The notes beneath the pieces were generated by a model. The model searched no databases and was not told the DNA's origin. It saw nothing but the letters and a program-made list of their open reading frames with translations. 64,000 nucleotides of DNA from a virus. Its lineage: Duplodnaviria; Heunggongvirae; Uroviricota; Caudoviricetes. The stretch is taken from the IMG/VR virus record IMGVR_UViG_3300026549_001031; one strand, written 5' to 3'. Positions within the stretch are counted from its first letter, which is position 1; each line of letters opens with the position of its first letter. Both the position numbers and the translations under genes were made by a program. Of the stretch, positions 1-64,000 are shown one piece after another.

Positions 1-921
1 CGAGTTCATTTTATGAATGCAACAGCATTTGAGACAAACATCATGGATGTTTATAATCAGATGGACATGATGGAGGCAGAGCTGTTACCTAAACAGTGGC
101 GCATTGAGAAAGATTATTGTGTACATAAGAGATCACAATACTGGACAAAGGTAAATGGTAAGTCTCAGTTGAATTTTAGAAGAGAGCGTACAGGATATAA
201 AGATCAGGCAAAGTTCAAAAAGAGTTTGCAGTTGGTTTATTTTGGTAGGAGTTCAAAAGAAATATTTGGAGAGGTTCCGAATGTATATAAGACATATTAT
301 GTGACACCTACGAATGATATGGCAGTTGCATTAGAAAAAGGATATAGATACAATGAGTTATTGAATTGTCCTTCATTGATACCTGATGTTGGTATTGGAA
401 TGACAAGGAAAGAAGTTCCTAAGCTTGATAGATTATGTAGGCTTATTGAAACAGAGTTTTCAGACGTGCCTGTTATGGTTTATTGTTTTCACAGAGAGGC
501 ACAGGCAGCTATTGAGAGAGAACTTAAGGCAATAGGAAGAAAGCCTGTGGTACTGAATGGTGAGATCACTGACTCAATGGAGAAATACTCAATTCAGCAG
601 AAGTTTAACAATGGAGAATATGATGTAATCATTACAAATATTAAAAAGTCACTAAACTTAAATGCAGCGCAGGTATGTATCTTCTACAGTATGGAAACAA
701 ACATTGCTAAAATGGAGCAGACAGCACGAAGAATTGACAGACATGTAGATGATTCAATTAAAACATTTATATTATTGTTGTATGAGCATACAGCAGAATG
801 TGCATTCTTTATGGATACAGTTGCCCAACGAGCAAAAGACGCAAGAGATTTGACAATCGATGCAAAGACAGCAGTTGATTACTTTGTTGAGGCAATGAGA
901 AGTGATGAGGTGGGCCAGTAA
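1..921 (+). CDS. SF2 (SNF2-like) helicase, C-terminal part; 5'-truncated by window edge
   Basis: Frame is open from base 1 (RVHFMNATA, motif III-like). HELICc features: VMVYCF, VLNGE, SLNLNAAQVCIFY, and motif VI-like QTARRIDR. Confidence 0.75.
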   Translation, partial: RVHFMNATAFETNIMDVYNQMDMMEAELLPKQWRIEKDYCVHKRSQYWTKVNGKSQLNFRRERTGYKDQAKFKKSLQLVYFGRSSKEIFGEVPNVYKTYYVTPTNDMAVALEKGYRYNELLNCPSLIPDVGIGMTRKEVPKLDRLCRLIETEFSDVPVMVYCFHREAQAAIERELKAIGRKPVVLNGEITDSMEKYSIQQKFNNGEYDVIITNIKKSLNLNAAQVCIFYSMETNIAKMEQTARRIDRHVDDSIKTFILLLYEHTAECAFFMDTVAQRAKDARDLTIDAKTAVDYFVEAMRSDEVGQ

Positions 922-978
922 AAGAGCATTGAATTTAATTAAAATTAAATTTTAATTTTGTTTATAGGAGGTTATAAC

Positions 979-1770
979 ATGAAGAAAAAAGTAATTAGTG
1001 CATTGTTAGTTTCTTGTTTGCTTGCAACTCTGATTACTGGCTGCGGTTCAGGTGATGGTTCAGACATTAGTTCAATGTCTAAGTCACAGTTGAGACAGGC
1101 ATATACAGACTTGAGTAATCAATACAATGACTTGGCTAATCAGTACGACGACTTAAATATTAAGTATACTGGTCTTCAAAGCGAGGATGATACAACACCT
1201 GTTATTTCAGCTACAGGAGATGGAAGTGGCTCACGACTTACGTTTAATTCAGTGGACAGCAAGATTATTTTCCCTTCAACATTTGAATATCCTGGTGCAG
1301 TTCAGGCAGCATCAAGTGGAAAGGTTTCAATCATTGATGGTGTTGAGTGTACACCTGGTTCAAATTGGATTTGCAAGTTGAATGGGTCATCACTTGAACT
1401 TGAGAACACGGCTGGAATAAGTGGTACCATTAAAGTTGGAACACAGAGTTACCTGTACACAGCTGATGAACTTAAGTCAGATGTAATTAAGCCTTGGTTT
1501 GATGGATTACCTCAGGGAACCTTAACATATAACAGTGTGTTTGTTGCTCAACAGGCAATGGGAATACAGGCTAGCACACCAACAACAATTGATAGTGAGA
1601 ATGCTTACTTAAGGTGTGGAATGGTTGGCTATGGAGATAAATGTGTGACTTACATATTTGTTTATAGGGGAGATCAAGATGCATCTAAAGATGAGAGTAT
1701 TACAAACTTATTAAATTCAGTTACAATTGATGGTGATCAGATGCAGTGTAATCAGACAGATAGTCAGTAA
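979..1770 (+). CDS. Lipoprotein with short coiled coil
   Basis: AGGAGG RBS before ATG 979; basic N-terminus, hydrophobic stretch and lipobox LITG-C; heptad segment QYNDLANQYDDL. Confidence 0.7.
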   Translation: MKKKVISALLVSCLLATLITGCGSGDGSDISSMSKSQLRQAYTDLSNQYNDLANQYDDLNIKYTGLQSEDDTTPVISATGDGSGSRLTFNSVDSKIIFPSTFEYPGAVQAASSGKVSIIDGVECTPGSNWICKLNGSSLELENTAGISGTIKVGTQSYLYTADELKSDVIKPWFDGLPQGTLTYNSVFVAQQAMGIQASTPTTIDSENAYLRCGMVGYGDKCVTYIFVYRGDQDASKDESITNLLNSVTIDGDQMQCNQTDSQ

Positions 1771-1794
1771 AATAAAGCATACAGAAAATAAAGA

Positions 1795-1864
1795 AAGACC
1801 AATACATGATAGAGATTGACACTAAAGAATGATGGGGTGGTAAAATTTATCATGTATTGGTCTT
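1795..1864. repeat. Perfect 17-bp inverted repeat enclosing a promoter-like 36-bp loop
   Basis: AAGACCAATACATGATA (1795-1811) / TATCATGTATTGGTCTT (1848-1864); the loop contains TTGACA (1816) and TGGTAAAAT (1838-1846). Confidence 0.85.
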
Positions 1865-1921
1865 AATTTATGTCATTTAGATATGTTAAAATGTATTTTA
1901 ATTATATTTTAAGGAGATTGT

Positions 1922-2920
1922 ATGGAGAAAGAGATAGACATTGACAAAACTTTTGACAGCGCTTTTGATAGTTTTGGAATGGAAACAGAGAACATTGAGA
2001 GTACAGGAGATAAGCTTAAGGTTGAAGCAAAAGACAATGGAATTGAGACTTTTGGTTTAGAGAATAGATCAAAAGATCGTGGAAAATTGTTTTATGGGCT
2101 TACAGATTATGATAGACAGCAGGCAGTTGATGAGTTTATTGTGCCTATGGCATATAAGAATGCAACATTCGACATTGATGCAATTAAGCAAAACTTGAAG
2201 GCTCAATGGATTAAGCATGGAAAAATTGATACAGTACACAAGTTTAAGCAATATACACAGGTATGTAATGAAATACTTTCATGTGTACGTATGAAAATGT
2301 TACCTCAACGTAGTTACTTGATTGGTGCACCTAATGGCTTTGGTAAGACAAGCTTTGTAAATGAGTGTTTAATCACCTTAAGGAAACAAGGATACAGGGT
2401 TGTGCCTTATATTTCATTATGGGAATTAGCTCAATTACGTGTAGAGAATGAGCAGAGAATAATGAGACCTTACAAGACCTTTACAGTAAGTGACACTGAT
2501 AAGGGAGAAAAGGTCCTGTATCATGAACCTAAAAGACTAGATAAAGACACTAAATTTGATAAGAGACCTGAAATTGTGACAGGACGCTTTAGTTATAGTG
2601 AATATGTCAATGCAGATTGTTTGTTTGTACACTTTTCAGATATTTCTAGCAAGGAGATTGAGTCACATGCACTATATCAGGTGCTTAGCATCAGGGGGTC
2701 TAAAGGGTTACCTACAATAGTGATGTTGTCAACATCACTGAAGGCATATGAGGCAGATGCTAAATTGAAAGAATACATCTGGAATGAGATTGTGGCATGT
2801 GACGAAAGAAAGAACTGCTTTGATAGAGTTTATCATGTTTCATGTTATAAACTTAGAGACATTGAGAGTAAGATGAGTACAAAGAATAAACTTGATAAAG
2901 ACACAGGAATTGTAGACTAG
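1922..2920 (+). CDS. DnaC/IstB-like P-loop ATPase (putative helicase loader)
   Basis: YKNATFD motif, Walker A GAPNGFGKT, LYQVLSIRGSKGLPTIV typical of the DnaC/IstB C-terminus; Walker B is degenerate. Confidence 0.6.
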   Translation: MEKEIDIDKTFDSAFDSFGMETENIESTGDKLKVEAKDNGIETFGLENRSKDRGKLFYGLTDYDRQQAVDEFIVPMAYKNATFDIDAIKQNLKAQWIKHGKIDTVHKFKQYTQVCNEILSCVRMKMLPQRSYLIGAPNGFGKTSFVNECLITLRKQGYRVVPYISLWELAQLRVENEQRIMRPYKTFTVSDTDKGEKVLYHEPKRLDKDTKFDKRPEIVTGRFSYSEYVNADCLFVHFSDISSKEIESHALYQVLSIRGSKGLPTIVMLSTSLKAYEADAKLKEYIWNEIVACDERKNCFDRVYHVSCYKLRDIESKMSTKNKLDKDTGIVD

Positions 2921-2971
2921 TAGGCATGGGGAAATAAAGAGATATAGAGAAAGGGCACGGGAAATTGAAAA

Positions 2972-3259
2972 ATGATTGATAGGAATGAGCATGTGAGATG
3001 CAGTTGGTGTTATGGAGTATCACCTTTGGGTGACTGGAATGACTTGACATATAGTCAATGTACAAATAGAGAAATGAAGAGAGCATTCACACCTTTGATG
3101 CAGGAAAAGGCGTTTATGCGGAAAAGTGATACATATTATATATGTCCGAAATGCAGTAAATGGAGCAGAGGAAGTCAGTTGAGAATTGTAGATACAGAGG
3201 ATAAAAGACTTCTAAAATTAGGCGGAGATACAGTATTTACAGAGTTGGGCAAGAAATAA
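2972..3259 (+). CDS. Small zinc-finger protein
   Basis: CSWC ... CPKC pairs. Confidence 0.55.
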   Translation: MIDRNEHVRCSWCYGVSPLGDWNDLTYSQCTNREMKRAFTPLMQEKAFMRKSDTYYICPKCSKWSRGSQLRIVDTEDKRLLKLGGDTVFTELGKK

Positions 3260-3318
3260 GAGGAATATTACAAGATTAACAATTAAGATACATTGGCAGA
3301 TAAAGGTTTATTCAGTTG

Positions 3319-3408
3319 GACTAGTTGGGTGTTTACTCAACTAGTTTTTATTTTGCATTGAACAAGTTTATAGGGTTTAGACTAGTTTTGAACTAGCACG
3401 GACTAGTT
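3319..3408. repeat. Phased RACTAGTT palindrome array; the first two copies also form a terminator-like hairpin
   Basis: GACTAGTT 3319, AACTAGTT 3339, AACAAGTT 3361, GACTAGTT 3380, AACTAGCA 3391, GACTAGTT 3401. Confidence 0.6.
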
Positions 3409-3540
3409 TTTAGAAATCTGAGTACAATAAAAGGAATCATAAATTACAATTAGTTGACATTTTTACTATGCATGTCACACTGCATTAGGTGTAATTTGAA
3501 AGTACAATTAAAAAATTAAAAATAGAGGAGGTTTGCAATT

Positions 3541-4479
3541 ATGTATAATCCTAATATAATATATAGTGTGACAGGTAGATATATGGACGGACAGAAAATT
3601 GTGGCTTATCATCTTGTGGGTAGCGATGGTAGTCAGGAGGCTGCAACTAAAGATCGTGTATCTTGGTTAATAGGTAGGAACATGATAGACAATATGAAAA
3701 TTCAGGCTGGCAGTAATGGAAATATTATACTTAGAGGTAAGGGCATTAACTTAAGTAAATTACCAGTGTTTGATATGAACAAGCAGGAATTTAGAAATAA
3801 TCAGGCATCAGTAGAGGTTGCTAACAGTAATGTTTCAACTAAAAAGAGCAATGTACCTTATGCAAATGCAATGGGTCAATTTGAGATTGTCAAGAGAATT
3901 ATGTTTAAGAACAAGTGTATTGGTTATGAGTTGCATGATAGAAATGGTAAGCACTATAGAAAAAGACGTCAGGAAGTATTAAAACTTGCAGTTGGAAAAT
4001 TGATATGCAATGCAGGAGTTCAGAAGTATACAGATAAAAATTCTGGAGAGACAGTGCTGATTCTTCGTGGGGCAGGTACAGATTTAAGTAAGTTGCCTAT
4101 CCTGATTGTAAATGACAATGGAATGATTTATGATCCTAGTAAAGCTAGCAATGATTTAACAGTGCGTGGAGCATATATGAAATCTAATGGCATTGTAAGA
4201 GATGGAGAAGGACATAGCTTAAAGTTTAGGGCAGGAGAGTTTATAATCTGCAATGCAGATGGAAAGGTTAGCATTGTAGGTAATGAAGAGGCAAAGAGAA
4301 AGTACACTACAAAGACAGATTGTGCATCAGCAGTATGTGATGATTACTTAAGCAATATTTCTAAATACTCTATTGAGATATTTGGAAATTCTCCAATTTC
4401 ACTTTCTGCAGGAATGGTAAAGAGATGGACAATACTTAAACCTGTATGTCATAGTGATAAAAATATAGCAATGCGATAG
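3541..4479 (+). CDS. Hypothetical protein with two copies of the element-specific ~70-aa module
   Basis: GGAGG RBS; internal repeats ending ILRGKGINLSKLPV and ILRGAGTDLSKLPI. Confidence 0.75.
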   Translation: MYNPNIIYSVTGRYMDGQKIVAYHLVGSDGSQEAATKDRVSWLIGRNMIDNMKIQAGSNGNIILRGKGINLSKLPVFDMNKQEFRNNQASVEVANSNVSTKKSNVPYANAMGQFEIVKRIMFKNKCIGYELHDRNGKHYRKRRQEVLKLAVGKLICNAGVQKYTDKNSGETVLILRGAGTDLSKLPILIVNDNGMIYDPSKASNDLTVRGAYMKSNGIVRDGEGHSLKFRAGEFIICNADGKVSIVGNEEAKRKYTTKTDCASAVCDDYLSNISKYSIEIFGNSPISLSAGMVKRWTILKPVCHSDKNIAMR

Positions 4480-4499
4480 TTTATGGGCTTATAAGGAAT

Positions 4500-4547
4500 G
4501 AGTGGTATGTCATGGGTATTAAAATATGTATGGCATATCACTTTTTC
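4500..4547 (+). terminator. Rho-independent terminator
   Basis: GAGTGGTATGTCAT...ATGGCATATCACTT followed by a T-run. Confidence 0.6.
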
Positions 4548-5044
4548 TATGTCTGCATATCTGCTAGAGCATTACTAAAAATCAGCTAAGCAGTAGGGCT
4601 ATTTTCTACAATTTTTAAGAAAGCGAATCCTTTGTGATAAAATTAAGGTGGAGAAAATCAATCACAACAACTAATCAAAAATGGTAAGATCTACATATGG
4701 TTTCAGGTGCTATGCAGTGGGGTCAAAATCGCTATAGGCATTAGGGGTTCCAAAATTTAGTAATTTTCACAAGAAAATTTTGGAATTTTGGAAAATTAGG
4801 GTGTGGAAGTAGGGAAGTTTTACTATTTTAACAACTATAGTACAAGATTGAAAAATTTGCTAGCATAAGAATGAAAATCAGGTCATATGCCTGCTCTTTT
4901 GTAAAATTGATCAGCATTAAATTAAAAATTGTTTATGAGACATACATTTTTTCTCAAGTTTTGGACTTGTTTAACTACATATGATTATAAATAATTGTAA
5001 TTATTTTATTTTTATAAAGTTTAAGATAGGAGGTTGTTAGAGCA

Positions 5045-7108
5045 GTGGCTAAAAAGAAGGGTAGCAGAGGCATGAAGCGTCTGCGTGACGAACAACAGGT
5101 TAGACAGAGACCTGGAGTCATCTTTGGTACAAACGATGAGCAGGGTGCATTAAATGGTATCAATGAGATTGTTGATAACTCCATTGATGAGGCTAGAGAA
5201 GGACATGGAAGTGTCATCAATTATACAGTGGAGCGTGGTGAGGGTGATATCAAGAGTGCAGAGGGTAAACAGGCAGACATCTTCACTATTGAGGATCAGG
5301 GACGTGGATTGCCTATGGATTGGAATGAGGACGAGGAGATGTATGATTGGGAGCTCGCCTTATGTACAATGTATGCATCTGGAAAATACGACAGCGAGCA
5401 GTACACTCAATCATTAGGCTTAAATGGTTTAGGTTTAACATCTATGCAGTACGCTTCATCATTTATGGATGTTTATTCAGCATATGATGATAAACTTCAC
5501 TACATGCACTTTGAGAAAGGTAGACCTGTAGGAGAAATGAAAGTTACACCTTTACCTGAAGAGTACAAAGGAAAGACAGGCACTAGAATTAGATTTCAGC
5601 CTGACGTAGAAGTATTTCCTGCATTGAGACATAAAGATATACTTCCTGAAATTATTCTTATTTCATTAAGAAAACAGGCTATGCAGATCGCAGGTTTAAC
5701 TATCAACTTTACTCATTACAGTTACAATCATACAGTAACCTTATGTTACAATGGTGGTATCATTGAGTACATTGATAGTTTAACAGATAAGCTTATGCTT
5801 AATAAGACTGTTTATTTTGAGGACAGTGCAGTTGGTACAGATGATCCTGTGGCAATGCCAGAGGAATACACTGTAAATATGAAGATGGCATTTAACTTCT
5901 CAAGAGGACTTGGAGAGAATGGAAACTCCATTGGTGTAATTGAGATCTATCATAACTCATCTCATATGTTCGAGGGTGGAACAACAGTGCAGGGTTTTGA
6001 AAAAGGAATCACACAGGCATTTACAGATGTGGCTAAGGCAATGGGTAAAATTGGTAAGTCAGAGAGATTTGTTTACAGTGATATTGCTGATATCATGCTG
6101 TGTGTTTGTATGACAGGTGCTCCTGGTTTTAGGACATCATTTAAGAACCAGACAAAGGGAGCAATTACAAATCCATTTATTGGTAAAGCATTTGCACAAT
6201 TCGTCTACGATAAAATGAGATACTGGCTTGAGCAAAATCAGACAGTTGCAGGTAAGATTGTGAATGAGGTAGTTACTAATAAGAAAGCACGTGAAGAGGG
6301 TGCAGAGGTTAGTAAGAAAGTCATTAACAAGTTATCCAAAGCAGTTTCGTTTGGAAATAAACCTAAGGATTTCAAGGATTGCTCTACTAAAATTATTCGT
6401 GACAGAGAGCTCTACATCGTGGAAGGACGTTCAGCATTGGGTTCAGTTAAGTTAGCATGTAATCCTAAGTTTCAGGCAGTATTGCCTTTACGTGGTAAAC
6501 CTATTAACTGCCTCAAAGAAAAACTTTCACGCGTACTGAATAATGAAGTAATCACTGATTTATACAGAGTATTACAGTGTGGAATTGAAGCAAAGAGTGA
6601 TTATATTGATAACTTACCTAAGTTTGATATTCTCAAGCTTAACTGGGGTAAGATAATCATTTGTACTGATGCAGACGTGGATGGTATGCATATCAGATGT
6701 TTGTTGATACTTATGTTCTTAATTCTGTCACCATCTCTTATTAAGTATGGTAAGGTTTATATTGCAGAGACTCCTTTGTTTGAGATCAGTTGGAAAAAAG
6801 AAAAGAGATCAAGATTTGCATTTAACGACGCTGAAAAAGAAGCAGTGCTCAATGACTTATATGCACTTGGCGCTAACGATAAGGATATTACAGTACAGAG
6901 ATCAAAAGGACTTGGTGAGAATGACCCTGAAATGATGTCTGAATCTACAATGAATCCTTTAACAAGACGTCTGGTTCCTGTGGAGTATCCTGATGGAGGG
7001 GATGAGCAGATGATGCATGATTTATTAAATGCATTACTTGGTGATGACATTGAGTCACGTAGAGAATTGATTGAGCAGTACTTTGAAATGATTGACGAGG
7101 CTGAATAA
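5045..7108 (+). CDS. gyrB: Type IIA topoisomerase subunit B (GyrB/ParE-like)
   Basis: VRQRPG, EIVDNSIDE, DQGRGLP, GLNGLG (GHKL); VEGRSA, PLRGKPIN, DADVDG (TOPRIM); KGLGE. Confidence 0.93.
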   Translation: MAKKKGSRGMKRLRDEQQVRQRPGVIFGTNDEQGALNGINEIVDNSIDEAREGHGSVINYTVERGEGDIKSAEGKQADIFTIEDQGRGLPMDWNEDEEMYDWELALCTMYASGKYDSEQYTQSLGLNGLGLTSMQYASSFMDVYSAYDDKLHYMHFEKGRPVGEMKVTPLPEEYKGKTGTRIRFQPDVEVFPALRHKDILPEIILISLRKQAMQIAGLTINFTHYSYNHTVTLCYNGGIIEYIDSLTDKLMLNKTVYFEDSAVGTDDPVAMPEEYTVNMKMAFNFSRGLGENGNSIGVIEIYHNSSHMFEGGTTVQGFEKGITQAFTDVAKAMGKIGKSERFVYSDIADIMLCVCMTGAPGFRTSFKNQTKGAITNPFIGKAFAQFVYDKMRYWLEQNQTVAGKIVNEVVTNKKAREEGAEVSKKVINKLSKAVSFGNKPKDFKDCSTKIIRDRELYIVEGRSALGSVKLACNPKFQAVLPLRGKPINCLKEKLSRVLNNEVITDLYRVLQCGIEAKSDYIDNLPKFDILKLNWGKIIICTDADVDGMHIRCLLILMFLILSPSLIKYGKVYIAETPLFEISWKKEKRSRFAFNDAEKEAVLNDLYALGANDKDITVQRSKGLGENDPEMMSESTMNPLTRRLVPVEYPDGGDEQMMHDLLNALLGDDIESRRELIEQYFEMIDEAE

Positions 7109-7152
7109 AATAAGGCAAGCAGGGATAAAGCATATCATGTAGTAATGAGAGA

Positions 7153-7186
7153 GGGGCTAGTCAGAAATAGACTGGTCCCTTTTTTG
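7153..7186 (+). terminator. Rho-independent terminator
   Basis: GGGGCTAGTC-AGAAATA-GACTGGTCCC-TTTTTT. Confidence 0.75.
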
Positions 7187-7240
7187 GTGCATAAGATACA
7201 AAAGAAAGTAATAAATTGTTTATTTTAGGAGGTTTTTTGA

Positions 7241-8206
7241 ATGAGTTGGCTGATGCAGGGTAATAGTGGAAGACTACAATATAATTGTGATCAGATACCT
7301 GATGGAATGTTTATAGACGCAACATTAGTAAGAGAACTCTGTAAAATAAAGCTAATGACACGTCAGGAGAGAAGGAGCATGGGGGCAGGTTGTCCTGATG
7401 TTCAAGTACAGAGCATATTGGGTGGAAGAAAAAACATTACAAGAGAAGAGTTAAGCAGGGATTATAAATTGTTCAACGGTCAACAAGTGAAAATGAAATT
7501 TCTAAGAACAGACAAGCAGTATAATGTGTTTAGACTCTGTGAGGAAGATTATAAGATACTTAAGGTGCCAGATAACGACATAGTAAGTTTTAGAGGTCAG
7601 CAGAGACAGAGTGGTGGATCATTTGTAATTTGTAAGGCAAACGATAATGGTACACCTGATAAAAGCACACTGCATGTAATTTCAGCAAAGATATTTAGGA
7701 AAGCATTTGTAATTCCAGAAAATGAGCATATAAAAGGAGCAGTTGCACGTAGAAAAGCAGGAATTGCACAGAAAAGGTTTAATCCTTACATGTACAAACC
7801 TATTAGAAAGCATAGCAGTGTGATGGATATACAGCCTGATATACCTGCTTCAGCATTTCAGAATTTTAGTAATAACGCTGGAAATAATGGAGTTGTAGGG
7901 GCAAAATCTATGGGTAGACCAGTAGGAAATAATATGGCTGGCACAGCTGTAATGAGTGACAGCAAGTATAGGTTTACTGTTACACATCAGATAATGAGTG
8001 TGAATGACCCTAATAAACAGATAGGCTTTGTAGTAAAAGAGTTAAGTACAGGTAAAGTTAAGAACTTGCCTATAAGTAGTGTGGTTAAGCTTTGTGAATC
8101 AAAGGTAGTGGACAATGTAATGATTGTTACTAAACAGAGTACAGGCTTAAGGTTCTTAAAGGGAAATGGAATAGTACTTAAAAATTTACCTAAAGTACTT
8201 AATTAA
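7241..8206 (+). CDS. Hypothetical protein with one C-terminal copy of the ~70-aa module
   Basis: AGGAGG RBS; C-terminus QIGFVVKE...VVKLC...VDNV...FLKGNGIVLKNLPKV. Confidence 0.7.
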   Translation: MSWLMQGNSGRLQYNCDQIPDGMFIDATLVRELCKIKLMTRQERRSMGAGCPDVQVQSILGGRKNITREELSRDYKLFNGQQVKMKFLRTDKQYNVFRLCEEDYKILKVPDNDIVSFRGQQRQSGGSFVICKANDNGTPDKSTLHVISAKIFRKAFVIPENEHIKGAVARRKAGIAQKRFNPYMYKPIRKHSSVMDIQPDIPASAFQNFSNNAGNNGVVGAKSMGRPVGNNMAGTAVMSDSKYRFTVTHQIMSVNDPNKQIGFVVKELSTGKVKNLPISSVVKLCESKVVDNVMIVTKQSTGLRFLKGNGIVLKNLPKVLN

Positions 8207-8232
8207 AACAGAAAGGCATGGGAGGTATTAAA

Positions 8233-8853
8233 ATGGTTACTTTATCAGGGGCGTTTAGTTGCATAGACAATATGCACATGGACGTGGCAGGGTCTTTGAA
8301 AGCACAGGGAATTACAAATGCAACAGTGATGCCTTTGTACAATAAATATGGAATAAAGGTATTAAACTCTTGCTGCATGGGTGCAATCTTTGACAATATG
8401 GAAGAGGCAAGTACAGTTATGAATCTGGCAGTTGGAATTGGTGCAGTGGTAGTACAAGTATTTGCACTAGGAAATCCGAATATGGTCTTTCAGCAAATGT
8501 TACTAACTTATGATCCTAGTAATGGTGCAATGGTATTTAGTGAGGACTGTCCTAACATGGTAGACATGTGTATTGGAAATGGTGGACTTGCAGTTGATTT
8601 GGGTAGGTCATTGGAATTGGTAGATATAGACTTACCTAATATTGATGTAGAGTCAGAGGCAGGAGTTAACTTGATTTGCGGTGCATTTAGGGATGAGTTT
8701 ATCAACGCAGCAGAAGAGGATTTAGGCAGCTGTAATATAGGTTTAAGACCTTGGGAAGATATTGGACAGTATGCAGAGATCATGCATAATTCAGGTGAGT
8801 ACATAAGGATTCAGAGACAGAGAAAATTAAATTATGGTGCAATCATAAATTGA
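8233..8853 (+). CDS. Hypothetical protein
   Basis: GGAGG RBS before ATG 8233; long open frame on the coding strand. Confidence 0.65.
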   Translation: MVTLSGAFSCIDNMHMDVAGSLKAQGITNATVMPLYNKYGIKVLNSCCMGAIFDNMEEASTVMNLAVGIGAVVVQVFALGNPNMVFQQMLLTYDPSNGAMVFSEDCPNMVDMCIGNGGLAVDLGRSLELVDIDLPNIDVESEAGVNLICGAFRDEFINAAEEDLGSCNIGLRPWEDIGQYAEIMHNSGEYIRIQRQRKLNYGAIIN

Positions 8854-8947
8854 TTATAATAGATGCACAGGAAAGTAAAAATAAACAGGATATATAAAAG
8901 GAGGACAGATAAAATAAATAGAGACATTTAGTAGGAGGAAACAGACA

Positions 8948-9871
8948 TTGAAAATTTTAGCAAAGGCAGCTGCAACTAAAGAGCAGTTACAGGGTAAGGT
9001 AGATGCTAAGGCATCTGGAATTGAAATTCAACTATTATCAGAGTTGGTGGATGGAAAGGTAGGACAGTATCATTTTGCTGATGAGGTCTTTGACCTTGAT
9101 ATGATAAAGCAATATGATGTATATGTGGTACATGCACCAATCTTGTCAATGTATGGTTTATCTGATGTTAACATTGAGGATATGACTAATACACAGGATT
9201 TTAAGTTGATTGACCAGATATTTTATATTGCAAACACTATAGGGGAGTATCATAACAGAAGGACAATTATTGTTGTGCACTCTGAAATGTCAAGGGATAA
9301 AATGATTGGACTCGGTGATACATGGAAAACATTAATGAATTCTGTAGGTTGCTTATTGATGAAGTATCCTTACACTGAAATGGCAATTGAGAACATTACA
9401 CCTTTGAGAAATGCACATTCAAATCCTTTGTGGCTGTCAAATAATTTCAAGTTTGACAATGTAGTGATGGCACGTGAGTTAAGAAAGCAACTTAGGACAG
9501 ATAGAGTAGGTACAGTGTTGGATTTATGCCATGCACGAATTACAGAAATGTACATGAAAGCAATTTATGATGTACTTGGGGATGAATGTGAGGACTATTC
9601 ACTTGATGCATATTTTAGGGAAAATGCAGATGTGATTAAATTGATACATGCGGCTGATATGAAGGGCGAAGGATTTGGAAAGGGTAAGCATGGAACACCT
9701 TTTGAGGACACACCAGAGAGCATTGCTCAATTAAGAAAGTTCATTGAATTGTATAGGAAATACGATTACAGTTGCTTGGTTACACTTGAGGTAGCAGAGA
9801 CAGACTTTATCAAGAGTGATGGGTACATACAGTCAAATGAATTATTACTTAGGGAACTAAAGAGAAAATAG
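8948..9871 (+). CDS. Xylose-isomerase-like TIM barrel (AP endonuclease 2 / sugar-phosphate isomerase family)
   Basis: VHAP, VVH, AIEN, LDLCHA, IHAAD, H and TLE metal-ligand pattern. Confidence 0.7.
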   Translation: MKILAKAAATKEQLQGKVDAKASGIEIQLLSELVDGKVGQYHFADEVFDLDMIKQYDVYVVHAPILSMYGLSDVNIEDMTNTQDFKLIDQIFYIANTIGEYHNRRTIIVVHSEMSRDKMIGLGDTWKTLMNSVGCLLMKYPYTEMAIENITPLRNAHSNPLWLSNNFKFDNVVMARELRKQLRTDRVGTVLDLCHARITEMYMKAIYDVLGDECEDYSLDAYFRENADVIKLIHAADMKGEGFGKGKHGTPFEDTPESIAQLRKFIELYRKYDYSCLVTLEVAETDFIKSDGYIQSNELLLRELKRK

Positions 9872-10096
9872 AGAAGTCTGGTGAGTATAAATTTAATACA
9901 TAGATAATATAAGAATATGCTGTTGGAATTAAACTGACAGCATTTTCTTATGCTAATTGCAGTAGGGGTAAATTTTTAGCATATGAGTAATAGGGTTTAA
10001 CAGTTAAAAATATTTGAGTACATATTTACCTGCATTTGTATATAAATAAGAAAATTATTTTTATTATTAAAGAAAGAAAAGGAGATAGAGTAGGAC

Positions 10097-12388
10097 ATGA
10101 ATTTGAATAGGCTTATCTTGGCAGAATATATGCCATACGCTAAGGTAACTCTGATAAGCAGAGCAATTCCGAGAATTGATGGTTTCAAACCTGTACAGAG
10201 GCGTATTGTTTATACGATGAACAATATGGGGTTACTTAAGGGAGGTAGAGCAAAATCTCAACGTATCAATGGTCAGGTAATGGCATATCACCCTCATGGT
10301 GATAGCAGTATTTATGAGGCAGCAGTATTGATGACTACAGGTTATGAAGGATTGAACCTGCCTTATATTGAAAGTAAGGGATCATTTGGTAAGGTTTACT
10401 CACGTGACCTGAAATATTCTGCACCTCGATATACAGAGATGAAACTTGCACCAATCGCAGGAGAATTATTTGATGGCATCAATGAAAATGCAGTTGATAT
10501 GGTTGATAACTTTGACAATACATTGAAAGAGCCTAAAATACTTCCTGTTAAATTTCCTAACATTCTGGTAAACACAAGTGCAGGTGTGGCAGTAGGGTTT
10601 AGCTGTTATATTCCTTCATTCTCACTCAAAGGTGTTTGTGAGTCTACGATTGGAATTATCAACGGCACTATTGATTCACCTGATAAACTTGCAGATGTAA
10701 TTGGTAATCCTGAGTTTACAACTGGTGGGTACTTACACTCAAGTAGAGAAAAGCTTGTAAATTTGTGTAAGACAGGTAAAGGCACTTTCATGATCAGTGG
10801 AGATGTAGAAATCTACTCTGATAGAATTGTAATTACAGAGATTCCTTATTGTACTACAGCAGAAGCAATCATGGAGGATCTTGAGGCAGCAGTTAAGGAA
10901 AAGAGGATCAATGGAATTAAAGACATTCGTGATGAAATTGGTCTTGCCGGTTTAAGATTAGTTGTCGAGGTAAAGAGTGGGTATAACTCTAGAGAGGTTC
11001 TGCAGGAGGTTTGTAGACTGACTAAACTGCGTACAACAATTTCATTTAGAACTCGTGTGGTTGTAGATGAGCGTTGTAAAGAGATGGGAATTTATGACCT
11101 GTTGCAGTATTGGATTGAGAACAGACAGGAGCAGATTAGGAGAGTCAGAGAGTTTAGAGCTAACAAGCAGAAAACAGAGGCTCACTTACTTGAGGCTTGG
11201 GAGAAAATCTTTAATAACCTGCCTGAAGTAGTTCATATGATCAGTAGTAATACAGAGGATAATGCGCGTGCAATTCTGATGAGCAAATATGGTTTAGATG
11301 AGTTGCAGACAGATTATCTGATGGACATGAGAATTAGACTTATCACAAAAGATAGAGCACAGAAGTCAATTAACAAGCTTAATGATTTGAGAGCTAGCAT
11401 TGCTGAATTAGAGAGCATCTGCAGTGATAAAAATAAGAGATACAAGATTATTATTGAAGAGCAGGAAGAAATTTTAAGAAAGTACTCTAAAGAAAGCAAG
11501 ACAAAGATGGCAGTTGAGTTAAGCGAGGAAGTTTTGAAAGCTAAGAAGACTGAAATTAGTGACGAGCAGACAGTAGTAATTGTAACTGATACAGGTTATA
11601 TTAGAAGATTAACCTCTCTGAAAGACCTTACTGGTACATATGAATCAAAGAATGGAGACAAGGAGGTTATGAGGTTTAACATTAAGAATAACCAGCATAT
11701 CCTTATCTTCGATAGGTTTGGTACAGTTCATAAGGTGCTTGTGGATGATATTGATGCAAGTTCAAGAGCAAATATGACAGATAAGATTAACGAGATTGCA
11801 GGTATTGAAAAGATTTCAGACATTATCTGGATTGATGGTTGTGGTGATTACAAAGGATACTTCAATTTGGTTTATCCGAATGGACGTGGAACAAGAGTAA
11901 TGTACAGTAGTGCATCTGGTAATAGATCACAATACAAGAGCTTATATAAAGAGGTTAAACCTGGTCAGTATTGGGCAACTACAGAGAATAAGTTCTTTAT
12001 GATCACTCATAGAAACAAGGCATCATATTGCGACTTAACTAATCTAGGTCTTTTCAATAATAGATGTGCATTTAAGGTCGCTAGGGTGTCTAGTGGGGAT
12101 TACTTCGTTAAGCTTCATCCTGAAAAAGATGTGCCTAATATTAAAGCCATTGACCTTGACAAATACAAGAAAGATTACACAGTAGCTATTGGTGATGATC
12201 CTTTAGTGTTTGATCCTGAACTTGAGGAAAGAGTTAATGAGGCAATGAGGCAGGAGATTGAGCGTCTGAATAAAAAGCCACCTGAGAAGGGAAGTTTAGA
12301 GGACGTGCAGACAGTTGATGAGGCACTTGGACTTGAGGAAGGTACAGCTGCAGCTCAACAGGCAGAAATTGATAGCATGCAGGAGTAA
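10097..12388 (+). CDS. gyrA: Type IIA topoisomerase subunit A (GyrA/ParC-like)
   Basis: DGFKPVQRR, YHPHGDSSIY, catalytic SAPRYTE, ITEIPY, IRDE; no GyrA-box QxRGGxG seen. Confidence 0.93.
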   Translation: MNLNRLILAEYMPYAKVTLISRAIPRIDGFKPVQRRIVYTMNNMGLLKGGRAKSQRINGQVMAYHPHGDSSIYEAAVLMTTGYEGLNLPYIESKGSFGKVYSRDLKYSAPRYTEMKLAPIAGELFDGINENAVDMVDNFDNTLKEPKILPVKFPNILVNTSAGVAVGFSCYIPSFSLKGVCESTIGIINGTIDSPDKLADVIGNPEFTTGGYLHSSREKLVNLCKTGKGTFMISGDVEIYSDRIVITEIPYCTTAEAIMEDLEAAVKEKRINGIKDIRDEIGLAGLRLVVEVKSGYNSREVLQEVCRLTKLRTTISFRTRVVVDERCKEMGIYDLLQYWIENRQEQIRRVREFRANKQKTEAHLLEAWEKIFNNLPEVVHMISSNTEDNARAILMSKYGLDELQTDYLMDMRIRLITKDRAQKSINKLNDLRASIAELESICSDKNKRYKIIIEEQEEILRKYSKESKTKMAVELSEEVLKAKKTEISDEQTVVIVTDTGYIRRLTSLKDLTGTYESKNGDKEVMRFNIKNNQHILIFDRFGTVHKVLVDDIDASSRANMTDKINEIAGIEKISDIIWIDGCGDYKGYFNLVYPNGRGTRVMYSSASGNRSQYKSLYKEVKPGQYWATTENKFFMITHRNKASYCDLTNLGLFNNRCAFKVARVSSGDYFVKLHPEKDVPNIKAIDLDKYKKDYTVAIGDDPLVFDPELEERVNEAMRQEIERLNKKPPEKGSLEDVQTVDEALGLEEGTAAAQQAEIDSMQE

Positions 12389-12419
12389 TTGAGAGATATA
12401 CATCTTGGAGGAATATTAA

Positions 12420-14000
12420 ATGTGGGATAGAGCAGTAGTACCTCTTGGTATAGAGGAATCTTTAAGAACAATGTTTTCTGCACTACTGACCGGAGGAATT
12501 GACAGAAGTGATCCTGGTAATGCATCGCTTCTGTCAAATAAGTCAAAGACAGCAAGGATTTGTTACTCTAGGTTTGTAGGGAAGTTTACATACAATATCT
12601 TTTATAATAATTATGCTATCTTCTATGAGTTGTTTGTTACATTGGGTTTGCATACTTTCTCTGTTGAACAGGTGAGAGCATTGATGGATACAAATAGAGA
12701 CCTTATTCTTGATAGCCCTTACATTGATAAGAGTAAATATGCTCAGACAATCAATGGAAACATTGCAGATGCTGATGATATACTTGAGGCAATTACAGAG
12801 GACTTAATTGATTGTTTGGTTGAACTTTCACAGATTGAGGTTACAGAGGATGAATTTGGTTCAGCTTGTGAAGTCTACACAGTATGGTATAAGACAGCAT
12901 ATGCTGAATCAATTGCACTTGATATGTCAGCTATTATGTCAGATGCAGGGTTTGATGATAAGCAACCTGGAAAAAGAACAGTGCATTTGCATGGTTTAGA
13001 TGACATGGTTAAGTATTATAATAACAATATGAGAATAATCAAGTCATTGTCAGAAGAGGGAGCAGTAACAAGCACTGTGGTTGACTCTAAATGGTTTGAG
13101 AATGAAATGAAGAATGAAAACCAGAAAGACAATAAGGCACTGTTTCCGATTGGATTACCTGAAATTGATGCAACTGTTGGAGACCTTAGACGTGGCAATA
13201 TGTTAGGTATCATGGGACCTCCTAAGGGTGGCAAGACAAGGTTTGCTAACTTCCTTGTAGAAAAAGCTCTCAAGCTTGGATATAATGTTTGTGTCTGGCC
13301 TCTGGAAGGTACAGAGGAAGAATGGTTGTCGATGCAGACATCTTGTTATATGGCAGAGACATCATATAATGAACTTAAATCAGGTAAGAGAGAGGGAATG
13401 ATACGTATATCAAGTGGAGATATACTTGATAAGAAATACTTGAGTTCTAATGAAATGAGAAAGCAGGTAGCAGCGGCTAAAAAGGTGATTGCAACTAGTG
13501 AAAAACAGGGGCGTCTATCATTTATGCATGGTACAGCATATGTGGAGGATATGTTTGATCAGTTGCAGGCTCATTATGATAATGAGAATCCTTTTGATGT
13601 ATTAGTGATTGATCAGTTAGTAAACGTAATGTCACGTACAGGAAAAGGTAAGGTTGAGAGAATTTCTGAAGCATACATGCAGACGAAAAACTTTATTGCA
13701 AATGTGTTACCTAAAGCAGCATTGGGAATTATGCCTTGTCAGTTAAAACAGGAAGTTGTAGACTTCTTAAGGAGAAATCCTGACGAAACAATTGATGTTA
13801 CCGCAGGTGGTGAGACAGCAGAGACAGTTCGAACGCCTGATCAGGTCATTGGTTTATTCTCTTCAAAAGAGGAAAGAGCCAATAACATTATGAAAATTTA
13901 CAGCGTTGCATCTCGACATAATGAGGACTTTCCTGATTTTCAGGCTAAATGCTATTTGGAATGTTGTTTCTTCTTACCTCAAGATGATTCAGCAGCATAG
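12420..14000 (+). CDS. DnaB-like (SF4/RecA-type) replicative helicase
   Basis: IGLPEIDATVGDLRRGNMLGIMGPPKGGKT, LEG, Walker B VLVIDQL, CQL. Confidence 0.75.
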   Translation: MWDRAVVPLGIEESLRTMFSALLTGGIDRSDPGNASLLSNKSKTARICYSRFVGKFTYNIFYNNYAIFYELFVTLGLHTFSVEQVRALMDTNRDLILDSPYIDKSKYAQTINGNIADADDILEAITEDLIDCLVELSQIEVTEDEFGSACEVYTVWYKTAYAESIALDMSAIMSDAGFDDKQPGKRTVHLHGLDDMVKYYNNNMRIIKSLSEEGAVTSTVVDSKWFENEMKNENQKDNKALFPIGLPEIDATVGDLRRGNMLGIMGPPKGGKTRFANFLVEKALKLGYNVCVWPLEGTEEEWLSMQTSCYMAETSYNELKSGKREGMIRISSGDILDKKYLSSNEMRKQVAAAKKVIATSEKQGRLSFMHGTAYVEDMFDQLQAHYDNENPFDVLVIDQLVNVMSRTGKGKVERISEAYMQTKNFIANVLPKAALGIMPCQLKQEVVDFLRRNPDETIDVTAGGETAETVRTPDQVIGLFSSKEERANNIMKIYSVASRHNEDFPDFQAKCYLECCFFLPQDDSAA

Positions 14001-14202
14001 AAAAAGAGATAGCAGATTAGAAAAGAATTAGTAGTTAAAATAAAGAGATGGTACAGCTTAAATATGAATGGATCAGTGTGGAACTCATATCACACTGATT
14101 CGTTGATGTTTAAGAGTATATGAGGACAATGAGTTCTACATAGTATTCAATATAAAAATAAATTAAATTTTATTTATAGTTTTTGAAAGGGAGATACTGG
14201 AC

Positions 14203-14880
14203 ATGGCAAATGTTTCAAATGAGCTATTGGAAATGTTGACTAACTTTACAGTGTGTGAGATAGGTGCTGGTGCTTTACAGGGTATTACATATGCATTATT
14301 GCTAAAGGACAATCCGAAAGATGTTGAGGCATATAAAAGATATCTTAATATTGTGCAGGAGAGTCAAAAGTGTGGATTTAGGAGCAATGAGCTGTTTAGA
14401 GTGTACGAGATAGGAAATGGATATATCATGGACATGGATATCAGTACAGTCAAAACAATTACAGCAATCATGGCAAAAAAGATTTCTGATGAGAAAGCAG
14501 GTAAGAAAATTCCTACAAACCTGATTGGAGATAGACCAGAGGAAAGAAGAAAGAAGGACATTGCAGCTTTAGCTAGATACCTTAAGTCAGAGTATGATAA
14601 GGGTAACACACAATTGGAGTTAGCATTGTTTAGTAGGAACACTACACATAAGATTAGAATAAATGGAAAAGGACCTCGTGGAGAGGCATTGGTAATTGAG
14701 TACAATGCATATGCAATTAGACATTGGGATATCGAGTTACTTAATGAAAAATTGTTAATACCTTGTGGGTTTAGAGTATGCAGGATTCAACCTTGTGAGG
14801 TACTTCCTTCTAAAACAGGGGTATCATTTATGTTTACTCTTGAGGACGTAAGAGATAAAATTGATATGCATAGGTTCTAA
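14203..14880 (+). CDS. Hypothetical protein
   Basis: RBS and 225-aa open frame. Confidence 0.65.
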   Translation: MANVSNELLEMLTNFTVCEIGAGALQGITYALLLKDNPKDVEAYKRYLNIVQESQKCGFRSNELFRVYEIGNGYIMDMDISTVKTITAIMAKKISDEKAGKKIPTNLIGDRPEERRKKDIAALARYLKSEYDKGNTQLELALFSRNTTHKIRINGKGPRGEALVIEYNAYAIRHWDIELLNEKLLIPCGFRVCRIQPCEVLPSKTGVSFMFTLEDVRDKIDMHRF

Positions 14881-14908
14881 GATGATTTGAATAAGGTAGG
14901 ACAGATAA

Positions 14909-15256
14909 ATGGCAATTGTAATTGGTATAGTACTTATATTTTTATTGTGTCTAGCAATAAAAGCTTTTTTGAATCTTAGAGAAATAAAGAGAGAGTTCAC
15001 TTGTAGTAATTGTGGACATATGTCAGATATATTGGAGTCTGGGTTAAAATGTGATAAATGTCATAGGACTTATGCTAAGACATATAAGAAATGGATATTT
15101 TATTTCACAGCTACAGTGGTGACTTTAGATACCAGACATAATTGGTTTAAGTATAGATACAAAGAAGTAAGAAAATATTTCTTAAGGGAAATAGTAATAA
15201 TCAGTTTATGTATGATAATGCTTGGGGCATTTTTAGTAATACAGTTAGCTAAATGA
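14909..15256 (+). CDS. Small membrane protein with Zn ribbon
   Basis: N- and C-terminal hydrophobic helices; CSNC...CDKC. Confidence 0.6.
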   Translation: MAIVIGIVLIFLLCLAIKAFLNLREIKREFTCSNCGHMSDILESGLKCDKCHRTYAKTYKKWIFYFTATVVTLDTRHNWFKYRYKEVRKYFLREIVIISLCMIMLGAFLVIQLAK

Positions 15257-15271
15257 AAGGACAGTTAAAGA

Positions 15272-16210
15272 ATGAAATTAACAGTTAGGCAACCAATAGC
15301 AAAAAATGATGGAACATGTGAATTAAGAAATGTATCAGTAACAGACATTGTAGTTAATGGATATGCACTTATGGCTATTGATGGTTCTACATCTAATTCA
15401 GGTGTGGCTATTATGAGACAGCATGATTGTGCAATATTATACATTATTTCAGCTGAAAGAGACAAAAAGAATGAGTCACCTGTCAGGTACAAAATTGAGT
15501 TGAAACGTGCAATTAAGGATATACTTGCACGAAATAGATTTATTGATCAGATATACTATGAGGAACCTGTCATTGCTAATTTGAGTGCAGTATCTAATTT
15601 GTTTATGTTAAGGGCTTTCATTGAGGAAATGATCATTGAAAATGAGCCTGACTTTGACTACTTACAGCACTATGAAGTTCCTAATATGCGTTGGAAAAAA
15701 TTATTCCTGGAGCCTGAAAAAGTACCTCAGTTCACAGATAATCAGAAAGAAGCAGTTAGAAATAAATTGATTACAGGGCTTCCTTTCTTAAGTGTCATCA
15801 CACAAGATGAGGTTGATGCATTATGTATGGGATTTGTATGTTGTCAGACACTAGCAAAGGGTGGTTCTGGTGAGGACATTCAGGCAAAGAAGAAAGCACA
15901 TAGGTTTAAGTATAATATCAAGTTTATTGGTGCCGACGACAATGACTCAATGTTAGTTGAGCTTTGGGACATTTATGATGGACCTGAAAGCATTTTACAG
16001 AATGGCATTAGATTGACAGAGATTGACAGTAAGACAAAGTTTGAACAGCACATATTTGAGACAATGGGCGACGATGATGCTTTGATAATCGTCAAATTTT
16101 CATCTAAACATCACTCAAATCTTGTGCTTGAACATAGAATTGGTAACTTGTCTGCTATGTATGATTATATATACGCAGTTGTTTGGAGAGTTGCAAGGAA
16201 AAGAAATTAG
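15272..16210 (+). CDS. RuvC-like (RNase H fold) Holliday-junction resolvase with C-terminal extension
   Basis: MAIDGSTSNSGVAI, IYYEE, RWKK, DEVDAL acidic motifs. Confidence 0.7.
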   Translation: MKLTVRQPIAKNDGTCELRNVSVTDIVVNGYALMAIDGSTSNSGVAIMRQHDCAILYIISAERDKKNESPVRYKIELKRAIKDILARNRFIDQIYYEEPVIANLSAVSNLFMLRAFIEEMIIENEPDFDYLQHYEVPNMRWKKLFLEPEKVPQFTDNQKEAVRNKLITGLPFLSVITQDEVDALCMGFVCCQTLAKGGSGEDIQAKKKAHRFKYNIKFIGADDNDSMLVELWDIYDGPESILQNGIRLTEIDSKTKFEQHIFETMGDDDALIIVKFSSKHHSNLVLEHRIGNLSAMYDYIYAVVWRVARKRN

Positions 16211-16248
16211 CTATACACTATATTAAATTGAAAGGCGGTAGCAAGAAA

Positions 16249-16827
16249 ATGAGTAAGTGTGAATGGTGTGGTAATGAGCAAGGAATATTAAATCAGTACA
16301 CAGATGCAATTGGTGAGACACATAGTATTTGTAAGGATTGCCTTAGTAAAGTAAATGATTGCATTTGTAGAAAGTGTGGTACACCTACAGATTCTGAAAT
16401 GATGATCAATGGACTTTGTACAAATTGTGTTCAGGCAGACATGATGGAGAAGAGCAAGAAAAGAGAAGAAATCAGCATGGGGCTTCTTGACATTGATGGT
16501 GAGTGCTCAGCAGACACAGAAATGTCAGAGGCAGATTATGATGCTTGGGTTACATCAAGACCTATTTATGGACCTAAGGATTTGGCAAAGAGTTTAATTG
16601 CTAGAAAGATGTGGATCATGGTCAAATTAAATGCATCAGGTATTTATGATGAAAAGACCATTGGAGATTATTATAAAGACATCGAAACACTTCTCGACAG
16701 ATGCTTGAGTAAGTTGATTGGAAATAAGTGTCAGCTGGTAATTGGAAATAACGCTGAAAGAAGACGGCAGATCAGAGAAGGAAATGTAATTGACTTCGAG
16801 AATGAAGTTTATATTTTAGCAAAGTAG
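16249..16827 (+). CDS. Cys-rich double zinc-finger protein
   Basis: CEWC, CKDC, CRKC, CTNC. Confidence 0.6.
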   Translation: MSKCEWCGNEQGILNQYTDAIGETHSICKDCLSKVNDCICRKCGTPTDSEMMINGLCTNCVQADMMEKSKKREEISMGLLDIDGECSADTEMSEADYDAWVTSRPIYGPKDLAKSLIARKMWIMVKLNASGIYDEKTIGDYYKDIETLLDRCLSKLIGNKCQLVIGNNAERRRQIREGNVIDFENEVYILAK

Positions 16828-16840
16828 GGGATAATACAGG

Positions 16841-18007
16841 ATGATTAATGAGAATACATTGAAGAGTTTGAATAAATATGCATTTGGAGCAGATGTGGAC
16901 TCGCTTGAGTCTTTTATAATTGATTGTAAACAGGCTTCAGTACTTGCAGACTACAGAAAGTATGGTGACTCATACATGAGATTGAGTAAGTTGTTTAAGG
17001 AAATCAAGTCTGAATCAAAGGCTTTTAGTGATTCTACATCTATTGTTGATGAGATACCTATGGGGGATTTTGATTTCATATTTGATGAGCATAGGAACAA
17101 GAGGCTTCATAGGGTGTATGGTAATCATTTAGAGAACACAGTGGACTTCAAGAATAGTATCAATAATCATCCTGAAAAAGTAGTAGACCTGGTTGGAATG
17201 GTAAATGTACTTGGTGTTGATATAATTTGCACATATGTTTATGGGAACTTATACAAGATATATGCAGTTGGAGCAGATAGTTTGTATTTGGATCTCACAG
17301 AAGAATTAAGTGGTGCAGCCCCTAAAAGATTAGAGGGCATTAAGAAATATATGCTAGCACAGTTAAGTGGTGTGGCAATATCAAGTTTAAGAAATAACAA
17401 ACATGGAAATTGTATTACAGATACAATTAGGTGTTTAAGATGTCATAGGAATTACGATTCTATTTCTTTGGTATTTAAGAATATGTACCTTGAGGCTGAC
17501 GATGATGACACTGAGTTACCTTATGATAATCAATGGGATAAATTGGAGTACATGAGAGGAATGGGGTTAACAGTTCCTAATCATGGTTTAGTCAGAGGGG
17601 TGGACAGTGAGACAGTAGGAAGTGCATTTAATGCATTAGATGACTTCTTTGTAAAGAGTAAAAGTGCTGATTCATTAGAAGCAGGGCTTGATAAAGATGG
17701 CTATATCATCAAAGTAAATGATTTGACCAGTGATGAAATTTTAGAGGAATCAGTAATATACATATCCGATTGCATAGATTCACAGGAAGTTTTTAAGGCT
17801 AAAGTTAAGGGCATAAAGTTGTGTAATGGAGAATATGGAATTGAGCAGGTAGCAAGTATAGTTGAGCATAGATGTAATGTAAGATGCACAGTTGATACAG
17901 TTTTTATAAATGATATATACAGAGTAGAAGAACAAGGGATAACAGTTGGAAAACCAATAAGCTTTAGAGTAATTGATAATGTGGCAGAGATATTCATAGG
18001 AAATTAA
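16841..18007 (+). CDS. Degenerate NAD-dependent DNA ligase (LigA) adenylation/OB-like protein lacking KxDG
   Basis: NVLGVDIICTYVYGNLYKI aligns with KxDGxxxxxxYxxGxL; QWDKLEYMRGMGLTVP; DGYIIKVND. Confidence 0.5.
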   Translation: MINENTLKSLNKYAFGADVDSLESFIIDCKQASVLADYRKYGDSYMRLSKLFKEIKSESKAFSDSTSIVDEIPMGDFDFIFDEHRNKRLHRVYGNHLENTVDFKNSINNHPEKVVDLVGMVNVLGVDIICTYVYGNLYKIYAVGADSLYLDLTEELSGAAPKRLEGIKKYMLAQLSGVAISSLRNNKHGNCITDTIRCLRCHRNYDSISLVFKNMYLEADDDDTELPYDNQWDKLEYMRGMGLTVPNHGLVRGVDSETVGSAFNALDDFFVKSKSADSLEAGLDKDGYIIKVNDLTSDEILEESVIYISDCIDSQEVFKAKVKGIKLCNGEYGIEQVASIVEHRCNVRCTVDTVFINDIYRVEEQGITVGKPISFRVIDNVAEIFIGN

Positions 18008-18114
18008 GTAAAAGACATGCAGAACGTCCTGTCAATTATATAAAAATAAAATTAGTTTAATTTTTGTCTTGAAATTGGACTAGTTTTGAAAGGATTCATG
18101 CGGAGGAAAGTGTA

Positions 18115-19695
18115 ATGGACAAAACAAATATGTTTGATGATGCTCTTCTAGATGATATGGACTTAGCAGATGAATTTGAGGACATGGATTTAGAGGAGGA
18201 AAGTGAAGATGATGCAGGGACAAATGAGGAGGAGTTACTAGACGACTTTGATATTGAGGATGATGAGCCACTGGCAAAGGCACTTGAGAACAGTGATGAA
18301 AGTGATACAGTATCTGAAATTGAGGAAAATGCACAGGATTATTCAGATGGTACACCTGTAGAAGATGACTTACATGAAGAAGATGAGGAAGAGACACTTC
18401 ATGAGGAATCTAGTTTTATAAGTGACACAGGTAATATTGTGGTGCAGGACACTGATGATAATGGTAATGGCTTCTCATTGGTGTATATACCTATTGAGAA
18501 TATTGCCATTACACAGAGAATTAGAAAGATTGGCTCTGTAGAGGGTTTAGTTAAGTCAATTAAAAGTACTGGACTTCTGAAACCTATTGTTGTAGCACCT
18601 ACTTTGACAGATAACCTTTATGTATTATTGGATGGCTATCAGAGAATACAGGCTTGTGCACGAGCAGGAAAAACGGTCATGCCTTGTATTGTAAACAACA
18701 GAGTAAATACACCTGAAATACCTATTTTGGAGGCTATGTACAATCACTCAAAGAAGTACTCAATTAAAGAGCAGGTTGACTACATTGATTACTTGGAGAA
18801 TCAGAAGGGTATTATGAATCCTTCAATGATTGAGTATTTGTTACAGATGAATAGTGGTGATTACACTAAGTTAAAAGATATACTTGATGATAATGACGAC
18901 GACATTGTAACTAAAATGTTTGATGGCGTATATGATATTGCAACTGCATTCAAGAAATTGGAGCAGAGGCGTAAGAAAGAATCACAGGAAGAGAAAGAAA
19001 ATAAGAAGGCAGCTAAGGTTTATGAGAATGAAGAGACCTCTGGAGCAGCTCAAATTGAGGGTTCAGGCGAGGAGGCTGAAGGAGAGGCACTCAGTGAGGA
19101 ACAGATTAAGTCATTGGCAGTAAACCTTGACAACCTGGATGATGAGGTTGAGAATGAATCCTTAAATGACATGGTTGAAAAAGACAATAACATTGAAGGA
19201 TTTGAACCTCATAAGCAAAAAACAGGTGAACGTGAGTTTATTGATCCTGCTATTAAGAAATCAGCAATGGCACGTGATAATTTCACTTGTAGATGCTGCA
19301 ATAGGGGTGGTGAGCAGTATGTAGATATTCTTGATGCACACCATGTAGTTCCTGTATTTCTTGGTGGTGTAGACAGTTTGGATAATACAGTAATGCTTTG
19401 TGTAGCTTGTCATAGACTTGTACACTTGTATTCTACAGGAGATTTGAACATTGACCCTGCTTTGAGTAAAGACAACTATGGTGAATTGACAGAGGATCAA
19501 CAGAAAAGATATGAGAACAAAGAGATTTTTGAGGATGAAAAGAGAAGATTCAAGAAGATCATTGTTTTTGGAAGTAGAATTAGACATGGCATTGCTGATA
19601 AAGGAATGAACAGAGAGAAATATAAGAAAGAGCATCCTAATACAGGAATTGGTCGTAGAAAACCTGGAGCTAAGACACCTCAAGATTATGCATAA
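18115..19695 (+). CDS. ParB/Srx-domain protein with acidic N-terminus and C-terminal HNH nuclease
   Basis: SIKSTGLLKPIVV...LLDGYQRIQA (ParB); RDNFTCRCC...HHVVP..LGGVDSLDNTVMLCVACHRLVH (HNH). Confidence 0.85.
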   Translation: MDKTNMFDDALLDDMDLADEFEDMDLEEESEDDAGTNEEELLDDFDIEDDEPLAKALENSDESDTVSEIEENAQDYSDGTPVEDDLHEEDEEETLHEESSFISDTGNIVVQDTDDNGNGFSLVYIPIENIAITQRIRKIGSVEGLVKSIKSTGLLKPIVVAPTLTDNLYVLLDGYQRIQACARAGKTVMPCIVNNRVNTPEIPILEAMYNHSKKYSIKEQVDYIDYLENQKGIMNPSMIEYLLQMNSGDYTKLKDILDDNDDDIVTKMFDGVYDIATAFKKLEQRRKKESQEEKENKKAAKVYENEETSGAAQIEGSGEEAEGEALSEEQIKSLAVNLDNLDDEVENESLNDMVEKDNNIEGFEPHKQKTGEREFIDPAIKKSAMARDNFTCRCCNRGGEQYVDILDAHHVVPVFLGGVDSLDNTVMLCVACHRLVHLYSTGDLNIDPALSKDNYGELTEDQQKRYENKEIFEDEKRRFKKIIVFGSRIRHGIADKGMNREKYKKEHPNTGIGRRKPGAKTPQDYA

Positions 19696-19722
19696 CATAG
19701 AGAAAATAGGAGGACATAGAAC

Positions 19723-19950
19723 ATGTTTAGGAAAAACAATGAAAACGAAGAAAATGAAGTAAGTGGCGGACAAGTATTTGGTTACATACTTATTGGTTTA
19801 GCAGTTGTAATTATAATTGCATTTGTTATCTTTGTAGGAATAAAGATGGCAACAGGTGGTGGTAAGAAAGATGCAAAGCCACAACAGGTTGCCAGCGTAG
19901 AGGTTTCAACATTGGCATTGGAAGATGAGGAAAAGCCTGTGGTTGAATAA
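19723..19950 (+). CDS. Small single-pass membrane protein
   Basis: AGGAGG RBS; one hydrophobic helix. Confidence 0.65.
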   Translation: MFRKNNENEENEVSGGQVFGYILIGLAVVIIIAFVIFVGIKMATGGGKKDAKPQQVASVEVSTLALEDEEKPVVE

Positions 19951-20004
19951 GGAACAGACATAACTAAGTAAGGAAGAGTAAAGAAAGAGCAGGAGCATAG
20001 ATAG

Positions 20005-20991
20005 ATGGGAGTATCATTTAGTGAGGCAGTAAAAAATGAATTAGTGTCAGAGGAAACACTAAAGGTAATACCTAAAAGATGTTTATGTGGCAGTGAGTTA
20101 GAGTTTTCAGACTCACTAAAGGAATTGAAATGTACAGATAAGAATTGTAAGCAGACAGTAATTGCTAGAGTTTGTACATTTTGTAAAAAATTGGGCATAC
20201 CTTTAAGTTATGAGGATGTAAGTTATATTGTAAATAACATTGGAATTGTAACACCTTATCAAATTATGATGCTTGATGAATTAAATAAAGAGAACAGTTC
20301 TTTATTGGGAATGGTCTACAACATTGATGAGGTGCTGCAAGTTATTGAAAATATAAAACAGAATGAATATCTTTTGAACTATGTAGTTGAATTATGTGGC
20401 ATTGAAGATATTGCTAATATAGCAGAGAAAATGTTTTATGGTTTTAAAAGTTTAGATGAGGCATACAACGAAATTGAGATTGGACAGGTAACATTTGTAA
20501 ATGAACGTTTAGGAATTAAGAAGCCTGACAGTAGTATTATTTCAGTAAGGATTTATAATGAATTGTTAGACAGTAAGGAAGAGCTTTTGTTTGGAGAGAC
20601 ACAGTTCAAAATAAAAGAGTATGACTCCCCTAGATTGAATATAGCATTTTGTGATAATACAATACCATTTATAAATAAATCTGAACTTATAGAGGAATGG
20701 AATTACAAGTATGGTTGCATATTTAATCAAGTGACAATCATTGGAGAGAATACAGATATACTTGTGAAAAATGTAGATGGAGCAAGTAGTAAGGTTAGGG
20801 CAGCTAGGACAATAAATGATGAGTACACAGCTGAATTGATGAATAATACTGGTATGGAGTTAAGAGACATAGGAAAATATGAAGAGGGCAAGCTAAAACC
20901 TATTGGTAGCAAGTTGTTTGTTGAGTCATTAGCAAACATAGAGAGTAGGTTGCAGTATATGATAGATAAGGGATACACAATAAAGAGTTGA
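20005..20991 (+). CDS. LigA C-terminal-like protein (Zn finger, HhH-like, BRCT-like)
   Basis: IPKRCLCGSEL...LKCTDKNC matches the LigA Cys4 finger; ELCGIEDIANIAEK is HhH-like; TDILVKNVDGASSKVRAA is BRCT-like. Confidence 0.55.
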   Translation: MGVSFSEAVKNELVSEETLKVIPKRCLCGSELEFSDSLKELKCTDKNCKQTVIARVCTFCKKLGIPLSYEDVSYIVNNIGIVTPYQIMMLDELNKENSSLLGMVYNIDEVLQVIENIKQNEYLLNYVVELCGIEDIANIAEKMFYGFKSLDEAYNEIEIGQVTFVNERLGIKKPDSSIISVRIYNELLDSKEELLFGETQFKIKEYDSPRLNIAFCDNTIPFINKSELIEEWNYKYGCIFNQVTIIGENTDILVKNVDGASSKVRAARTINDEYTAELMNNTGMELRDIGKYEEGKLKPIGSKLFVESLANIESRLQYMIDKGYTIKS

Positions 20992-21021
20992 GAGGGCAAG
21001 GAAAATTGGAGTGATTAGACA

Positions 21022-21468
21022 GTGTACAATTTAATTGGTAAGTGCTATAAAGATTTAGACATATATGAGTTTAAGGTTGAACATGAAGGAAACATAGAGT
21101 ATTTAAGTAGAGACAGGGTAATTGAATTGGCATCAGCAGGAGAAATTGAGGGTGTGCATACAGTTACTGATATAGATGGCAAGATAAAATTGTTAGTGGA
21201 CAAAGGGTTAAGTAGTTTAGACACTTGTGTTAATGAAGATAGACATAAAATGAAAATAATAGGCAGGATGGTAAATTCAGACGAGAGATGTATAGGCTAT
21301 GTGGTAGTTGGAGACAACAAGAAAGAATACAGACTTAGCATTGGTAAGGTTTGGGAAATGACCATTAATCATAATATAGATGGTGTGAAAGCAGTTATTA
21401 AAAATGATAGAAAGTATTTATTGAGTATTGACCCAGGGTTTTTAAGTAACCTGCCTAAAATAAAATAA
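21022..21468 (+). CDS. Protein made only of two copies of the ~70-aa module
   Basis: KIIGRMVNSDERCIGYVVV...VWEM...IDGV...LSNLPKI, plus a similar N-terminal unit. Confidence 0.7.
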   Translation: MYNLIGKCYKDLDIYEFKVEHEGNIEYLSRDRVIELASAGEIEGVHTVTDIDGKIKLLVDKGLSSLDTCVNEDRHKMKIIGRMVNSDERCIGYVVVGDNKKEYRLSIGKVWEMTINHNIDGVKAVIKNDRKYLLSIDPGFLSNLPKIK

Positions 21469-21482
21469 GGTAAGACATCAAT

Positions 21483-21511
21483 TTGACAAATAACTAGTTG
21501 TGTGTTATAAT
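21483..21511 (+). promoter_or_regulatory. Sigma70/SigA consensus promoter
   Basis: TTGACA-17 bp-TATAAT, with the AACTAGTT palindrome inside the spacer. Confidence 0.8.
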
Positions 21512-21607
21512 ATAAGAGTAATAAGGAGATAGTTTGAACAATGATGTACACAGTTGAACGAAAGAATAGACCCAATAGACTAGTTAATCTTTAGGCTATT
21601 GGGTTTA

Positions 21608-21636
21608 TTGCTTTATTTGGAACATTGTGGTATAAT
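21608..21636 (+). promoter_or_regulatory. SigA-type promoter for infC
   Basis: TTGCTT-17 bp-TATAAT with extended TG. Confidence 0.65.
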
Positions 21637-21679
21637 AAAGAAAAAATAAAAAATAAAAATAAAAAGGAGAGCAATTTAA

Positions 21680-22189
21680 TTGAAAACAAAAGACAGACCT
21701 GTAGAAATTAAGTCATCAGTAGTGAATGTAATCATGGAGGATGGAAAGATCAATCAGATGGTTACAAAAGAGGCACAGAAGTTAGCAGAAGAGCAGGGTT
21801 TAGATTTGATTCTGCTTAACAATTCAGGGGATGTGCCTGTAGTTAAAATTGGAGATTACAACAAATATATCTATGAGAAAAACAAGAAAGCAAAAGAGAG
21901 TAAAAAGAGACAGAAAGCAAGTTCTCAGACACTGAAAGAGATTCAGATCAGTGACTCAATTGCAGAGCATGACTTGGAAATCAAGGCTAAATCAGTGGAC
22001 AGGTTATTATCAGAAGGACATAAGGTTCAGCTGTCAATCAGGTACAAAGGAAGAGCGATCGCCTTTATTAAAGGTGGTATTGAAAAGCTTGAGCACTTGG
22101 AATCAAGAGTGACAGTGAATCATAAGATAGATAAAGCAGCTAAAATTAGTGGTAATCAGGTTACAATGATGATATCACCCACTAAGTAA
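21680..22189 (+). CDS. infC: Translation initiation factor IF-3
   Basis: AEEQGLDLILL, PVVKIGDYNKYIYE, KEIQIS..IAEHDLEIK, KVQLSIRYKGR; TTG start. Confidence 0.9.
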   Translation: MKTKDRPVEIKSSVVNVIMEDGKINQMVTKEAQKLAEEQGLDLILLNNSGDVPVVKIGDYNKYIYEKNKKAKESKKRQKASSQTLKEIQISDSIAEHDLEIKAKSVDRLLSEGHKVQLSIRYKGRAIAFIKGGIEKLEHLESRVTVNHKIDKAAKISGNQVTMMISPTK

Positions 22190-22213
22190 GCATGGACATG
22201 GAGGTGTTTAACT

Positions 22214-22858
22214 TTGACACAGAAACAAAAAGACATTTCACTTGTAGTTGGTGTGATAATTGCACTGATTATAATTGGATTGACAGGTAGGTACATAACT
22301 AATCATAGTGGAGGAACAACTGCAGACAATGTAGTTGAGAATACACAGTCTGGGAAAGATGATAGCATTACAATCAATGGAAGAGACAGTGATGCAAGTT
22401 CAGTAGATCCTAAGATTAAGGCTAAATTGGACACTGATAAAAATATGAGTGCTCAGGGAATTGAACAGCAGAGCATTTCGGAAGAGACAGAGGATGATGC
22501 AGATGTACAGACAGTTGAAAATGATGTGTACATAGTTAAACAGTCGGGTGATGCATTAGCAAGTTTAGTTGGTACTTGGGCAACTAACAATGGAGACATT
22601 GTTAAAATTGTTGAGAGTAATGGAACTTGGAGCTACACAGCATACAAAATTGATAGCAACAAGACTTATAGCAATAAGTTGGTTTGTACTAGCAAAAAAT
22701 TAAAGTTTAAGACAAACAAGAATAATAAGAAGTACAAGGAATATAGAATTGTAACATTACCTAGATCAGTTGAGAACAAGGTAACTGGGAAGAAATCAAC
22801 AGTGTTTACGATTGAGAGTACTAAAGGAAAAGCAATAATGCTTACTAAAGGTGAATAG
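22214..22858 (+). CDS. Membrane-anchored hypothetical protein
   Basis: N-terminal TM helix; LVGTW motif. Confidence 0.65.
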   Translation: MTQKQKDISLVVGVIIALIIIGLTGRYITNHSGGTTADNVVENTQSGKDDSITINGRDSDASSVDPKIKAKLDTDKNMSAQGIEQQSISEETEDDADVQTVENDVYIVKQSGDALASLVGTWATNNGDIVKIVESNGTWSYTAYKIDSNKTYSNKLVCTSKKLKFKTNKNNKKYKEYRIVTLPRSVENKVTGKKSTVFTIESTKGKAIMLTKGE

Positions 22859-22868
22859 GTACTTTTGT

Positions 22869-22909
22869 ATAAGGTGATCAAGCAGTGAGTTTGATTACCT
22901 TATATTTTT
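22869..22909 (+). terminator. Rho-independent terminator
   Basis: ATAAGGTGATCAAG...TTTGATTACCTTAT followed by ATTTTT. Confidence 0.65.
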
Positions 22910-23045
22910 GATCTTTTTGAGATCAGATAGTTTAAGCATTGGGTGGTGCATAATTAAAATTAAGTATTTTGGTATGTCTCAAAGATGAGCACTTACATGA
23001 TATAATAATGAAATTATTATTTTATTTGATTGGAGGATTTTGATT

Positions 23046-23942
23046 ATGCAGTTGGTACTCATAGCAATCATTAAAGGTGGTAGGCAGTATAAACAAATTA
23101 GTGGGTTTAGAATAATTGACAGTGATACACGAGAAGTACAGGATATTGCATATAATAATGTAATTAGTACATTAAGAAATGGAAATGCAACAGTTGATGG
23201 AATTGATGTATCAGGGTCTGAACCTAAGGGCAGCAATGGTAGTTTTGATAGATATGCACAGATTGCTGATGGAGTACCTGTTGGTAAATGCCCTGCAGTG
23301 ATATTAAAAGAGTATGCAAATAAGGTTTATGATGTGTCAGACCCTTTTGGTAGAGTGGTTCAGATGACAGAGCAATCAATAATTGATTATGCATCTGTAG
23401 AGGGTTTAGCCAACGGTAAGGTAGTAAATGAGCATATTAGCAGTATAAATGGATCATATAATGCTGATAAGTCATTACTTAGGGCAAAATCAGGAGACAA
23501 GCTGAAACAGAAAATGCGTATACTTGGAGAGACTAATACAGTACTGAATGATGATAATTACTTAGAAAGTATAAAGTCAGACGAAGAAGCAGTATCAGTT
23601 GGCGTAGGTTGTTTAGGTATATGCAGTGAGGCGTTTAGGGAGTGTCCTAATGTAAAAGAGATACACTTACCTTCAACTTGTGTAAACTTTGATGAAAAAG
23701 CCTTTGCAGGTTTGAAATACTTGGAGAAGATAAATATACCTGATGGTACAGTGGAGATTTCTAGAATGTGTTTTTTGAATTGTAGGGCACTTAAGGAAAT
23801 TGAGTTACCTAACTCTATAAGGAAAGTTGGAGACAGTGCTTTTAGAGGAACAGCACTCAAGAAAGTAAGTGTAGGACCTGTAAGGTTTAGTCAGGGTAGG
23901 ACTTGCTTCCCTGCATCAGCTAGGTTACAAATAAGACATTAG
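23046..23942 (+). CDS. Shared N-terminal module pair + BspA-type leucine-rich repeats
   Basis: N-terminal GFRIIDSD/GSNGSFDRY/LANGKVV; C-terminal AFRECPNVKEIHLP, AFAGLKYLEKINIP, CFLNCRALKEIELP (LRR_5). Confidence 0.8.
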   Translation: MQLVLIAIIKGGRQYKQISGFRIIDSDTREVQDIAYNNVISTLRNGNATVDGIDVSGSEPKGSNGSFDRYAQIADGVPVGKCPAVILKEYANKVYDVSDPFGRVVQMTEQSIIDYASVEGLANGKVVNEHISSINGSYNADKSLLRAKSGDKLKQKMRILGETNTVLNDDNYLESIKSDEEAVSVGVGCLGICSEAFRECPNVKEIHLPSTCVNFDEKAFAGLKYLEKINIPDGTVEISRMCFLNCRALKEIELPNSIRKVGDSAFRGTALKKVSVGPVRFSQGRTCFPASARLQIRH

Positions 23943-23959
23943 GAGGAGGAAAGATAGAC

Positions 23960-26671
23960 ATGAAGATTTTTATTATTGCACAGATAGTAAATGGAAATGA
24001 CATAGTAGGTTATAGGATGTTGGACGTAGATGATAAGAATAAGGTACTTGATATTCCTTTGAATAACCTAGTGCAAACACTTGGATCTCCTCAGGGAGAG
24101 GGACTTATTAAAAATGCTAAACTTGTGAATGGAAAAGTGACAGGCACTAATGGTAGTTTATCACGTTATGCAAAAGTGGATGCAAACACTGGTAGATTAG
24201 TTGATGCAAGTCCTTTAGTTGTAATCAACAAGATTGAAGATGTAGGATACACAGTGGCTGACTTCAATGGCAGGGTAGTAAAAATGAAAAACTCTGATGT
24301 AGTTGACTATGCAAAGAAAAATGGCATTGCTAATGGTAAGGTAGTCATTCAGGATGGAGTGGAGTTTATAAGTAGTATTTCAGATACATATGAGGTAAAA
24401 AAGATTAGTCCTAGCAAAGTTGGTAAGACAAGGACAATGGGGATGCCTATACATATAAGTAATAATAACAGCAGTATTGCTAAACACACCAGAGAAGATG
24501 TAGACACGGAGATTCAATACACAGACGTATTTGCAGCGATGACTGCAGAGCAGAGAAACACACTTAAGCAGTACTATTCATGGTATACAGTAGATGAATT
24601 TGAGAAGCTTGCACATAGTGTTAGACTTTCATTAGCACCTGGTAAGGCAGAGAAATTGGCTGCACTACGTGGAGTTGATGATTGGGTGTTTGCAGGAATA
24701 AATGATAGTTACCTTGAAAAGAGGTTTGATGCAAAGTGTGAATTAGGTCATAACTTAAGATATGAGTATTTTGCAATACCTGATGATAGTGCAACAGATA
24801 AGGATAGACAAAGACATAGGGGTGAAAATTGGAAAGAAAGACTTAGTTCTTTTGATGCATTAAGAGAAAATGGTGCAATAGTGTTTGGTGAGAAATGCTC
24901 TGCTGATTTCTTCAATATCTCTACAGATGATATGAAAAAGCTTGTTAAAACACGTAAGAACATGACAGAAGAGATTGAACTTACATCTAATGTGATAACT
25001 AATCATTTGGAAAAAGAATACATGGAAAAATGTAAGTTATTATATAGCATTATTCAGGAACTTGGGTCAGCTAGTGAAGTGGTAAGAATCTTTGGAGATA
25101 AGGTGGGATATACACTTCTAATGTTTATTAAGACAAATATACCTTTTGTAAAGAGTCTTGTGCTTTTAGCAGGGGAGAAGGCAAGAGAGAACAAGAAAGA
25201 ATTATTCAAAGCATTGTATAAAAAGAATGCAGACCTGATTGATATAATATACAGTGGCGGTTTATCTAATGGGGCACGTCAGGAGAGTGCAGTGCTTGAT
25301 CATATTGTAACATATTCTATTGAGGGTAAATATCAGTATGATCCTTTACACGACGAGGAAAGAACAAGAAGAGACATAGGTAAATATAATGAAGAGACAC
25401 GTAATGAAAGGAGAACAGAGAATGCATTCTTCTTTAGTAGATCATTGATTAGGGATGATGAGTCATTAGAGGAAATTCAGGGATACTTAGCAACATTGGA
25501 TATGATGTACACTATATTTGGTGCAAGTGATCATTATATTAGAAGTAGGGCAGAGGATGTTGAATGTAAGTATCCTGCTAGTAATACTAGCAGAAGAGGA
25601 AGTAGGTACTTACCTTTGCAATATTTCTTAAATGATATGTATACATGGGTAATCTATAATACAGACAGGACAGATGTGAATAGTCTTACAGATTATTCAG
25701 CAGTCATTAGTAGTTTATCTGTTACAAATAGGTATTCACGCAGACCTGACTATAAAAACTTAATACCTGAAAGTAGAATGGGTAGAGACTATAATACTGT
25801 ATTGGAACTTAAGGAAGTAGTTGAGACAGCACTAGGTAATAGCAGTGACATTAACACACTTGTAGTAAATACAGTAGGAAAATATATAGATGCAATTTCA
25901 GCAGATGAAAGGGCAAAGAGAGAAGAAAGACTTAACAAGATAAGTTATTGTGTAGCACTGCTAAATGATGATACAGGCAATAGAGTATTATTTGAGGCAG
26001 ACAAGGATACAAAGTTAGCATTGCAGAATAATCAGAGTCATATGGTGAATACAATTGGACATGAAGAAATGAATGTGCAAGACTTTAAGAGTGTAGAATT
26101 CATCAGTACTTTTGAATATAATGCATATAAAATAAGAATGTCTGGTTTAATGAATGAGCCTGTTGTAAAAGAGAGTAGGACAACAGCTAAACGGGCTGAT
26201 GCATATTTAAGTGAGAATGGTACAGATGGGGATAAAGCAGATGCAGGTACTAAAGATAAGGTTCAGCTTGTAAAAGAGTTATTAGATCAATACAAAGGAG
26301 ATATGGACTATGGTTTAATGACTGCACAGAACATTGCAAGTAGAGGAATTGCATATGATAAATTATCTGACAAGCAGAGATGGAGAATAGATAAAACATA
26401 TGAAATATTAACTGATACAAGTTCGAATGGGCAGAGTACACAGGTAAATGAAGAGAGTAGCAATAAGAATTTGTTGAAAGATCATCATGATGTTTCAGAG
26501 AAGATTGAAAAATTGTTAGAGATCAGGGTTAATGGAGATATGGATGCACTGGCTAAAATCAATACAGCATCAAGAATTGTTTATAATATCATTCAAACTG
26601 TTGAAAGAACAGGTGAATATTCAGATAAACAGTTGAAACATATTGAAAAAGCATATGAGGTAATTAAATAA
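23960..26671 (+). CDS. Shared N-terminal module pair + large unknown region (putative Zn site, C-terminal SDKQ repeats)
   Basis: GYRMLDVD/GTNGSLSRY/IANGKVV; CELGHNLRYEY...FGEKC; LSDKQRWRIDKTYEIL and YSDKQLKHIEKAYEVI. Confidence 0.75.
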   Translation: MKIFIIAQIVNGNDIVGYRMLDVDDKNKVLDIPLNNLVQTLGSPQGEGLIKNAKLVNGKVTGTNGSLSRYAKVDANTGRLVDASPLVVINKIEDVGYTVADFNGRVVKMKNSDVVDYAKKNGIANGKVVIQDGVEFISSISDTYEVKKISPSKVGKTRTMGMPIHISNNNSSIAKHTREDVDTEIQYTDVFAAMTAEQRNTLKQYYSWYTVDEFEKLAHSVRLSLAPGKAEKLAALRGVDDWVFAGINDSYLEKRFDAKCELGHNLRYEYFAIPDDSATDKDRQRHRGENWKERLSSFDALRENGAIVFGEKCSADFFNISTDDMKKLVKTRKNMTEEIELTSNVITNHLEKEYMEKCKLLYSIIQELGSASEVVRIFGDKVGYTLLMFIKTNIPFVKSLVLLAGEKARENKKELFKALYKKNADLIDIIYSGGLSNGARQESAVLDHIVTYSIEGKYQYDPLHDEERTRRDIGKYNEETRNERRTENAFFFSRSLIRDDESLEEIQGYLATLDMMYTIFGASDHYIRSRAEDVECKYPASNTSRRGSRYLPLQYFLNDMYTWVIYNTDRTDVNSLTDYSAVISSLSVTNRYSRRPDYKNLIPESRMGRDYNTVLELKEVVETALGNSSDINTLVVNTVGKYIDAISADERAKREERLNKISYCVALLNDDTGNRVLFEADKDTKLALQNNQSHMVNTIGHEEMNVQDFKSVEFISTFEYNAYKIRMSGLMNEPVVKESRTTAKRADAYLSENGTDGDKADAGTKDKVQLVKELLDQYKGDMDYGLMTAQNIASRGIAYDKLSDKQRWRIDKTYEILTDTSSNGQSTQVNEESSNKNLLKDHHDVSEKIEKLLEIRVNGDMDALAKINTASRIVYNIIQTVERTGEYSDKQLKHIEKAYEVIK

Positions 26672-26701
26672 CATATATAAAGGAAAGGAGGTGCATCTAA
26701 A

Positions 26702-28990
26702 TTGAAAATACATCTTATTGGAGTGCATTATGGAAATAATAGCAAGGCAGACATTACAGGATTTAGACTTTTAGATTCCGATAGTGGACAAGTAATGGAT
26801 CAGACATATCAAGCAGTTTATAGTGTATTAACACAGGGAAAAGTGGAAATACAAGGCATTAAATTAGACAGACATAAAGGTTTAGTTGGAAGCAATGGAG
26901 CCTTTAGTAGATATCCTTCATTTGTAGTTGGAAAGACAGCAGGACAGTCTATAATAATTATAGGCAGTTATGATAATGTTGGTTACAAGATTGCAAACTG
27001 TAATGGACAGATGGTTGATATTAAGTCAGAGGATTTAATTAGAAAGCTACTGGGTAAAGAGTGTAAGATCGCTAATGGTAAGGTAGTAGACAAGGATGGT
27101 TTACAGTTTATTTCTGCAATAAGTGGCAGTTATGACAATTTGGGTACACCTAAAATCAAGAGACAACCAGTTAAACAGAAAAGTGCACAGGCCGAAAGAA
27201 AACCTGTGCAGGTTGAAAAGAAGCAGGTACAACATCAAAAGAAACAGGTGCAGGCTGAAAAAGAGGATAAGTCAGTTAATAATAAAATAGACATTAGTGA
27301 TAATGAAAAGAGACATGCAGCTATGACTACAATACTTAGAAATCACAGGTTTGTATCAGAGTTAAGTGATGCTGAATCCCTGATGAAAACTGTAGATCCT
27401 AATACAGGAATGACAGTAGAAGAAAAAATGAATTACGCACAGGTTGCATTGAGGACATTGAAACCTTTTTATTACTCATTGTATTCAGGCTTCAATAAAA
27501 AAGAATCAGACAGGAAGCATGGAGTGAAAACACTTGGTGTAACACTAAATACATTGTATTTCAATTCAGAGTTTGTACTCAAATTACCTTTGGAAGAGTT
27601 GGTGTTTACAATAATTCATGAGTTATCTCATGTGGCTATGAGACATAGATCACGTGAGGGTAAGAGAGATCATAAGAAGTTTAATTATGCATGTGACTAT
27701 TACATCAATAGAGAAATTGCTTTAGACTTTAATTTAGAGCCTGGGGTACCTGTAAAAGCAATTAGTGCAGTGGAAAGAGAGAAGATGACATCTGAACAAA
27801 TAATGGGTGAACTTGGAAATAAGAATAGATACACAATAAAGTTACCTACTTGGGTTTTGTACAATCCTGACGTTGACATAGAAAAGGATACACCTGAAAG
27901 TATATATGATGAGATTGAGAATCCTCCAGAGGATCCTAATCAAAGCAATGGGAACAGTGATAATAGTAAGGATAGCAATGATGACAATGATGATTCATCA
28001 GACAACAGCTCGAATAATGATTCAGACAATGGAGACAATGAGTCATCAGAGGGTGGAGATGCTGAGCAGGATGGAAATGCTGAGTCATCAGAGGATGAAG
28101 ATGCTGAGCAGGATAGCAGTGATAGCAGCACTGGTTCAGGAGATAAAGACAGTGAGGATGGAGACAGCAATGATAAAGAGGGTGGCTCTGGTGATTTAGG
28201 TGATGAGGATAACGGAGATAAAGTAACTTTCAGAGGGACAACACAGAGTGCTCCTGAAGACGACATGGTTGATGATGAAGAGACAGCAGGTATGTCAGAT
28301 GAGACCATAGAGCAGAAAGAGAAAGGCGTACTTAAGGCAGCAATACAAAGACATAAATTATCTGGTCATAACTTTGGTGGAGAGAGTGGGGATTGGATCG
28401 AACGTTATGTAGAAAAGTCATTAGCACCTAAAGTAAACTGGGTAGCTCTGGTAAGAAACTATTTAACAGTGTCTCAACAAAAGACAATGTCTTATTCATC
28501 ACCTGACAGGAGATTCTTGTCACGTAATAAGATATTTCCTGGTCCTAGGAAAATAGAACCTGATACATTAGGAGATGTTAAGTTCTGCATTGATACAAGT
28601 GGTTCTATTTCAGATACAGATTTAGGTGTGGTATTTAATCAAATGCAGCAACTACTTAGAAAGTTTAATGCTAAGGCAGAGGTAATTTACTGGGATACAC
28701 AGATAAGGTCAATTCAACCTTTTGAAAATATAAGGGAACTTGTAAAAACTAAACCTGTTGGAGGTGGAGGCACTGATGCAAATTGTATCTTCAGGTATTT
28801 TGAAGAAGATAAGCAGTATAGATTAAGAATGAGACCTCAACCTACCTTAATTGTCATATTTACTGATGGTTATATACCTCAGGTTGATATGAAGCATAAG
28901 AAATATAGAAATACAATATGGGTTGTAAATGGAAACAACTATGAAAGGTTTGATGCACCTTTTGGAAAGAAAGCAAAGCTTAAACCATAG
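26702..28990 (+). CDS. Shared N-terminal module pair + HExxH metallopeptidase + acidic linker + vWA domain (DUF2201-type)
   Basis: GFRLLDSD/GSNGAFSRY/IANGKVV; IIHELSHVAMRH...FNYACDYYIN; MIDAS DTSGS, GGGGTD, FTDG. Confidence 0.85.
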   Translation: MKIHLIGVHYGNNSKADITGFRLLDSDSGQVMDQTYQAVYSVLTQGKVEIQGIKLDRHKGLVGSNGAFSRYPSFVVGKTAGQSIIIIGSYDNVGYKIANCNGQMVDIKSEDLIRKLLGKECKIANGKVVDKDGLQFISAISGSYDNLGTPKIKRQPVKQKSAQAERKPVQVEKKQVQHQKKQVQAEKEDKSVNNKIDISDNEKRHAAMTTILRNHRFVSELSDAESLMKTVDPNTGMTVEEKMNYAQVALRTLKPFYYSLYSGFNKKESDRKHGVKTLGVTLNTLYFNSEFVLKLPLEELVFTIIHELSHVAMRHRSREGKRDHKKFNYACDYYINREIALDFNLEPGVPVKAISAVEREKMTSEQIMGELGNKNRYTIKLPTWVLYNPDVDIEKDTPESIYDEIENPPEDPNQSNGNSDNSKDSNDDNDDSSDNSSNNDSDNGDNESSEGGDAEQDGNAESSEDEDAEQDSSDSSTGSGDKDSEDGDSNDKEGGSGDLGDEDNGDKVTFRGTTQSAPEDDMVDDEETAGMSDETIEQKEKGVLKAAIQRHKLSGHNFGGESGDWIERYVEKSLAPKVNWVALVRNYLTVSQQKTMSYSSPDRRFLSRNKIFPGPRKIEPDTLGDVKFCIDTSGSISDTDLGVVFNQMQQLLRKFNAKAEVIYWDTQIRSIQPFENIRELVKTKPVGGGGTDANCIFRYFEEDKQYRLRMRPQPTLIVIFTDGYIPQVDMKHKKYRNTIWVVNGNNYERFDAPFGKKAKLKP

Positions 28991-29049
28991 CATGTATAAC
29001 ATATTATAATAATTTTTATTATAAAATTTTTGATTGGAGGTAGTAACAG

Positions 29050-30231
29050 ATGGGTAACGACGAACTTGAATTACAAGCCGAGACCATGAATATGATGGCA
29101 ATAAACATTAAACAGTTCACTGATGAAATCAGGATGGACATGGAAGATGGAAACTATGACCCTATTATTGGTTTAGGTAAGTCAGGTATTGGAAAGACAG
29201 TGTCTATTGCAGAATTAGCACAGGAACTTGGAATTGGCTATAAGGAAATCAGATTAGTTGCAATGCAGGAGCAGGACTTACTTGGTGTTCCTGAGGTATA
29301 TGATCATAGAACTTCATATGCAGCTAACACACTATTACCTGATGCTAGCAGAGATGGAGAAGTTGGACTTCTGGTGTTTGATGAAATTACATCCTGTTCA
29401 CAGACATTAAGAGCAGCAGCTTATCAGTTGTTAGATAGTCAGAGGTCAGTAGGAAATTATCACTTGCCTGAAAAGTGGAAAGTAATTGCACTTGGAAATG
29501 GTTTAGGTGATGGGGGTGTGTTTACTGGCATGGAGTCAGCATTTCTATCACGTGCAACTTGTTTTAGGGTTGACGTTAACTTTAACGTTTGGAAAAATTG
29601 GGCAACAGCTCATGATGTGAATAAGACAGTAGTTGCTTTCTTGGAAAACAATAAGGAATTGATTCACAAGATGAATCCTGACGACATTGCAACAATATTC
29701 CCTTGTCCTAGAAGTTGGACAGCATTGAGTAAAAAGTTAAATGCAAGAGAGAAAAGAGCAAGCAATGGGATTCTAAGTCCTGAGCAGGTTGAAATTTATG
29801 CAGCTGGGGCAATTGGTAGCGATGTTGCATCAAGTTTTGCTGCTTTCTACGCTTATAACAGGGATGTACTTTCTGTAGATGATATTCTGGCAGGTAGAGT
29901 AAAAGCTAAAGACATGCAGGGAATTGAACAGCAGGCTATGTATATTACAATCAGAGAGGTTGTAAGTGAATGCAAGAAAATTCTTGAGCAGGGCAATACA
30001 GGTTTAGGTGAGTTTACAGATGATGCAATTAAGACAACAATCAATATCATCAGATGGATTGGTGAGGCATGCAACGTAAGACTCGACTATGCAACAGTGG
30101 CATTGAATGATATGATGCAGGGCATTCCTCAATTTAGAGACTTGGTATTAGTAAATGAGGACTTTAGTTTAGACTGTCCTGAATTTACAGCACTCATGGA
30201 TAAATTGAATTTATCATTTACAGCAAGATAA
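29050..30231 (+). CDS. MoxR-like AAA+ ATPase
   Basis: Walker A GKSGIGKT, DLLGVP, Walker B LVFDEI, ALGN, AFLSR, PCPRSW; partner of DUF2201 vWA proteins. Confidence 0.88.
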   Translation: MGNDELELQAETMNMMAINIKQFTDEIRMDMEDGNYDPIIGLGKSGIGKTVSIAELAQELGIGYKEIRLVAMQEQDLLGVPEVYDHRTSYAANTLLPDASRDGEVGLLVFDEITSCSQTLRAAAYQLLDSQRSVGNYHLPEKWKVIALGNGLGDGGVFTGMESAFLSRATCFRVDVNFNVWKNWATAHDVNKTVVAFLENNKELIHKMNPDDIATIFPCPRSWTALSKKLNAREKRASNGILSPEQVEIYAAGAIGSDVASSFAAFYAYNRDVLSVDDILAGRVKAKDMQGIEQQAMYITIREVVSECKKILEQGNTGLGEFTDDAIKTTINIIRWIGEACNVRLDYATVALNDMMQGIPQFRDLVLVNEDFSLDCPEFTALMDKLNLSFTAR

Positions 30232-30279
30232 TCATACAGTGGGAAATAGAAATAAAGTATTAAAATAGGAGGAAGCAAC

Positions 30280-40066: not shown

Positions 40067-40876
40067 ATGAGACCTAGTGAGGTATTAAGTAAGGTCATTG
40101 ATAATGATTGGTTACTTGAAGAAATGGATAGGGTACAGGAGTCAGGCAAGCATGAGTTTTCAGTAAGTGAACTTTCAACACTGGTTTGGCAGAGCTTCAA
40201 GAGCATCAAAGAGAAGAAAGAAGCATTAAGAGATTTGGAAAAGACATTGGATAAGTTTGATGTAAGTAGAACAATGATACCTTTATTTAAGGCATTGGAT
40301 GAAGCAGAGGCAGCTATTAAGGGAAATAAAAGTAATGTTTGTTTGCTGTTTGACATTTTAGATAATGGATGTACAGAGGAAGACGATGAAGACAGCATAA
40401 AAACATATGTTAGAGCAGCTAAGGATATTGATACATTTAGGAAAGTGGTAAGTAAGTACACTGAAGTTTCAGGAAGCTTAAGATGTGTAGATTTAACTAC
40501 ATCTGATGTATTGTATGATATTTTTGTTAATGAAGATGGGCAGGTAATTGGCATTTCAAGTGATGAATTGGATGCACTTGAAATTGTAAATACAAGTATT
40601 GACTGGTCAATTATATTCAATGTAGGAGACACAATCAAGTTTGTAGATAATAAAGATGATACATTTGTGGTTTGTGATGCAAGCAATAAGGCAGGAAAGA
40701 ACAGACTCTATGTAATAGATGATGGGTACATAAATAAGCATTTATCAACCGAAGAATTAAATAAACAGATTGAAGCAGCACTATCAGATGGAGAGAACAG
40801 TGAGTGGTCATTATACTCAAGAATATTAGGGGAGAGCATGTTAATAGGAAAAGTTACATCTTTTGTAAAAGAGTAA
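40067..40876 (+). CDS. Hypothetical protein
   Basis: GGAGG RBS; open frame. Confidence 0.65.
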   Translation: MRPSEVLSKVIDNDWLLEEMDRVQESGKHEFSVSELSTLVWQSFKSIKEKKEALRDLEKTLDKFDVSRTMIPLFKALDEAEAAIKGNKSNVCLLFDILDNGCTEEDDEDSIKTYVRAAKDIDTFRKVVSKYTEVSGSLRCVDLTTSDVLYDIFVNEDGQVIGISSDELDALEIVNTSIDWSIIFNVGDTIKFVDNKDDTFVVCDASNKAGKNRLYVIDDGYINKHLSTEELNKQIEAALSDGENSEWSLYSRILGESMLIGKVTSFVKE

Positions 40877-40885
40877 ACATTAAAT

Positions 40886-41002
40886 TTGACAGAATGGTGT
40901 TTAGATGTTAAAATAGTATTTGTAAGTGAGAGAGATATTAAAGAAAAGTTAAAAAAATAAATGAAATTGTTTATTGACTTTTCTGGAAGGAAATGGTATA
41001 AT
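40886..41002 (+). promoter_or_regulatory. Tandem SigA promoters of the RNA operon
   Basis: TTGACA(40886)-17-TAAAAT(40909) and TTGACT(40974)-17-TATAAT(40997), both with extended TG. Confidence 0.75.
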
Positions 41003-41079
41003 AAATAATGTTGAGAGAGATAAGTGATAGACATTAAGAAATGTAAGGAGCATATCTAATCAACATAATGTTAAGGTTT

Positions 41080-41152
41080 TGGGCATTCGCCAAGTGGTAA
41101 GGCACGGGATTTTGATTCCCGCATTACGTTGGTTCGAATCCGACATGCCCAG
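41080..41152 (+). tRNA. tRNA-Gln(UUG), no encoded CCA
   Basis: Acceptor TGGGCAT/ATGCCCA, D arm GCCAAGTGGTAAGGC, anticodon arm CGGGA-TTTTGAT-TCCCG, T arm GTTGG-TTCGAAT-CCGAC. Confidence 0.95.
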
Positions 41153-41227
41153 TTCCGGGGAGGGATAAACCGTTAAGACAACCTGCCTGGTATGGAACAA
41201 AGTGTTCCATTTAAAATTTATATGTTG

Positions 41228-41907
41228 CATTTTGGAAGTGATTGAGCAGGATAACGCGAGCTTTTAGCATGAACGTTGTTTGTAGCAAGGCAAATGTACA
41301 TAGTACGTTTAAGAGATCACCGACTGCATTGATTGGCGAGTTGAGGATGCAGGGCTTGACAAGGGTAGTCAAGTCGAATATGAATGGATGCGGCGTAGGA
41401 GGCGGTTGGCAATTCCGAGTTGAGGATATGCTTAGGATGCGCCTCAGCCGGTCCGTGAGATGAACTCGTGTGAACCCGCATGGGCGTGATGTAGTGACCA
41501 AGGGAGATGACATTGTTGCAGGATAACAGTGTTAGCTACATCATGTAATTAAAGCTTGGCGCAGCTATGATGCGATAAGTACATAGAGGGCAACATGAGT
41601 GACTTAGCATTAAGTCATTTAGCATTGTTGATGTGTCGTATGTGGAGAGGTAAGGCGACAAAGTTAATATCCAATACGCGTTAAGGGTATTCGCGACTAC
41701 ATTGATCTTCAACTGAGGCAGAGAGGTTTGTTGGGATTGGTTCACACAATTATGCAGGTGGGCACCATTTCGGATCATTGGTGTCATTGAAGGATAAGCC
41801 GGCATCGCAGAGGCAGGCAGGCAGTAGATGAAAGGTGCGAACTTAAGGTAGTGATCAGGTGAGTCACTAGTGTAGGTTGGAGTAATCATTGTAGATTTAA
41901 TGAAATG
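41228..41907 (+). ncRNA. Large structured ncRNA (~650-680 nt), ROOL/GOLLD-like class candidate
   Basis: GC/CpG-rich relative to flanks with no credible ORF. Closing helix 41237-41244/41883-41890; long-range GTGTGAACC/GGTTCACAC; many hairpins; directly downstream of a tRNA. Confidence 0.7.
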
Positions 41908-41923
41908 TTTGGAGGAAAGTGAA

Positions 41924-42055
41924 ATGAACAAAGAAGCAAAGATTGCATTAGCAGAGAACAGACTCGCTAATCTTCAGGGAAGTCCTAAGAACATCAAGTG
42001 TCCTGGAGTAGCACGTAAGGTAGCACGTCAGTTGCGTAACCTTAAGAGGGACTAA
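41924..42055 (+). CDS. 43-aa basic small protein (not in ORF track)
   Basis: GGAGG RBS at 41911; MNKEAKIALAENRLANLQGSPKNIKCPGVARKVARQLRNLKRD. Confidence 0.7.
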   Translation: MNKEAKIALAENRLANLQGSPKNIKCPGVARKVARQLRNLKRD

Positions 42056-42182
42056 TACATAGAACTTGTAGGTAACAATTATTAGAAGTTAGACCTGGTT
42101 GAGAGGTTGAACTACTCATTCATTACTTCTAGTGACAAGGAAAACCTTGGGTTAAACCTTCAAAAATAAAACAATAAAACAT

Positions 42183-42549
42183 GGGCTAGCTCTGGTTTCG
42201 ACAGGGGCTTGAAAGCAAAATACGACAGCAAGGGTGGATTCCCTTAACAGCCAAACAAAAATAAATGCTGACGAAAAATTAGCAATGGTTGCCTAGTTTA
42301 TTCTGGGTTTAACCCTCTTAGCTGATAGAAGCCATAGGTATTCAGTAAGAGTTAAGAACGATTGGCATTGTTGTTGATTCACAGATTCTCAGAACGCATT
42401 GACGGCATGAAAGAGTGAGATGTCTTATGTTAAATGCTTTAGGTAGCATAGTCAGTAAGAGGAAGGCTTTGACAAATACCGAGAGATTGCTGTAGTGATG
42501 TATTTGTAAGTACAGTTTTTGGATAGGGGTTCGACTCCCCTCTAGTCCA
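42183..42549 (+). ncRNA. ssrA: tmRNA; tag peptide (A)ADEKLAMVA
   Basis: 5' GGGCTAGCTCTGGTTTCGAC; acceptor GGGCTAG/CTAGTCC-A with G3:U; T arm GGGGTTCGACTCCCC; tag ORF 42267-42296 after ATAAAT. Confidence 0.93.
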
Positions 42550-42615
42550 CTGGGCACCATTCAGAGGAATGGCTGTCCTGATTTCCCAATTTTCACATTA
42601 AACTCAATCTTAAGG

Positions 42616-42660
42616 AAAAGGAGGTGCACATTATTGAAATGTGTGCCTCCTTTTTCTTTT
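42616..42660 (+). terminator. Strong terminator ending the RNA operon
   Basis: AAAAGGAGGTGCACAT...ATGTGTGCCTCCTTTTTCTTTT. Confidence 0.85.
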
Positions 42661-42731
42661 ATAGGGAATATACATAATCATTAACATTGATATTACTTAA
42701 ATAAAATTTTATTTTTATTTAGGAGATAGAT

Positions 42732-45700
42732 ATGTTTACATGGTTATTGTATTTTGTGCTTATACTGATGGCAGTGTGTGCATTCTTTGTAGTGTTTAAT
42801 CTACTTGGTTTGTTTATATGTCATAAGTTAAAAGATAAGGCAGCAAAAGCTGGTGGGGAAGCAGCTAAAAGATATGTAAGTCACATGAATCCCTTGTTTA
42901 AGTTACTTATGAAAAGTAAGAAAATACAAGAGGGAACAGATGCAGCTGCAGAGAAACAAGTAAATAAGCAGTGTAAAAGAGCAAGTAGGATATTCTTTTG
43001 CGGGGCTGCTATATCATTAGCATTGTTAATTGCACTTGGTGTATTGGCAGAGACATTGTATGAAATGAATTTGTCAATGACGTCAACTACATCAGTAATT
43101 AGTATACTTACAAGGAATAAGGATTGTACCTGCTATGTAAAATGTACAAATGATGCAGATGATGATCATAAGTCAACATATGAATTATTGTTTGGACCTA
43201 CTGAATTTGCTACATTTGCAGGTCATATGAAATTGAATCCTCAGGAACAAGATGAGTGGAAAGCATTATATCCTGATGTGAAAGACGGTGAGACAAGAGA
43301 TTATGACAAGTTAGACGGTAAAAAGCAGAATGAGTTTATTGCTGAACATCTAAACGATAAAATGGTTGATGATTATAAGACCATACTACAGGACTATCAG
43401 AACTTTATGAAGTCTGCTGATGGCAAAGACAGAATGAAAATGTCTAATGATGAATTGATGGCAGACTTAAAGAAAATGTGTAAAGACTATAAAGTCAATG
43501 GTAGGAATCCTAATTGTAAGGTTTGTAAGTCAGCTAATACTTCTTCCTTACAGCGTAAATGTAATGGAATGAACAAATGGGTTAAGGGTTGGACATGGCA
43601 AGAAATTGCAGATGCAAATGGAAATAATAAAGATGATAAAAATAAGGGTTCAGTTGAGGTTCCTGCATTAGGTCATGCATCTGGAAAATATGCAGTTACA
43701 TTAGGAGATGGGAATAGCTATTATTGGTATCATCAGACACAGGAGGCTTGTAAGTATAACGTAGTTAAATATGGACAGCGCTATGGATTTGTAAACCTTG
43801 GAGGTCTTGGTCCAGCATATAGCAGAGGTTGTAGTTCATATGCAACTGCAATGGCAATAAGTAATGTACTTGGAGAAGAGGTCACTCCTTTTGATGTTCA
43901 AGAAAAACTTGAGGGTGTTAAGCCATCTAAAAGTTCAAATGGCACAATCACTTACTATGGAAAGTCACCTATAGATTTCTGTAGTACCATTGGAGTAACA
44001 TTTAATGGGGTAGGAAAAAAGGCAATGGTAAAGAAGGCATTAGATGTTTATGGGAATGATGGACTTCAAGCAGCTTACTTAGGGCATAGTCAGAAGGAAT
44101 TTGATAAATACTTGGATAAAGGAGCACTAATCGTAGTTTCTATAATAAATGCTGGTGGAAGTTACGATAGTATGCCTTGGTACAGAGGCGGTGGACACTA
44201 TATAGTAATTAGAAAGAAAGAAAATGATAAATACTATCATCTAAACAGCTGTGTCATTGGCAGTCTAAGCAGTCATTATTCGGGTAGTGGCACTGATGAA
44301 AAAGCTAAATCACTAATGAATATAGGAATTTCATGGAATACATTATCAAGTCACTTCAAAGCAGAGGGGGCAGTAGCATTTTGGTCAGACAACAAAGTCA
44401 TGATAGATGGAGATAGTAGCACTGGAACAAATACGTTTAGCAATTATGAATACAATAAAGACGTACTAAAAGCGGTTATTAAAGCATTTGAAAAAATAGA
44501 TGGAAAAAGTTATAAGGATTTAGCAGACATCAAGAAAAAGAGTACCTGGACTTACTCAAAAGTAATAGTGACCACTGTGTTATTTACAGAGTTATCTAAA
44601 AAGTATGGAATAGAGGCATTATGTGGTATAGGGGGCAACATAGCAGTAGAAGGAGCATCAGGTTTGATCGAGGATTTTGGGTGTGGTAAAGCATTTAGTC
44701 TAGATCATAAGTTTGTTAAGAGTGATGCAGATGTGAATAAAGCTTTAGCAGAGGCAAAGAGGCATGCACTTAGGGGTAGTAATGTAGTGTACACTGGTCC
44801 TATGGGTGATTTAATATATGGAAAGTGGACATCATTTTCAGAACAGCCTGGATATAGCTTATGCCTAGGTTATAAGGAAACCGATTATTCATTAGAGGCA
44901 ATGTCCCTATCAGATGCACGCTGTTATTTAACAACAGATAAAAAAAGTAAATTCTACATTCAAAAATTCTGGGATTCGATTAACGGAATGAAGGGCAATA
45001 ATAATGTGATAAGCTGCTCAGATCATTGGATGAAGGCCTATGAACGATGTGTAAACAGAGATGGAACATACCAAAAAGTTTCCGAGAGAAGAAGTGCATC
45101 TAATTATTTGTATAAATACCTTAAGGATGTTCATGTGTCACCTACAATAGGTAAAAACAACAGTTTAAAACCTGGTTCAAGCAACAATAAAAACAATAAA
45201 AACAAAGATAAAGGAAAAACAACCATTACTAGTAATGGTTGGGAAACAACTTATACTGATTTAGGTCATAAAGTTTATAAACAGAAGTCTGGTGATGGAA
45301 CATACGACGCAAAGGGAGCAATTAAGAACATATTAAAATATACAAAAGACACTGATTCTTCTAAGATAGGTTCAGAGGTAGTAATATATGGTACAAGGTT
45401 TATAGGAAACCGTTACGTCTGGGGTGGAGCTAGCCTTACAAATGGATGTGACTGTTCAGGCTTTATTATGTCATTATATGCTCATTTTGGAGTAAATTTA
45501 CCTCACTCCTCAGGTGGCATGAGAAACGTAGGTGTAAACGTAGCAGAGAATGACATTCAACCTGGAGACATAGTTTGTTACCATAATCACGTAGCCTTAT
45601 ACATTGGTGGAGGTAAGATACTGCACGCATCAAGTGCTGATTCAGGTATAAAAATAGGAAATAAGTATAACTATAGGACTATACTGGCAATTCGTAGACC

Positions 45701-45740
45701 TACAGGAGTTAAGAGTAGAGGCAACTTATATAAGAAATAA
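42732..45740 (+). CDS. Membrane-anchored multi-domain cell-wall hydrolase (C39-like peptidase, tail-lysozyme-like, NlpC/P60)
   Basis: Two N-terminal TM helices; RGCSSYATAMA...GGHYIVI (C39-like); GIGGNIAVEG...WMKAYER (phage tail lysozyme-like); YVWGG...DCSGF...PGDIV...HVALYIG...HAS (NlpC/P60). Confidence 0.85.
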   Translation: MFTWLLYFVLILMAVCAFFVVFNLLGLFICHKLKDKAAKAGGEAAKRYVSHMNPLFKLLMKSKKIQEGTDAAAEKQVNKQCKRASRIFFCGAAISLALLIALGVLAETLYEMNLSMTSTTSVISILTRNKDCTCYVKCTNDADDDHKSTYELLFGPTEFATFAGHMKLNPQEQDEWKALYPDVKDGETRDYDKLDGKKQNEFIAEHLNDKMVDDYKTILQDYQNFMKSADGKDRMKMSNDELMADLKKMCKDYKVNGRNPNCKVCKSANTSSLQRKCNGMNKWVKGWTWQEIADANGNNKDDKNKGSVEVPALGHASGKYAVTLGDGNSYYWYHQTQEACKYNVVKYGQRYGFVNLGGLGPAYSRGCSSYATAMAISNVLGEEVTPFDVQEKLEGVKPSKSSNGTITYYGKSPIDFCSTIGVTFNGVGKKAMVKKALDVYGNDGLQAAYLGHSQKEFDKYLDKGALIVVSIINAGGSYDSMPWYRGGGHYIVIRKKENDKYYHLNSCVIGSLSSHYSGSGTDEKAKSLMNIGISWNTLSSHFKAEGAVAFWSDNKVMIDGDSSTGTNTFSNYEYNKDVLKAVIKAFEKIDGKSYKDLADIKKKSTWTYSKVIVTTVLFTELSKKYGIEALCGIGGNIAVEGASGLIEDFGCGKAFSLDHKFVKSDADVNKALAEAKRHALRGSNVVYTGPMGDLIYGKWTSFSEQPGYSLCLGYKETDYSLEAMSLSDARCYLTTDKKSKFYIQKFWDSINGMKGNNNVISCSDHWMKAYERCVNRDGTYQKVSERRSASNYLYKYLKDVHVSPTIGKNNSLKPGSSNNKNNKNKDKGKTTITSNGWETTYTDLGHKVYKQKSGDGTYDAKGAIKNILKYTKDTDSSKIGSEVVIYGTRFIGNRYVWGGASLTNGCDCSGFIMSLYAHFGVNLPHSSGGMRNVGVNVAENDIQPGDIVCYHNHVALYIGGGKILHASSADSGIKIGNKYNYRTILAIRRPTGVKSRGNLYKK

Positions 45741-45766
45741 CATTCAAAAAGAAAGGATAGACCATT

Positions 45767-46570
45767 ATGAAGAATAAAAAACCATTGATTTTAACATTAT
45801 TGTGCATAGTAGCAGTTGCACTAATCATCATTGCAGTTTTAGTAACACCAATGTTAAATAAAACTAGCAATGCAAATAAGAAGTATCAGCATGGAGATTC
45901 TTTTAGTAGACTTACAGCTAATAATGAGGTTTATGAAGATAGTACAGGTGGGAAGTTTAGTGACAACACCTCAAATTCCTCAAATACAAACTCAAATTCA
46001 TCAGATGCATCGACTTCAAACAATTCAACACAGGAGACACAGAGTGAGGACACTCAAGATGAACAAAATAAGAAGTTAATGGATGATAAGGACACTGATG
46101 TAGTAGGATATACAGACTCAAATGGAAAGATGCATGTTAATAAAGATAAGATTAACAAGATAAATGAAGAGGTTGCATCTGAATTGGCAACAGAGACAGA
46201 AACAGAGGATGAGGGATATGGAAAATCAACCAGTTCAGATGTAGTGGCAGACAAGTTAAAAGTAAGTAAAGACGTTGATAATATCAAGGTAATGGTTTAT
46301 AGGATAAACCAATTAGCATTGGATAATAACTACAAGACAGTAAAGGTTTGGGATAAGCCATCAAAGTCAGATATAAGAGATGCTAAAGAAACTAATGGAT
46401 CATTAGTTTATGTAGTTGAACTTGACTATGATTTTTACTGGATCACCTATTATTATGATAGTAACGAGGCAACTTCAGATAGAGACTTTGATGGTTCATT
46501 GGCTAGTCTTTATATTGCAGATACAGAAGAGGATGATAATGATGTGGACACAGAGGTTGTAGTGTGGTAA
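45767..46570 (+). CDS. Membrane-anchored hypothetical protein with Ser/Asn-rich linker
   Basis: N-terminal TM helix. Confidence 0.65.
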   Translation: MKNKKPLILTLLCIVAVALIIIAVLVTPMLNKTSNANKKYQHGDSFSRLTANNEVYEDSTGGKFSDNTSNSSNTNSNSSDASTSNNSTQETQSEDTQDEQNKKLMDDKDTDVVGYTDSNGKMHVNKDKINKINEEVASELATETETEDEGYGKSTSSDVVADKLKVSKDVDNIKVMVYRINQLALDNNYKTVKVWDKPSKSDIRDAKETNGSLVYVVELDYDFYWITYYYDSNEATSDRDFDGSLASLYIADTEEDDNDVDTEVVVW

Positions 46571-46601
46571 ACATAGTATGATAAGAAAGGGCAGTAGGAA
46601 A

Positions 46602-47249
46602 ATGAAATTTAGACAACTTGGTTTAATTTTATTAGCAGTATTAAGTTTAACATCTTGTGGAAGTTCAGATATAGACTCTACAGAAAATTCAGCGGAGCGT
46701 ACAACTTTTCAAGCAGATTCATACTCGATTAGAAAAGAGAATGAGAATGAAGAGTTGAAGTCACAGGAGGATGAGAAGTCAGACAGTAATGATACAGATG
46801 GTACAGACTATGAATACAAAGTGGCACAGGTAAAATTAAAGAACAGCACTAATACAAAAGATTATGTCATTAAGAAAAATGATATAGTATCATATGATGA
46901 TAGAACATTTCATGAGTTGTATAAGTGTTTATCACGAATTAAAGCACCATACAGTGTAAATGAAATGGCAAACTTCATAACAAAAACTTATGCATATGAT
47001 GATAAAGATATATACACAGAATGTACGAAGATGTCAGATCTTACTGAAGATTATGACATAGGATTTGATGGAGATCTGGCAGGGATTGATAAGTATGAGG
47101 AACTTGAGGATCAATATGGTGCAGTAGAATGGAAATTGGATGTCTTTAGATATGGTAGAGAGGACACATTAACACTATATGGAAACAGTAAATATATTTT
47201 AGCAGCAGGTTATAATAATGATATAATCATTGATATGGATAAACAATAG
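46602..47249 (+). CDS. Lipoprotein
   Basis: MKFRQ...LSLTS-C lipobox. Confidence 0.7.
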   Translation: MKFRQLGLILLAVLSLTSCGSSDIDSTENSAERTTFQADSYSIRKENENEELKSQEDEKSDSNDTDGTDYEYKVAQVKLKNSTNTKDYVIKKNDIVSYDDRTFHELYKCLSRIKAPYSVNEMANFITKTYAYDDKDIYTECTKMSDLTEDYDIGFDGDLAGIDKYEELEDQYGAVEWKLDVFRYGREDTLTLYGNSKYILAAGYNNDIIIDMDKQ

Positions 47250-47270
47250 CTTGTAAAGGAGAGAAAAGCA

Positions 47271-47684
47271 TTGGATAAGAGACATATAAATTTTGGAGTA
47301 GTCTTTATAGCTTGTTTAGTGGTGCTTGCGATAATAAGTAGTCTAAACACAGCTAATAAAAACTCAACAAAAGAAAAAGAGCAAGACATAACAAAGGTTT
47401 ATAGAAGCATAGATAAAAAAGATATAACAGAGGACCTGTTGGAGGTAATACAGTCAGGAGATACAGCTGAGTCAACATACTGCATAGGTAACTTTGATAT
47501 GGACGATGAAGATGTACTTGCAGATGCAGTATTGAATAAGAGTTACATGTCAGATTCAGCAGTATACTTACAGGTAGAGTCAGATGAGTCATCAAGTGTA
47601 AATAAGAATTACATGTATAGATTTCAGTTAGACACTGATACAGATGTGGTTGTGTCATATATAAAATATACATTGGAGCATTAA
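47271..47684 (+). CDS. Membrane-anchored hypothetical protein
   Basis: AAGGAG RBS, TTG start, N-terminal TM helix. Confidence 0.6.
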   Translation: MDKRHINFGVVFIACLVVLAIISSLNTANKNSTKEKEQDITKVYRSIDKKDITEDLLEVIQSGDTAESTYCIGNFDMDDEDVLADAVLNKSYMSDSAVYLQVESDESSSVNKNYMYRFQLDTDTDVVVSYIKYTLEH

Positions 47685-47728
47685 AGAAAAGAGCAGAGCA
47701 AGGGAAAAAGAGAAGGCAGAGGTAGAAA

Positions 47729-48205
47729 ATGAGAGAGTCATTGAAATTAAAAAACAACACCATAGGAAAAAGAGTGATAGTTGCAGTACTATGTTTAGTA
47801 GTTGCATTGACAAGTTTAATCTACTATAGAGAGCAAGCATTTGGGGAAAACAAGATCTTAGATGAGTTTGATATGACATCATCTAGTAAATGTCAAGATC
47901 AGGTTACCGAATTGATAGAGGCAATAATAACTGGAGACAATACAGAGTTAGATAAGTTTCAACGAGTAATACCTAGTACAATACTTAAAGAAATGAAGGG
48001 GTATGCATCTAACAATAATATTGACAGCACAGTGTTTAGTGACAAGTCAGTTGAGTTTATAAATGCAGACAACAGTTCAACAGAAGATACAGTTATAATG
48101 GCTAATGTGAAGCTTTACTATAAAGATTATAACAAGTTATATTTGTTTGAGTTTCATATGAATGAGAGTGGTTCAATCTATGGCTATAACATCTGGCAGT
48201 GGTGA
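47729..48205 (+). CDS. Membrane-anchored protein, possibly NTF2-like fold
   Basis: N-terminal TM, helical then beta-rich C-terminus. Confidence 0.55.
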   Translation: MRESLKLKNNTIGKRVIVAVLCLVVALTSLIYYREQAFGENKILDEFDMTSSSKCQDQVTELIEAIITGDNTELDKFQRVIPSTILKEMKGYASNNNIDSTVFSDKSVEFINADNSSTEDTVIMANVKLYYKDYNKLYLFEFHMNESGSIYGYNIWQW

Positions 48206-48560
48206 GAAAGGCTGATGCACTGGTAGAAAAGAGCAGATGCACTGGTAGAAAAAGAGATGCAGTGGTGAGAATGAAATAGAGACATCACTTAGTGAAAATA
48301 GATGCACTGGTATGAATGGGTGATGCACTGAATGAAATATGGCTGATGCATCACTAAATAAACTAGATGCTTCGCTATTGAGAACTAGATGCTTCGCTAA
48401 ATGTGATTGCATACTTCACTATTAAAAGAATTAGCATAGCAAATTAAATGTTTAATCATACAAACAAAGCTGATGCATAGCAAAATGAAAAATTAAAGCA
48501 TTAACAATAGACCATTAGTAATAAAAATTGATGCATTATATGAAAAAATTGTATCATAGC
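48196..48560. repeat. Degenerate ~21-22 bp tandem repeat array with GATGC core
   Basis: GATGC at 48214, 48236, 48256, 48301, 48322, 48345, 48366, 48388, then 48472 and 48530. Confidence 0.8.
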
Positions 48561-48588
48561 AAAAATGAAAAGAAAGGACATATAAAAC

Positions 48589-49344
48589 ATGACATTTAAG
48601 TTTAGGAAAAGTAACAATAGAAAAAGAGGGTTGCATATCAATTTTATAGCAACAGGCATTGCAGTGTGTTTAACACTGCTTGTTGGAATAGTTTGTGTCA
48701 AGGGTTATGTAGATGAATACAGCAATGAATTAGAAACTGAGCATGAGCAAATGGAAAATGAACAAAAGGTAAGTGTGGCGGAGCAGTCACTACAGAGTTC
48801 ACTAGCAAGTGCAAGTGAGATGAAAGACAACATGAATAATGGTAGATACAATGGAACAATTGATACACTCAAGTTTATTGTTGAGGTTACAAATATTAAA
48901 AAGGGAGATACACAGACAGTTGTAACTGGTAACACAGTAATGACTGGTAAATACATTGGTCAAATCAAGATAGTTTATAACAATGAAAACATTGACATTG
49001 AAATTAAGAGATTTGGAACATATAAGTTTACTACAGAGCCTTTAATGACAATGGGTGATCCTGTAAAGGTGAATATGGTATCATGTACAAAGGCGAGTAA
49101 TAAAGATAAAAAGAAATTAGCAAACAATAAGAAAAAGAGTTCAACATACGCTGATAGGATGTTAAGCTATAAGAGAATGATACTAAAAGACATTATTAAA
49201 GATGCTAACAGTAATTATTATAGTTGGACAGATGGAGAAATTAAGAACTATCAAGCATTTTTAAGGTCTAAGGGTTATAAAGGTAAGGACAGTAAGGTTT
49301 ATACAATTAAGCAGTTAAAAAGTAAAGCTGGGCGTAAAAAATAG
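48589..49344 (+). CDS. Membrane-anchored hypothetical protein
   Basis: AAGGA RBS; TM helix near the N-terminus. Confidence 0.65.
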   Translation: MTFKFRKSNNRKRGLHINFIATGIAVCLTLLVGIVCVKGYVDEYSNELETEHEQMENEQKVSVAEQSLQSSLASASEMKDNMNNGRYNGTIDTLKFIVEVTNIKKGDTQTVVTGNTVMTGKYIGQIKIVYNNENIDIEIKRFGTYKFTTEPLMTMGDPVKVNMVSCTKASNKDKKKLANNKKKSSTYADRMLSYKRMILKDIIKDANSNYYSWTDGEIKNYQAFLRSKGYKGKDSKVYTIKQLKSKAGRKK

Positions 49345-49404
49345 CTTAAAAATAATATAAATTGTATTTTAATTTTTATTTTTTGTTGAAAGGTGGGAAT
49401 ACAA

Positions 49405-49878
49405 ATGAACTTGGCAGGTTTAGTAGAGGCTTATAACCATGGCGTTACAAAAGTAAAGAAAGACAAGGATACTCCTTATGCTGCATTACAGGTGGCAGAG
49501 GTTGGAGGTCAGGCAATGAATGTTGATACAGCTAGACAGCTATGTGCTAGTTTAGGCGTAGTTGAAATGTATTGCAATCCTTTTGAGGAATTGAGTAACC
49601 TTAACAAATACATTAAGGAGTTTAGCAAGTTTAAGGAGATGCCTCAGGTATATGCAAATACACAGGTGGATTTCATGAATAGACGTGGAGATTTACCTGG
49701 TTCATCATATAACAGAGTACATTTCAATTGTCCGGGCGTATTTGAAGTTTCAGTAATCATTGGAATGAAGAGTTGTGGAGCATCACATGTGGTTTATGAC
49801 TCGTTTACAAATAATGCAATTGGAAAATACAGAACATTTGGTAAAGCAGTTGAGGGCATTATCAGTAAGATTGATTAG
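49405..49878 (+). CDS. Hypothetical protein
   Basis: Open frame with RBS-like AAGGTGGG. Confidence 0.6.
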   Translation: MNLAGLVEAYNHGVTKVKKDKDTPYAALQVAEVGGQAMNVDTARQLCASLGVVEMYCNPFEELSNLNKYIKEFSKFKEMPQVYANTQVDFMNRRGDLPGSSYNRVHFNCPGVFEVSVIIGMKSCGASHVVYDSFTNNAIGKYRTFGKAVEGIISKID

Positions 49879-49926
49879 CCTTGAACATTAAAAATAAAAG
49901 TATTGAAAATTTAGGAGGATAACAAT

Positions 49927-50397
49927 ATGAAGGCAAGAGATGTGTTATTAGGAGTAGTAGTTGGTGCAGGAGTTGCAGTAGTTGGTGCTAAAGTTGCAAC
50001 AAAGAAATACATGGATACACATGGTTTTTCTGATGTAGCACAGAGAATGGCAGCTGATGGCAAGAGAATCGCAGAGGATAGCAAGGATCTTGGTAGAGTG
50101 ATGGCAGAGAGTGCTAAAGAGGCAGCTGGTAAGGCAAAGGCTCATGGAGAGAGATTCGTAAGTGATGCAAAGGAAAAGATCAATGAGGCAGTTGCTAAAA
50201 AGAGCAGTGACATAGGTGAAGCTGACGAAGATGCATTTGAGGATGAGGAATTCAAGGAAAGTGCAGAGGCAGAGAAAGAATACGGCTTCGACGATGATTA
50301 TGACGAAGAGGAGTCAGAAGAGGCTACAGTGGAAAACGGTGACAGCAGCGAAGATGCAGGGGAAAAGTCATCAGATGATGAGGACCTGCTAGATTAG
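49927..50397 (+). CDS. YtxH-like protein (Gly/Ala-rich N-terminal helix, acidic tail)
   Basis: LLGVVVGAGVAVVG, Ala/Lys-rich helix, D/E-rich tail. Confidence 0.5.
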   Translation: MKARDVLLGVVVGAGVAVVGAKVATKKYMDTHGFSDVAQRMAADGKRIAEDSKDLGRVMAESAKEAAGKAKAHGERFVSDAKEKINEAVAKKSSDIGEADEDAFEDEEFKESAEAEKEYGFDDDYDEEESEEATVENGDSSEDAGEKSSDDEDLLD

Positions 50398-50421
50398 TTT
50401 ATAAGAGAGGACAGTTAAAGA

Positions 50422-53160
50422 ATGGAACAGCAGAAATTCATTGACTTAGCAGAAGATATATTAGCTACGATAGGAACTCGTAAGCATGATATGGAAAATA
50501 GCAGACCTGCTACAAATGATTTGATTGTCACTGATATTTTGATGGGTCTTGGTTACAATATGAGAAGAGATACATCAGTTGAGAGGATATACTCTGGGGA
50601 CTATGATTGGTCTCTGGAGTCAGCTCAAGGTGACGCAGTAGCAGTTTATACAGTACCTGCTTGTAAGGAAATCACACTTGATAATGATTTGATGGTTGCA
50701 TTTGAAACATTGTCTGGTGTACCTTACAAGGTTGTCTTGGTAACAAATGCTGAGACATTAGAGATTTGGAAGTATGATAATGAATCAGAGAACAAATACA
50801 AAAGAGTTTATACAGTAGACTTTAAGAGTTTGGACGATACAGACTTTAAGGTGTTAGATGCAGTATCAAAACAGGGTTTTGATGAGGATATACTGGATGA
50901 GATCAGTAAGGACTGTGAAGTTACAGTAGAAAAAATCAAGAAATTATTTGATACACACATCAAGGGAATGTTACTCAACTTGGTTACAAATTCAGGCGCT
51001 GACGAAAATGAGGCAAGCAATGTCATTGACGAGTTTATGAACAAGATGTCATTTGACAATGAGAGTATTGTCTCTGGTGGAATTGACATCAGCAATGAAG
51101 AAGTAAACAAACTCAGGGCAATGTTGAATGAGAGCAATGAGAAAATCAAGAGACTTGAGAGCAATGAGGCACGTGCAGAGAGTGATAAGGTTGACAGCTA
51201 TATTGAACAGATTAGAGACCTTAACATTAAGATGAGTGACAAAGATAAAAAGATTGAGGAACTTGAGGAAGAGAATAAAGACCTTAAGGACCAAATCAAT
51301 CAGCTATCAGGTTCTGATAGAAAGCGTGCTCAGGAAATGTTAGACTTGATGGATGATAACCCTGAATCACCTAGAAATTACGTGGCAGTTGTAAATTCTG
51401 AATTGTTACAGAATGATAATTTACATACATTTGTAGGTAGAGTAATGCAGAAGTTGTATGGCATTAAGAGTTTAGAGGCTTCACAGTACATTTTTAATGG
51501 AGAGCTGTTCAAGTTAAACAGCAATGCAGTTAGAAATGACTTGAGAATGAACTCAAAGAATTATGACATTGACTTTAGAGAGGGTGAGACAGAGGATGAA
51601 ATCCTTAACAAGTTAAGGGTTTTGATGAGCAACTTCAGTGATGTTGTGTTTGAGTGTAAAAAGATTGGTTCATTACATCCTGTTAAGAATCAGGCATATG
51701 AGGATGGATTTGAAAACCCTGGGGATTCTGGAGAGAGTCAAGGATTTGATGGAAATGAGCAGGACTTCAATGGAAATGAGCAGGACTTTGATGAATCAGA
51801 CAGCTATGAGGAAGATGGTTTAGCAATTGATTCAGAGAATGGCAACTTTGAAGGAAACATTGGAGCATTTGATTCAGGAGAGCAGGGCTTCAATGAAGAG
51901 GCAGATGGACAAGGCTTTGAAGAAAATGAATCAGCAGAGGATTCAGGTTTTGACAGCATGGCTGGGTTTAATGCTGACAACAATGAATTTGAGCCTGGTT
52001 TTAATTCAGAGACAGATAGTTTTGGAGAGTTTATTCCTGATGAAACAGAAGTACCTGAAGAAAATGATGAATTTACATCTGATAAACAGAGAAAACCTGT
52101 ATTGTTAGCCTGTCAGCTTTCAACAGTTGACGAACTCATTTGGTCAGATGAAGAGATCAATTTCAAGAGTGTTAAATACATTACAGATGATCAAATGAAG
52201 CTTGTGTTCTCAATCAATAATGATGGTGGAAATGATAATACATTATGTAAATGTATCAATGCAATGTTAGCAATTGAGGCACATAAGAAAAATAAAGATA
52301 TCATTAAGCAGGTTAAGCTTAAGAATTTCTCACAGGTCAATTCATTTATTAAGCTATACACAGAGCAATATAAAGATTGTCCTAGAATCAATGGTACTAA
52401 ATACGCTATATGCGGTGTGAGTACAGTAGGAAATATTGGTTCTGCACTGAATGATATTGGTAAGGCACTGAATATTGATACATCTTCAATGTTTATTTAC
52501 TTTGAGGCTGAAACAGATTCATATTCAATTTTGGATAATTACCAGTATGATGAGAACTATATCACACCTAGAGAGAATGTGAACTTTGTAAGTAGTGGAA
52601 ACAACACTATGAAAGAAGTAGTTCTCCGTGGAGATATGTTGAGTAGCATTGTTATTACTAAGAATTCATTACAGGTTCAGAAAGAGATCTTATCAAATAT
52701 TGTAGCAGTTAAAACAAAATACATTGGTAAGGTAATTCATTCATCAGAGGGATCTGATGGTGCCTTGGTAAATAGCAATGAGGATGTTGCAGAAGTCTTC
52801 AGTAAAATGTTGATGGAGGCTAGGGCAAATGGAACTAACATTGATCCTAAAGATATATGCACTGTGATTGGTACAGGATATAAACTTATGTCCTATAATG
52901 AAAATGATGTGGCACCTGATCATATGGAAATGAGCATTGAGGGAGAAAAGATTTACATTTCTAAATTAGAGAATTGGCAAATGGTTGAATCCCTTGTAAA
53001 GGTTCATACAGTGTTGTTTAATAATACTGGCATTGCTATTAAAATTCATACAAATGTGGATGCAATTAACTTCTATGGTACACAGTTCTGCACAGCAGAG
53101 CCAACATTAAGTTTAGCAGTGAACAGTTTAGTTAACTACGTTACAAGTTGTTTTAAGTAA
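50422..53160 (+). CDS. Large protein: HsdR-N-like N-terminus, coiled coil, acidic Phe/Gly repeats
   Basis: ATNDLIVTDILMGLGYN and VLVTNAETLEIWKY resemble the type I REase R N-terminal domain; heptad region ~aa 225-300. Confidence 0.55.
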   Translation: MEQQKFIDLAEDILATIGTRKHDMENSRPATNDLIVTDILMGLGYNMRRDTSVERIYSGDYDWSLESAQGDAVAVYTVPACKEITLDNDLMVAFETLSGVPYKVVLVTNAETLEIWKYDNESENKYKRVYTVDFKSLDDTDFKVLDAVSKQGFDEDILDEISKDCEVTVEKIKKLFDTHIKGMLLNLVTNSGADENEASNVIDEFMNKMSFDNESIVSGGIDISNEEVNKLRAMLNESNEKIKRLESNEARAESDKVDSYIEQIRDLNIKMSDKDKKIEELEEENKDLKDQINQLSGSDRKRAQEMLDLMDDNPESPRNYVAVVNSELLQNDNLHTFVGRVMQKLYGIKSLEASQYIFNGELFKLNSNAVRNDLRMNSKNYDIDFREGETEDEILNKLRVLMSNFSDVVFECKKIGSLHPVKNQAYEDGFENPGDSGESQGFDGNEQDFNGNEQDFDESDSYEEDGLAIDSENGNFEGNIGAFDSGEQGFNEEADGQGFEENESAEDSGFDSMAGFNADNNEFEPGFNSETDSFGEFIPDETEVPEENDEFTSDKQRKPVLLACQLSTVDELIWSDEEINFKSVKYITDDQMKLVFSINNDGGNDNTLCKCINAMLAIEAHKKNKDIIKQVKLKNFSQVNSFIKLYTEQYKDCPRINGTKYAICGVSTVGNIGSALNDIGKALNIDTSSMFIYFEAETDSYSILDNYQYDENYITPRENVNFVSSGNNTMKEVVLRGDMLSSIVITKNSLQVQKEILSNIVAVKTKYIGKVIHSSEGSDGALVNSNEDVAEVFSKMLMEARANGTNIDPKDICTVIGTGYKLMSYNENDVAPDHMEMSIEGEKIYISKLENWQMVESLVKVHTVLFNNTGIAIKIHTNVDAINFYGTQFCTAEPTLSLAVNSLVNYVTSCFK

Positions 53161-53187
53161 GATAAATTAAGGTGTAAGCGGTGCTTA

Positions 53188-53988
53188 ATGGAGTTGAGCA
53201 TCGCTTATATTTTTATAAGAGTGCGTGATTTATGGGTGGAGCATATGAATATCAGTGAGGTTTGTAGAAGAGGCTATTTTGACAATGTAATTATTGATGG
53301 TTATACAATGCCATTGTATAATAGCATGGGAATTGAATTACATAACAATGAGTCTTTGAATGAGGCATTGGACTTAAAAACACAAGCATATTTACATGGT
53401 TTAGCTAAAATCAGAGTAAATATTTATGGCAAGGTTGAAAATTATGAATCTGCAGAGGATATAACGCAGATGCAATTATATAGAAGCGAGGAACTTGGTT
53501 TAATAAGACAAGCAATAGGAAAATTTGATAGATACTTGATTGGATATGTGGATATCATTATTGTAAAAGGGAATTGTGTTTTTCCTACTGATGTGGAAAG
53601 CAAGGGAATTTCAGAAGAGACAGCAGTTAAATTGGCAAAGTCAGATGGTCAGTTTAACTTAATCATTCAGGCAATAAAGATGCAAAAAGATAAGGATATC
53701 AATATAGCAATTATAGACAAGATATTCATAGATAAGCACTTCAGAAGGTGTGGAGTGGCATCTTGGATGCATGATAACATTCAGGAAGTGGTTAAGGTAT
53801 TTGGTTTAATTGACATAAACGATGTGCTGTTAACACCTGGTGATTTTACACAAGCAGCTGAAACAGAGTTCAACATGAGTACAAAACAGTACAATAAAAT
53901 GTTGGCTAAGCACTACAAGGGGCTTGGGTACAGATTTATTGCACCTGATATAATGTGTAAGCATATAAGGAAACAATTATTATTTTAG
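53188..53988 (+). CDS. GNAT-like acetyltransferase
   Basis: IDKIFIDKHFRRCGVAS (acetyl-CoA loop) and HYKGLGY. Confidence 0.6.
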   Translation: MELSIAYIFIRVRDLWVEHMNISEVCRRGYFDNVIIDGYTMPLYNSMGIELHNNESLNEALDLKTQAYLHGLAKIRVNIYGKVENYESAEDITQMQLYRSEELGLIRQAIGKFDRYLIGYVDIIIVKGNCVFPTDVESKGISEETAVKLAKSDGQFNLIIQAIKMQKDKDINIAIIDKIFIDKHFRRCGVASWMHDNIQEVVKVFGLIDINDVLLTPGDFTQAAETEFNMSTKQYNKMLAKHYKGLGYRFIAPDIMCKHIRKQLLF

Positions 53989-54237
53989 TTACAAGCAAAA
54001 ATTTGGGTGTTTTAAGGGGTTTTTATTGTTAAGTGGTAAAGTGTTAGGGTAAGTATATAAAACTTGAATTTGGGGTGAAATTCAAAGCCACAGAGGTATT
54101 CTAGGATAGAAAGAGTTTATGTACTGGAAAATGGAAATTTCAAAAATAATTGAAAAATGTGCATGTATTTGGACATGTAATTATAGAAATTAAGAATTTT
54201 TAATTTATAACAGAAAAAGAAAGGAAAATTAAACAGC

Positions 54238-54828
54238 ATGAAAAGAATATTTTTAGACACTGAGACATCAGGATTAAGACCTGGTCAGATTGGACAACTT
54301 TCAATTATCATTGTAACAGACAATGAGAAAGAGGGAGAAGCAGCAAAGATAGAGAGCTATAACTACTATTTTGAAATGGATTACATTGAGCGTGGTGCAG
54401 AAGAAGCATGCGGAAGAGGATTGGACTTCTATAAAGAGGCTTCAGGTGGTAGAAAGTTTAAGGATGATGCAGCAGAGATTTTCAATCTGCTTAAAGATGG
54501 AACAGTGATTGCACATAACATCAAATTTGATAACAATTTCTTAAGTACAGAATTTTGGAGATTAGGTCTGACATATGCACCTCAGGGAGTATTTGATACG
54601 ATGGCTTATTTTAAGGATGTGCTTAAAATTCCTGGTAGGAGGACAAAGTACAAGAATCCTAAGCTTTGTGATGTTACAAACTTCTTAGGAATTACAGAAA
54701 AAGACATTGAGGAAGAGACAGCAAGGTTATTTGATAATGGTGCAGCAGAATTTCATGATGCAACATTTGATACAGCAGCATTATATTTGATTTACTTAAA
54801 AGAAAGTGAAAGACGAGCAAATGGCTAA
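54238..54828 (+). CDS. DEDDh 3'-5' exonuclease (Pol III epsilon-like)
   Basis: FLDTETSG, AHNIKFD, DTM, HDATFD. Confidence 0.88.
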   Translation: MKRIFLDTETSGLRPGQIGQLSIIIVTDNEKEGEAAKIESYNYYFEMDYIERGAEEACGRGLDFYKEASGGRKFKDDAAEIFNLLKDGTVIAHNIKFDNNFLSTEFWRLGLTYAPQGVFDTMAYFKDVLKIPGRRTKYKNPKLCDVTNFLGITEKDIEEETARLFDNGAAEFHDATFDTAALYLIYLKESERRANG

Positions 54829-55540
54829 AAAGAGAACTTATAAGAAAAAGGCAGACAGCACTAAACCAATACCTGTACTTAAGCCTGTTGAAGCAGGTGC
54901 ACCTGGAAGCTTCTTGGGGCAAGCAAGTAAATTAGGTGTGCAGAGGGCAGATGAAGAGGTACATAAGATTGAAAAGATGGATACAGAGTTTCCTTATATA
55001 CCTGCAGTGTTAATGACTAGGGCGGAAATCAAATTATACAGGTTTCTTTTGAATAATCTTGACTTAATTGATAGAGTTACAATATTTACTAAAGTAAGAC
55101 TGGCTGATATAATTCAGGTCAATGATAAAATTACTAGAGATCCTGTGTATTTTTACAAGATAGCAAGTAAGCATATTGATTTCCTTATTGTAAATAAAGA
55201 GACACTTGATGTAATATGTGCATTGGAATTAGATGATTATACACATAAATCAGAAGATAGACAAAAAAGGGACTTCTTTGTTGAATCAGCATTGAGAGCA
55301 GCAGGGGTGCCTCTTGAAAGAATAGGTGTCAAGATAGATAACATTAAGAAATGTGATCTGTCATTACTTGAGGAAAGAGTTTATAATGCATTTGCACCTG
55401 CTTGTGAAAAGTGTGGTAAGAAAATGGTGCTACGTGTAAACAATTGGAATGGACGTAAGTTTTATGCTTGCATAGACAATGTAAAGTGTAGACATACATT
55501 GAATCTTTGGGAAGTTTTTGATACTATAGGAAAAGCATAG
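54821..55540 (+). CDS. DUF2726 family protein with C-terminal Zn ribbon
   Basis: MTRAEIKLY, KVRLADII, KHIDFLI, ELDDYTH, RDFFV; CEKCGKKMVLR...FYAC...C. Confidence 0.8.
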   Translation: MAKKRTYKKKADSTKPIPVLKPVEAGAPGSFLGQASKLGVQRADEEVHKIEKMDTEFPYIPAVLMTRAEIKLYRFLLNNLDLIDRVTIFTKVRLADIIQVNDKITRDPVYFYKIASKHIDFLIVNKETLDVICALELDDYTHKSEDRQKRDFFVESALRAAGVPLERIGVKIDNIKKCDLSLLEERVYNAFAPACEKCGKKMVLRVNNWNGRKFYACIDNVKCRHTLNLWEVFDTIGKA

Positions 55541-55559
55541 GAAATGAGGGATAGGGCAA

Positions 55560-56849
55560 ATGGCTAGATTAAAAAGCAAGAAAATGAGAAATTCAAACTT
55601 TGGGGATACAGTGACAACATTCTTTTTATGGTTTATACCTATTGTTATAATTGTGTCCTTCATATGGGCACAAAATAATTACATAACAGTTTCAATGAAT
55701 ACATTTGAATCAGAGAGTATGCCTAAGAAATTTGTAGGGTACTCAATTGTTCAGGTATCAGACTTAGATAACTCAAGTAAGGTAGGTAAAATTGTAAGTA
55801 AGACAAAAGAGTTAAAGCCTGACATCATTGTATTAACAGGTGGTTACTATGATAAAAATGGTAATTGCAATAATTCAGTTAAAGCAGTCACTAAATTAGC
55901 AAAGATTGCACCTACTTATTATGTTACATCACCTGATGATAAAGAGGACTGTTTAGCAAGTACAGGTGCAATAAATGTATCAAACACATTAGCAAGAATA
56001 GAGCCTGAGCAATTAACAGCAGAGCAGTTTATAAAGAAAAACTACGGCGATGACATTATTAACAAGGCAAAGGCAGGAGATAAGAAGTCCTCTGAATATG
56101 TGAAATACATTGAGACAGAATTAAGTAAGTCATCAGATGGACAAATGGCACTTAGTTTAATTGGTTTGACTTCAGATTCAACAAGTGAAAAAGTGAATGT
56201 GGATGATGCACAGCTTAGTACAGAAGAGGCTATGCAGAGACAGATAGACACAACACTTGAGGAATATAAGGAGACACATCCTGATGCAACAGAAAACACT
56301 GATTCAGACTTAAATGCATTACTTGGAACAGATACAGCAAGTTCAGATTCAAGCGAGACAGAGTCAAATGAAAGTGTAGACAGTACACAGAGTAGTGAAG
56401 ATGAAGGAACAGTCATTGATACTGATGAAAACGAGCTTAAGAAGGCAACAGATGCACTTACAAAGTATGATGACTCACATTACAGAATTGCATTACTTGG
56501 TGATATCAGCAAGGCAGACTTGCTTAATGGAGCAAAGTTAAACCTTATTTTTGCAGGTGGTACACATGGTACATCTGATGTAAGTCAGTATAGTAAGGGA
56601 ATGTATACAGTTGGTAATATATCATTATTAGTAAGTGGTGGCATTGGTAAACCTGATTCAGGCAGTAGATTTCTGAATTTACCTGAAATAAATTACATTA
56701 GATTGTCAGATGGTACAATCAAACAAAAAAATACACTAGAGAAGTTTATTGATAAGTTTTATAAGGGCGACGTCAAAACTATTTTTGACAATGATGGTGG
56801 TTTTTCTAAGCATACTTACAGAGTAAATAGCAGTGGAGAAATGAAGTAA
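55560..56849 (+). CDS. Membrane-anchored metallophosphoesterase-like protein, catalytically degenerate
   Basis: IVQVSDLDN, KPDIIVLTGG, APTYYVTSPDD, AGGTHG, SGGIG...RF...PEI. Confidence 0.65.
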   Translation: MARLKSKKMRNSNFGDTVTTFFLWFIPIVIIVSFIWAQNNYITVSMNTFESESMPKKFVGYSIVQVSDLDNSSKVGKIVSKTKELKPDIIVLTGGYYDKNGNCNNSVKAVTKLAKIAPTYYVTSPDDKEDCLASTGAINVSNTLARIEPEQLTAEQFIKKNYGDDIINKAKAGDKKSSEYVKYIETELSKSSDGQMALSLIGLTSDSTSEKVNVDDAQLSTEEAMQRQIDTTLEEYKETHPDATENTDSDLNALLGTDTASSDSSETESNESVDSTQSSEDEGTVIDTDENELKKATDALTKYDDSHYRIALLGDISKADLLNGAKLNLIFAGGTHGTSDVSQYSKGMYTVGNISLLVSGGIGKPDSGSRFLNLPEINYIRLSDGTIKQKNTLEKFIDKFYKGDVKTIFDNDGGFSKHTYRVNSSGEMK

Positions 56850-56948
56850 GGTTTGGCAATAGCATTTGGTGGTAAGAGTTATTACCTGTTTAATGTCATT
56901 GGTTTTAAGAGAAAGAAAAATTAAAAATAATAATTAGAGAGGTAATAA

Positions 56949-57908
56949 TTGGAAATGAGCAAGTATAGTCCAGAATTTTTGACAAGTATGCATAGGGAGC
57001 CTATGACACTTAATTTTATAAAGCAGGCAATTAAAGATAGATCTATGCTGGAGGGTTTAGTAATTGCATGCAGCGAATCACATGAATTGACTATTGATAT
57101 TGGACGTGGGATTGTAGGAAAGGTTGCATTTGAGGAGGTTGAGTACCATTATGATGGTTCACCTATCAAAGAAGTTTCTGCAAGGTCACGTGTAGGAAAA
57201 TACATTAAGTTTATTGCCTTGGGTATTGAGAAAGTGGGAGATAGCTATGTTGTAGAGTGTTCAAGACGTGAGGCACAAAAGGAGTGTCATGAGAATTTTA
57301 TTTCTAAGCTTGAGCCTGGAGATATAGTACCTGCTAGATTATTGAGGATTGAAGATTATGGAATCTTCTGTGACATTGGTTGCGGTATTGTGGCCTTATT
57401 ACCTACAAATAATATTAGTGTCACACATATTGTAAATCCTAAGGTAATATTAAGGGATGTGAAGAGACTTTCAGTAGTAATTCAGAGTATTGATGAAAAT
57501 TACAAGATACAGTTAACACACAAGGAATTGCTTGGAACTTGGGAAGAGAACATTGCAAAGTTCCATGAGGATGAAATTGTGCATGGTGCAGTGATCTCTG
57601 TTGAAGATTATGGTGTCTTTGTTAGATTAAGTCAAAACCTGTCTGGTTTATCAGAGTTACCTGATGATATTCAGGTAGAGCCTGGTAATATGGTGGCAGT
57701 AAAGATTAATCACATTTCACCTAAGAATATGAAGGTTAAGCTTCTGATTATGGATAGGACCATGGAAGATGAACCTGAATCATTAAAATTTGAATACAAG
57801 AAAACAAGTGGACATATAGATGAATGGCATTACTCCACACCAACAGCAAAGAAACAGATTGATTCTGTGTTTAGACCTGTTGATAATGGAGGAAAGCAGG
57901 AAGGTTAG
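56949..57908 (+). CDS. Multi-S1-domain RNA-binding protein (ribosomal S1-like)
   Basis: Three OB/S1 repeats: IEDYGIFCDIG, VEDYGVFVRL...GL. Confidence 0.8.
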   Translation: MEMSKYSPEFLTSMHREPMTLNFIKQAIKDRSMLEGLVIACSESHELTIDIGRGIVGKVAFEEVEYHYDGSPIKEVSARSRVGKYIKFIALGIEKVGDSYVVECSRREAQKECHENFISKLEPGDIVPARLLRIEDYGIFCDIGCGIVALLPTNNISVTHIVNPKVILRDVKRLSVVIQSIDENYKIQLTHKELLGTWEENIAKFHEDEIVHGAVISVEDYGVFVRLSQNLSGLSELPDDIQVEPGNMVAVKINHISPKNMKVKLLIMDRTMEDEPESLKFEYKKTSGHIDEWHYSTPTAKKQIDSVFRPVDNGGKQEG

Positions 57909-57917
57909 AGGTTAGAC

Positions 57918-58724
57918 ATGATATTTGTTACAGGTGATACTCATGGTTACTTCAAAAGCAGGTTTAACACTAAGAATTTTCCAGAGCAATACAGTATGAC
58001 AAAGAATGATTACGTTATAATCGTTGGGGATTTTGGTGGTATTTGGGATGAGCGTGGAGAAACTAAAGAGGAAAAGCACTGGCTAGATTGGTTTGACACT
58101 AGACGATATACTTTGTTGTTCATAGATGGTAACCATGAGAATTTTGACAGGCTTTATGATTATCCTGTAATACCTTGGCATGGCGGTTATGTACATCAAA
58201 TTAGGAATAGTGTTTACCATTTAATGAGAGGTCAGATTTACAATTTGTGTGGTAAGACAATATTTACTTTTGGTGGCGCAAGGTCAAGTGATGCTGAGGG
58301 CGGAATATTTGAGTCTAAGAAAGATCCTAGATTACTTGCTAATAAAAAGTGGTTGCATAGGAATAATGTGAACTACAGAATAAATCATGTGTCTTGGTGG
58401 GCACAAGAGATGCCTACAGAGAATGAGATGCAGTTGGGCATGAAAAATTTAGCAGATCATGGTTTATATGCAGACTTGGTATTAACTCATTGCTGTGCAA
58501 ATAGTACACAGACACTAGTTGAGGAAGAGTTAAACAATAAAATTATGTTGTTACATAAGAATAAAGAGCTAAAGCAATTCAAATATAATGAATTGACAAG
58601 TTATTTTGAATTTATTAAGCAGCATATAAGATATGGCAAGTGGATTTTTGGTCACTACCATGATAATATGAATGTTACACCTAATGAAATTCTAATATAT
58701 GAGCAGATAATTAGAGTTGCATAA
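57918..58724 (+). CDS. Calcineurin-like metallophosphoesterase
   Basis: GDTHG, GDFG, DGNHE, THC, FGHYH. Confidence 0.9.
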   Translation: MIFVTGDTHGYFKSRFNTKNFPEQYSMTKNDYVIIVGDFGGIWDERGETKEEKHWLDWFDTRRYTLLFIDGNHENFDRLYDYPVIPWHGGYVHQIRNSVYHLMRGQIYNLCGKTIFTFGGARSSDAEGGIFESKKDPRLLANKKWLHRNNVNYRINHVSWWAQEMPTENEMQLGMKNLADHGLYADLVLTHCCANSTQTLVEEELNNKIMLLHKNKELKQFKYNELTSYFEFIKQHIRYGKWIFGHYHDNMNVTPNEILIYEQIIRVA

Positions 58725-58753
58725 GGAGTAATGAGGAAGGACAAGTTAAGTTT

Positions 58754-59539
58754 ATGAGTAACACAGAGGTTGGTTTGGGTAATGACAATGGAATTGAACA
58801 GCTTCAGCATATGATTGATGAAGCTAATCATATTGTATTCTTTGGTGGTGCAGGAACTTCAACAGATAGCGGCTTACCAGATTTTAGAGGGGCAAATGGT
58901 TTATACAAAGGAGCAAATTCACCTGAAGAGATACTTAGTCATGGATACTATGTTAAGCATACAAAAGACTTCTTTGACTTTTACAGAGAGAATATGATCT
59001 TTGATGGAAAAGCAAAACCTACAGAAATTCATGAGAAGCTTGTTGTTCTTGAGAAAAAGCATAAGTTAGATGCAATAATCACTCAGAATATAGATAGTTT
59101 ACATCAGATGGCAGGTAGTAAGAATGTGATTGAACTTCATGGGACATCAGCAACTAACACATGTCGTAGATGTAAAGCTAAATATACAGCTAAATGGATG
59201 TTGGGTACAAAGAATATACCTAGATGCACACAGCTAGTTGATGGACCTGGAGGACAAAAGGTTGCATGTGGTGGAATCGTTAAGCCTGATATAGTATTGT
59301 ATGGGGAAAAACTTCCTGTCAGGGCTTTGAATAAGGCATACATGGCAGTTAAGGGTGCAGATCTTATGATTGTAGCTGGTACATCATTGGTGGTTTATCC
59401 TGCAGCAGGGTTAGTAAGCGAGCTTAGTGAAGACTGTAAGCTGATCGTTATAAATAATGACAAGACAGGGGTGGATGAGGCTGCTGATCTGGTAATTCAT
59501 GGAAATATACTCAATGTGTTTAAGCAGTTAGAGGTTTAA
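58754..59539 (+). CDS. cobB: Sir2-family NAD-dependent deacylase
   Basis: GAGTSTDSGLPDFRG, ITQNID, ELHG, CxxC, KPDIVLYGE, GTSLVVYPA. Confidence 0.92.
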   Translation: MSNTEVGLGNDNGIEQLQHMIDEANHIVFFGGAGTSTDSGLPDFRGANGLYKGANSPEEILSHGYYVKHTKDFFDFYRENMIFDGKAKPTEIHEKLVVLEKKHKLDAIITQNIDSLHQMAGSKNVIELHGTSATNTCRRCKAKYTAKWMLGTKNIPRCTQLVDGPGGQKVACGGIVKPDIVLYGEKLPVRALNKAYMAVKGADLMIVAGTSLVVYPAAGLVSELSEDCKLIVINNDKTGVDEAADLVIHGNILNVFKQLEV

Positions 59540-59642
59540 TAACATGATAAACTTGGTAAGAAATGGGGCATGGTTGACATGTCCTATTTTTGTGCATTAT
59601 TATATAGTGTGGTAAATAATAATTTTAGTTAGGAGTAGAAAA

Positions 59643-60911
59643 ATGAGGAAAAAAGTAAAGTACATTGTAGGTGGAGTAGTTGCATTGGTAATTTTATGTG
59701 GATCAATTCCATTAGTAAATGTCACACATAAATATAATGCAGGAATTGTAAACGCAGCAGTTAATGGGAACAATGAGACAGTTGGAAAGAGCATTGATGA
59801 AGTAAGTGGCATTATTTCAGCAAGTGAATTGCATAGACTTGGAGACCTTGACATTTCAGGTGCAGTTAGTTTGGATGTTGATACATCACCTATTGAAAGC
59901 TTAAGCCTCATTGAATACATGACTACAGATAATGTAGAGTGTACATATAAAACAAATGTTAACTACAATAAGTTAAAAGAAATCATAAAAGATTATAATA
60001 AGTCACAGAAGAAGAGTACAAATGCAACATATAAAAGAACAGAGGATGGACATTTTGAAGTAGTTGCAGAAAAGAAAGGAACAGTGATTGACAGTAAAAA
60101 GTTGATCTCACATATCAAAGAAAATGGTTTAGACAATATTGAATTAAGTGATTACATTAAGGAACCAAAGGTCACTACATCTGATATGAAAAAGATTGTG
60201 AAAAAGGCAAATAAGGTGCTTGATTGGAAAGCAACATATACAGATGGAAACACCTATACAGTACCAAGTGATAGTGTCACAATTACAACAGGTGGGGCAG
60301 TTGAGATTGATTACAGCTTCGTAGATGATATTGTAAAGTCATTAGAAAAGACATATGATAATGTAGGAGCAGCTAGAAAGTTTAAAACACACAGTGGAAA
60401 GAAAGTGAAAGTAACAGGTGGTACATGGGGAACAATCATGGATTCTGCTAAAGAGAAAGATATGCTTATGTTGAGCGTTCATACAAATGATGACCTTAAT
60501 AATAGGACACCTTATATGAAGCAGGATTACACTGATATTGGAGATACATACATTGAGGTAAGTATAAGTAATCAGCATGTATGGGTTTATAAAGATGGTA
60601 AACAGATTATGGACAGTGCATGTGTGACAGGTAATTCAAATAAAGGACATGACACACCTAAGGGTACATATTTCATTTCTGAAAGAGTGAATGGTAAGTA
60701 CTTAACAGGAGATAACTATAAGACATGGGTAAATAAGTGGATGCGTCTGACAAATACAGGTGTGGGCTTACATGATGCTTATTGGAGATACTCGTTTGGA
60801 GGACAGATATACAAGAGCAATGGTTCACATGGATGTATCAATCTTCCTAAAGACTTTGCATATAAGTTATATGATAAGACATATGTGGGTATGCCTGTAA
60901 TTGTATATTAG
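59643..60911 (+). CDS. L,D-transpeptidase with peptidoglycan-binding region
   Basis: N-terminal TM; YIEVSISNQH, VTG, TPKG, GLHDA, GSHGCINL. Confidence 0.9.
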   Translation: MRKKVKYIVGGVVALVILCGSIPLVNVTHKYNAGIVNAAVNGNNETVGKSIDEVSGIISASELHRLGDLDISGAVSLDVDTSPIESLSLIEYMTTDNVECTYKTNVNYNKLKEIIKDYNKSQKKSTNATYKRTEDGHFEVVAEKKGTVIDSKKLISHIKENGLDNIELSDYIKEPKVTTSDMKKIVKKANKVLDWKATYTDGNTYTVPSDSVTITTGGAVEIDYSFVDDIVKSLEKTYDNVGAARKFKTHSGKKVKVTGGTWGTIMDSAKEKDMLMLSVHTNDDLNNRTPYMKQDYTDIGDTYIEVSISNQHVWVYKDGKQIMDSACVTGNSNKGHDTPKGTYFISERVNGKYLTGDNYKTWVNKWMRLTNTGVGLHDAYWRYSFGGQIYKSNGSHGCINLPKDFAYKLYDKTYVGMPVIVY

Positions 60912-60913
60912 TA

Positions 60914-60942
60914 TTGACTTCTACATTTGTTTGTGGTATAAT
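60914..60942 (+). promoter_or_regulatory. SigA-type promoter
   Basis: TTGACT-17 bp-TATAAT with extended TG. Confidence 0.7.
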
Positions 60943-60991
60943 TTATATAGGGAGTGGAGAAAATATAATCAATAGATAAAAACAGGGAGGC

Positions 60992-61333
60992 ATGTTTGGA
61001 ATGAAATTAGCAAAGGTAAAGGGAACATGTATAAAGCTAGTAAGGACTGTAAACTATGGTGATAGCGTTACAGACAGATATGTATGTGAGTACACATATG
61101 AATATAATGGTAAATCCTTTTATTCTCATTATTGTCAACATACTAATGATAAAAGGACATTCATAGATGATGTAGCTCCTAAGGTTGGCAAAGAGTATAC
61201 ATTGTATATAGATGAGAGTGACCCTGAACATGTGGTGTTCAGGCCATTTGCATATGTGCAGTGGTTGGGTAGTTTAGCAGTAGGAGTAATTGCTGCAGTG
61301 GTTATAGGCATAGCAATAGCAGCAATTAGCTAG
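60992..61333 (+). CDS. DUF3592-like membrane protein
   Basis: YTYEYNGKSF, VGKEYTLYIDESDP, C-terminal TM. Confidence 0.6.
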   Translation: MFGMKLAKVKGTCIKLVRTVNYGDSVTDRYVCEYTYEYNGKSFYSHYCQHTNDKRTFIDDVAPKVGKEYTLYIDESDPEHVVFRPFAYVQWLGSLAVGVIAAVVIGIAIAAIS

Positions 61334-61372
61334 AAATAAATAGTTGCAATTTGTAATATAGGAGGTAATGTC

Positions 61373-62053
61373 ATGGCAAAGAATTATATGATCATTGGAA
61401 TTAGTTACGATTGGATAAGAAAGGTATATACCTGGCGTACAGACTATATGACAAGAAAAATGTTTATACATAGGATTGCAATTAACTCAACTTATGCTAA
61501 AGATGATTCAATACTCGCTAAAAGATTGTCAGGCTTTAGTACTGTAGAGTTAGACATGATTCTGAACAAGGCTATTGAGTATGACTACCATAAATCAGGT
61601 TATATACTCGTGACTAAAATAAAAGATATCATTAGCGAAGTTGACATTAACAGTATGGTGACAGAGATAGAGTCTGAAAGACTTAGGATTTTAGAGCATA
61701 AGGCAAGAGTAAAAGCTAAAATTGCAGCAGAACAAAGATCACAGCAAAGTGAGTTTAGGAGAGGACCTGTGGCATACGCAAGTCATACAAAGTATAGTAA
61801 ATACTTTAGAAACCCTAGACTTGGCAGAGTAAAGAGGCAGGGTTCAATTGTGGAATACAAGGAGTTTATGACACCTGACATGAGTTATAAAAACTTACCT
61901 TGCTTTGATGATAGAAAGAGACATTACGATAAAAGTTGGAAATCATCTTATAAAGTAAAGAAGCAATGGATGAAACATCAGGACAGACATATAGATACTT
62001 ATGACAGTTCAGTAAAAAGAGTTGATTTATTTAAGGATTTGGAGGCAAGTTGA
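61373..62053 (+). CDS. Basic hypothetical protein
   Basis: AGGAGG RBS; KSWK...KKQWMKH. Confidence 0.6.
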   Translation: MAKNYMIIGISYDWIRKVYTWRTDYMTRKMFIHRIAINSTYAKDDSILAKRLSGFSTVELDMILNKAIEYDYHKSGYILVTKIKDIISEVDINSMVTEIESERLRILEHKARVKAKIAAEQRSQQSEFRRGPVAYASHTKYSKYFRNPRLGRVKRQGSIVEYKEFMTPDMSYKNLPCFDDRKRHYDKSWKSSYKVKKQWMKHQDRHIDTYDSSVKRVDLFKDLEAS

Positions 62054-62589
62054 TTATGTTAAAGATCATACTTGGTAGTGATTATGCAGAGGAAAAATTA
62101 GGAATACACGTAATGTATGGCATTGAGAGTGTATTTAAGGCATCTAAAAAGAAAGAATGGTTCAGAGATGACTTCGTTAAGAAAATAATTTCAGACATTG
62201 ATAATGCAGATGTCATACTTGACTTTTCCATATACAGTAGAATGTATGAGACTGGGTACAGTGTAGATAGTTTATCTGCAGGTGCAATGTCACTTATTAT
62301 GGCATATGAGAAACCTGAACTTAACATAGTACTTAGAATGGGAGACAATTGTACTGACTTATTAGAGCAAATAGTAAGTAAGTATGACAAGCAGGGAAAA
62401 GACATTACAATTATATGTAATTACATGCATATGTTTAACTTCAAATACATTGATAAAATAGAGTATGTAAATTGGGGAATCACCTGTAAATCTAGAGCAG
62501 ACATTGTTAATAAGGTGATGGACAAATGGTATAAGCAGGAGAATCCAGATTGGGATCAAAAGAAAAGAGAGGATAGCAGTAATGATTGA
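62050..62589 (+). CDS. DUF4869-like protein
   Basis: EWFRDDFVKKIISDID, LSAG, MGDNC. Confidence 0.65.
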   Translation: MIMLKIILGSDYAEEKLGIHVMYGIESVFKASKKKEWFRDDFVKKIISDIDNADVILDFSIYSRMYETGYSVDSLSAGAMSLIMAYEKPELNIVLRMGDNCTDLLEQIVSKYDKQGKDITIICNYMHMFNFKYIDKIEYVNWGITCKSRADIVNKVMDKWYKQENPDWDQKKREDSSND

Positions 62590-63664
62590 GTTAGAGTTAA
62601 ATAAGATAATTGGAGACATTACAGCATCTTTTAAGACAGAGTTAAAATATAGAATAAACATTGTTACAGGTGAGTCAGCATCTGGTAAATCTTTTCTTGT
62701 GCAGGGATTCAGAGAAGCAATAAACCTTACTGGAACTTGGGAGTACAGCTGTAATAAAGAGGTTGTACTTATACAGGATGTAAGTGCACTTCAGGTAATG
62801 TTGCAGAGCAAAAAGGATTGTTTGTTTATCATTGATGAGGATACACTTGACACAGTGAGATCAAATAGAGTATCAGTATCAATGAGGGATATCATTAAAT
62901 CACATAATTACTTCTTATTGTTTGATAGACAGTCATCAATTAAAATAGAGTGTGACGTAAAGGCAGTTTATGCATTGACTAGCAATAAGGAGAATGAGCA
63001 TGTAACATACAGCTTGGATCCTTATTTTAAGTTAGGGGACACAGGAGATATTGATGTTAGCAAGTATAAATATTTGATAACAGAGGATTCAATGTCAGGA
63101 AAGACATTCTTTAAGAAGTTGTTGCATAAACTTGAGGTTGTAGACTTAAATGGAGATGGTAGTGGAGCATTAGCAAAGACAATTACACCTGAATTATTAA
63201 AGGATGGTGTAGTGATTGCATTAGATTATGATTGTGGAGCAGTTGCTTTACAGAGTATACTTCATAAATGTAAGGAAAATGGTTGGTCAGGTACAGCAGG
63301 GTTAATACCTATGGAATGCTTTGAAGAAATTGTTTGTAACTCAGATTTCATATTGGATGCATTTCCTGAAATGAGAGATAAGGTAATAAATTATGAGAAG
63401 TACTTATCAGCTGATGATAAACATACAGGTAAATATTTTGCAAGGCTTCTAAAAGAATATGTAAAGCAGAGACCTCCTGTAGAGACACATAGTGATAGGA
63501 ATGTGGAGAAATTTTATTCTAAAGGAGCAGGTCATATTGAGAATTGTTTAACAGAAGATTGTTGTAAATACAATAAAGAAGATGAGTGTAGACTCTATGT
63601 AAATGGAGATAAGCAGGATAAGATGTTAAGTAATAAATTTGATTGGTTAAATGCCTTCAGATAA
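62582..63664 (+). CDS. P-loop protein with TOPRIM-like C-terminal part (DUF4869 partner)
   Basis: INIVTGESASGKS, FIIDED, ITEDSMSG, ECFEE. Confidence 0.6.
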   Translation: MIELELNKIIGDITASFKTELKYRINIVTGESASGKSFLVQGFREAINLTGTWEYSCNKEVVLIQDVSALQVMLQSKKDCLFIIDEDTLDTVRSNRVSVSMRDIIKSHNYFLLFDRQSSIKIECDVKAVYALTSNKENEHVTYSLDPYFKLGDTGDIDVSKYKYLITEDSMSGKTFFKKLLHKLEVVDLNGDGSGALAKTITPELLKDGVVIALDYDCGAVALQSILHKCKENGWSGTAGLIPMECFEEIVCNSDFILDAFPEMRDKVINYEKYLSADDKHTGKYFARLLKEYVKQRPPVETHSDRNVEKFYSKGAGHIENCLTEDCCKYNKEDECRLYVNGDKQDKMLSNKFDWLNAFR

Positions 63665-63687
63665 ATAAAAGGAAAGAGAGAAAAATA

Positions 63688-64000
63688 ATGATTGACTTAA
63701 AGAAAGCAAAGGTTGTACTTTTTGATTTTGATGACACATTGTGTTTGCACCCACAGCATAGAAAAGATACACAGGTAGAACATGAGAAGTTCATGAGTGA
63801 TAATGTGTTTACTTCTGGGGATTTTACAGAAACATGGGATGATACAAAGATAAGCACTACAATGGACAGGTTCATGCATAAATGTAATGAGTTAGGACTT
63901 GAACTTGGTTTAGTTTCAAGCGTTGAAAATTATAGGGTAGCAAAGAATAAGGTGAGATGGGTCAAGGCAGTTTATGGCTTGAAGCTTAGAAATTATTGTA
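63688..64000 (+). CDS. HAD-family hydrolase, 3'-truncated by window edge (not in ORF track)
   Basis: MIDLKKAKVVLFDFDDTLC (motif I); frame stays open to the window end. Confidence 0.7.
   Translation, partial: MIDLKKAKVVLFDFDDTLCLHPQHRKDTQVEHEKFMSDNVFTSGDFTETWDDTKISTTMDRFMHKCNELGLELGLVSSVENYRVAKNKVRWVKAVYGLKLRNYC

What the first reader, a model, noticed from the sequence alone, without database searches (positions are those of the whole stretch)
41228..41907. ~650-nt ornate non-coding RNA downstream of tRNA-Gln
Seen: no credible ORF, and CpG is frequent here although rare in coding DNA. The ends pair (AGTGATTG 41237-44 / TAATCATT 41883-90). Long-range helices are GTGTGAACC 41468-76 / GGTTCACAC 41739-47, CTGCATTGATTG 41324-35 / CAATTATGCAG 41747-57 and GAGATCA 41313-19 / TGATCTT 41703-09; the last crosses the first two, implying pseudoknots. 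Local hairpins include GGCTTGAC/GTCAAGTC, GTGATGTAG/CTACATCAT, GACATTGTT/AACAGTGTT, AGTGACTTA/TAAGTCATT, GGCACCA/TGGTGTC and TAGTGA/TCACTA. Known: ROOL and GOLLD are large ornate RNAs of unknown function found beside tRNAs in Firmicutes phages and plasmids. Inference: this is a ROOL/GOLLD-like member or a new class.
Basis: partly seen in the sequence, partly recalled or inferred. Interest (0 to 1): 0.82.

Follow-up and report, generated by a model that had tools for sequence, protein, structure and literature searches.

The report
Uncatalogued giant RNA between tRNA-Gln, tmRNA
Giant mobile DNA elements of gut bacteria carry, between a tRNA gene and the ribosome-rescue RNA gene, a conserved 740-810-letter folded RNA that matches no catalogued family and probably assembles with copies of itself, as the cage-forming ROOL and GOLLD RNAs do.

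Summary
The RNA gene is real at the level of conservation. I found 31 homologous loci on gut-metagenome contigs (longest 200-465 kb, three gene neighbourhoods). Wherever the flank is held, the RNA lies right after tRNA-Gln(UUG) and upstream of tmRNA. Core identity to the window falls to about 61-66%, yet the tested helices keep 99% pairing, with 24 of 48 pairs changed on both sides. Three of its four long-range helices are replaced by covarying local ones; the fourth is ambiguous. No allele type tested hits ROOL, GOLLD, OLE or any other Rfam family, and my own model does not hit control ROOL or GOLLD loci. It is a new family. Features pointing to self-assembly are a covarying loop-loop contact and a hairpin loop that switches between two palindromes. 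Domains are swapped between elements as modules. A related element holds an unrelated 1.28-kb non-coding stretch in the same slot, and a phage has ROOL after the same tRNA. Transcription, oligomerisation and function are inferred, not shown. The scan had noted only this same locus before.

The parts
40886..40914 (+). sigma-A-type promoter-like site 1 (11/12 matches, extended -10)
   Evidence: conserved in the 450-kb-type homologs
40974..41002 (+). sigma-A-type promoter-like site 2 (11/12 matches, extended -10)
41080..41152 (+). tRNA-Gln(UUG), no encoded CCA; precedes the RNA in every homolog with the flank held
41153..41895 (+). Large structured RNA, long form (core 41230-41895); 736-810 nt in 27 full-length loci
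41155..41210 (+). Two trailer hairpins, kept in three different sequence versions
41238..41320 (+). Domain 1: helix 41238-43/41315-20 closing hairpins 41249-81 (AGCT palindrome at 41259-62 in all homologs read) and 41292-310
41324..41352 (+). Hairpin H3, 3 covarying pairs
41353..41375 (+). Hairpin H4; its loop 41363-66 pairs with the H6 loop
41384..41456 (+). H5, enlarged in the window's allele type (predicted fold only)
41465..41484 (+). Hairpin H6; loop 41474-77 is the partner of the H4 loop (GGGT/ACCC here, TGAT/ATCA in types B and C)
41489..41565 (+). Most conserved module: helix H7 41489-94/41536-41 (4 covarying pairs), invariant motif 41496-509, hairpin H8 41508-34, nearly invariant motif 41554-65; putative pseudoknot 41498-502/41555-59 (invariant, so untestable by covariation)
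41597..41660 (+). Hairpins H10 (41597-620) and H11 (41634-60; 4 of 5 pairs covary)
41666..41691 (+). Hairpin H12 (5 of 7 pairs covary); loop palindrome ACGCGT at 41676-81, GCGCGC in types B and C
41697..41894 (+). 3' multibranch domain, closed by 41697-714/41875-94; contains hairpins 41761-85 and 41849-69
41924..42055 (+). 43-aa ORF; present only in the 450-kb-type elements; homologs lie in phage tRNA clusters; no Pfam or PHROG family
42183..42552 (+). tmRNA (tag ADEKLAMVA)
42612..42658 (+). 21-bp perfect hairpin followed by a T run: likely terminator of the unit
32833..33285 (+). smpB, the protein partner of tmRNA, on the same element

Best explanation
A stand-alone large ornate non-coding RNA of a new family, carried by giant extrachromosomal elements of gut bacteria, probably Clostridia. 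Shown: conserved position between tRNA-Gln and tmRNA, conserved total length, covarying helices, a covarying H4-H6 loop-loop contact, a palindromic H12 loop, and modular allele exchange. Inferred: it is co-transcribed from the tandem promoters with the tRNA and tmRNA. Its 5' end is freed when RNase Z cuts behind the CCA-less tRNA; in compact loci its 3' end is freed when RNase P cuts the tmRNA leader. It folds as a chain of domains and self-assembles through kissing loops into an RNA-only homo-oligomer like ROOL or GOLLD. Most speculative: the assembly serves the element's translation-support kit (tRNA, tmRNA, SmpB, IF3) as a scaffold or cage. I put a real functional RNA at about 0.85, homo-oligomerisation at about 0.5 and the translation-linked role at about 0.3.
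For: 31 homologous loci, all in the same slot where the flank is held. 5' half: 36 pairs, 99.0% of cells paired, 15 pairs changed on both sides; slid controls 34-44%. H11 and H12: 99.5%, 9 of 12 pairs. Core identity 61-66% while non-coding flanks are 92-95% identical in the same element type. Length is held at 736-810 nt although modules differ in size. The H4-H6 loop contact switches GGGT/ACCC to TGAT/ATCA; chance is about 0.8% after allowing for 45 loop pairs. The H12 loop is a 6-nt palindrome in all 32 sequences, in two versions; chance is 3-9% per version. Kretsch et al. (PMC12286853) use the same signature, palindrome-to-palindrome switching in loops, as support for intermolecular bridges in OLE and GOLLD. 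A bona fide ROOL (313 bits) follows tRNA-Gln(UUG) in phage locus L001. RNase Z cuts CCA-less tRNA precursors behind the discriminator (PMC8549757).
Against: Folding z-score of the window allele is only -1.4. The loop-loop and palindrome switches each rest on essentially one evolutionary event (type A against B/C), and counts over related sequences overstate independent support. The H4-H6 contact could be intramolecular. The ACGCGT loop is 12 nt long and may be structured otherwise. The family was not found in IMG/VR, GTDB genomes, PLSDB or INPHARED, so phylogenetic depth is small. No helix joining the two ends was found, unlike ROOL.
Confidence: 0.5

Rival explanations
1. A real structured RNA that works as a monomer or as a ribonucleoprotein (ribozyme or protein scaffold) around the invariant module 41496-41565; the loop contacts are intramolecular.
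For: 26 nearly invariant nucleotides in an otherwise variable RNA; a pseudoknot-like arrangement; a conserved basic 43-aa ORF follows in one element type.
Against: No known ribozyme or RNP family matches. The 43-aa ORF is absent from the 260-kb elements. A self-complementary hairpin loop cannot pair within itself, which favours an intermolecular contact.
Confidence: 0.2
2. A structured spacer or processing scaffold of the tRNA-tmRNA transcript, a mosaic of hairpin cassettes with no life as an independent RNA.
For: Always between two processed RNAs, and no promoter of its own found. Weak overall folding z-score. Modules are exchangeable. An earlier scan note on another genome reads a tRNA-tmRNA operon this way (e1-5625511).
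Against: 740 nt with invariant internal motifs, a covarying tertiary contact and constant total length exceed what processing needs. No conserved helix to the tRNA leader or tmRNA flanks was seen (flanks differ between element types).
Confidence: 0.12
3. A very divergent ROOL or GOLLD member beyond the reach of the Rfam models.
For: Same size class and tRNA context; ROOL follows the same tRNA-Gln in L001; ROOL has few invariant nucleotides (PMC5737381).
Against: No hit at E<=5-10 for allele types A, B and C, while controls score 313 and 165 bits. My model R1 gives nothing on the control ROOL or GOLLD with filters off. The window has 0 of 9 ROOL and 0 of 7 GOLLD hallmark motifs. The helix order differs: no end-closing P1.
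Confidence: 0.08
4. A tRNA-Gln-binding RNA. The invariant CAA-G would read the UUG anticodon loop and the invariant UGGC would pair with the NCCA end, as in a T-box; or CTTGGCG would pair with tRNA positions 9-15.
For: Invariant linkage to tRNA-Gln(UUG); a 7-nt exact complement to the D arm; CAA is the cognate codon.
Against: The discriminator is G in 20 loci and A in 9, while UGGC does not change. A 7-nt match is expected at a few percent by my estimate. The two motifs pair with each other. No T-box hit in Rfam.
Confidence: 0.1

Closest known systems
ROOL RNA (Rfam RF03087)
   Same: About 600-700 nt, many helices, few invariant bases, loop-loop pairing, next to tRNAs on phages and mobile elements; found right after tRNA-Gln(UUG) in L001, a phage locus that shares the 43-aa ORF.
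   Different: No model or sequence match in either direction; hallmark motifs absent; no helix closing the two ends; a chain of independent, swappable domains; tied to tmRNA.
GOLLD RNA (Rfam RF02032)
   Same: About 800 nt, tRNA-adjacent, variable 5' part, self-complementary kissing loops.
   Different: No match to the GOLLD 3'-domain model or motifs. Here the conserved core is central and the 3' domain is the most variable (6 types).
OLE RNA (Rfam RF01071, accession from memory)
   Same: About 600 nt, Firmicutes; dimerises partly through a loop that switches between palindromes (PMC12286853).
   Different: No Rfam hit. OLE is tied to protein partners such as OapA, whereas this RNA sits between tRNA and tmRNA on mobile elements.
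HIV-1 dimer initiation site (from my own knowledge)
   Same: A GCGCGC palindrome in a purine-flanked hairpin loop, with alternative palindromes between subtypes.
   Different: Unrelated system; only the motif is analogous.

Membership tests
ROOL | Match to covariance model RF03087 (gathering 99.1 bits) | tested here: not met
   No hit at E<=5-10 for types A, B, C; control L001 scores 313 bits
ROOL | Conserved sequence motifs of the consensus | tested here: not met
   0 of 9 in the window; at most two 5-6-mers in other alleles; 9 of 9 in the control
ROOL | P1 helix joining the 5' and 3' ends, nested multistem junctions | tested here: not met
   The end helix has no covariation; both strands are used by local covarying helices
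ROOL | Location near tRNAs on phages or mobile elements | tested here: met
ROOL | Homo-oligomeric nanocage | not testable with these tools
   Only indirect: palindromic and covarying loops
GOLLD | Match to the conserved 3'-domain model RF02032 (gathering 150 bits) | tested here: not met
   No hit; control L146 scores 165 bits; R1 and nhmmer negative on the control
GOLLD | Hallmark motifs of the 3' domain | tested here: not met
   0 of 7 in the window; only GGGAA in other alleles
OLE | Rfam model match | tested here: not met
Group I/II intron, RNase P, other Rfam ribozymes | Rfam model match | tested here: not met
T-box riboswitch | UGGN bulge covarying with the tRNA discriminator; Rfam match | tested here: not met
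   UGGC stays invariant while the discriminator is G or A; no Rfam hit
Large ornate ncRNA (as a kind) | Over 500 nt, ORF-free, many covarying helices, pseudoknot or kissing contacts | tested here: met
Large ornate ncRNA (as a kind) | Expressed as an abundant discrete RNA | not tested

The most novel reading that the evidence does not exclude
Giant gut elements keep a dedicated slot between tRNA-Gln and tmRNA for interchangeable giant RNAs. This family is a further class of self-assembling RNA cage, beside ROOL and GOLLD. Its domains are shuffled by recombination, and its allele-specific kissing loops (ACGCGT against GCGCGC; GGGT/ACCC against TGAT/ATCA) restrict assembly to like alleles, giving RNA-level self-recognition between co-resident elements.
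Probability: 0.22. Interest if true: 0.88.

Novelty: new variant of a known kind. Interest (0 to 1): 0.7.

Why it matters
Few bacterial RNAs of this size and complexity are known, and the function of the cage-forming ones (ROOL, GOLLD) is an open question. This family adds an apparently unrelated example. It comes with natural domain swaps, a natural deletion of a 5' module, and natural palindrome switches, which are ready-made constructs for testing assembly rules. Its constant linkage to tRNA-Gln, tmRNA and (in the window) SmpB and IF3 gives a concrete lead that such RNAs serve translation stress on large mobile elements. Different giant non-coding stretches in the same genomic slot suggest a shared role.

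Tried and rejected
Rfam on the window and on types A, B, C: only tRNA and tmRNA. BLASTN in phages and plasmids: nothing. Four DNA patterns in IMG/VR: zero hits, or 101 hits of which the 80 returned were chance matches in unrelated, mostly coding sequence. L025 (a JGI contig with 44% GC and a transposase-like ORF) matches the pattern but is chance: about 1 match expected, 7.8 bits. HDV/theta-ribozyme reading of the tRNA trailer and of the H7 module: rejected by eye (nested hairpins; no P1.1 or catalytic C) and no Rfam hit. The 1.28-kb stretch in L161 is not detectably homologous. The motifs are not in the held parts of the ROOL/GOLLD alignments or the first 200 supplements of Fremin and Bhatt 2021; both searches are incomplete. 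In one search four of my own helix coordinates were off by one; they are corrected.

Full report
Observation. The stretch holds no credible ORF. It lies between tRNA-Gln(UUG) at 41080-41152 and a 43-aa ORF at 41924-42055, followed by a tmRNA at 42183-42552. Two near-consensus extended -10 promoters precede the tRNA, and a 21-bp hairpin with a T run follows the tmRNA at 42612-42658. Folding energy alone is unconvincing (z -1.4), so the case had to come from homologs.

The replicon. All long genes are on the + strand. They include gyrase/topoisomerase subunits, SmpB, a Clp-type ATPase, an NlpC/P60 protein, IF3, and DnaB-like and ParB-like proteins. Contigs carrying the same genes reach 446-465 kb. 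This fits a giant extrachromosomal element of gut bacteria, probably Clostridia (inference from gene content and GC). Plasmid against phage is not settled; an earlier scan note of a conjugation-like cluster upstream (e1-5676480) was not tested here.

Homologs. Neighbouring proteins gave ten loci of the same element type. In several, the non-coding flanks are 92-95% identical to the window but the RNA core only 61-66%. A gapped pattern built from two short islands shared by these alleles returned 22 metagenome loci; 21 are true homologs and one is chance. They fall in three gene neighbourhoods, on contigs up to about 465, 265 and 241 kb. Wherever the flank is held, tRNA-Gln(UUG) ends 340-366 nt before the motif and a tmRNA follows. 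In most 260-kb elements the tmRNA starts within about 50 nt of the RNA's end and the 43-aa ORF is absent. Nothing was found in IMG/VR, GTDB, PLSDB or INPHARED.

Structure. On 20 distinct sequences of the 5' half, six helices (36 pairs) are paired in 99.0% of cells and 15 pairs change on both sides; slid controls give 34-44%. RNAalifold finds four of these helices independently. H11 and H12 give 99.5% and 9 of 12 pairs. Frequent G-U alternatives fix the strand as +. The 3' domain is closed by 41697-714/41875-94, with compensatory changes between types A and B; type C has a corresponding long helix. The fourth, 41468-76/41739-47, remains possible but competes with hairpin H6. The RNA is therefore a chain of separately closed domains, not one circle closed by its ends. 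Caveat: the sequences are related mosaics, so cell counts overstate independent events. Much of the signal is the A against B/C split, though H1, H3, H11 and H12 also covary within B/C.

Tertiary signals. The loops of H4 and H6 are complementary in both major types with different sequences (GGGT/ACCC against TGAT/ATCA); chance is about 0.8% after allowing for 45 loop pairs. The H12 loop holds a 6-nt palindrome in all 32 sequences, ACGCGT in type A and GCGCGC in types B and C. An AGCT palindrome is kept in the otherwise variable H2. Two nearly invariant motifs (41496-509 and 41554-65) can form a 5-bp pseudoknot across H7, which covariation cannot test. In OLE and GOLLD, switching between palindromes in a loop marks intermolecular bridges seen by cryo-EM (PMC12286853). 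That is the basis for inferring homo-oligomerisation here.

Modularity. Eight segments each occur in 2-6 types, in many combinations, yet total length stays at 736-810 nt. The window's type lacks a two-hairpin 5' module of about 70 nt found in the others, keeping only a remnant, and has a larger H5. Recombinants such as L008 keep both strands of the 3' closing helix of one type. The same modules occur on unrelated elements, so the RNA is exchanged, plausibly by recombination anchored in the conserved tRNA and tmRNA (inference).

Comparison with known families. Rfam 15 gives no hit for types A, B or C at E up to 5-10, while a ROOL control scores 313 bits and a GOLLD control 165 bits. My model of the central part scores the window at 181 bits and finds nothing in either control with filters off. 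nhmmer and hallmark-motif checks agree. It is not a member of ROOL, GOLLD or OLE. It may still work like them: phage locus L001, found through the shared 43-aa ORF, has ROOL right after tRNA-Gln(UUG). A syntenic sister element has an unrelated 1.28-kb non-coding stretch between tRNA-Gln(UUG) and tmRNA. Literature searches found no description of this family, but the library and supplements are incomplete.

Mechanism. Most likely the unit is transcribed from the tandem promoters to the terminator. RNase Z cutting behind the CCA-less tRNA (PMC8549757) would create the RNA's 5' end at 41153, and RNase P at the tmRNA leader (established knowledge) would free the 3' end in compact loci. The released RNA folds into domains and assembles with its own copies through kissing loops, as a scaffold or cage in the element's translation-support kit. 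Position, conservation and secondary structure are shown. Rivals are a monomeric ribozyme or RNP (0.2), a processing spacer (0.12), a tRNA-Gln binder (0.1; weakened because the invariant UGGC does not follow the G/A discriminator change) and a remote ROOL/GOLLD member (0.08).

Verdict. A real, apparently uncatalogued family of large ornate RNAs: a new variant of a known kind, interest 0.7.

Noticed in passing
L161:5850-7127 (also L158-L168): A syntenic 215-247 kb element has a 1.28-kb ORF-free stretch with internal repeats between tRNA-Gln(UUG) and tmRNA; no Rfam hit and no detectable homology to the window's RNA. Candidate second giant RNA.
   Followed up: partly
L158:18557-18890 and 19232-19598: Two unusual tRNA-like genes, each followed by a copy of a related ~250-nt non-coding element; no Rfam family above threshold.
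   Followed up: no
L001:2774-3424: Bona fide ROOL (313 bits) after tRNA-Gln(UUG) in a 190-kb phage that also encodes a tRNA with a UUA (stop-reading) anticodon at 2351-2423.
   Followed up: partly
window:41924-42055: Basic 43-aa ORF with about 100 short relatives among 50%-identity clusters; the phage copies examined lie in or near tRNA clusters; no Pfam or PHROG family. One relative sits in a TAG=Q recoded contig (L153).
   Followed up: partly
L002:3270-3472, L003:3290-3546, L008:5140-5396: A 200-260 nt insertion just before tmRNA in some alleles, absent from the window; L008's copy contains hairpin-like segments.
   Followed up: no
window:5045-33285: Element-borne housekeeping set out of chromosomal context: gyrase/topoisomerase B and A, DnaB-like, ParB-like with HNH, IF3, SmpB.
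   Followed up: partly
window:26702-30231: VWA/metallopeptidase (DUF2201) gene next to a MoxR-like AAA gene; the pair is conserved in related elements (L155, L157).
   Followed up: no
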